Shown here piece after piece: positions 1-64,000 of a DNA stretch of 64,000 nt. The notes below the pieces were generated by a model that did no database searches, had not been told where the DNA came from, and saw only the letters and a list, made by a program, of their open reading frames with translations. Made by a program: the position numbers and the translations under genes. The DNA comes from Adineta vaga (Eukaryota; Animalia; Rotifera). Within the stretch, counting starts at the first letter, position 1. Each line of letters begins with the position of its first letter. The DNA is taken from positions 13,144,001 to 13,208,000 of the forward strand of contig CP075492.1 of assembly GCA_021613535.1 (NCBI GenBank), given 5' to 3'.

Positions 1-859
1 TCTCTATCTCCATGATCACATTCATAAGTGATCATACAGCTAAGAATCGATGGACATTGCTTTTGCGTCGTTTAATAAGTACAATATATAGCTTATAGCA
101 TCATTTAGCGTTCTTCTATGAAACAATAGTAACGTCTTTCGTTCTGTCATTGATTCTATGAAATATAATAAATAGAACAAAACATAGACAATCAATGAAT
201 GATGGGGCGACCATTGGTTCTTGGATCTCTATCCAACGGATGATTAGCAATACAACGGCATGGAAACAAATCTTGTGCAAAGTTGACAGACGTATTTATT
301 TCATGAAGAAGGCAGAACTAAATATATAGATCAGAATTGCAAAAGAGTGCTCTGACTATGAATCTTTCTCTCTTTTTTCTATTGAATTTCTAGTATTTGA
401 ATACTTGGATTTGAATTAAGTATGATTTATTCTGTGACTACTCATAATGATCGAAAAACGTTTGTTTTTGTTTGACAAAAACACTAAAATTCTTTCGTTC
501 TTATTATCGAAAATAAACTTCGATAACAAAAAAATGCAAAATGTGCACAACAATAGTAGCTTAAAGAAAGCGAACGATTGTTAAAAATAAGAATCATATT
601 TCAAAATTGTTCCACTCAACGACAGAGGACGCTTCCTTGATTAATCCAAATCTTTTCTTTTTTGAAGTTTTCTTTTTATTAAAACCGAATTCTTCTTATC
701 ATATGGATCTATAATTTTATTTATTTAATCATCATCAAATCTAGTAGTAGTCTGGCAGAGTTTCAAAGAAAAAAACAAAACAAACTTGATTTCGATTTGT
801 CAGCACAATCTTTTGTGATTGTCTGTCTATAATTTAGATTTGCACATATATTTTCCATA

Positions 860-2504
860 ATGCAGAGTAGACTTTCAAAAACACATAATTCTACAACTTC
901 ATTTTCCAATCAACCGAAAGATGCTCAACGATCCAAATTTCGATCAACAATTCTTCCTCCTATGTAAGTTCATTTTCATCATTGGAACTTTTAGTTTTCA
1001 TTCGAATATAATTTCGTTAAGAAATGATACAACATCTTCGATGGGAAATCTTATGTATGATCGTCGTATTGTTCGTGGAAATACCTACGCTGTGCATACA
1101 CTTCCAACAGTAGATTTTTTAAGACTTTCATTTCAATTATTTGTTTACTTTTTGAATAGTTACCTCCAATAAATTTAATTACAATTCAACGTCAACAAGA
1201 AGCACGTCGACGTGTTCAAGCAAGACGAAAAGCTCGACAATTCTTTCGAACAATAACACCTGAGCCTGTTTCTGATCGTAAACATATGAATGTTCAAACT
1301 GAACTTTATCTTGAAGAGCTCACGTGAGTTGTTGTTGTTGTTGTTGTTTTGTTTCAAAGTCATACATCTATAGACATGAGCGAATCTTACTCGGAAATTA
1401 TTTTGAGTTATTAGATGTCTATGTTATTTCTCTTGAGTACTTATTTAGTAACATTTAAATATAATTATGAACTTCATTTCCTTTAATTATATTAATGCTT
1501 TTTTTTAAAATATGATTTGATTATTATGTATTAAAAATAATTTTCAATTTTAGTGATCGAGTTGAAGAAGCAGATGTTTATATTCAAACAGATAGATTTC
1601 TTGATCGACCTTCAACACCATTATATATTCCACAATCTGTAGGTAGAGATACTGCGACACAAATTCAAATTGGTGATGTAAATATTGACATTTTTGTTTT
1701 CTCTTCAATTGATTTAATTGAATATCGTTACAGTTATTCTCTTTTGATGTGGACGTCAAACCTATTGCTGAAGTTCTCGTTGGTAGAACTACTGAACAAG
1801 CTTTAGTTGAGGTTGCTGAAGAAGAAGAAATCCGAAGAATTCATGATCAACAACGAGCTTTTGAAGAATTTCGTAATGCAGAATTAATTGAATTGCAACG
1901 TTTCGAAGAGCAAGAAAGACGTTTACGTGCTGAGAAAGATCGTCGTATACAACAAGCAGAAGAAGTATATCAATTAGAACGTGAAGTTCAAGAGAAAATT
2001 GCAGCACGAGCCTTTACACGAGCATATTTACAAGATCTTGTACCAAGTGTTTTCAATAATTTAAGAGAAAATGGATATTTCTATGATCCTGTTGAACATG
2101 GTCGAGATAATTTTCTTCTATTTCTTGTACCAAAAGAAATTTACTTTTATTTTTTTTAGAAACAGAAGCATCATTTATGCCATGGTTAATGGAACGAACG
2201 ATGACAGAAGTGAATCAATTAAACGTTAGTCGAACATTGTTAGACACTACCATTCGAGATGCTGTTAATCAACGTAAAGATCAATATCAACGATTGAATA
2301 ATTCATTTCATCAAGTAAGATGTTAAAATATCTTCAATAGATTTCGCATAATAAAAAGCAAATATTATTTCTTTACAGTCAAATAATCATAGTACTGTTG
2401 AACGACATACTCCACGAGGAAATAATAGTATTCATGGTTCGGAAAAAAACATCGAACGACAAGTATCAAATTCAAGTGATTTCAAAGGATCAAATACAGA
2501 GTAA
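860..2504 (+). CDS. RSPH3: Radial spoke head protein 3 (multi-exon)
   Basis: Spliced exons give GNLMYDRRIVRGNTYA, RKHMNVQTELYLEEL, FLDRPSTPLYIP and LFSFDVDVKPIAEVLVGRTTEQALVEVAEEEE...GYFYDPVE, all RSP3 hallmarks. GT-AG introns; stop TAA at 2502-2504. Confidence 0.93.
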
Positions 2505-2875
2505 TAGATTTCATGTTCTATTTATTAAATAAATTGATAATGGAAAATTTTATTTGACAATAAGTTTTCACTTTTCTTTCTCTTTTTTTCTCGAGATCAT
2601 TTTAAATTGATTAATGACTATGCGATTGTTCTATAATGAAAATATAGATCAAAGAGTATTCTATGCAAGAATGAATCTTTTCAAGCAATTCTATAGTAAT
2701 AGTTTTTATCAATGAAAAACAAAAGGAAATGATTGCCATTTAACTGCGCCCTCTTCGTTTCCGTGCGATTATTGGATGAATAGAAATCATGCGACTATGG
2801 CTCGCTGATGACATCTTTTCCCTTCCATTTCATAAATAAAAACATTGATTTATCTACGTGATAGTTTGACAAAAA

Positions 2876-3890
2876 ATGACAAGTAGAAATGAAAGAAATC
2901 CATCGGAAATAAATGTTCGAATGTCAATTCCATATTTAACAAATTTAATAGTTAGCTTGCCATTTGTTGGAATGGTTGCAAGTTTTATAACGTCAGTTCT
3001 ATTTACTAAAGAACAAATCTTCGAATCAGAATGTGGAGTAAGTTTGTTTTTTTTTAAAAAAAAGATATTCATTGGTTTGAAAGCCAAATTGTCTTGTTTT
3101 AGTCACGAAATTTTATTCCATCATTCTCATCAGTCATTGGTGTTTCACCCGGTAAATATATTTGGCGTATGGTAATAGCATTTCATTGTTTTCCACGATT
3201 TCTAATTGCATCACTTTATTACAATCAATTTAAAACAAGTCTATTGAAATTAAAATCGAATTCTGGAGGAAAATATTTCATTCTAAAACAATTAATACGA
3301 TTAAATACATTCTTTGAAATATGTGAAGTATTTGGTTTAATACTTTTATCATATATATCATCAAAAGAAAACTATGATGTACATGAAAAAGGCTTTATCA
3401 TCTTCATGTTATCATCAACTTTACGTATGATAACATGTTTAATTTTATTTCGACAATTATTATATAAATGTTGGTTAATTCATGAATATGATGATAAAAA
3501 TAAGAAATTTCGTTTTCAATCATCGTATCAATGGAAAATGCGTTTATTTTGTTCAGCATTTATATTTTCACTTCTATTAGTTGTTGCATATATAAGACAT
3601 ACTAGTAAATGTTCAAATAATATTGGTCAACCGTCAACAGCATGGAGTTATTTTTCAGCTTGTGAATATATAGTCTGTTGCTTAATTATGGGTTATCATG
3701 CAACAGTAAGTTTAGTTCTAATCGGTGCTTTTTTTTGTCTTGAAAGTTAACTAATTCATAGGTTTGTTGGGATTTCAATCATTTCGAATTGACAATTTAC
3801 AATAAAACAACAGCAAAATTAAATTACGAAGGAATTGAATCAGAACATAATATCAACAATGAACAAAAAGAGATTTATGTATCTCGATGA
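2876..3890 (+). CDS. PGAP2: Post-GPI attachment to proteins factor 2 (Frag1/DRAM/Sfk1 family) membrane protein, 3 exons
   Basis: Motifs ESECG|SRNFIPSFSSVIGVSPGKYIWRMVIAFHCFPRF, SSKENYDVHEKGFIIFM and WSYFSACEYIV...YHAT|VCWDF; several TM helices. Confidence 0.85.
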
Positions 3891-4833
3891 CATTTTACCT
3901 AACAAGATAAAAAAAAACTCCTTTCATCCATTTATGATGCCTCATTAATGCTTCCTTTTCATTTCAAATTGCGCTTTTTTTATGTGCATTATTTTTCTTT
4001 TTGGTTCCAGCTTTTGTGTAACTGGTTCTCAAACGCAAACTTACCTTATTTGATGATAGTATTTTGAGATAATAACAAAGAAAGAAAGAAAGAAGTAAAT
4101 CTTGGATGAATTGATTTGAAGATAAAACGATTTCTGATGGAAATTGAAGTAATTTTATTTATTTACTTGACATGTAATTCTATTGGTTTTAAAAAGTCAA
4201 TCATAATTCAATTATTACCCATTTTTATCGACATTGATGGGAAAGATCGACAATTGAAAGAGACTCGTCAATGATTTGATTAGAAGGAAAGAAAAACATC
4301 GATAAACAAATACTAACTAGTTTTCTTCATGATTAGAAGGAAAGAAAAGTTGAATCTTCCAAATACTTTCTATCAATAAAACCACAATTATGATGTTTTC
4401 ATCTCATGACATATATTATAAATAAATAATAGAAATTTCATACCAGTTACATTGTTTTTATCTTTTTCATATGAAATCATGTTTGTGTTTTATTTTATTT
4501 CAGATGTAATAAGAAATGTTATATTATAAATAGAATTAAGAATTCTCGTATTCATTGAGTTCGTTTAGTGTTTGTTTTTTTTTCTTATAATATTGAATGA
4601 ATAAGAAAGAGAAGAAAAGCATAAGATACACAGAACAACAATGTATGTACAACAAACAAAGAAGGAAAGCAATAAACAAAAAGAAGAGACAAAAATCACG
4701 GCGGTTCGCATTGTTTGTTTGTTTGTTTTTCTTTAAAATATGAACAGATCTTTTCAAAAGACGAGAAAAAAGAGAATTTTGTTCGATTAATATTCAGATG
4801 TAATGAGTAATTTCGATTTTTATTTTTTCTACA

Positions 4834-7800
4834 TTATGCTTCAGTATCTTCATGACCACTTTCATGACCTTTAAGGCGAATACGTGCAAATTCTTCGAAT
4901 ATAAAATCATCATCATGACCAGCATTGTCAAAACTAAACAAAACGAATCAATAAAAATTCTTTTTTCTATTTTAATAATTATCAACAAACTTTGTATCAA
5001 GTTGAATCAAATTATGATCAATAGGTATATCATTTGCTTGTTGATCATTAGGATTTTGTTGATTAGTAATAAATTCAAGTTGTCGAGATGGTGACGGAGT
5101 TGGTGGAGGTTTAGGATGTGTTAATGTAAAGGGTAATTCCACTGCTAGATCTCTTGAATAAAGAGAAAAATAAATGAAATAATCAAATACTTTCAAGTAT
5201 TATTTACCCTCCCATAGCTACAATTAATTTGATTTTAACTTTATATTGTACAATAATGCCGAGATTTTCCTTTTGTGTTGTACTTCGAATTCTATCATTA
5301 AATGATAGAAAAATTTTCTTATTTCCATTCGTTTTCAACATTAAACTTACATAGTTGAGGAAGCTAAATTCGTATCTTCATGTTTTAATTTACCATCTAA
5401 TGCTAAACCACGTTTATCTTTATTATTTGCCAAAAGTGGTGTTAAAGAATACACTTTCGTCAAAGTGGAACATGGAGTTATGGGAAATCCTTCACTAGAA
5501 AAGACAAAACAAATCACATATGTCATTTCCATAAATCCGTATATAGAAATTTTCTTAATGGAAGCAAAACAAAGCAAAGAATAAACAAAATGCATACTCA
5601 GTTTCCAATTCGGCGACAGTACATTTGTAATGAGCATTGGTAAACATACATATTTCAGCATATTGCTTAACTAGAATATATATTCAAAGCATACAACATT
5701 AAATAGCAACATTGATCAAAGCAACAAATAGAGACAAAAATAATAGAAGTGCCGAGCGAATTCCTATGAGAAAAAGAACACGTTTACCTACCTTGATTCA
5801 ATAGCAGCTACATCGCACTTATACTGTGTTGATGAGTACAAGCAGATTTCAGCATATTGAACAACTATAGATGGGTAATTAGGGATCGAGAGATAGTCAA
5901 AGTTCATTTTGAGAAGAAAGAAAAACATACGACGCGAGAAACGAAAACGATTTTTTCCTCTTATTCATTTCTATACTTACCAGATATACGAATTTTTCGT
6001 AAGGTTTTATTGGAATTATTTGTTACAACAACATTAACATTGATACTTTCACCATGATAATACATCTAAATGTATAATATTCATAGAAAATCTTTTTGTT
6101 TTTCAAGAAAAATTAAAATCTTCTACCTCTTTATCAAGTGTACATTCAAGATGTAACGGCGCAGGGGACATCATAAAATCTTTATGAGCTTCAATAACAG
6201 GTTGAGGAGCAGGAATTTCAGGTGCATAAGTTAATTTTCTTATTGCTAATCGAACTGAACTTCGTTTATGGGATTTATCTTCACTTGTTTCTGCGACATA
6301 AGTTTTCAATTCATAATCTACACCACATGGTTTGCCTGTATCACCAGCAGCTGGTTGTAATGTAACAGATGCAGGCGCTGTTTGTGCAATCTAAAACAGA
6401 TTGGTTGAATTTTCTTCTATCCTAATAGGAAATTAAAAAGCATCTACTTCGAAATAAAATGGATAAGCATTAGGTCCTAATTTTCTTAAAAGACGTTGTT
6501 GTAAATGTGTTAAAGGTTTCTTTTGATCATCAACAGGAGGATAGATTTGTTGAGTTGAACAAAATAAATCTTTTCGAAATGTTAAACCAAGAACATCGAG
6601 ATCTTCTCGACCATACCGAAATGCTATTTAAACAAAGAGAAAAAAAATAATATTATTCAAGTCTTTCCTTTCTCAAAACATACCTGCTAAGACAGATGCA
6701 TATACTTTACGATCTTTGACATATTCCGGATCGACTAGAACTACACCATCTTGAAACAAAAAAAAACACAAGTATTTTATCAAAAAATCTTTTTATCCAT
6801 AAGAATGTAAACATACCGATTGGATCGATATGATCCGAATAATCGATAAAATCTCGTTTTCCAAGGTAACATGTTATCTAAGCAAAAAAAAAGAAGTCAA
6901 TTAGATATTCAATGAAACATATATCCGTTTTTATATCCATACTTTCGAATTGGGACTACTTTTTTTGAACACTCTAAAAACAAGAAAAGAACAATAATAG
7001 ATAAAGCATTGTTTAACTTGATCTAACAAAGATTAACAGAAATTATTTGTCTACTTATTGTCAGTGATGAGAGACAGAAGTCCTCCAAATATAATACGCT
7101 TTATTTTATCCATCCATCAATCAATCAATCAATCTATCTAAACGCATCAATTGAAAAGACATTGCTAACAGAAGTCAAGAGTCATTTTCTCTTGACTAGA
7201 TAGATGATGGCAATCAAGGAATCAAGCAAGAGAAAACTTCGTCGCATTTTTTCCGGATGAATAATAGATAATGTTTTTGTTTCAGTTAGAAATTATCTTT
7301 CTCGTGCATTTTATCAGAAAATGAGACATCTTCGTTTGAACTTCCGTTACATGAGCAACTTAAAGTTAACAGAAATGTTTCGAATTACTTTCTACATGAA
7401 GAAAGAAAGAAGCATTAAATATATACATATATATATATATAGAGAGAGAGAGAGAAAGCACAAAATTTTTTATTATAAAACGGATGTACACACCCTTAAG
7501 ATTTTACATGGTTAGTATTTATTTCATGTGCAAATGAAAAAAAAAACCCTTTTTCTCCTCATTGAAAGGATTAATGAAAACGATATGATCACATGAAATT
7601 TAAAATGACAAAAACATGACCTTCTATGTATGATGTAAAACTAATCGATTTCTTTCTTCTACTTGAAATATCGATAGACAATAGTTGAAGGTAATTATAA
7701 TCAATTTACTGATAAGTTAGAAAAAAAGAAAACAACAGATTATATATTTATACTTACGGTTTCATAAGATATTAGATGATGATGATATAATCATTGTTAA

Positions 7801-8402
7801 ACATGATTGAATGAAACAAGATCAAATGCATCGAACGACTAACAATCAAATGCGCACTTTCCACTTATTCTTCCTCTTTCTTACATATATATATAGTCAC
7901 TAGGATAATGCATCGATGTCCTCTTTATCGTTATTTCTCATATCAACTTGACGCTATTCTCATTCTTCTGCTTTTTTTTATGATTCTCTCGAACGCTCGG
8001 GTTTTTCTTTCTGTTCTTCGAACATTTTCTTTCAAGGCTATTTTACTAGACGAGATATGGAAAAGAATAACGTTGTAAGCAAAAACAGTCATGGTACCGG
8101 AAGGAACGTTTCTCCGAAAGAAGAGAAAGAATAGGACTGCTGCTCATACTATCATTTTTGTAATTAAAATGCCTGAAAGCAAACATAAAACTAATCAATT
8201 ATTTTCTATTTAAATTAATAGATCAGTTTACAATGTTTTCTTTTCTTTTCTTTTCTTTTCTTCAATAAAAAAAATCAATTGATTGTTCTCGTTTACTGAA
8301 AAGGAAATTTTCAACAAACATTAAATACCTTGTTCCTTGTTTTTTCGAATCATCTAAACTTAAATCAAGAGCACCATTGCCATTTGTTTGCTGTTGTGCC
8401 AT
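4834..8402 (-). CDS. ARRB: Beta-arrestin (kurtz-like), multi-exon with alternative exons
   Basis: [10 protein letters not shown]|[57 protein letters not shown], clathrin box LIQLD and AP2 motif [16 protein letters not shown]. Confidence 0.96.
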
Positions 8403-8965
8403 ATTTCATAGAAATCTTGTTCATAGAAAATACATAATTAGGCTTCTATATATACAATCTAAATATATGAAAGAAAACACAAAAAATTCGATTTTAATTG
8501 AATAAATATCGTTTCTCAGTTTTTTTTTTCGGGCTTGTCAATCAAATAAACAAAGAGAAATATTCTTTTGATATAAATCTGATCAAATTTTCATTGATTA
8601 AGTATATAAATAGAAACGCATTTGTGATTATATGAAAGGAAAAGAAAAACAGATAGATTTGTAGCACAAAGAAAATCAGCAAGCAAAGCAATGACATTCT
8701 ACTTTTATCTCATTTGTTTATTTATTCGCCATCAACGACAAACATTAACTCTCATTGTATTATTGTTAGCGATATGTACATCAGTAACTAGCGCCATCTA
8801 TCGAATAATGAAATCTAACTCTGTTATCTTATAAATCAGATTTCTAACACGTAATGAAACGTGTTTTCATCCTTGTCTTTTATATTATCATTACAATACA
8901 ACCATTAATGTCATTTTATTAAAAGAAGGAAGACAGACAGACAGATAGAGAGAGTAAAAAGAAGA

Positions 8966-11618
8966 TTAACATCCCAGTGAACCAATACGAAATTGTTTCA
9001 TTGTCATTGCTTCAATATCACCAGAAGTTAATAGAATTTGTTGACCTGTATAATTACTTTGTGCAGCATTTGAATGTTTATTACCTGCTGATTGTCTCAT
9101 CGATGCTCGATGTTGATGTTCTTCTAACGCATGTTTATTTGTTAAAATCTTATGAGTTTTATCCAAAGGATTCGATCGATTTGTTTCATCCGATGCAACT
9201 GATAAACGTTGAAGATTTTTTCCTGATGGAATTGTTTTACGCACAACTGTTGTCGCTGCTGAACCAACATAATCATCGGATTCATCACCAGCATGATGAC
9301 CAAATGAATTCAAACGTTCCATACGAGTTTTCTTGTAAAAGAAAAATAAAACAACACATTGATTTGATTTTCCTGATTGTTAGGCATTTGTTCATGCGAC
9401 ACATGCTCATATGCTTTTATGTTTAGTTCGATACAACGTGCTTTTAGCTAGCATAAAGAGGTTATTTTGCATGTCTTATCTTAGAACTTTGAACTGTATC
9501 AGATATGGTCTAGAAATCAGTTTTCTGTGTGATATAACTCTTGATAATATTTTATTGTAAATTATTTCACCTCAAATATTTAACTTACCGAATATTCTTT
9601 ATCTTTACGTTTCATTATTCGTCGTCGTCGATAAATCTAATAGAAGAACATATTTGTTTTATCATTTGCAAGTTTTCTACTTACAACAAAATACATCCAA
9701 AGAAAAAATATGACATGAAATAATGTATAAATTACACCTAAAGTTATTAATGCTACATTATCCCAATGTTGTGCAACATCTGTTGGACAAACAGCAATAA
9801 TCGCATGCCAAACACAGACTACACATAACATGACCATTGATAGAAGAACATATTTATCCTAGAGAAAATATTCGACTAAAATTGATATCTTAATCAAATA
9901 ATCAATTTTTACTAATGTTGTTAAATATGAAATAGTTGGAAGACATCGAACAACCACCCATTTGAAAGTAACGGCTGTTAATAGAAGTGTAAAACTTAAT
10001 TGGAGACGATTTTGTGGAAGATTATATGTAACACTAAATGTGGCAAATGCCATTACTGTTATGAAAAACTAAATAATGAATAGATTTTGTATTGAAAATA
10101 CAATGTTGATAAAGGACGACGTACGATTAGAAAATAAACATTCCAATAGAAATAACCGGGTCGACGTGCCGCATGACCTAAACGTAGAAAATTTGCAGAC
10201 ATTTATACATTGAAGAATTGATTTACAAGTTGCTGAAAAAGCTGGATGTTGATTTTGTGATGGTGTAAATGGACTGGATAATAATTTCGTTGATGTTTCA
10301 ACATGTTCATGTAAACGCCATTCTTGTTGATCAATAAATGCATCTGTAAAGAAAACGGAGATTTTTCAATATAAATTTCATTCTTCTCCTACGTGTATTA
10401 ATAGCACTCAATTGATGAGTATCTGCAGTAAGTAAAACTTCATTCACTGTTCTTGTTGTCGATACTGTAATTGATAGATCCTTTTGAAAGAAAGAAAAAA
10501 ATATGACTTATTTTCAAGAGAAGATGATTTACTTGAACATCGACAGGAAAATCATTCAATTCAAGATTTTCTAAAAAGACTCCTTTTACTTTTCTCATTT
10601 CATATATCATCGGTGTATCAATTCCATCATAAACAACTTTATGCCAAACATCATTTTTAATATCTCCAACTGAATTATCAATAAATAATAATGGATTCCA
10701 AAATTTATTCGCATCAAAACAATCAATATCCTTATTGAACAAAGAATTTTTCATAGAAATGAAATCAACAAATTTCCCTTTTACTTACGGTTCCTTTCAA
10801 AGTTGGTTCATACCAACGTGCTTGAATAAATGCTTCAGCTTGAAATTGTTCTTTTAATGTATCAATTTCACCAAGTTTTAAAAAAACTAATCGTAATTCA
10901 ACCGTAACCTAAAAATATTCTCCATCAAACAATTTGTCAAATTAAACTAGACACGTGCAATTCTAGTCAATCTATTTTTCTTCATCAATAATGTACTCAT
11001 AATAAAATAGGTTCCGATGATGTATACATAGTTGTTTTATTTACATTATTATCATAGTAAAGGGTATTCATCGATCATTAAGATACAATTTCTTCCTTAT
11101 CTCCGATCTTTATAGTACATTCCCTAGTGAAACTGTAATAATATCAATATGATACTCATTCTCTAATCGTATTTATATAGTCTCTCCTGTTTGTCTAGTC
11201 AAGTATCTTGAAACTAAATGTATTTTCATCGAAAATTTTTAATACATACTCTTTCCAATTTATGTACGCCAGAATTATCATCAGCTGGTCGTGTTTCTTG
11301 TTTTTCATAAACTTTAACAAGATTATCTTTAATTTCTCCTAAAAGTTTAACATTTTTCTTAAAATGAGTATTTAATTCTTGGAGTGTTGTTGTTAATTCA
11401 CGTAGATCAGCTGCTGATGTTGACAGTGATGATTGAGCACTTTGACATCGTTTAGCGGATAAATATTGATGTGTTGAATTCGATGATGGTATCGTATAAT
11501 TTGTTCCTGAACAACCTGCAGATACATTTACCGATGGTGATACACCACGGGTAGTACGCTGGTGACTTGATGATGACGACAGTTTGGTAAATAGATTTGA
11601 TCTACAAGGAACGTTCAT
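8966..11618 (-). CDS. Pentameric ligand-gated ion channel subunit, Cys-less (Pro-loop) type
   Basis: ECD motifs GEIDTLKEQFQAEAFIQARW, FWNPLLFIDN and FLENLELNDFPVDVQDL (no Cys pair). ARRPGYFYWN precedes M1; M2 is RLQLSFTLLLTAVTF; LPTISYLTTLDKY precedes M3; four TM helices. Confidence 0.88.
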
Positions 11619-13632
11619 TGTTTTTCAATAGTAGAGATACTTAATCTTCTTGTCATTGGTTTGATGATGATCAAAAAAAAAGAAGTGATGTTAACGAAGC
11701 AGATCTATATTTGATAAGAATAATTTCATGCAATAGATTTTGTAACTTACTCCTAAACTCATTTTGTACGAAAAGATCGATTAGCAAAATCGAATTAAAA
11801 AGAAAATCAATAATAATGATTATTTGTCGGATATATTGCATATTTATTCTCATCTTTATTTTTCTAGAGGAAATCTTTTCTTGTATCTACGAGTCAATAG
11901 CCTTGTTGATGAAGAGATGAAAGAGCTTGTATATGTGAGGAGACGAAGACGAAGAAGAAGAAGAAGAAAAAACGAGTAGACTTTCTATCTAAGATATTGC
12001 TGTATACATAATACTAACAACAAGCAAATACATCGATCATGAAAGAAACATGCCAACAGAAAGTTACATAGTTTGATGAGAAAGGAAAGAGAGTCGAATT
12101 TCTGATTAACATAATCTTTTGACAGATATTTAAAGATGTTCATTTATCACTCAAGAAAAAGAACTTTCTATAAATATCGAGGTTTCATCGACTTCTGTCT
12201 GTCTAAAAGAGAAAGAGAGAGAGAGATAGAGAAACAAACAACATCCACTTAAGATATTTGCATTTTACTTTCTTTTATATGTTCCATATGATCATTTGAT
12301 CCTATATTTTGGCGTGAAAAAAATGCAGATTCTCCTATTAGAACAACAAATATGCAGTTTTTTTTCTCGACCTTCGCTAACTGATGAGAGAATCACTGAA
12401 TAAGAGAACAAGATTTGATATACACACATATATATAGACTAAAATATTATCAATCAATCAACACGAATAAAAGTTTCTGATACTTGTTGATAGAAATAAA
12501 CAAAATTTCGAACACATATTCTTCTTTATTTCTTATTTCTTTTCCAGAATACGTCATTGAAACCTACGCAATTAGTTTTTCTCTATATTGACTAGAAAGA
12601 AACCAAGTGGTACTTACATGATGATGATGATGATGATGAGACGATTAAGATTGTTGTTTCTATTAGAAGACTAAGGTCATCATTATTACTAACAGTTGAT
12701 CTTATGATGGTCGACAAATAGACAAACGATCAGCTGTCATTAGCTATATGGCAGATATGTATTGACAAATAATCGAGATTTTTGTGTCAAAAACTTCTTT
12801 TCATGACGATATAAAAAAATCGTTATTCGTTTACTTATTAAATACTCACGAAAGTACGAAATTTATCGTATGATATATTATCATTTTGTTTCTATCAGTA
12901 TATTTTATCGTACGATACAGTGGTATAGATGTCTATTTCAGTTGTCTTCCGAGAATTTCTACTGATCTTTTCTCAAATGATCTACATAGTCTTTTTGACA
13001 AATTTTAAAAACTAGAAAATAATTTTGCAGTTATTTTATCTTAATCGTACATAGAGAGAAGTTAACTGGAATGTTTTTATACTATGATCGGTACAGATCG
13101 AATTTATACAGTATCTAATAATATTCCCATAGGTATAGAAGCTGGAATAATATTTGTTGATAATCGACCTAGTTTTATAATATTTCAATTAATGTTGCAT
13201 AAATCTTCTTTTTCTTCTTTTTATTAAAATGAAATTCGTTTTTTCGAATCAATTGATAATATTCTTCTTTAGAGAATTTTCGTTCAAAACTAATAGCCGA
13301 TAATGGACAATTGTATGTTTATATTAGTTTAATCTAATCAAGATAATTCTTAGTTATAATCGTTGAAACTAAAATGACATTATTTTTGAAGTGTAACGTT
13401 CTTTCTCGACTAGATCGAAATGACAAATAATGACTAAAATCATCGTCTATTGTCGACGATTATGTCTTTCCTTTAAATCCCTCGATGATTGTCAAGAAGA
13501 AAGAAAAGAATCTAATATATATATATATAATACACTTACGAAAGAATCGAAATGATAAAGTAATATAATCTTATGTGATATCACTCTCTCTCTCTCTTTG
13601 TCAGCTATCTCTAGGTACATCAGCAGATGAAC

Positions 13633-13640
13633 TATAAATA
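13633..13640 (+). promoter_or_regulatory. TATA box of the EGF/chitin-binding protein gene
   Basis: TATAAATA about 85 nt upstream of the ATG at 13719. Confidence 0.5.
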
Positions 13641-13718
13641 GTCATCGATTGTAATGATTTCTTTACTATTCGTCTTTCAGAAATCGATAAGAATCAAACG
13701 TTTAACGATATTATTACA

Positions 13719-26223: not shown

Positions 26224-26652
26224 ATGTATCGAAATGATTGTTTTGTATTGAGCTTTCTTGTACTTTCATTTATCATAATTTCTTTTTTCATTTTTGGTAC
26301 AACTAAAATGCCATCAAAATCATCATTATCTGCACCTGAACATATTCAAGAATTGATTCATAAATATCCTGTAGTTGTTTTTTCCAAATCAACATGTCCA
26401 TATTGTCAAAAAGCAAAAAAATTGCTCGCAAAATATAAATTAGAAGATAAATATTATGTACTTGAACTAAATGAATTATCTAATACAGATGAATATCAAA
26501 CTGAATTGAAAAAATTAACCGATGATCGAACTGTACCACGAATATTCATTGGTGGAAAATGTATTGGTGATGAAGAAGATTTGGAAAATTTAGAAAAACA
26601 AGGTGATTTAACACGTTTATTAAAAGAACATAAAGCAACTGAAGATTCTTAA
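26224..26652 (+). CDS. Dithiol glutaredoxin with N-terminal hydrophobic segment
   Basis: VVVFSKSTCPYCQKAK and RTVPRIFIGG motifs; the start could be the second Met (MPSKS). Confidence 0.92.
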   Translation: MYRNDCFVLSFLVLSFIIISFFIFGTTKMPSKSSLSAPEHIQELIHKYPVVVFSKSTCPYCQKAKKLLAKYKLEDKYYVLELNELSNTDEYQTELKKLTDDRTVPRIFIGGKCIGDEEDLENLEKQGDLTRLLKEHKATEDS

Positions 26653-26788
26653 AAAGAAATTTTTGTAATCAAGCATTCTTATAGTCAAATAAATTCTAGC
26701 CAAGCGAATGTAGACTTTCATATGAGATCAATTGAACAGATTATTTCGATATTTTTTACACAATCATTTATTTTATATAATAAATAAA

Positions 26789-27378
26789 TTATACCTCCCA
26801 TGCACTACTTTTCCGATTATCATCAGTCCTCATCTCTACATGTCGACGACTAAACCGCATGTATAGAAATCCAATAATACCTAATATAATTGCACCAACG
26901 AATACTAACATAAATGTCGAATTTCTAAAAAGAAATGTGTGCATGAATGATTGCAAATCATTGAAAGATCGTGAAATTTTACGTCGATGTGGAAGCTTTT
27001 CCTTTTTTATCTCCATCATCATCATCATCATCATTATCATTCTTAATAGATATCGATGGTGCCGGAAAGCGTTGGTTAGCCTTTCAGAAATCCGCTTTCG
27101 TTGAAGACATTCTGGTGATAATCGTTCTTCAGAACAATAATAATTTTCAGTGCCACAGTAGGGCATTTCGCAGTATGGATTAGCTGTCGATATTGGCGGT
27201 GGTGGTACTATTAATTATACATGATTATAATACTGATTAGAATGAAAAAATACGTACCATTAAATTTATTTATCAATCGAGAAACTACAGGTTCAATTTC
27301 TTCCACTACTCCTTGAATGGTGGTAACTATTGCTATTCCAACATTTACAATCGCTTTGAAAAGGAATAACCACTGCAT
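26789..27378 (-). CDS. Hypothetical single-pass membrane protein, 2 exons, with a poly-Met tract
   Basis: Exon 1 (MQWLFLFKAIVNVGIAIVTTIQG...KFN) splices in phase to VPPPPISTANPYCEMPYCG...; C-terminal TM FMLVFVGAIILGIIGFLYM. Confidence 0.6.
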
Positions 27379-28635
27379 TTTTTATTTCGTATAATATCAA
27401 TTTGAAATCGACAATACAACCGAATTGAACAAAAAAATAAAAGCCGTCGAGAGAAAAAACCTTTCAAAATGAAGAATGAAAGGCGCCTTATTTCAATATT
27501 ATTCGTAGACTACGAATCGATGGAAGTACCTAATTTCATTGTAGATTTTCATAGTATTTCGGTGATTTAAAAAGAAAATCTATAGAGATGATAGATGACC
27601 GGATATCATATTTAAATAGTGATTTTATGGTACTGTATCTTTTTTTGTATGAAGAGTAGAAGTGTTTATCATAAATAATTCTTAATTCTTCGCTACATGT
27701 AAATTCATTTCAATAGATTACCTATTGAAGAATATGAAAAAGCAAAGATTCATAATGATTGACATTAAAGTTTGATAACATTTACAAGGAGAAAGCGTTA
27801 ATCCGTGCTGACAACAAATAAAAGGTCATTGCTTTCGTCATTTGAACCAACAATGGACGAATAAATCTATAGCAGAGTTAGATCTATAAGTCACTTTCAT
27901 ATCGAATAGCAACCTATTACATTTCAAACATGTCTCTATGTATTGAAAGCTCAGAGAGAGTTATTTGAATCCCTCATGATATATGTAGGTCTTTTCTTTA
28001 CTGCAATATGTTCGGTCGCAATTAACATTGAAGTAAATAGAGTAGATGTTTTCACAAGTTTAATGATAGATTGGTAGCAGAGACAATAAAGAATGAAAAC
28101 TTCCTTGATAGCGAAATGCAAATTTTCGGTATCGACTAAATTGACAGACACTTCTAATGTATCTCTACTCATCTGTGAAGGTGTCAAACAACGCCCTAAT
28201 TATGTATGGTACATATTGTTTTCTTCTCGAATGTACCAATACAACAGAAAAAGTCATATTTCTGTTGCTTCGTGAGTTATTTTATGTATTTTCATACAGG
28301 GTAGAAGATATATAATTCAAGTCTAATTTATATCTTGTAATAATGGTAATTAGCTTATAATTAACAGCTATTCTTACATCTTTTTATTTCATACTGACTA
28401 AGGATTCAACCACTACTTTACATAACATAGTTTTTATGATATACAGATAGTTTTTTATCTTGTGACCTCGTCAACGTGTGAGAACCTTACGAAAAGATAT
28501 GTTTATTTGATTATGTTCGTATAAAAGCAACAGAATAAAAAATAAGATTTTGATACTCATTATCATACAAAGAACAAGCATAACAGAATAGAGAAAGGAA
28601 CAAAGAACAAATTTCAAAGTTTTGTTTTCTTGTAG

Positions 28636-29428
28636 ATGCTCTTCAATACAATCCATTCATCTGATGTTCGTCCAGGCGATCATCTTTATCGATATCGATT
28701 TTTTGAAATTCAAGAAGGTATTGCTGTTCAATGTTCACAAATTGCTCCTATCTGTGTTATTACATATATCAAAGATACATTTCAATTACTTACTCTCAAT
28801 GAATTTAAAGGACGAAGCTGTTTAAGACGAGTCATTTACAAACAAAGTAACAATTGTATAAAGAGAACAAAAAAAGTTTACAATCGACCACCAGAAGAAA
28901 TCGCTGAAAACGCTTTGCTTCTTCTCGAATGGATTAAAACATCACCTGATCGCGTTCGAACGCTTTTTTCCAATGATCTATCTCAATTTGCTCGACAATG
29001 TTGTACAACTGTACATGAACAATGGCGTACTATGTTTCAATCAATGTTAGAACAAACATCTTCGAAAAAATATCCTCTCGATAAAGGTACTGAAAATAAA
29101 GAATATTCTCATACTTATGATGAATCATTTTTTGCGTTCTTCTAGAAAAGAAACTACGTAAAAGTAAAGCATTCAATGTTGCACTGTTATGTGGTATGCC
29201 CTTTCGTCAAGCTTCACAAATCGGAAACGAAGAATTTTGGAATGAAAACTGTACATCACAAGATGAAAACGGTAATAGGATTCTGAATTCTATCAATGAG
29301 CAAAATATAAAATATAAGTTTTCTCTTTATTAGATTCAATCAATTCAGTAAATGATGACGATGAACACTTACTATTCCTTCCAACATCAAATGACTATCT
29401 ATTAGATGAAGATGTATCTCTGATATAG
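28636..29428 (+). CDS. LRAT/NC-domain (permuted NlpC/P60) protein, catalytic residues replaced; 3 exons
   Basis: VRPGDHLYRYR...QEGI, LTLNEFKG..LRRVIY, RPPEEIAENALLLL and LFSNDLSQFARQCCT follow the LRAT pattern PGDH...HHGI...NNCEHFA..C.TG. Confidence 0.65.
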
Positions 29429-29584
29429 TTTTTTTATGAAATACAATAAAGTGAAAGAGCACTCTGAATTAATGAAGAGATCTTTCGTTTTGATAGATCT
29501 TTGAATGAGTGACTGTGTTAATAAATTCTTGTCATCAGACATGTTGTATAAATGAAAAGATATTAAATAAACTGAAAATTTCGA

Positions 29585-30697
29585 TTACAGCGATGAAGAT
29601 ATTTTTGTCAATAATAGATCAAGAACAAGATGATCTAAATGAGGTCCATACGGTTTTACTCGTTCAATATGTTCGATATCACATTGATAATTGTTCTCAT
29701 TGGAATGAGTTTCTCTCATTAGACTTTCAATACGTTGTCTAACTTTTTCACTCCATTGTTCATGTGTTTCTTCTTTGACATTGACCACACCATGAACATG
29801 TAGACGACCACCTTCAGATCGAAGTGCTCGACAAGCTATTGGCCAACTAGCTTCCGATGATGGAATTAATCCTAGATTACATCGATCCGCTACACCAACA
29901 GGACATGTCTAGAAAGAAATCGAAAGATCAATGACAAAAAAAGAGTTGAAGAAATTACCACTTGATTATCTCCTAATAAAAGTGTATAGCGATCTTCATC
30001 AATATGATTCGCTTGAAGATTACGGCGTAGAGCTTCCATCGAATCAGGATTCCATTCACAAGCATATACATGTCGTGCATGTCCATGAACAAGAAATGGT
30101 AATGTAAAATATCCGATTCCAGCATAGAGATCAACAACAATTTCATTTACACAAGGCATTCGTCCCATTCTCATTCGTTCTGTATTATTTCCAGCACAAA
30201 ACATACTTTTATCAACATTGTATGAGAATCTGAAATCAAATTTATCGTTTTTTTGAGAATAAAAATCTAAACGAGACTAACCTACTTTACACCATTCTCA
30301 ACTAAATGTATCCATGGATCATTTCCGAGTACTAGTCGTGTAGTTGGTGATCGAAAATCATCATTCTTAATTGTACCTTCAAAAGCAATACGTTTGATTG
30401 AAGAACCGAATGCTCGAGCTACAGTGGTCCAGAACTGATCAGATGCTAAAACAATCGAAGATTTTCGTACAAAGTGACAACGTTTGGTTTTAACGAGAAA
30501 AAAAACAACAACAACTAACGAATATGAGTCGTCCATCGTGGATCAAGAAAACAACGAGTTGAAGGTAGAAGAAGCATGTCACCATGAACACGCCATTTTC
30601 GTGGGATATCATTTGATAATTGATCGTCCCACGTTAGATCATGTTCAGTACATAGCGACTGAAGTTGAACGGTAAGTTTTGCATGTGGAGAAGTCAT
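29585..30697 (-). CDS. TRMT12: tRNA wybutosine-synthesizing protein 2 (Trm5/TYW2 family)
   Basis: PRKWRVHGDMLLL, MFCAGNNTERMRM, VVDLYAGIGYFTLPFL, CEWNP, DRCNLGLIPSSEASWPIACRAL and VKPYGPHLDHLVLD. Confidence 0.93.
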
Positions 30698-30818
30698 TTC
30701 TAAAATAATACATGTGTTATTCATTGCGTAAAGACGCATGTCATTCTCTTTTTTATTTCAATAAAAGAATCAATAAAAAGATTAGATGGAGAAAAAGAAC
30801 ACTATGTCTCTTTTTGTT

Positions 30819-33241
30819 TTAATCGTGCCATTGAGCACCTAACGAATATGAAATGAATGAATAAGTATCTGCTAATTCTTCGATTCGTTTAACAGTTGGT
30901 TTACCCGCACCTAGAAAGAAAATGTTCTAGATGAATATTACAATATAAATGAAACATTACCATGTCCTGCTCGAACATCGATACGTATAACCAATGGACG
31001 ACCTAAACGATTCATTGTATCACCTAATTGATGTTGTAATTGTGCAATATATTTAAATGAATGAGCTGGAACGACTCGATCATCGTGATCAGCAGATGTT
31101 ATGAGTATTGATGGATACGATTTGGGATTGTCTGGAATATTATGTAATGGTGAAATCGATTTAACCCATTCAAATTCTTCTGGTAGATCTGGATTACCAT
31201 ATTCACCACACCAATAATATCCTGAAATAAAACAACATAGTCGTTTCCTTTCTTATTCGATTCCATATCATACCTATGGTAAATTTATGATATCGATATA
31301 AATCAAGTACACCAACTTGTATGATAACACAACCGAATAAATCTGGTCGCATATTAGCACAAGCAGCAACTGTCAATCCACCGTTACTTCCACCCATAAT
31401 AGAAATTTTATCTGGTTGAGTATATTGATTTGAAATAAGCCATTCAGTACAAGCACATAGATCGAGATAAGTATTTCTTTTCTTTGATTTATATCCATCT
31501 TTATGCCATACTTCGCCATATTCAGCACCACCACGAACATTCGTAAGAACAAAGATACCATCGAAATGATAGATCCAAAGGAGTGCAGCAATAGAAAAGA
31601 ATGGTTTCATTGAAATGGAAAAACCACCGTAGACATAAATATTTGTTGGATTTTGTGAATTTTTTTGTAAATCTTTTCGATGAATTAAAAACATTGGAAC
31701 TTTTACGGGATTTGATGGATCTAATCCATCCGAATCGACAAAAACTTGTTCGGTAACTAATGCATTGAGATCAAGACCTTCGAATTCAATTCGTTTGAAG
31801 ATATTCAATGGAGCATCAATCGAATCAGCTAGATCACATTTATAAATTGTAGTTGGAGAAAGAAATGATTCCAAACGAACGAAAATTTCTGATTCATGTT
31901 GATCACCCCTAGAGAAAATTTCATTGAATAGTGTGATGAATGAATGCATACAATCTAACAAATATATTCTTACCAAATCGAAATATTTCCAATAGGTAAA
32001 TCAAATTTACGTATTTGTTTTCCACTTTCCATTTCATGTAAATAAAGAATTGATTTAACATGTGATAAATATCGAACAAGTAAATATTTCTTATGAACCC
32101 GTGTAATATCTTCTAAGATATCGTTTTTATCTTCTTTAATTATGTCTTTGATTTCTTTTGTTTTTATATTCATAGTAATCAAACGAAAGTTTTCTGCTTG
32201 AGCATTAGTTTTCAAATAAAGTAAATCACCTTCTGATGTTACAAAATTATAGACATAATCCATACTATCAATTAATTTTGTCCAATTCGGTTGTTCAACG
32301 ATAGATTCCGATTGTTTAGTCAATGGAAGAATCCATAGTTTATTTTCGTGTAATGTTCCTTTCGATATACTAGCAATTAAATATAGACCATCATCTGATG
32401 TTTCAACCGAAAAGAAATGTTCATTCAAATCATCTGTACATCGAGCAATACACACATCCGATGAACGAGGAGTACCGAGACGATGAAAATAAATTTCTTG
32501 AATATCTGTACGAGTTACTTCAATGCCCGTCTAAACAATAGAAGAAGAAAAATCAAATAAATCTTTTATTTTCATATCAGATAGGAATATTCACTTCAGT
32601 TTGACCAGTTTTTGAATCTTCAGACGATGTTTTTGTATCAGAGCATCTGCATATGTGGCATAGAAAATACCACGATTATCCGTTGTCCAACGTAATGATG
32701 AAAATTTTGTTCGAGTAATCACGTCATCTAATTTTTCACGAGATGCAACATCCATAAAATATAGAGTTGACCAATCTGAACCAGCATCGGATACGCTATA
32801 ACATAATGTTTTTGCATCGAATGAAAAATTCAATGATTGAATAGAAACTGTTCCATCTTTTGAAAATGTATTTGGATCAAGTAATATTTGACTTTGATCC
32901 GTTGATTTTGATAAAGAATCTAATTCATAATAAACATCTTGATTTTGAAGACCCGTATTCATGTAATAGTAATATTTTCCGTTGGGTTGTTTTGATGGAC
33001 AGGAAAATTTTGGAATATTAAAAACTTCTTTCAAATGTTCGAAGAATTTTGTTCGATATGGAATTTTACCTAAATAATTTTCACTTATCGCATTTTGTTC
33101 GGAAACAAATTTGATTGTTTCTTCTGAATCAGGATCTTCAAGCCAACGATATGCATCATTGATCGTGACTGTATTGTTACCATATGAATCTGAAATAGTC
33201 GCATCACGACGTATAGATGGATATGTAATAGTAGAAGACAT
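30819..33241 (-). CDS. PREP: Prolyl oligopeptidase (S9A)
   Basis: DAYRWLEDPDSEET, LLDPNTFSKDGT; catalytic triad motifs GGSNGG, ADHDDRV and AGHGAGKPT. Confidence 0.96.
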
Positions 33242-33537
33242 CTGAAATTAAGCGAAGAAAAGATCATATGTATTCTTCATCCCTACTGTTTCTGATTGTA
33301 TCCAATCGAATATTCTTTATTTTGATATTTATTATCCTCATACATTGTAATTATTGAGTAAGAAACGAAACAATACCTTTAAGAATTTATTGCGTTAAAT
33401 AACTTTAAGTAAAAAAAGAAAGAAGAAACAGAACGAATGGTATCAAAATCTTTCATAGAATGAAAGACAATGATTATATCAGTTTTGATAAATAGATATA
33501 TACATAGAAGAAGAAGCACGCTGGAAATTCAACATTT

Positions 33538-35850
33538 TTATTCAGCATGGTCATGTTGTACTGGTGTTTTTTTGAATAGACGTTGTGTAAGAGCATGACG
33601 AGAAGCCATTAAACGAACTTTTAAATCTTGTAAACGTTGTCGAAATGAAGTTTGAGAACGTTTCGGACCGAATGCAAATTCTTTAGTAGTTAAATTATGT
33701 AAACCACCAAAAGCAAGTGCAACAGCTGTACATCCCAAACAGATTACATTGAATGGCATACTGAAATCTGGTGTTGGTAGATTTACTAATAATGATTCGG
33801 AATATAATCGAACAAAACCATCGGATGATGAAAGACTAGTTACAAAGATCAACAGAATATTTAATGTCGATGAGAAAATAAAACGACCTTTACCTTTGAT
33901 TTAAAGAAAATGAATTTAATGATCGAAGGATATAGTTTGATTTTGAAGGTAGTATAGTAGAAATCACAGCACTTGGAATATAAAATCCATGATTTGGATC
34001 AGGTGGAAATTCGTTCCATTTAAGAAAAGCCATTTCAAATTCAAAACTTATTACTATTGATTGTTTTGTTTTAACTATTAATTCTAATTGATAAGATCTT
34101 TCACGATCTTTACCTGGCACATACGATATATGATCTTAATAAATGAAGAACAAAAAATAAACGAAATGAGTCAAATATATTGAAATTAAACATATCCTAC
34201 CGGGTTGAAGTTCAGTTCTCGGATCATCAAGTGTCGTTATCTTAAGTGTATGAAGAAAAACACGAAAATACCAAGGAATTTGTTCGAAATAGAGTAAAGT
34301 TATCTGATCATTTGTTTGTTCTTCATGAATTTTTATCACAGTTTCAATACCACCATCACGAACACTATAACCTAATCGACACGAAATGAATTCAAACGTT
34401 GATATAATACTTTGATTCGTTCTCTCACCTGTAGCATATCGATGAACGACAATTGGAGGAGATAAAGAAGCATTTTGATTATTATTTGATATTTGTTGTT
34501 TAGTATGAGTACAACTCATTGCAAATGTGGTATCTTTTCGTTTGTCATTATTTAAGTCATATATTACAATTGGTACAGTTCCTTGTTTGATTGAATGATC
34601 TGGTTCAGGACTAATATTTAATGAATGTGTCTAGAAAAAGAGATGGTCTGTTTTTTATACATAGATTTGAAAATGTAACATACAGATGACAATTGTAAGT
34701 CAACATAAATATTTGTCAATGAACTGAGTGGACATGATTGAGCAACATTTGATCCGAAAATGGATCGAAATGTCCATTCTAAAGATAAAAAAAATGATAA
34801 GATTGAAACTATGAAGAAATCATCGAACAAACCATTATGATTTGGTTTTGATGTTGCTGTGTTCACCACAATCGCTAATGCCATAGATAGTTCAAGTTGC
34901 GTAGATGTACATTCAGTATTCTACAGAAGAATAGACAATTTCTAAAGGTAAATACATATGATTTAATTCTTACAGCACATATTTGTCGTAGATCCATTCG
35001 AAGTGAATGATAATCACTATGATGTAATTTTGGAGCATTATCAAGTAATCCGGCAAGACCTTTATGATTTGAACCACCAGCAACACATGGTAATAGTTTT
35101 TTCCATGGTGTTAGATTTTCTGTATAAAAAAAAATTTGTATCTCGTATTCGATTGAAATGAAAGAAAAACAAACCGGTACAAACGATTTCTCGTGGTAAA
35201 GCAGCATATCGAAGTAGAGAATTATCTAGTTTAGCACTATTTGAAACAGATAATGTTGATTGTGGTCGAAAAGAATAATGTGGTGAACTTGAACTAACAT
35301 TTGAAGCGACGAAATTGAGTGAAGCACATAACAAACCACCTAATTCATGGGCAAAGGAAGTCCAACGAGAAGCTACACTATAAATTTCATCATTCAGTTT
35401 TATCAAATAAAATCATAATCTTTTAATTCTTACTCTTTTTGTTCATCTGGCTTGAACCATGCCCAAACTTCTGCTCCTGGTGGTGCACCAACAATTGGCA
35501 TACCCCATCGATCATATCTCCAGAGACCTTGTGTTAATGAAACATGAAATTCACTGACACCATTTGATCGAACAATATCAGCAATAACTTTTGGAAAAAG
35601 ATGATAATGATGAACTATTTATAAGAAAGAATCATCAATATACATCAAATCATTCTTCAATAGATTTACCAATATTTGATTTGAGAATATCTGGTGATAC
35701 AACCGTTGTAAACAAAAGATTGAAATATGTATGTCCACTTGATAACGGACGAATATATAATTCTTCTTTGTAAATATCTTCTTTCGTCGAACAATAATGA
35801 ATAAAAAGGAATAACAAATTAAGGCAAAATTTCAACTTTGTTGAATACAT
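33538..35850 (-). CDS. PIGT: GPI transamidase component PIG-T (Gpi16)
   Basis: Signal peptide, [64 protein letters not shown] and [15 protein letters not shown]. Confidence 0.96.
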
Positions 35851-36117
35851 TTCTGAAATGAAAATACTTCTAAAAAAAACCATTTTCAAGTGTGTGAATT
35901 AACATGATCTTTATTCGTTTCTACGACGGAAAGAAGAAAACGCACAACAAAATAAGTAACTAAGGACACGGTTGAGCGTTTAGAAAAGAAAAAGAGAATA
36001 GGAACAACATATGAAAGAAAAAAAAAGTTAATTCTACACCATGAATGGACTGTTATGTTGTGTCTTTTCTTTGTGGTTTATTTTTTCCATGTACCTAAAT
36101 GAAAAGAATAGAGATTA

Positions 36118-36891
36118 TTAAAGAAGAGAAATATTTTTATCGATTAGAAACTGACCTGTTTCATAATCCCATTTAGATGCTAAACCAGTCATAGGACCTT
36201 GACGAGCAGCAATATGAAATTGTAATTGTTTCTTCAATTTCTCATCACTCATACTATCTGGTTTATCAAAACGATAACCTAAAACGATACGAAATTTAGA
36301 ATATTGACATGATGACAAAATCCAAACGTACAAATACGTCGCCATCCATCATAAGCTAAAACTGCACCAGCACAGGCAATAAGTGTCCATCCAACTGCCC
36401 ATTTCCAAATGCCAGTTGGTGCAGTAAATTCTTCAAATGTTTGACGGAAGCTTGATCGATATACTAAATAGATAAAGAATATCGCATTAAAACTAACTGT
36501 GAAAGAAGATTTCATACTGATACGTACATCGTTTCTTTTCATCAACCGATAATTGTTTCCAATCAGCTTGTTCTTTCTTTCTCAATCCAGCAATTTCAGC
36601 TGTGTCGGCTTCCCAACGAATACTTGGACAAGGAAACATAACCAAATCGAAATATTCTGGTTTACCTTTCAAACCATAACCAACAATTTCACGATTACCA
36701 ATACGTGGATGCATTCGCATACGATCATTATCGAGTGATGGTGGTGCTTTTCGATTGTCTAAAACAACTGGACTATTGTGAGCAACAGTAGCACTTGATG
36801 CTGTTGAAGCTTCAGCTCGACATTGATGTTGTAATAAAGAAGCTAGTTGAGGTTGAGTTAATTTAACTTGTCGAAGAAGAAAATTACTCAT
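36118..36891 (-). CDS. COX4: Cytochrome c oxidase subunit 4
   Basis: IGNREIVGYG, LRKKEQADWKQLSVDEKK, LYRSSFRQTFEE and GPMTGLASKWDY. Confidence 0.95.
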
Positions 36892-38053
36892 TTTTGAATT
36901 TCTTCAAACTAAATTTCTATCTAAAGTTTTCAAAGCTTATAAGAAAACAAATTTGAAAAGAAATACAAAACAAAATAAACAATAATAACGACAACGACAC
37001 CAACCCATGTACATACAACTTTACAGTTCTATTGGTCAATTTCTATCGACGAATCAAATAGTACAGAGACACCTTCATCACAAAAAAAAACTATGTATTT
37101 ACTACAATTTACAACTCCATCTAAGAAAGACACATATTGATCAAATTATATCATCTTCTGCTCTTTAATCTAACTTGAATGATTGTTAAACATGTTACTA
37201 ATTTTCACAAATAATCACTATATAGATTTTGAAAACGAAAATATCTAATGCACAGGAATAGAGTAATGGCGTCTTACCTTGTTTTCAAAAATTCATTCTT
37301 TGACTTGAAGAAAACACTAAACAATCATATGAATAAGGATAATGCCTTATAGAATCAAACGCATATATCGCATTCATTTATCCAAAAAGAAATCGTATGA
37401 TTAATTTTAAATAGATATCTATGTTCTTTATTAATCAGGAAATGATTAAGTTTATTTATGTGAAAATATATTTTTACCTATGAAGATAGCACAAACAAAT
37501 ATCTCTAACAGTACTGTCGATTCGATTTCTAAAGGTACAACATATATCGAACTGTTAGCCCCGCTTCACGTGTCGTCATTTTAGTTGTATAGTTGAACTC
37601 ATATGAAAATTACATAAAGCAACATATTTTGTTGTTCAAGACTTTTTCAACAAAGAATTAAATATACGCATAAATTTCATTTCTATTTCTTCCTCTACCA
37701 TCACCATGCTGATATCCATCTTATTTCTATTGGTTGATTAGTGTAAACCAATGAAATAGCATAGTGTGGCCTTTAGAAGTGATTTCAAAAAAAATATTAT
37801 GCCAACTCTGATCGAGATAAAACAAATTAAATTATTTTCATTCTGAATAAATATTAGAGAAATCTGCTGTTCTTTTTGTTTTGTTATACATATGTGTCGA
37901 ACGTAATTGCAAGACAACTTTTTTGAGTCATACTTCTCGCATTTTTTTTCCTTTCTAACTCATTCATCCGAGGAGGAACAAGAAAGTAAGTAAACAGTGA
38001 CAACTCACAGACAAATTTTTATTGTCAATGTCTTGTTTTCTAGAGAAATAATC

Positions 38054-40144
38054 ATGAAATTATACTTATTAATTTCTTTCCTGATATATTATTATATGAA
38101 ATATACATCAGCAACACTTGTTGATGGAATAGTAACATTATCATGGACACTGAGTGGCTCATCGCCAGTCGTTGATCGTTTTCTAACTAGTGATACACAA
38201 ATTCAACTGAGACTTCTTTGTCGTGAGCAATCGACAAACACAAATCAGACTCAAGAGCAAATCAGAAAAAGTTTAAGCAAAGCATATGCCAAAACAAAAG
38301 TTCGAATAAGTGGCCGAATTGGTCGCATTGTTGGTTGTTTACCATTACAATCGGATTCATTCATGACAGCAAATAAAGTAGCAGCTAAAAATGGACAAGA
38401 TACTCGATCTTTGCTACAGACATTTTATGAAAATTTATGGGATGAAATGGAAATTCGAAAATTTGAAATGCTATCAGCTGATTGTGACAATGACGAAAAT
38501 TTATTAGTTGAGAACTATAGTACCATGACTGAACCCAAAATTCGACCAGAAAAAGCTTTTGAAATAAGACAAAAACTATTTGCACAACAACAAGAAGAAG
38601 ATTCAAGTAAAATCAATTCTCTGTTGAATTTAATTTTCTCTTCTTTTCTCTAGAAAGTAAAAAGGTACGTCGTGCTGATGAAACGAAACCAGATGATAAG
38701 AAAAGTCCATTAGCAGCAGCTGTCAGTAAACAAGGCGATAAAAAGTTACAAACATGGGCCGATGGATATTATTTTATTGAACTTTCTCCACCGGAAATTG
38801 TCGATGGTAATGCTCAAGAACTTGATGTTGATGTGATTGTTACTATGAAAAATCGTCATGGTGGTTATATAACTGCAGATGAATATCCAGCCTTAGTTTT
38901 CTATGGTGTTATGTGTGGTATTTATGGATTGTTTGCAATCCTTTGGTGTGTTTGGTGCGCATTCTATTGGAAAGAATTACTTAAAATACAATTTTGGATA
39001 GCTGGTGTTATTCTTCTTGGTATTATTGAAAAAGCAGCATTTATTGCTGAATATGATACTGTTAATCGACAAGGGTAAATATGATAGAAAGAAAAATGAA
39101 TTGTTCTTAAATCTTTTGTTTTTTCTTCATAAATTTCAGTTATAAAGTTCATTTTGCTATTGTAACAGCTGAAGTTCTTTCCTGTTTAAAACGTACTGTA
39201 TCACGTATGTTGGTTATTATTGTTGCACTTGGTTATGGTATTGTTAAACCACGTCTTGGTCCATTGAAACAAAAAGTTTTTGGTATGGGTTTACTTTATT
39301 TTGGTATTGCTACAACTGAAGCAATACTTCGTTTGAATACAAAAAATGATGAAGCAAATAATAAAGTTGCCATTTCACGTATTCCATTAGCAATTATTGA
39401 TGCAACAATTTATTATTGGATATTTACGGGCTTAGTTGCAACAACTCGAACATTACGTTTAAGAAATAATGTTGTAAAATTAAATGTTTATCGACATTTT
39501 ACAAATACATTAATATTTGCTATTGTCGCTAGTTTATTATTTATGATTTGGTCATTAAAATCACACTTTTTTACAGCATGTGTAAAAAATTGGAGAGAAT
39601 TTTGGGTAAGACAATTTTCTAGTTGATTTTCATTAAATAAACTTTCTTCTAGGTCGATGATGCTTTTTGGCATGTTCTCTTTTCATTGATTCTCCTCGTT
39701 ATTATGTTCTTATTTCGACCATCAAATAATAATCAACGATATGCTTTCGTTCCTTTACTTGATCATTCGGATAATGATAATGATGACGAATTCGATGATG
39801 ACGATGATGACAAAGGTAATGAGTCACATACTTTTCTTCTTTTATCTAAATATTTCAATATTTGATTGTTATTTTTAGAATCGGCCGTATTTGATTCTGT
39901 AACCATGCGTAAAGCAACAAATCTTGAAAATGGTGCTGCACCAAAGACAAAAAAACAACAACAGGCATTTTTGAATCGTGAAGCGAATGTATCTGGTGGT
40001 GCAACGGGTAATGGCGCTGTTGAAGACGCTCTCGCATGGGTCGAGGGTAACATTCCAACATCCATTGCTGATCAAGCATTACAAGCATTAGATAGCGAAG
40101 ATGAAATAGTTAATACAAAATTAGAACGATCGAAAATGCAATAA
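38054..40144 (+). CDS. TMEM87: TMEM87 / lung seven-transmembrane (GOST) family protein
   Basis: Signal peptide; [55 protein letters not shown] and [11 protein letters not shown]; C-terminus ERSKMQ. Confidence 0.94.
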
Positions 40145-40549
40145 GCAATGTATTTTCATTAAATTTGAAATATTCTTTCCAAATAACCTGACATTCAGAA
40201 ATCTTGACATATAAATATATTTATTTTTTTGTGTTTCTCGCTTGTTTTCTTTTAAATTGATTATTAACATTTCATTCGTATTTACTCAACTGAAACTTAT
40301 ATGAAACTATCTCACATTGGGTGTGTATAGATATCCTACTAACTAATGTTTTTTATTCTTTCTCTGTTCGCTCCTTATTTTTTCTTTTCTATCTAAACTA
40401 TCACTTTTGCAGCAACAAAAACATAGAAAATGTTTTTTTTTCTGTTCATTTACGAGCGAAGTCCATCGTAATAAAATCTTTTGAATTTCATTTTCATTCT
40501 TAAAATAATTTCAATGATGAAATGAACAATAAATTAACTACAAGATAGT

Positions 40550-41208
40550 TTATTTGAACAATTTTTTAAATTTCTCTGCCCATGCTTGTGGACTATTCTC
40601 ATCCGATTGTTCTTTCTTTTGTTTTGCTGTTGCATCGTATGTAAAGTCATATTTTGGTGAAGATGATTGTTTTTCGGCATCTAAACGATCAGTTTTCTTA
40701 TCTTTCGATGATGAAGGCATCAAAAGACCCATCACATTTGAAAAAGCATCCAATGGATTACTACCAGCTTTAGTATTGAATACACCAGCAGCAGCTAATA
40801 ATTGAACTAATTCAAAAAGTTTCGTACGAATTTCACTATCAGTCAACATTGCAAGACCTCAACAAATTGAGAAAATCAGCTTATAAGATAGATTAGTTAT
40901 GATTTACTTGGTTGTTTAGTTGGATTTTTCAAATCAATATAACCTTTTCTAGTCATTGTTGAAATTAAATCTTGCATAACATGCATTATCTTAGGATCTT
41001 TTTTAATTGCTTGTAGAAATGTCATTGCTTTTGGATTTTTTGAAAGTTCATCCATCATTTGTTGCATATTCGGAAAACTGTGAGAGATCGGTGTTAATGA
41101 TAATGGTCGAACAAAAGTTATCGGTGCACGAGGACGGCATACCAACAAAATATTGTTAGTATTAGAAGATAATGTGTAAACAATTCGACGAGTGACAAAG
41201 GCGAGCAT
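40550..41208 (-). CDS. Hypothetical protein with probable mitochondrial presequence, 2 exons
   Basis: Arg/Ser/Leu-rich acid-free N-terminus; exons join in phase (KQP-S-LAMLTDSEIR); Met-rich helical core. Confidence 0.75.
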
Positions 41209-41457
41209 CTTGAAAATATAAATAATAACAAAATATATATATATATGATGTAATGGAATAGAACATCATGGCTCTAGAATGATTTGCCAAATATCTTAAG
41301 CTATTGAAGAATATGACGATAGGTATCGCTATGTACTTCGTATACAAATAGAATGAAGAAGAAAAAGTGTGTACACTCTTCTATTAGAAAATAGATGTTT
41401 TGTTTAATAACTAAATTTTGATTACATATAAATGAATCAAAAGGAAAATAATTGATA

Positions 41458-42517
41458 TCAATTAAGTTTCTCATTGTCATTTGTTTTCGATGGTTTCTTT
41501 ACATATTCTTTGTATGTACCAAATAATCGATCAAAATCAATTAATGGTACTCCATAATTGCATTCGAAAAAGGCATGATGAAGATAATGAAAGTCAGCTC
41601 CACCAGCTGGATCATCAAATCCATCATGACCACCAATTGGTGCAATATCAGCATGAAATTTTGCATAGAGAAAATGTAATGGATGACAAGTAAACAGTAG
41701 AGGAAAATATGCACACGTATAGTAAACGAAATGTTCAACAGGATGCATAGATAATCCTGACCATGGACCAGGATTACGACTTCGATGATGAAGACTATGG
41801 AAATGACGATAAAGAAATGCACCAATATCACCTTGTCGTAAACCATTTTTCACTGACCACCATGGATGCATAAGTCGATGAATCTATGAAAAGAAAACTT
41901 CACAGTATATTGAAAGATTTAATGAATGAAATTACCCAATAGAAATGAAATTCTCTCCAAAAAGTAACAGCTAAAAGGATGAGAATTGAAAAGAATGGTC
42001 GAGACCAAAAGTCGCTATAGTATGGTAATCGACCACTTGCCCATAACCACATAAAAACACATTGAACAAATGCTGATTGTAACCATCCAAGTGTAGTAAA
42101 TGTGACTTCTCTTGACAGATTACTTTGACCTTTTTCTTCATATTGATTTACAGGATTATATTTCTTTTTTTTTAATGGTCCTTGAGAATACGGACTCAGA
42201 CGTGAATAAGTCAACCAATGCCAAAATGAATATATAATAAATTCACAAGCTAGATTATAGAGAAAAACTCGAGAGACCCATTTGAAATTCCATTCATGTG
42301 CTTCAGGAAATGTCATAGGAAATATCCATAACCAACAGAGAAGTGCAGCACTAAAATCTAATGCATGACCTAAATGACACCAAATAAGATAATCAAAGGC
42401 TTTTCGTTGCCAATAAGACCATTGTGAATAATTTTTGAATACTAATGGAGTCGAATAATTTGTCTGACCATTATGAAGTCGATGAATTCCAACGATATTA
42501 CGAACACCGAATGTCAT
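41458..42517 (-). CDS. Fatty acid hydroxylase / sterol desaturase family protein, one 52-nt intron (41884-41935)
   Basis: His boxes FHFYW|IHRLMH, HSLHH and HYLHH; NPGPWSGLSMHPVE motif; several TM helices. Confidence 0.9.
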
Positions 42518-44567
42518 TACAAAATAAATCAAATTCTCTATATAACCTGTACGAATCTACTTGAGTTCTTATGCTTTCCTACTGCATGTTAGTTATCTAT
42601 CTTATATACGATTCTTATCTATTATCGAAATGTAATAAGTCTTGCCATCTTCGCACACCTCACTTTCACAGAGATGATAAAACTACAGTCACATGTATGT
42701 GTTGCTTTTTTGTCATTATTTTGAAAGAAAAACTGAATGAAAGACGAAAAGTCATATCAATCTCATCATAAATGTTCCATGCATAGCCAAACCTTATGAC
42801 TCAATTGAGTATCTCACGTTACATATACACGTGTTTATTAAAGATCTACAGAATAGATATGAAATATATTATTGAGCATTTAATTTTTGAATCCTAAAAT
42901 AAATCAATATTGAAAAAAACAAAATAACGAAAATGAAGATTGACACACCATGCTTTGAAAAGAAGAACAATACAGAGGATTATATACATAATTGTAGATA
43001 TCTAATGTTTAGAATTCAATACCGTATAAGTAAGAGAAAAAAGTGAGCGTACAATTAGAAAATATAATGAGAAATTTGGATATGTTGCTGTGGAATATCG
43101 ATTAGTAAGAGAATTAAGTGAATCAAGTGAAACGAATAATCGTAATTTATTATTTATAACAATTAGATCGAATTGTTCATTAAATCGAAAGAGATGGTGT
43201 ACATTATTATATTTGATACAATAACGATTAGCAAAAAAATTCTTCAGTGATTCATCGTCTTTCATATTCAATATAACTTTTAGCAAGCGCTTTTATTGAT
43301 TGATGAAAATGAAATTTTAGTTTTCGAATATTTTCTTAGAAAAAAGTTAATAGAGAGGATTAGTAAAAGTGCGTCTGTTGCTTGTCTTCTTCTATACACG
43401 TGAGTTAATGAAATACTACCTGAAATGAAAAGGAAAAAAAGCTATAGAATTATTATCTCTTAATAAAACTATAAGTTCATATCAGACTTACTTTTTTGTC
43501 AAGAATTATTCAGATACGAAACTCTTCGCGTTGTTAAAACTATCTTTGAAATACGTGTACAAACGAAACAATTATACAATAGACGAATGAATGAATTGTA
43601 CAATAGACGAATGAATGAACTCTTCATCAATTTGTTCATATATTTCTCGCAATAATAATTCAGAAGTTAGTCGAATGAATAAATTCGTTGTATGATACTA
43701 CTAATGAACTGATCGTATACTCAGACGTTCATAAATATCAGATGATGTTCACTATTGAATATTTTGTATTCAACAAAACATTGAAACACATTGCAGATAA
43801 ACGAGTTCTTTCATTATTGTTTTATTCAAGTATTATTCTCGCTCGTATTAAACATTTTCATCAATCGATTTCTCACATTTTCAATAATTAATGAATCGAT
43901 CAAATGATATTTTTCTTCAATTATTCCATTCATAAGTATATTTGATTGCTATCCAACTATTCAATACACGATCAGATCAGAAATGAAGAAAACATAAGAT
44001 AAATCAATATTAATATCTTGCTCACTCACCTAAATAATCTATTTCGTTCTAAATAAATCAGCAAGTATAGTATATAAACAAGTACTATTATAACTGTACT
44101 CATGTATTTCATTGAACTAAATCTCATTGTTTCATTAGTTGATATGATTTGATAATGAATAATTTACGAATCGTTTTTACTAGATTGTGTACCAATATCT
44201 TCGTCGACAGACGGCTCATATTTTTGTTTTTCTAGACAATTTAAGGTTGAACAATTAATATATGCATTACATAAGGGTTGTATCCATCTGTGGCATGTGT
44301 TCTAAAACCTATGAATTAGAACAGAGAAATGAGACAAATTTGTATCATCAAAACTGAAAATAACATATACCATAACCAGATTCAAATATTTCGATTGATT
44401 GAATACTTGCTTTTTGTTGTTGAATAGACATTATATGTTATTATTGGTCTTTCTCCTTTTTTGCTTCTCTTTGTCTCTCTTCTTCTTTGTTGGGTCATGA
44501 CCCTTGATATAAAGCTCATTCATATAATCTTCTCTCATAATATATCAATCAATTCATTGAACTCCCC

Positions 44568-45084
44568 ATGGCCATTATTACAGAAGTTTATGACCATTAT
44601 CCATTTAATTTTCTATTCATTTTTTATTTTTTATTTAGACCGAGAACGATAAAAAGCAAGTAGAAGCTCAAATACTCGTCATCTGTATGGCGTACAAAAA
44701 AGTGATTCGTTCAATACACATGATTGTCGAGTAGTAATTCAATATATTAAAAATCGGTACCAGTTGGTCGATTGCGTAAATATTAGTTTTTTGATTTCTT
44801 ATTCAATATTTTTTTAAATCTTATTTAGAACGTTGAAGATGCTTTGGCACTTGCTACACAGTGCGATGGCGAGGATGTTATGTTCGATTCAGCTATTGAA
44901 ATGGCTAAAGGAATCACACAAGTAAGTGAAGTATCTATTAGTTTAAAAATATATCAAATTATCTTTCAGATTCCGTCAATATGTGCAGCAATATTACATG
45001 CACTAACCAATGCTTTTGATTGTAAGTTCTGATATCCGAATATTTAAAGTTATATTTGTTTTCTTTATTTATTTAGTCGAATAA
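44568..45084 (+). pseudogene. Multi-exon gene remnant of unknown family
   Basis: In-phase GT-AG exons (...RYQLVDC|NVEDALALATQC...GITQ|IPSICAAILHALTNAFD|FE-stop), but an in-frame TAA near 44650 and no compatible start. Confidence 0.4.
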
Positions 45085-45487
45085 ACATTAGCATGTGAAC
45101 AAGAAAAAATTGTTTAATTAACAGAAGAACGTTTTAAAAAAGTCTGTTGCTTCTGTACCAAAACAACAAAAACTCGTTTATTTGTTTTGTGTATGAGAAC
45201 AAAAAGTTGTTTTATTTTTTTTGTATCGCAACAACAAACTTTTTAATGTTGTATAACAACACCAAATAGTTTGGTTTTTGTATAAGAACAAATAAAGAAG
45301 AATTGTTCAAACGATTTACTTTGAGTAATTAGAAAATGTGATTTTATTTGTTCAATTTTTATTTATCGATCAATTCAAATAGATGAATTAGAATTTATTA
45401 TTTAGTCACTTTTTTTCAATAGTAGATCATTATTTTGAAGGAAAATAGAAAGTATTATGATCAGATGAAATGATTTGATGTGACTTT

Positions 45488-46454
45488 CTAAAATATGGAA
45501 GAAAAAAATGAGAGAAAAAAAACAAATGATGAAAGATAAGTTTTACTTTGAGAATTATTTGAAGGAATTAATGATCGAGTTGCATTAAGACATTTGTTAA
45601 GATTTAAATTACAATTATCTTCGGCACAAAGACAAATCTGTTGAATGAAACTTTCTTCGCGAGAATCTCTTGTTTCATTTATAAGTAGATAAAAATAAGA
45701 TAGACTTTGATTATAAGAGATTTGAATTTCAGAAGAATCTTGTAATTCATAAATAAGTTTTACTTCATCGATTATAATTGATTGATAATCATCTTTAGAT
45801 AATGCTACTGATAAGATTTCATTATTTTCAAGAATAATTGCACATAAAACTGCATTTGTATTCATATATTCATCACAGTTTGTTACATTTATATAAGGAT
45901 CATTCGGGATTAATACAATGATAACTTGTCATCATTGAATCTCTTGAAAATATCTTTGAATTCACACATGAAACTGATGTTTTCAGTGAATTCACACATG
46001 AAACTGATGTTTTCAATTGAGGAAGTAAGGGTGGTAAACTTGATGGTGCTGTATTGGATTGAATTTCATTGTGAACAGATAATCGACATGTATCAAGATT
46101 TTCATTATATAAATTTGTTGCACAAATACAAAGAATTGACATATCAAATGTTTCATATGGAAGTGGTAAACACATACCATAACCAATATCAATTCCCTCA
46201 GAAAAACCTTCACATCGTGCAGAAATACTCTTATATGTATTTGTTATTTAAATACAATCACGAAGAATGGTTGAATTTGTACTATTATTAAAATATTGAT
46301 AAACACAATATTCACAATTTGTTGCATTGAAATCATCGTACTGACATGTTAAATTTAAGCGATTTTTTGTTTAATTTGTTATCATGAATTGATTGATATT
46401 CATAAATCCTTCACTCAATGTGATTAAGAAGAAGAACATTTGTTTCGATAACAT
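45488..46454 (-). pseudogene. Disrupted secreted Cys-rich (LU/three-finger-like), probably GPI-anchored protein
   Basis: Signal peptide MLSKQMFFFLITLSEG; two in-frame TAA; frameshift near 45900; C-x-C-x3-CN motifs (CICATNLYN, CLCAEDNCN); hydrophobic C-terminus. Confidence 0.7.
45957..46015. repeat. 30-bp perfect tandem duplication (LKTSVSCVNS x2)
   Basis: TGAATTCACACATGAAACTGATGTTTTCA occurs at 45957 and 45987. Confidence 0.95.
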
Positions 46455-46695
46455 TTTTCCAAAAGAATCAAAAGGAAAACTTTGATTTATATAAGGTTTT
46501 CATCGAGACACATAAATAATTCCAAATATTTTAAGTGTAGTTAATTATTGCAATCATCTTTTATTTTCAAAGATAATTATATTCACTTCTATTGACATGC
46601 AAGGAATGACAACAAAAGTTTCGGTCAGACTCGCTAACATATAAACTTTGTTTGTTTTTCTTTTCGATAATTGATCATCGATTGAAATTGAAATC

Positions 46696-47145
46696 ATGTC
46701 TGTCGTATTACGTCCTTTTGTTGGTATTGGTATAATTGTTGTTTATCCTCGTCGTTATCCTGATTGTGTACTTGTCTCTCAACGTTTAGCAAGTCATGGA
46801 AAAGGTGGATATCAATTACCTGGTGGTCATTTAGAATATGGTGAATGATTTGAAGAATGTGCACAAAGAGAATTGCAAGAAGAAACAAATCTTTCGTGTT
46901 CCTCATTCAAATTAGTTCATGTTACAAATACAATGTTTTCACAAGATGATGGACAATCTAAACATTATGTTACACTTTTTATGAAAACAACGATTGACGA
47001 TGATTCAATATTGAAACGTATGGAACCAGAGAAGAATTCTGAATGGATTTGGACGAAATGGAATGATTTGAAAACAATGAAACTATTTGCACCACTAGAA
47101 CAAGCTGTTAATGATGCTAATTTTAATCCATTTCATGAGAGTTAA
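46696..47145 (+). pseudogene. NUDT15: NUDT15/MTH2-like Nudix hydrolase with in-frame TGA at codon 51 (nonsense allele or recoded)
   Basis: RPFVGIGIIV...[30 protein letters not shown]...KHYVTLFM...MEPEKNSEWIW...LFAPL in one frame; TGA at 46846-46848. Confidence 0.85.
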
Positions 47146-48652
47146 ACGATTATTTTCTATAATTCTTAATTATATTATCTAAATAAAATATGTGGCAGGT
47201 TAAGAACAAACAAGTATCATAAAAGATAAGAAAATAATGTTATTCTTTTGAAGTCATTTTTCTAGAATGAATGAAGATGTAAGTAGTCTCTACAAACTGC
47301 GTTTTCATCGATATCCATGGAATCTAATAGACGTATTCAAATATTCTATACAAATATTCATCTGATGATATATTAATCGATTAGTAGTAATACTAAGAAT
47401 TGAACAACACATAACAAAGGAACAGAATAAATCACTGTGATATTCAAGTATTCGAACAACGTTGACGAAGTTTGAAAATGTATGCATCAATCGTAAATCA
47501 AGTGATATTTGAATAAACTACACGAATATCTATTCATATATTTCGGTTGATAGAGATATAACATTTCAGACGAATTTATGTCATTAGAGATTAAGCATGT
47601 ATTGAATTTTTCATAGCATCATTCATTTAATTATTTTGTACGATGAACAGTTAGATTTATATTATATGAAAAGGTCATATGTTGAACGGATAAATGTATA
47701 ACACAAATGATTCGTTCATTCAATTGTTTTAACGACAATCAAAGAAAAGTATTTATGACAGATGATATTTGATAAATGCAGAGAATATGAATGAATCAAA
47801 AGATATTCTTATTCATCTATTAGAATCAACAGAAAGGTTATTATTTCTGCTTGTGTCATGATTAATTATCATTGAATAGATGAAAATTCTCAAAGAATTA
47901 TTCGCATATTTTCGTTAATACTTTATAGTTCTATTAAATATGATCAACTGATGTAATTTAGTTGAAAATAAACGATATAGATATTCACGTATTAATACTT
48001 CTTTCATAGATCGTTTAGTACAAATTGTTGCCAAAGTAATTAATAAGATGGGAATACAAATCATCATATTTATATTACGCATTTGTAAATCCAAATTACC
48101 TAAAAGATCATTATACGATTTCCATGATATTCATCGACTATATATAAATATATCTTCGTAGTAAAAAACTAAGATAATAGCACTTGTAGTGTTTTTAAAC
48201 ATAAAAAATATGTGAAAAAAAGCACCCTGTTTATAGATGCAACACGTTACGATTAGAAACGTGATCGAAGAAATATAAATACAACTCATCTGTGACCAAA
48301 ACGACGAACATTTGAATAAGTGTGTGCGAAACATATAACTTGTTTACATTTACAAATCATTCTTATGAATGACTCATTGATAGCAAAAATCAATGTACCG
48401 ATGATTTTGAAACTTATTTTTGAAAAATAGAAACGAACTCACAACAAGAAGATCGTATGTCTTCGTGTAAAAAACGAATCAACGAATTCTCTTCTCTTCT
48501 CTTCTTCTTGCCTTTACATTTCTCGTTTGAAGCATAACCAATAGGAATCTTCTTCGTATCCTCTTCATTGTCAATGTCGCTATCATCGATCAAAACAAAC
48601 TTGGTCCTTCTTTCATTCATTCATCTTGTTTGTCAAAATAGAATCAATTCTG

Positions 48653-51593
48653 ATGGAGAAGATGGATACAACACAATCGCCTTCTTTAACAAGCAGAATT
48701 TGGTTTGTTTGTTTTGAAATTGAAATTCTCACAATAAAATATTCTTTTTTTTTAGTACAATTCAACATGAAAATCAAAGTACTACAACAATTGATATGCT
48801 CAAAGATTGTTCACCATGTAATAATAAATTAATCAAAATCTCCGACAAACATGCGAAATTTTTGATAGAAAATCTCAATTTATTACGTAAACAAAAAGAA
48901 TTATGTGATGTCATTTTATCTATTGGACAAAGTCAGATTCCAGCTCATCGTGCTGTGCTTTCCGGTAATGAGTCAATTGATTATTCGATCATAACGAAAT
49001 ATTTTCATTTTTTATTTAGCATGTAGTCCATATTTTAAAGCAATGTTTACTGGTGAATTAGCAGAAAGTCGACAAACAGAAATTGTTATTCATGATGTCG
49101 ATGAATATGCGATGGAATTATTAATTGAATTTTGTTATACTTCAAGAATAATTGTTGATGAAAAAAATGTTCAAATGTTATTACCAGCTGCATGTATTCT
49201 TCAAGTAATATGAAAACTTATTATTGCGATGATTATATTTTCATAGTATCAGTTCGAGAATTCTCCATAGGATTCTTTTTCTTGTTTGTACTGGTATCTT
49301 TTACAAGAAAAATAGATAATGTAATCTATCACGTTGTTTTGTGGAGATTATCCCAGACGTTGTTGATTGATTCATTTTTTACTTTTCTTGAAAAGTATCG
49401 AAAAAAATGAGTCAAATTATGACGACTTGTTTTCTTTGATTAGTAGCCTGCCATACATTTTATATCATAAATTAACTGTTGTCCTTGACAAATCAAAGGT
49501 CTTTTTTTCGTTTCTATATGTTCTTTTTTCCACAAATTAAATGCTTCATTTCCCTTATCAAATTATCTTATCAAAACAATTCTCTACTGTATATTTTGTA
49601 TCTCGTATTATTCATAGTATAGAATTTATAGAAACGTAGAAGATAAAAACAATTGGACAAAATGGTTTCTTTTTTAATCATATATGTTTAACATCTGACT
49701 TTTCGAATGTTTTATTTAGATTGAAGAAGTCCAGATAACTTGTTGCGAATTTCTTCAAAAACAACTGGATCCAACCAATTGTCTAGGCATTCGAGCATTT
49801 GCTGATACACATTCATGTCGAGAACTTTTACGTATTGCTGATCGTTATGCTCAGCAACATTTTACTGATGTTAAAGAAAGTGAAGAATTTCTCTGTTTAC
49901 CAATAAATCAATTGATCGATATCATATCAAGTGATGAATTGAATATGACTTGTGAAGAAGATGTTTTCAATGCTGTTATGCAATGGGTTTCATGTGATTT
50001 AAAACAGAGAAAACAATATTTACCTAAAGTAAAGATACATCTTTTTTTTAATGTTTTTGAACAATTGATTTAATTCTGTTTTTTTTCCTTGGAAGATCTT
50101 AGAACATGTACGTTTTCCATTAATGAATGCGCGATTTCTTGTCACAACAGTCAGTTCAGATCCATTGATTCGATCAGATCAAGCGTGTAGAGATTTAATT
50201 GATGAAGCTAAAGATTATTTATTATTACCACAAGAACGATTAAATATGCAAGGACCACGAACAAGATCAAGAAAACCAATTCGAGCAGGCGAAGTTTTAT
50301 TTGCTGGTTCGTTTAGTGATTTGATTTTTCAGACATGAATTTATTCTATTTCGTATTTTCAATAGTGGGTGGTTGGTGTTCAGGTGATGCGATAGCTAGT
50401 GTCGAAATGTTTGATCCATCAACAAATGAATGGCGAGCTGTAGCACCAATGTCGAAACGACGATGTGGAGTTGGAGTTGGTGTATTAAATAATCTTTTAT
50501 ATGCCGTCGGTGGTCATGATGGTGTAAGCTATTTGAACAGTGTTGAGAGGTAAAATAAAATGGGAGAAAATATAAAATCGTTTAATATTATATATTTAGA
50601 TTTGATCCTCAAACAAATCAATGGAGTAATGAAATTGCACCGACAAGTTCTTGTCGAACTAGTGTAGGTGTAGCTGTTCTTGATGGTTGTCTTTTTGCTG
50701 TCGGTGGACAAGATGGAATTTCTTGTCTGAATCTTGTAGAAAAGTAAGAAAGGAATAAGAATAAATCATACATAAAATCTCTTTTGTTTTCGTTTATCTC
50801 TAGGTATGATCCAACAGTTCAACGATGGATTCGTGTTGCATCTATGGGTACAAAACGATTAGGTGTTGCTGTTGCTGTTCTTGATGGATATCTCTATGCA
50901 ATTGGAGGATCCGATGGACAATGTCCTTTGAGTACAGGTAAATCTAAATGGTTTGATCTACGATTTGACTACGAATTTTCTTGTCATATCTAGTGGAAAG
51001 ATATGATCCCAAAGCAAATAAATGGTCATCAGTAGCATCGATGAATACACGACGAAAACATCTTGGTTGCGCTGTTTACAATGGATATATCTATGCGGTC
51101 GGTGGACGTGATGATGCAACAGAATTATCTACAGCAGAACGATATAATCCTAAAACAAATCAATGGTCACCAGTTGTCGCTATGAATTCAAGGCGAAGTG
51201 GAGTAAGTTATTTTGAAATAAAACAGACAAATTTTAAATAAGATTTGTTCTTGTCTTTAGGTTGGTTTAGCTGTTGTTAATAATCATTTGATGGCTATCG
51301 GTGGATTTGATGTAAAGATCTTTTTATAAATTCCTTTCTCCAAAAAATAACAACTTATCGTTTTAATTTAGGGTGCCGCTTATTTGAAAAGTGTCGAATT
51401 GTATGATAGCGAATCGAATAGTTGGAAATTACATGGTGGAATGAATTATCGTCGACTAGGTGGTGGTGTTGGTGTCATTAAAATTCAACAATTCGATTCA
51501 ATTTTATATGGATCAAATTCAACATCTACGCTTGTCTCAACATCACCAGATGATCTGAAAAATCGTTCGATTTCAACCTTAGTTGATCTTTGA
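48653..51593 (+). CDS. KLHL20: Kelch-like protein 20 / diablo (BTB-BACK-Kelch)
   Basis: [66 protein letters not shown], six kelch repeats, [12 protein letters not shown]. Confidence 0.96.
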
Positions 51594-51862
51594 ATGATTC
51601 TTTTCGATATCTTTCCTCATGTTTTTCTTTTTCATGTATATTTAACGATGTTGTTGTTCTCTCGGTGTACAGTAGTTTCATTCATTGGGCTCTATCTTTA
51701 TTTAATGATAGTTAAGAATCAAATATATGTGTACTGAACAAACGATTATTTCATCGTATCTAACTACCTAGGTACCGAAAAGAAACGAATTTATTTTAAT
51801 GTAATATAATGAAAAGTGAAATAAAAATTCAGAAATCGTCTATAAAGTAACATTGATGAGTT

Positions 51863-53311
51863 CTATAAATGATGAGCACGAGGAAAATGTTTAGATGCTT
51901 TTATATAAGCTTGATTGACATTATCGAAAGTAGCTATGAATGGATTGTCAGAGTTTGCATGATTATTCATTTCTAGGATAAGTTCAATCATGAAATAATG
52001 AAGTTCTCTTGGATTTGAAATTCGATCAATAACTTCGGCGACTTGTTTATCTTTATAATTTGTTAATGTGTCGAAACCTTTCAATGTTTTACAACGAACA
52101 TTTGATGAAGTTTTATTCATTTTTTCGAGCACATGATCAGCATAGTTCATTAATGATTTTGTATCCCATTGAATCGTAAGTGTTGGAAATTTGTCCTTCC
52201 TAACAATTTCATTTTGAAATTGAATATCATCTATTTGAGGATAGAATAGTGATAGATAAAAATTTTGAGCCATGACTGATGCGAGAATTTCTGGACAAAC
52301 TGAAGAACGAAAGAATAAGCTTATTGATTCTTTGTTGACCACTCCCTTGCGAAAAAAATAACGATTTTCATCAATTCCATCAATAGCAAATACCACAGAT
52401 TTTTTTAGATGATTTTTAATAAATAACGCAAAATGTGTTAAATCTTTGAATATTGTGTCAATCAAATGGTTTTCATGCGCTTGATTTTGAAATTCTTCTT
52501 TTTCCGTAATAGTAAAAAGTAGACGAAGTCTTAAATCATCTGATTTTTTCAATACAATTAATTTATTCAGATCGGTTCTGAAATGTTCGAAAAGAATCTT
52601 GTATTCAAATTTATTTTTTTCATACGTTTGTACTTGAGCAGCTTTTGCACTGTATCGTTGATAGGCACCTTTTTCAAAAAAATAATTTGCAAAATTTTCT
52701 AACTTGTTTATATCATCTCCATTATAATAATAACAAATGATACTTATGAGTTTCATCTTTTCTTCTAACGATACATCCGAAACATGAAACTGTTCCTTTT
52801 CATATTCGTTCACCAGTTGTGTCACCAACATAGATAACAGGACTTGACCAAACTCATATTTTCTCCAGCCAACCAAACAGTTCGAACTTTCACAGTTCAC
52901 ACCGTCAACCGATGTTGCACTCACATATCTTTCCAGATAGTCATTTAGATGTTGGTTTAAGATGAGTACTTTGAAATATTGAGTGGGTGATAATGATTTG
53001 AAATATTCACATCGTAATAGTGTTTTACCGGTACCAAATTTTGATAGGATTAGAAATGAAGTTGCGGAATGATCTTGTTTGAGAACTGCTTGTGGAAGAA
53101 CAGAATTGATGATGATTTGTGAATCGCAAGCATCAGCAGTTGTGATAGTAAAATGGTTTCTTGAGTTTTCGATGCCATAATATTTGTGAAAATCTCTGTT
53201 TGAAGCTATCGACATTTTACATTCAGTGAGAGTGGAAACTGCATTAAAATAATAGGCATAATAAGCTATCAATAGCACCAGGAGTGATATACAACCAAAG
53301 ATTTCGAGCAT
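51863..53311 (-). CDS. Intronless membrane-anchored P-loop NTPase (STAND/AAA+-like), paralog A
   Basis: 482-aa ORF; N-terminal TM; Walker A-like FLILSKFGTGKT; Walker B VVFAIDGIDE; LTIQW..KSL; NPREL. Confidence 0.85.
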   Translation of the reverse strand: MLEIFGCISLLVLLIAYYAYYFNAVSTLTECKMSIASNRDFHKYYGIENSRNHFTITTADACDSQIIINSVLPQAVLKQDHSATSFLILSKFGTGKTLLRCEYFKSLSPTQYFKVLILNQHLNDYLERYVSATSVDGVNCESSNCLVGWRKYEFGQVLLSMLVTQLVNEYEKEQFHVSDVSLEEKMKLISIICYYYNGDDINKLENFANYFFEKGAYQRYSAKAAQVQTYEKNKFEYKILFEHFRTDLNKLIVLKKSDDLRLRLLFTITEKEEFQNQAHENHLIDTIFKDLTHFALFIKNHLKKSVVFAIDGIDENRYFFRKGVVNKESISLFFRSSVCPEILASVMAQNFYLSLFYPQIDDIQFQNEIVRKDKFPTLTIQWDTKSLMNYADHVLEKMNKTSSNVRCKTLKGFDTLTNYKDKQVAEVIDRISNPRELHYFMIELILEMNNHANSDNPFIATFDNVNQAYIKASKHFPRAHHL

Positions 53312-55055
53312 AATTTTGGTCTGAATTAATGGTGAGTATATATGCCGATATTATACTACGAACAGATACTGATTTCTTATATCTAGAATACGATTGAAAT
53401 TATATGGTTTCTTGTTAAATTCTACACGAGATGTAAAGTAGGATCAATATGAATGTAGTGGGATAAGAAAGAACAATAGACAGAAAAAAAAACATATCTA
53501 CGTTTCTGATACTTATTTAATCGTGCTTACAGATATAGATGTAAATTGCTGACTATTCATTCTAATTACGATCAAATCAAGTTACATATATGAAGATTAA
53601 AGCATTGTTAATACTTTGAACTAGTCTCCTTATGAATACTAATTTATGTACGATTTCTATTGCTCCTTCTTCTATACATTAGATAAATCCCTCTTGCATA
53701 GGTTGAAAAATTCATTATATTGTGTTTACCTTATCTTAAAAATAGATATCACTGGGTTTTTTTCTATGTGTAAGCGGTGTTCTTTGTCCATGTTTGTTGT
53801 ATTTTTCGCTATTTCGATTTACTACATACGACTCGTTCTTTTCTAAAATACAATGTTGATAACGCTATTTACTCAGATAAATGTGTACTATAACTCATTT
53901 TTGCATTGTAGTTTTTTGTTTACTGTTATTCATTGGATAAATAAAAATATTTTTGTGAATAACAAAAAGGTAATTTATATACAATGTATTTTTACTAGGA
54001 TGCTGTCTACTTGAATTAACGAATGCTTTCGATATAGACTTCAGTAAAATATGCAATGCAGGATTTATCTTAGAAACACATTTGATAACAGAGATATCTT
54101 CTCTGTATGATTATATTCTTTTTGAAATAAGATATTTTTTTATCTGTGTTTTACTTAACTATAACACATTATTATTTCATTAGATTCAATACTTCAGAAG
54201 TGATAATATTGTTTTAATTCAAATACTTAGTAGTGTAAGTTTATCACAAGAAAACGAACGTACAATATAAAACGATGCCAGATACAGAGAAAGATATGGC
54301 TGGCCAATCCACTTCTACCGACGATTCATCTATCGACACTAGCTCCCAACTGTTATTGACAGAGGCAGCAGTCGAAGCAAACACCCCTTCTCAAACGGAC
54401 GGAACAGCAACTGGAAGGAATATTATTGAAAAGATAAAAACAATTCTACAGGCTGTGCCTACAATTCTGGTAGCTCTTTTCATCTATAAAGTTCTTTCTT
54501 CTTATTCGAAACAATCTTATTTCAATCCCTGTAATATGACGATAGCTTCAAACAGAGATTTTCACAAATATTATGGCATCGAAAACTCAAGAAATCATTT
54601 CACTATCACAACTGCTGATGATTGCGATTCACAAATCATCATCAATTCTGTTCTTCCACAAGCAGTTCTCAAACAAGATCATTCCGCAACTTCATTTCTA
54701 ATCCTATCCAAATTTGGTACTGGTAAAACACTATTACGATGTGAATATTTCAAATCATTATCACCCACTCAATATTTCAAAGTACTCATCTTAAACCAAC
54801 ATCTAAATGACTATCTAGAAAGATATGTGAGTGCAACATCGGTTGACGGTGTGAACTGTGAAAGTTCGAACTGTTTGGTTGGCTGGAGAAAATATGAGTT
54901 TGGTCAAGTCCTGTTATCTATGTTGGTGACACAACTGGTGAACGAATATGAAAAGGAACAGTTTCATGTTTCGGATGTATCGTTAGAAGAAAAGATGAAA
55001 CTCATAAGTATCATTTGTTATTATTATAATGGAGATGATATAAACAAGTTAGAAA
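52696..55055. repeat. Inverted repeat, 516-bp arms (52696-53211 / 54540-55055) with a 1328-bp spacer
   Basis: Manual comparison: 6 mismatches in 516 bp, no indels. Confidence 0.95.
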
Positions 55056-55903
55056 GATTCGTTAATTATTTTCTGGAAAAACCATCTTCTTCGCAGTACA
55101 AAGCAAGTACTACTGTCACTCAATTTATTCAGCGAAATGTTTACTATGATAAATTACTACTTGCTCATTTCAAAAAAGATTTAAACAAATTTCGTGTCTT
55201 AAATAAAAATAATAGAAAGCTTGAACTATTATTAGGGATCGTAGAAGGTGAAAAATTTGAAAGTCAAGCAGCAAAAACAACTATGGTGGAAAACATATTT
55301 GAAGATCTTGTACAACTCACAGTATTCGTAAGAGATCATGTGAAAAAATCTGTGGTATTTGTAATCGATGGAATCGATGAAAGTCCATATCTTTTACACA
55401 AGAGTATCGATGGTAAGATATTATTAGAATTGTTTATGCGATCCTCAGTCTGTCAAGAAATTCTGTCATTAATGATGACTCAGAACTTTTATTTATCATT
55501 ATTCTATCCTCAAATAGATGATATTCAATTTCAAAATGATATTGTTAGGAAGGACAAATTTCCAACACTTACAATTCAATGGGATACAAAATCGTTGATG
55601 AATTATGCAGATTATGTCATAGAGGAAATGAATAGGAATATTTTAAGAAATCGTTGTCAATTAATACCAGATTTCGAAACACTTGTGAGTTATACAAACC
55701 CACAGATAGCTGATATTATTAATGAATTTCAAACGCCAAGAGAACTCCATCAATTTATTCGGAAATTGATCGTAGAAATGAATAATTGTGCAAAAGATAA
55801 TGATAAACCGTTTATAGCCACATTTGATAATGTTAACAATGCTTATATTAAAGCAAAGGAAGTTTTCAAGAAATATCCTACTCTTGACAAAGCTGAGAAA
55901 TAA
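54275..55903 (+). CDS. Intronless membrane-anchored P-loop NTPase (STAND/AAA+-like), paralog B
   Basis: 542-aa ORF; S/T-rich N-tail then TM; FLILSKFGTGKT; VVFVIDGIDE; LTIQW..KSL; TPREL. Confidence 0.85.
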   Translation: MPDTEKDMAGQSTSTDDSSIDTSSQLLLTEAAVEANTPSQTDGTATGRNIIEKIKTILQAVPTILVALFIYKVLSSYSKQSYFNPCNMTIASNRDFHKYYGIENSRNHFTITTADDCDSQIIINSVLPQAVLKQDHSATSFLILSKFGTGKTLLRCEYFKSLSPTQYFKVLILNQHLNDYLERYVSATSVDGVNCESSNCLVGWRKYEFGQVLLSMLVTQLVNEYEKEQFHVSDVSLEEKMKLISIICYYYNGDDINKLERFVNYFLEKPSSSQYKASTTVTQFIQRNVYYDKLLLAHFKKDLNKFRVLNKNNRKLELLLGIVEGEKFESQAAKTTMVENIFEDLVQLTVFVRDHVKKSVVFVIDGIDESPYLLHKSIDGKILLELFMRSSVCQEILSLMMTQNFYLSLFYPQIDDIQFQNDIVRKDKFPTLTIQWDTKSLMNYADYVIEEMNRNILRNRCQLIPDFETLVSYTNPQIADIINEFQTPRELHQFIRKLIVEMNNCAKDNDKPFIATFDNVNNAYIKAKEVFKKYPTLDKAEK

Positions 55904-57091
55904 ACATAATATGCTTTAATTAAACAAGAAAATCATTGAAATAATATCAACGATTTACAATTTTGTATGGAAACTTTGATATCATTTTTTTCATTTAGTG
56001 ATCAATTTCTTCTAATCGTTCTGTGTAAAATTGCTTATTGATTTTTATTCTTTACACATTCGTTGACAATGGATAGATGTATTGATAGCTGAACAATGAT
56101 TATCTGCTTCGTCTATTTATAACATTACTCTTATTTCGTAATAGAAAAAAATTCGATGATTTTCTAATGTGGAATACTGCTTCCATTTTCTGAGACTTTC
56201 ACAGTAGTTCCTGCTGGTTCTGAACGTCGACATCATCGTCTTAGATTGGTAAACATTAATTTTACTTTGTCTCTTTCAATCCTTCACAATTCTCTCCATG
56301 TTATCATTATTACTGTTTTCAATGTCGCTGCAAATACTTGTGGCATTTTTTATATACCATAAGACCTTCGTCTCGTCTTCCATGCAAGTTTTTTCTTTCT
56401 AACTATAGATATCGAACACTATATCAAAAACATGATAGAACGAAGAAAATTTCTAAGAGAGAAGAACCGAAAAGATAAATGAATAGAAAACAACACACGT
56501 TATTATTTAGTTGTGAAGAGGAGATTAAAACAAACACCCATATTTGATAAACATGAAGTCAATATATACTCTTTGTGATTGAGAAAATGATCTTATTTCA
56601 ATCGTTAATTTGTTTTCTATACTAGCTCTCATTGACTTGTCGACCATTCCTGATACTATATGATACAAGATACACGTCAATATGTCTTAAAAATTTGAAG
56701 TTGTATGGCATGTTTTCATTTTATTTATAGGATAGGAAATATTTTTAAACTGCCTGTGCACCTTGAAAGCAATTCAACATACTCTCACGAACTTAATTAA
56801 TGAACTTTTGATAGTTATATCTGATATCATCTGTCATATATTGTAAAATACAAGAATTGCACTCTTTTTAACGTCGAAGTTCCAATATAATTTTCTACAT
56901 AAACACTTGTTGTGCTCAGTAGATTGGAATATACAACAGAATGAATAAAATCGAATGTTTTGAATCTTATTTATTCAAACTAATTGCATTAAAATATCAC
57001 TTAAGGTATAAGTATAGATGACGAAAAGTTATCTACATATACTCACACCCTCATGTGAATTTTCTTGTTTCAAAAAATTTAATAAAATTTA

Positions 57092-58027
57092 TTAATTATA
57101 GATTATATGTAGAATGCTAAAAGAAAGAAGTATGATACTGGAAAAATGTTCAAGTAAAGATGATGCATGATTTGTTGTTGTTGTCGTTGTTGTTACATCA
57201 GTCGTGGAAATAGTTGTTGGTTTTAACGTCGTTGTTTCAGTTGGCCATGGTGGTGTCGTAGCATTGATGACTGATGTATTAATTGGTATAATATAATCAC
57301 GTTCTAACATCTGAAACGTGTTCAATGCAGTGATATTTTTGCCACAGTTTTCAGTATTACAATAATAAATACCAAATTGAGTTAAACCATATTTAACACC
57401 ATCTGGTTCATACAATTGAATCCAATGAACATGGGGAAAATCGTCTGAATCCAATTTCTGACATCCGCCATTAACATGAATATTACCACTTCTACTCCAA
57501 TGAATATAACTAATAAAACACAATGATGTGTTTTGCGGACAAATATCGTCATTTTGACATTGAATCGGTCCAGTATTGTTTGGATGGTAGAGATTAGTAG
57601 CAAGTGTTTGACGAAATGATTCTACATCTAACATTGCCAATGATGGTGATAATGTTTCACGTACAAATTCAAGATCACAAAAGTCGGATACTGAACAATT
57701 GTAATTGACATCGAGTTTTACTGAAATTTCATTTAATAAAAATTTTGTATCAATGACGAGTCTATTTTCAGTCATAATTGCTCGAGGTTCAGCATCGAAT
57801 GATCCGTTGATCAAACCTGTACTAAAGTCAATTGTTAATTGAACCATACATTGTTGATTGATATCATCATTTATTTGTGTTGATGGACAAATATCAATTG
57901 GAAATGACGAATTTAAAGGTACTCCTTCAAAGGTACATTTCTTCAAACATCGACTTGAATCAATAAGTTGTATTACTATTGTAAAGACAAAAATGATCCA
58001 GAAGGATCGATGTATAACACGTGTCAT
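57092..58027 (-). CDS. Intronless secreted Cys-rich (LU-like) protein with Thr-rich stalk and probable GPI signal
   Basis: Signal peptide; C-x3-DFC and YCNTENCG motifs; TTTLKPTTISTTDVTTTTTTT; hydrophobic C-terminus with no cytosolic tail. Confidence 0.8.
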   Translation of the reverse strand: MTRVIHRSFWIIFVFTIVIQLIDSSRCLKKCTFEGVPLNSSFPIDICPSTQINDDINQQCMVQLTIDFSTGLINGSFDAEPRAIMTENRLVIDTKFLLNEISVKLDVNYNCSVSDFCDLEFVRETLSPSLAMLDVESFRQTLATNLYHPNNTGPIQCQNDDICPQNTSLCFISYIHWSRSGNIHVNGGCQKLDSDDFPHVHWIQLYEPDGVKYGLTQFGIYYCNTENCGKNITALNTFQMLERDYIIPINTSVINATTPPWPTETTTLKPTTISTTDVTTTTTTTNHASSLLEHFSSIILLSFSILHIIYN

Positions 58028-58365
58028 GATAATGTTAATAGTATTTTAATACAAAGAATACATCATAATAAATATTTATACTCTATCCTGTGTACATTTA
58101 TTTGTCAATCGGATGATAAAATTATCATGACGTCATTTTCTTATCAAGAATTGTTTCATTTCATACGGATGATATCTTACCCTGTTGTCAACTTCATTTA
58201 TGACTAAGAAAAGAAAAACCATCGACAATATTATGAAACGAATTTTCGTTTGAAAGAGATTTCTAATGGATAGTGTTGTAGATGACCGGTATGTCTATAA
58301 CTTCAGATATATTAATTTATTGAAGAGAAGATAAATGTGAAACATGCTTTTTAAGTCATGAATCT

Positions 58366-61300
58366 CTACAGACTGTCTCCCAATTTCAATGCAGCAGCAT
58401 TGGTTTTATTATTAAACTTGTTATTGTTTTGTTTGACTTTGATTTTCACAGTTCCATCATTTTCATTAGAAGTTGTTATTTGATCATCTTCGTCAGAATA
58501 TAACAATTGATTTTCTTCTTCACCTTCACTATTTTGTTCCAATCTATCGAAACCTTGTTGACGATAATTTATCCAACTACTAAAAAACGAGTTGTTATTT
58601 GTACGATTGTTTTTTGTATCAATAGAATATGTTGTCGAACGTTGGCTTTGACCTAGATATTGAAAAACAATTGTACGATGAAAATAGTTCAAAATAAGAT
58701 AAGAAAAAGATTTTTTCATACGTAGTCTCAAAATGCGATAAATACAATAAACAATGAAGGTAAGACAAGTGGAAAGAACACTAGCGATTGATATGATCAA
58801 TAGAATTTGAATTGATTTCGGTTTTAAGTAAAATGATTCACGCATAATTTCTATTGTCTTTGGAGGAAGAGGAGACGAAGGAGAAGGAACTAAAGAATAA
58901 GAACTATCAATTCATATCATAATCAATTTAGTTTATTTTACTTTTATTTTTCGAGAGTACGAGTTTATGCAAAGCATTACCAGGTGGTGATACTAATTCT
59001 CCAACATAAATCTCTTGAGCTTCTCTTGAAACGGTTATATCATGTGCAGCAGTTAAATGCTGTGACAAAAAATTATTCATAGATCATTTTCATCAGAAGA
59101 TAGACTTACTGAGTCCACGCCAAATGATTTCATAATTTCTCCATTTTGTGCATTAATCATATAAATTTTCTCATTAGCTGTTTGCGGGCCACCTGTAACA
59201 GCGAACAGAATTGCTCCTAAATAAAATTTTACAATTTCAGTATACAGTCTATTTCTTTAAGACAAACCATTGGTAGTAGAAGCAAATTCAATAGCATAAA
59301 TTGCACCCATAGTTCCTCTTGGCTCAACATGTATTTGACGAAGAAAATTGCCTGTATCAGGATGAAAACATTGAATACGGAAATTTTCACGATCAGCAGC
59401 GCATATCAATTGTGCATCTTCGTTCAATGCAATCGAATGAACAATATTCCATTCGTTAGGTAATGGATACCCATCTCCTGAAAAACCGTTTATATCTTAT
59501 TAAATTCTAAAATGTATCGATCATTTAAACTCACCATCCTTTTTTCCACTCATTGAAGTACCCCATTCTTTAATAAACTGTCCTTGTTGATTAAATTTTA
59601 TAATACGATTATTACAATATCTAAATTAATAAAAATACAATAAATAGTTCAAGTACTCTAGTTTTAAATAATTTACCCATCAGCAACAAAAAAATCACCA
59701 TTTTTCATTACAACAACATCAGCCGGTCGACAAAATTGATTTTGACCTGAACCGGATTGAAATTTTTCTCCGACAATCAATGCTGGATGAGTTAAATTGT
59801 CTGATTTAAACATAAATACTTGATGATGGCAATATCAGTTAACCAAATATTTCCTCGGTGATCAATTGTTACTCCATGTGGCATATAAAACATATTTGCA
59901 CCCCATCGAGCTTTAATTTGTCCTGTTTGTGTGTCAATATGAGTGAGAACTTCTTCTTTAATTGGACCATAAGTTTCATGACGAAAACGAACACCATCAA
60001 AATATCTTTGAAAGTAGATAGAGAACCGTTAGAACATTTCATTTATAGAGTATCTTATCTTACTGAAATTCCCATTTACGAGAAGCACGATGAAATACAA
60101 CAAGTTCATTATTAGCATTATTCAATGCAATTCCACCAATATGACCCAATTGATTTATTGTTACTTTCTGATCAGGCCAAGTTTCGATATTTACGTATTG
60201 ATTAGTATTTTCTGTTGTTTCATGACCATGATTATGAGCACTATGATCCATATCAGTCATACCAGCTGGATTAGGTGGAGGAATCAAACTGTCTGGAGGA
60301 AGAAGACTAAATAAAAATATTAAAAAAACTACTTTTGAAAAGACAAAAATTTTTACCTAGACATCTCTTTCAGTGCATCATCCCAACAGTTTTGAACTGG
60401 TGGTTTACCACCATCACTTAAAGCTGGTTCATACCAGTACATTGCATAAACATTACACATTTCATCATTATGTGTTGATCTGAGAATACATTTTTTTGTG
60501 AATATCATTCAAATTACAAAATACAAAGTATCTTACCCAGCATAAATATCTCGACTATCATTATTATCATAAACACATTGACCAATAAAAACATCACCTT
60601 TCTCGATTTGCACGGGTGATGGTAGAGGATAGAATGCTTGTGGCCATTGTGGATTACCCTTTGCAACTTCAGAAACTTTTCCATCACGTACTCGATATAA
60701 AGAATTAACACGTGCTATTAATTAACTTTAGATAATATTTCTCGTAGAAAAGAAGAAATAGAACTCAAACCCCATTTATGAGCATGAACACGAATAGCAA
60801 AGATTGAAATAGGTGGTCCATTGTAATGGCATGAAAACGGTGTACGAATATCTAAATTAGAAATAAAAAATGATCGTTTCAGTCTAATATCTCACTTACT
60901 CTGTGTTTTTGGTGATAAGTGTATTCCACTTGTACCAGATAGCATGATACCAGCATGATATTTACGTCTACAATATAAGATAGATCATATTTACAACGAA
61001 AACTATCACATCTGGTTAATATTATCTTCTTACGGTTTACGACTTAAAATAATTTGATTTCCAGAACTATCACCTGTTGTTTTTGTTAAATAATGAATAT
61101 TAGCGACAATATATTTGTACGGTGTATTTTTTCCAACAGGAAAACCAACATCTACATATGAAACCATACAATTCTTACTTATTATTATAATTAGATAGAA
61201 GAACCTTCAGGTAATTTCAATGGCGGAGCATTTAAACCCCAACCATGAATAATCATTTGTTCGCCTTGACATGATCCACCCTGAATCCTGTATCATTAAA

Positions 61301-61780
61301 ATATACTACAGACAAATAAGGATCTATATAAAACAAACCAGAATGGTTTATCAGAACCTGGTCGTAAGCATGCATATGTTAGCATATGATGAGCAACACT
61401 CGAATTAATCATTGGTGTATATCCAACTAAAATGAATAATATGTTGATTCTTATTTTTTTTTTAAATTCGTACCAATGAATAGTTCTTCATCAGGTAATT
61501 TGTATTGAACATATGCATATTCATCTTCCTACAAAACAAAACCATATCATTTATGTCCTGTTTGTTTGGAAGGAAAAGAGAGTATTATTTTTCTAATCCT
61601 ACTTACTCGTGTTGTTATAATATTCGTCATTGTAATATTAGCATACAGAAGATCTTTGTTTTCTACTATATCTTGCGAGTTTCCGTGTCCCATGCCATGC
61701 GAACAACTATAGTTAATAGTTGTGACAAGAATCACAAGAATATTGAAGATGACGCTTGTTTTAAAACAAAATTTTCTCAT
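58366..61780 (-). CDS. PAM: Peptidylglycine alpha-amidating monooxygenase (PHM + PAL + TM), with a 1-nt frameshift near 59829
   Basis: AHHML, NIHY, RVHAH, GNPQWPQAFY and DEMCNVY (copper ligands); PAL motifs FYMPHG, FCRPADV, VADG|YCNNRI and ADRENFRIQCF; TM and acidic tail. Confidence 0.93.
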
Positions 61781-62247
61781 TTTTAGATGTAATTTTTCAG
61801 CAACTAGACAAACAACAAATGAATAGCATTAAGAAACACAATTTGTTTCATACAAATTTCTCATTTTTGTTTACCTACGTATGCATGCAACAAGCGTTGC
61901 TCTGTGAAGAAAAATCAATGGAAGACGACAGAACAGAAAAATGAGTGGTATGTTTGTAGTAAAAAGAAGCACATTACAAATATCACTAAATGGTAGGCAC
62001 AAAAAAAATCATTTGATATGCTTCAGTAATTATCATATTTTTTGTATATTTTTCAGTCAAAAAATACTGTATGATATATACGAAGGTGAAATTGTTCAGA
62101 CACGATCAACAGAAGAAGCATAGTGAATAGCCCATATGTTTTTGAATATTATCTCAGCAGATGATTAGGAAATTTGTTGATGAATTATATGAAATTGAAA
62201 TCATTCTTTTATTAGTATTCTTTGTATGAAAAAGGAAAAGAATAAAA

Positions 62248-64000
62248 CTACCAAACAACACATTTATTCACTCGACTATTTCCTTGTCCTGGTTTACAAC
62301 CGAATGCGCGATCAAATTCATCAAAATTCGATGTTGGACCGGTTATTCTAGAATAAAAATCAATCATTAAAACGTCATAAATGTACAAAAAAATTGTATA
62401 CCTAAATTGACCAAGAGAATGCACATCAGTTAAAATTCGATTGCGTGCATATGCATCAGTCATTTTAATACACCAAGTATGAGCAAAATTAATGAAAAAC
62501 AATTGTTCTACAGAATATTTTGTTAAACCCGGCAATTTCTTATCCACATTGGCGTTCGCTTTAGCCCATTGTTGATATGCCTATAAGACTTAATAAATGA
62601 TTAAAACTTCTATTTCAAATAAATTACTTACAAAAAAAGCAGCTTTTACTCCACCATTATCAGCAATATCTTCACCTTGTGTTTGATTTCCATTACTCTA
62701 AATAATGAATGAAAATACATCTAAATGATCAGTTCAAAATTATACATACATTCATATGAATACTTGGTACTGAAAAATTACTATATTGATCGATAATACA
62801 TTGTTTACGTTGATTAAATTGATCAATTGTTTGATCAGACCACCAAGGAATTCGATTACCATCTTTATCAAATTGTCGACCCGTATCATCAAATCCATGT
62901 GTTATCTCATGACCAATAACAAGACCAATACCTTCAAACAATTCACTCGATTTACTCTCAAAAAAAAACTTTCCTATCACTTACCACCATAATTCAAATA
63001 TCTAAACAACAAAACAAAAGATATTTCGATAATGAATTCATTAAATCTTTACTTTGGAGCATCTTTATTAAAAAATGGCATTTGAAGAATACCAGCTGGA
63101 AAAGCTACAAGACGAAATACATTAGATAAATGTTGAATTGTAATCGATTCACATACTAATTTGATTTTGTGATGGTTCATAGAATGCATTGATAACAGTT
63201 GGTGGAAGTGTTCCCCATGCTTTTCGATCAACAGCTTTTCGAAGTAATTGAAGATTTTCATTGGTTTTTATTTGTTGAATTTTAAAAATATTATAAATAT
63301 ACGATGAATTAAATACATACTAAATCATTCATAAGAATATCTCATCATATTACTATCATTTATATCTTACTTTTTCATAATCTTTTTCAAGTTTTGTATT
63401 ATTATCACTACCTAAATAATCTGGATAGCCAATTTGTTTACCAATTGCCATAGCCTAGAATTCTAAGTATGTCTCTCGAATCAAAATAATCTTCTTGTTT
63501 ACCTTTTCCATTGCCTTTGCTTTCGAAGTATCATCCATCCAAGTAGCTGTATCAAGCATAACAATAAATGAATCTCGAATATGTTCGATCATTTCTAATG
63601 ACTAAATTGATCAATAGAATTTTAGATATAAAGTCTATTCTATTCATTACTTGATTACGAGCATTTTCATCAAAATATTTTTTTATATAAAGTTTTGAAA
63701 CGACAAAACCCATATTATTATTTACATAAATTCCACATTTAACTGTTCGTGCTTGTTCAGCACTTGTGCCTTGAAAAGTTCGATCAAATTGTTCTTTCGT
63801 ATTTCGAATCGATCGAGGCATATTTCCTGCTTGATTCATCATAAAACGCCAAATGAAATAATTTTGTAAAGTACGTGATGATGTTTCATCGATTATACTC
63901 GTAGCATTATTCAGAAAATCTAATTCACTAACAACAATTGTATCTTGATCGTTTATAACTACATCAGCAGATAAATACGCTTGTTGAAGATAATTAGTAA
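62248..64000 (-). CDS. M13 metallopeptidase (neprilysin/ECE-like), 3' part; 5' end outside the window
   Basis: [56 protein letters not shown]; ends KCVVW. Confidence 0.95.

Follow-up and report, generated by a model that had tools for sequence, protein, structure and literature searches.

Two long intronless open reading frames lie head to head in a 64-kb stretch of Adineta vaga DNA (the window), and they raise the question of what kind of protein pair they encode, on which side of a membrane it would work, and how it came to be in a bdelloid rotifer. Both genes belong to an undescribed family of AAA+ P-loop NTPases. With moderate confidence, we read them as a signal-anchored extracytoplasmic paralog pair descended from a bacterial gene that would have entered eukaryotes together with its export signal.

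The coordinates (Table 1) confirm the head-to-head arrangement across a spacer of about 960 bp that was given in a preliminary description of this DNA, and both frames begin with ATG and translate with zero internal stops. They are by far the longest ORFs of the window, where only seven reach 200 aa or more, and the BTB-Kelch gene beside the pair has many exons; thus, these are indeed intronless long genes amid intron-rich ones. The two genes are a genuine paralog pair in host DNA: their proteins are 68% identical, and the BTB-Kelch neighbor is syntenic with Adineta ricciae. GC content is host-like, the locus lies some 13 Mb along a chromosome-scale contig of 20 Mb, and collinearity with A. 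ricciae extends as far as the adjacent BTB-Kelch gene. The long paralog is the positional ortholog of A. ricciae P0003, and the syntenic site in that species holds a single copy. Pairing is therefore not obligatory, which we count against our reading. We rejected a 311-aa ORF beside the pair as a candidate conserved partner: its homologues are all bdelloid, and neither the A. ricciae nor the A. steineri locus has it. The 311-aa gene also occurs at the equivalent position beside a distant homologue, P0071.

Table 1. Features of the divergent NTPase gene pair; nucleotide positions are those of the window.
Feature	Position	Strand	Description
Short paralog	51863..53311	-	482 aa, intronless; signal-anchor at extreme N-terminus, followed by AAA+ NTPase domain
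Signal-anchor, short paralog	53225..53311	-	hydrophobic; aa 1-29
Walker A SKFGTGKT, short paralog	53021..53044	-	aa 90-97
Walker B strand VVFAIDGIDE, short paralog	52367..52396	-	aa 306-315
Gene-conversion tract, short-gene arm	52670..53221	-	552 nt; 97% identical to other arm
Divergent spacer	53312..54274		963 bp, AT-rich; presumed promoters; outside repeated/converted DNA
Long paralog	54275..55903	+	542 aa, intronless; ~53-aa acidic disordered N-tail, one TM helix, AAA+ NTPase domain
TM helix (signal-anchor), long paralog	54434..54496	+	aa 54-74
Gene-conversion tract, long-gene arm	54530..55081	+	
YYGI..NHF, long paralog			from aa 99
Walker A SKFGTGKT, long paralog	54707..54730	+	aa 145-152
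NCESSNC, long paralog			aa 194-200
Helical insert, long paralog	54839..55348	+	family-specific, ~170 aa; follows beta2/alpha2 and precedes Walker B
Walker B strand VVFVIDGIDE, long paralog	55352..55381	+	aa 360-369
IQWDTKSL, long paralog			aa 434-441
PREL, long paralog	55736..55747	+	aa 488-491; starts a lid helix; candidate sensor-2 arginine

The inverted arms share a gene-conversion tract that takes in Walker A together with the juxtamembrane motif and the first part of the insert. Within it dS is 0.07, against about 1.0 outside, and it is only because of this tract that the two paralogs appear as sisters in the tree. The pair does not stem from a recent duplication, since the C-terminal half gives a polytomy with dS of ~1; these are old paralogs. 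Omega outside the tract is 0.35, and values of 0.14-0.22 in conserved blocks indicate purifying selection. We suggest that recurrent gene conversion would hold the N-terminal half (juxtamembrane motif, P-loop, first insert helices) identical in both proteins. The same measurements bear on whether there is a working system here at all. If the ORFs were a decaying relic of horizontal transfer, an assembly contaminant or chance frames, the lack of any match to a known domain would be readily understood; however, both ORFs are intact under an omega of 0.14-0.35, the family is kept, its catalytic motifs invariant, in three bdelloid genera, base composition is host-like deep within a chromosome-scale contig, and the neighboring gene is syntenic in A. 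ricciae. We regard this explanation as highly improbable and already largely refuted.

All of the motifs listed in the preliminary description are present in the translations, and a single hydrophobic N-terminal helix is found in each protein, in agreement with the one TM segment assigned to it. The motifs are not chance occurrences: rotifer, other eukaryote-like and bacterial members alike keep the glycines and lysine of Walker A, D365 and D368 of Walker B, W436 and P488 with little or no variation. The proline of PREL is invariant and its arginine, the candidate sensor-2 residue, nearly so in every clade. The Walker A sequence, which does begin with serine, had been called a variant, but this is not unusual, as the family has A, G or S at that position; standard Walker A sequences have A or G there. 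About 215 residues separate Walker A from Walker B because of the helical insert, which carries the C195/C200 cysteine pair and an invariant ICYYYN motif. Folded alone (pLDDT 88.8), the insert has no recognisable fold, with a best Z of 4.3 among solved structures.

The AlphaFold (AF2) model of the long paralog (pLDDT 79.5, pTM 0.76) consists of an AAA+ core plus lid, in which strand 141-145 precedes GTGKT and helix 151-161, strand 359-365 ends at D365, and lid helices occupy residues 438-531. Model and alignment together give the P-loop, the Walker B on an internal strand and the C-terminal helical lid of an AAA+/ASCE protein. The predicted domain order is a tail (or none), the TM helix, a conserved juxtamembrane cysteine and F..YYGI motif, an ORC/Cdc6-like core interrupted by the insert, and the helical lid. 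Nearly all of the top 50 structural matches (VIA-align) are AAA+ or STAND-type P-loop NTPases. The best are ORC/Cdc6 proteins (7jgr_G, Z 12.7 with 243 residues aligned; 5uj7_C, 12.0; 1w5s, 11.4), and further matches include the archaeal Walker ATPases PAB2304 (2qen) and SSO1545 (2fna), TnsC and BrxC, the last with the longest alignments (318-327 residues, Z about 10). Foldseek against the PDB returned just weak p97/HslU rows (E at least 2e-3, TM about 0.2). The predicted fold most resembles that of ORC/Cdc6-type AAA+ proteins and their prokaryotic STAND-like kin, as had been proposed from the motif order. The likeness to ORC/Cdc6 and the archaeal Walker ATPases extends over core and lid (Z 10.5-12.7, 220-258 residues aligned), with the Walker A and B strands and a lid helix bearing a conserved P-R in the expected places. 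In contrast to those proteins, to which identity is 10-13%, the rotifer family has no winged-helix DNA-binding domain (the model has no strands past residue 433, and the chain closes with lid helices), and it adds the 170-aa insert and an N-terminal export signal or anchor.

At the level of sequence families, Pfam, NCBIfam and PADLOC gave nothing significant for the rotifer proteins, neither protein matched Pfam ORC-CDC6-like or Cdc6 at E<=1, and searches of the PDB by sequence, with a single protein or a profile, found nothing. Language-model neighbors are labelled BrxC_BrxD, AAA_22 or KAP, and structural matches in the Atlas are bacterial clusters labelled KAP, Sll1717 and ORC-CDC6-like (TM 0.56-0.70). 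KAP NTPases are likewise membrane-associated, are patchily spread over bacteria and animals and have an insert that separates Walker A from Walker B, but their TM helices lie within the NTPase domain; here Pfam KAP_NTPase gave no match, the insert is without a hydrophobic segment and the sole TM helix is N-terminal. BrxC/BrxD of BREX, Sll1717 and gene 1 of DS-41 (anti-phage; DefensePredictor, PMC13092281) are P-loop proteins of prokaryotes that are ORC/Cdc6-like and also carry large inserts; none of the BREX or DS-41 partner genes is present, however, and the rotifer/bacterial family has export signals. The bacterial members introduced below match NF053860 (DS41_1) and NF047389 (Sll1717) at E 3e-7 to 3e-4 and 20-30 bits, against cut-offs of 370 and 75, and the rotifer proteins match neither model; on this evidence the relation is a distant kinship at most. 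A literature search on Sll1717, and on bdelloid horizontal transfer of ATPases, returned nothing specific.

On which side of the membrane does the ATPase domain lie? Judged from sequence features, it seems to face away from the cytoplasm, a reading that rests on long N-tails, flank charges and a perfectly coupled cysteine pair. Tails of 40-200 aa (longer than 40 aa in each case) precede the TM helix in 19 of 59 members, and the N-terminal flank is the more positive in 35 members, against 15. C195 and C200 are both present in 28 sequences, both absent in 8 and never found singly, and this is the only clearly coupled cysteine pair. The N-termini of bacterial members resemble signal peptides, one with a lipobox (LLGC). 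A lumen-facing NTPase had been suggested from shared cysteines and N-glycosylation sequons; of these the cysteines hold up, joined now by the tails and flank charges, but the sequons are weakly conserved in the family. Two further points count against an extracytoplasmic domain: the flanks of the short paralog are charge-neutral, with no positive charge ahead of the helix, and an intact P-loop in the ATP-free bacterial periplasm is hard to explain.

The latter points would be accommodated by a membrane-tethered STAND-like sensor pair facing the cytosol, where ATP is plentiful, with the helix acting only as a tether in the manner of Msp1/ATAD1 and the pair serving as an NLR-like sensor/helper or conflict module. 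Paired NLRs and other STAND NTPases share the hhhhDGhDE Walker B and the adjacency of paralogs; plant NLRs, Dark, AVAST5 and RADAR RdrA are among the structural matches (Z 8.4-9.5); there are weak NPHP3_N, NACHT and AAA_16 matches; and the bacterial kin, on mobile islands, are weakly similar to the validated anti-phage DS41_1 (PMC13092281). Yet every STAND match in Pfam falls below its gathering score, including NPHP3_N (E 0.0086, 16.7 bits against a cut-off of 24.8, Walker B region only) and NACHT in a bacterial partner protein (E 0.007), and NLRs rank below ORC/Cdc6 in structure (Z about 9; NB-ARC domains 8.8-9.5). The family has no winged-helix/HD module, and no sensor repeats or effector domain, as the chain ends ~50 aa past the lid and the N-terminus is a disordered tail plus TM helix. 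The proposed STAND/NLR affinity is thus retained for the general fold, near prokaryotic STAND-like kin, and not for the NLR architecture. The long tails, the cleavable signal-peptide-like or lipobox N-termini of the bacterial members and the coupled cysteines also oppose a cytosolic placement, and we consider it somewhat unlikely. In the extracytoplasmic reading that we prefer, the signal-anchor would put the rotifer NTPase domain in the ER/Golgi lumen or at the cell surface in type II topology, and the bacterial domain would be periplasmic or secreted. The function that we infer for the pair is that of a hetero-oligomer whose nucleotide sites would drive a conformational switch.

A profile search of 1.84 billion representative proteins found only 136 relatives. 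Every match that carries an organism name is bdelloid (Adineta, Rotaria, Didymodactylos), a group in which the family is widespread, so the best matches are not ordinary metazoan proteins, and some further matches sit on eukaryote-like metagenomic contigs. The bacterial relatives that had been predicted do exist, as a clade of nine proteins on mobile-element contigs, which aligns with the rotifer clade over 420 columns (hhalign, 99.7% probability, E 8e-26). Their gene context includes IS66, integrases, RdgC, PRiA4 and IS240 next to a dcw cluster. One contig looks Coxiellaceae/Legionellales-like, its RdgC gene being closest to Coxiellaceae, Legionellales and other Gammaproteobacteria MAGs, and the carriers are probably host-associated. 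A pattern scan of about 185,000 species genomes found no bacterial members, nor did five MAGs picked through the RdgC neighbor and then 86 genomes of the Coxiellaceae-like order, or the viral contigs scanned; a word search with the bacterial profile gave three matches only. Adjacent paralog pairs recur: 498+523 aa (31% identical; L006), 515+518 aa (63% identical; L008) and 494+458 aa (on the contig of P0141) in bacteria, a three-copy rotifer cluster (L003) that includes a head-to-head pair, and a tandem pair in A. steineri. In a midpoint-rooted tree with no outgroup, bacterial and eukaryote-like sequences each form a clade of their own (96 for both).

Three marks of horizontal acquisition from bacteria are found here: bacterial homologues, integration into host DNA and, among matches with organism names, absence from other animals. 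The preliminary description had the anchor and the duplication added after that transfer. This order is contradicted by the bacterial homologues, in which export signals (Sec signal peptides or a lipobox) and adjacent paralog pairs are both found already; anchor and pairing thus probably predate the transfer. Most likely, a bacterial operon-type gene passed to a eukaryotic lineage before the bdelloid radiation, and it would have arrived with its export signal and already in use as a paralog pair.

The opposite history, in which a native eukaryotic secretory-pathway family was later captured by intracellular Legionellales/Coxiellaceae-like bacteria, draws on observations that we count against our own reading. 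Eukaryote-like sequences far outnumber bacterial ones (~127 of the 136 matches lie outside the bacterial clade, all those with organism names being bdelloid), the nine bacterial members are rare and reside on mobile elements, signal-anchor and cysteines are an architecture typical of eukaryotic secretory proteins, and uptake of host genes is known from Legionellales-type bacteria. Against it stand the absence of introns from every eukaryotic copy seen, the patchy eukaryotic distribution with no named metazoan beyond bdelloids, the purely prokaryotic identity of the nearest outside families (by language-model, Atlas and profile comparisons), and the fact that the bacterial clade alone keeps detectable similarity to prokaryotic families, in its weak DS41_1/Sll1717 matches (E down to 3e-7). 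We judge capture from a eukaryote unlikely, and continue with transfer from bacteria.

AAA+ and STAND-type NTPases are generally viewed as cytosolic or nuclear machines. It has been stated that, torsins apart, no AAA+ protein is known from the ER lumen and perinuclear space (PMC7140721). The torsins offer an analogy of location only: both groups are membrane-associated AAA+ proteins outside the cytosol (here by prediction), both have conserved cysteines, and both probably work with a partner that is a paralog or AAA-like, but they share no sequence similarity, no torsin appears among PDB sequence matches or the top 50 structural matches, and the torsin Walker A is non-canonical whereas that of this family is canonical. 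It is conceivable, though we put it forward with some doubt, that the family is a second, independent extracytoplasmic AAA+ family after the torsins, a heteromeric pair exchanged between host-associated bacteria and micro-eukaryotes that could form a conflict or surface-surveillance module.

If our reading is correct, the combination of conserved Walker motifs, export signals in bacteria and eukaryotes, a novel insert and recurring paralog pairs raises the question of what job a nucleotide switch performs outside the cytoplasm. A further gain would be a clear-cut example of a family common only to bdelloids, a few other micro-eukaryotes and the mobile islands of probably host-associated bacteria. 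Bdelloids have long been regarded as ancient asexuals, and this locus shows concerted evolution in the form of patchy gene conversion between inverted paralogs.

The two divergent genes, separated by 963 bp, are the two longest ORFs of the 64-kb window, where only seven ORFs reach at least 200 aa, and both are intronless as the preliminary description had it. Numerous short exons make up the neighbouring BTB-Kelch gene, consistent with the earlier view that long genes in this region are otherwise intron-rich. The two proteins are 68% identical, and the GC content of their genes (~30-31%) equals that of the remainder of the window. Both proteins contain just one hydrophobic helix, located N-terminally or close to that end, which matches the single TM segment originally proposed, and translation recovered every motif that had been listed: SKFGTGKT, VVF[VA]IDGIDE, IQWDTKSL, PREL, YYGI..NHF and NCESSNC. 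In the genome examined (100.8 Mb in 6 contigs, with the window at ~13.1-13.2 Mb of contig C3) these are the only two family members, and distant members used as queries found no further copies.

Coordinates of the paired genes, their surroundings and the related loci
Sequence	Feature	Coordinates	Strand	Description
Window	Short gene	51863-53311	-	intronless ORF, 482 aa
Window	Long gene	54275-55903	+	intronless ORF, 542 aa
Window	Inverted repeat	52670-53221 and 54530-55081		552 nt, 97% identical
Window	Third ORF	57092-58027	-	intronless, 311 aa
Window	Block collinear with L034	39906-51630		GOST_TM, FA_hydroxylase, BTB-Kelch
Window	Block inverted relative to L034	1038-8762		Arrestin-Frag1-RSP3
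L003	Three family copies	1982-8374	-, +, -	bdelloid-like metagenomic contig, 11 kb
L004	Three tandem copies of a 78-nt unit	13036-13269		A. steineri; degenerate
L006	Four-gene block	355-5950		bacterial contig
L007	Four-gene block	5977-11572		bacterial contig
L008	Gene upstream of the bacterial pair	1124-2590		SEC-C motif and DUF7986

The third ORF encodes a protein with a signal peptide, many cysteines, several N-x-S/T sequons, a Thr-rich stalk and a hydrophobic, GPI-anchor-like C-terminal tail. It has no Pfam match, its homologues are confined to bdelloids (Rotaria, plus a paralog in A. vaga), and its position beside the NTPase genes is not conserved in A. ricciae or A. steineri.

The history of the pair differs between its two halves. 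The dS value is 0.07 within the inverted repeat vs about 1.0 outside it. In a tree of whole proteins the two genes are sisters (98*), but in a tree of the C-terminal half this relationship dissolves into a polytomy, the short and long genes being as distant from each other as from their homologues in A. ricciae, A. steineri or Rotaria. For this reason the duplication is taken to be old, with the N-terminal half homogenised later by gene conversion. Outside the tract the overall omega is 0.35, with 0.14 in a second conserved block, and both genes are under purifying selection.

Clustering of these genes recurs in other rotifers. The three copies on L003 include a head-to-head short/long pair, and A. 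steineri has a tandem pair. Identity among the L003 copies is mosaic (72-90% by block), which suggests gene conversion there too. In A. steineri the degenerate repeat lies directly upstream of the second tandem copy, its third unit extending into the start of the called ORF (13215), and the two promoter regions have in common stretches of ~100 nt at 72-78% identity. Synteny of the pair in related genomes holds in part: the site beside the BTB-Kelch gene is kept in A. ricciae (L034), but there it contains a single copy, which by position is orthologous to the long gene of A. vaga. Collinearity with L034 runs up to the NTPase gene and breaks at the pair, the block downstream in A. ricciae lying elsewhere in the window in inverted orientation.

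Every named homologue is a bdelloid protein (A. ricciae, A. steineri, several Rotaria, Didymodactylos) rather than a widespread metazoan one. A profile of 37 sequences recovered only 136 relatives among 1.84 billion representative proteins (E<=1e-3), and a tree of full-length members resolves four kinds of sequence. The well-supported bdelloid core clade (45 sequences) comprises several sub-clades in each of which Adineta, Rotaria and Didymodactylos all occur, so diversification of the family predates the separation of these genera. Three looser groups are metagenomic, at least some of them on eukaryotic contigs: individual members lie beside split protein-kinase fragments (P0071), UMP1, Pam16 and GPN on a contig of 57% GC (P0079), or TMEM43 (P0064). 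Nine proteins form a bacterial clade, whose homology to the rotifer proteins is firm as judged by profile alignment (hhalign probability 99.7%, E 8e-26, 420 columns that begin at the juxtamembrane motif and extend to the C-terminus).

Pfam, NCBIfam, PADLOC and PDB sequence searches with the rotifer proteins returned nothing significant, the sole trace being a below-threshold NPHP3_N match across Walker B. In an AlphaFold2 model of good quality from 37 homologues (pLDDT 79.5, pTM 0.76; long-protein numbering), the chain begins with a disordered N-terminal tail and the TM helix (aa 50-78). The strand and helix of the P-loop come next, then a long helical region, the strand bearing Walker B (aa 359-365), a further pair of core strands and, last, a helical lid. 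Foldseek with this model gave only weak AAA+ rows. In an exhaustive VIA-align search the best matches were ORC/Cdc6 proteins (7jgr_G, Z 12.7; 5uj7_C, 12.0; 1w5s_A, 11.4), followed by the archaeal Walker ATPases 2qen and 2fna, TnsC, MuB and BrxC; NLRs and Apaf-1-like proteins ranked lower, at Z about 9. BrxC scored only about 10, yet gave the longest alignments (318-327 residues). Because Z declines gradually down the ranking, membership in AAA+ is secure on the predicted model but placement within the ORC/Cdc6-STAND neighbourhood only probable. The rotifer proteins lack a winged helix as well as any repeat or effector domain. The proposed resemblance to ORC/Cdc6-like ATPases is supported at the level of the predicted fold, membership of the STAND or NLR group is not supported, and the reported absence of an animal NLR effector or LRR domain is borne out. 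The 170-aa insert that separates alpha2 from Walker B (aa 189-358) folded confidently when modelled alone (pLDDT 88.8) and matched no solved structure (best Z 4.3). The best full-length structural neighbours in the ESM Atlas are bacterial clusters (TM 0.56-0.70), namely Planctomycetota hypotheticals, 'KAP'-labelled clusters and Sll1717 or ORC-CDC6-like clusters, and language-model neighbours are of the same kinds. We consider it very likely that the pair are AAA+ NTPases of a new family.

Among 59 family members surveyed for topology, the distance from the hydrophobic helix to the conserved F..YYGI motif downstream is 20-25 residues throughout, and 19 carry a hydrophilic tail of 40-200 aa ahead of the helix. 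In 35 cases vs 15 the N-flank carries more positive charge than the C-flank, most strongly in bacteria, and short signal peptides that look cleavable occur in some eukaryote-like members. C195 and C200 of the NCESSNC loop are perfectly coupled (both in 28 sequences, neither in 8 from three separate clades, never singly), and a different set of cysteines, particular to that group, is conserved in the bacterial clade. Helix placement, tails, flank charge, signal peptides and coupled cysteines together lead us to favour an N-in/C-out orientation, type II in rotifers and periplasmic or secreted in bacteria. Caveats are the charge-neutral flanks of the short A. vaga protein, the lack of clear coupling in other cysteine pairs, and the weak conservation of the sequons cited in the earlier hint at a lumen-facing domain. 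The bacterial periplasm, moreover, offers no obvious nucleotide supply for a P-loop. On balance, we lean towards an extracytoplasmic NTPase domain. [quoted passage not shown]

Bacterial members of the family are rare: none was found when about 185,000 species genomes were scanned by pattern, nor among 86 genomes of the Coxiellaceae-like order. Their contexts have a GC of 32-35% and include an IS66 transposase, NRPS and PAS kinase (L006, L007), integrases, RdgC and PRiA4 (L008), and a dcw cell-division cluster followed by IS240 fragments (the P0141 contig). The nearest matches to the L008 RdgC gene come from MAGs of Coxiellaceae, Legionellales and other Gammaproteobacteria. The same block of an IS66-type transposase, a 103-aa ORF, a 498/492-aa paralog and a 523-aa paralog recurs in the two differing contexts of L006 and L007, which suggests that the pair travels with the insertion sequence. 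The gene upstream of the L008 pair gave weak PADLOC matches to E1-E2, E2 and PDC-S12 models, and this island may hold defence genes. The bacterial clade alone shows weak similarity to the NCBIfam families DS41_1 (an anti-phage protein; NF053860, DS-41 gene 1) and Sll1717 (NF047389), with E down to 3e-7 but scores far below the cut-offs; DS-41 is a defence system validated in the DefensePredictor study (PMC13092281).

The preliminary description regarded the membrane anchor and the pairing as additions made after transfer. However, the bacterial genes already occur as adjacent same-strand paralogs (498+523 aa, 31% identity; 515+518 aa, 63% identity; 494+458 aa on the P0141 contig) with signal-peptide-like N-termini (a K/R n-region, a hydrophobic core and an AXA-like site; lipobox LLGC in one member). 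Anchor and pairing are therefore traits of the family, probably not later additions in rotifers. The genes were more probably acquired from bacteria than donated to them. The only pointers to a conflict or immune role are the mobile-island context and the distant kinship with DS-41 and BrxC, and we regard such a role as unlikely. In the ORC/Cdc6/RFC neighbourhood heteromeric assembly is the norm and, since pairing is found in three bacterial loci as well as in rotifers, we tentatively suggest that the two paralogs may act as a hetero-oligomer.
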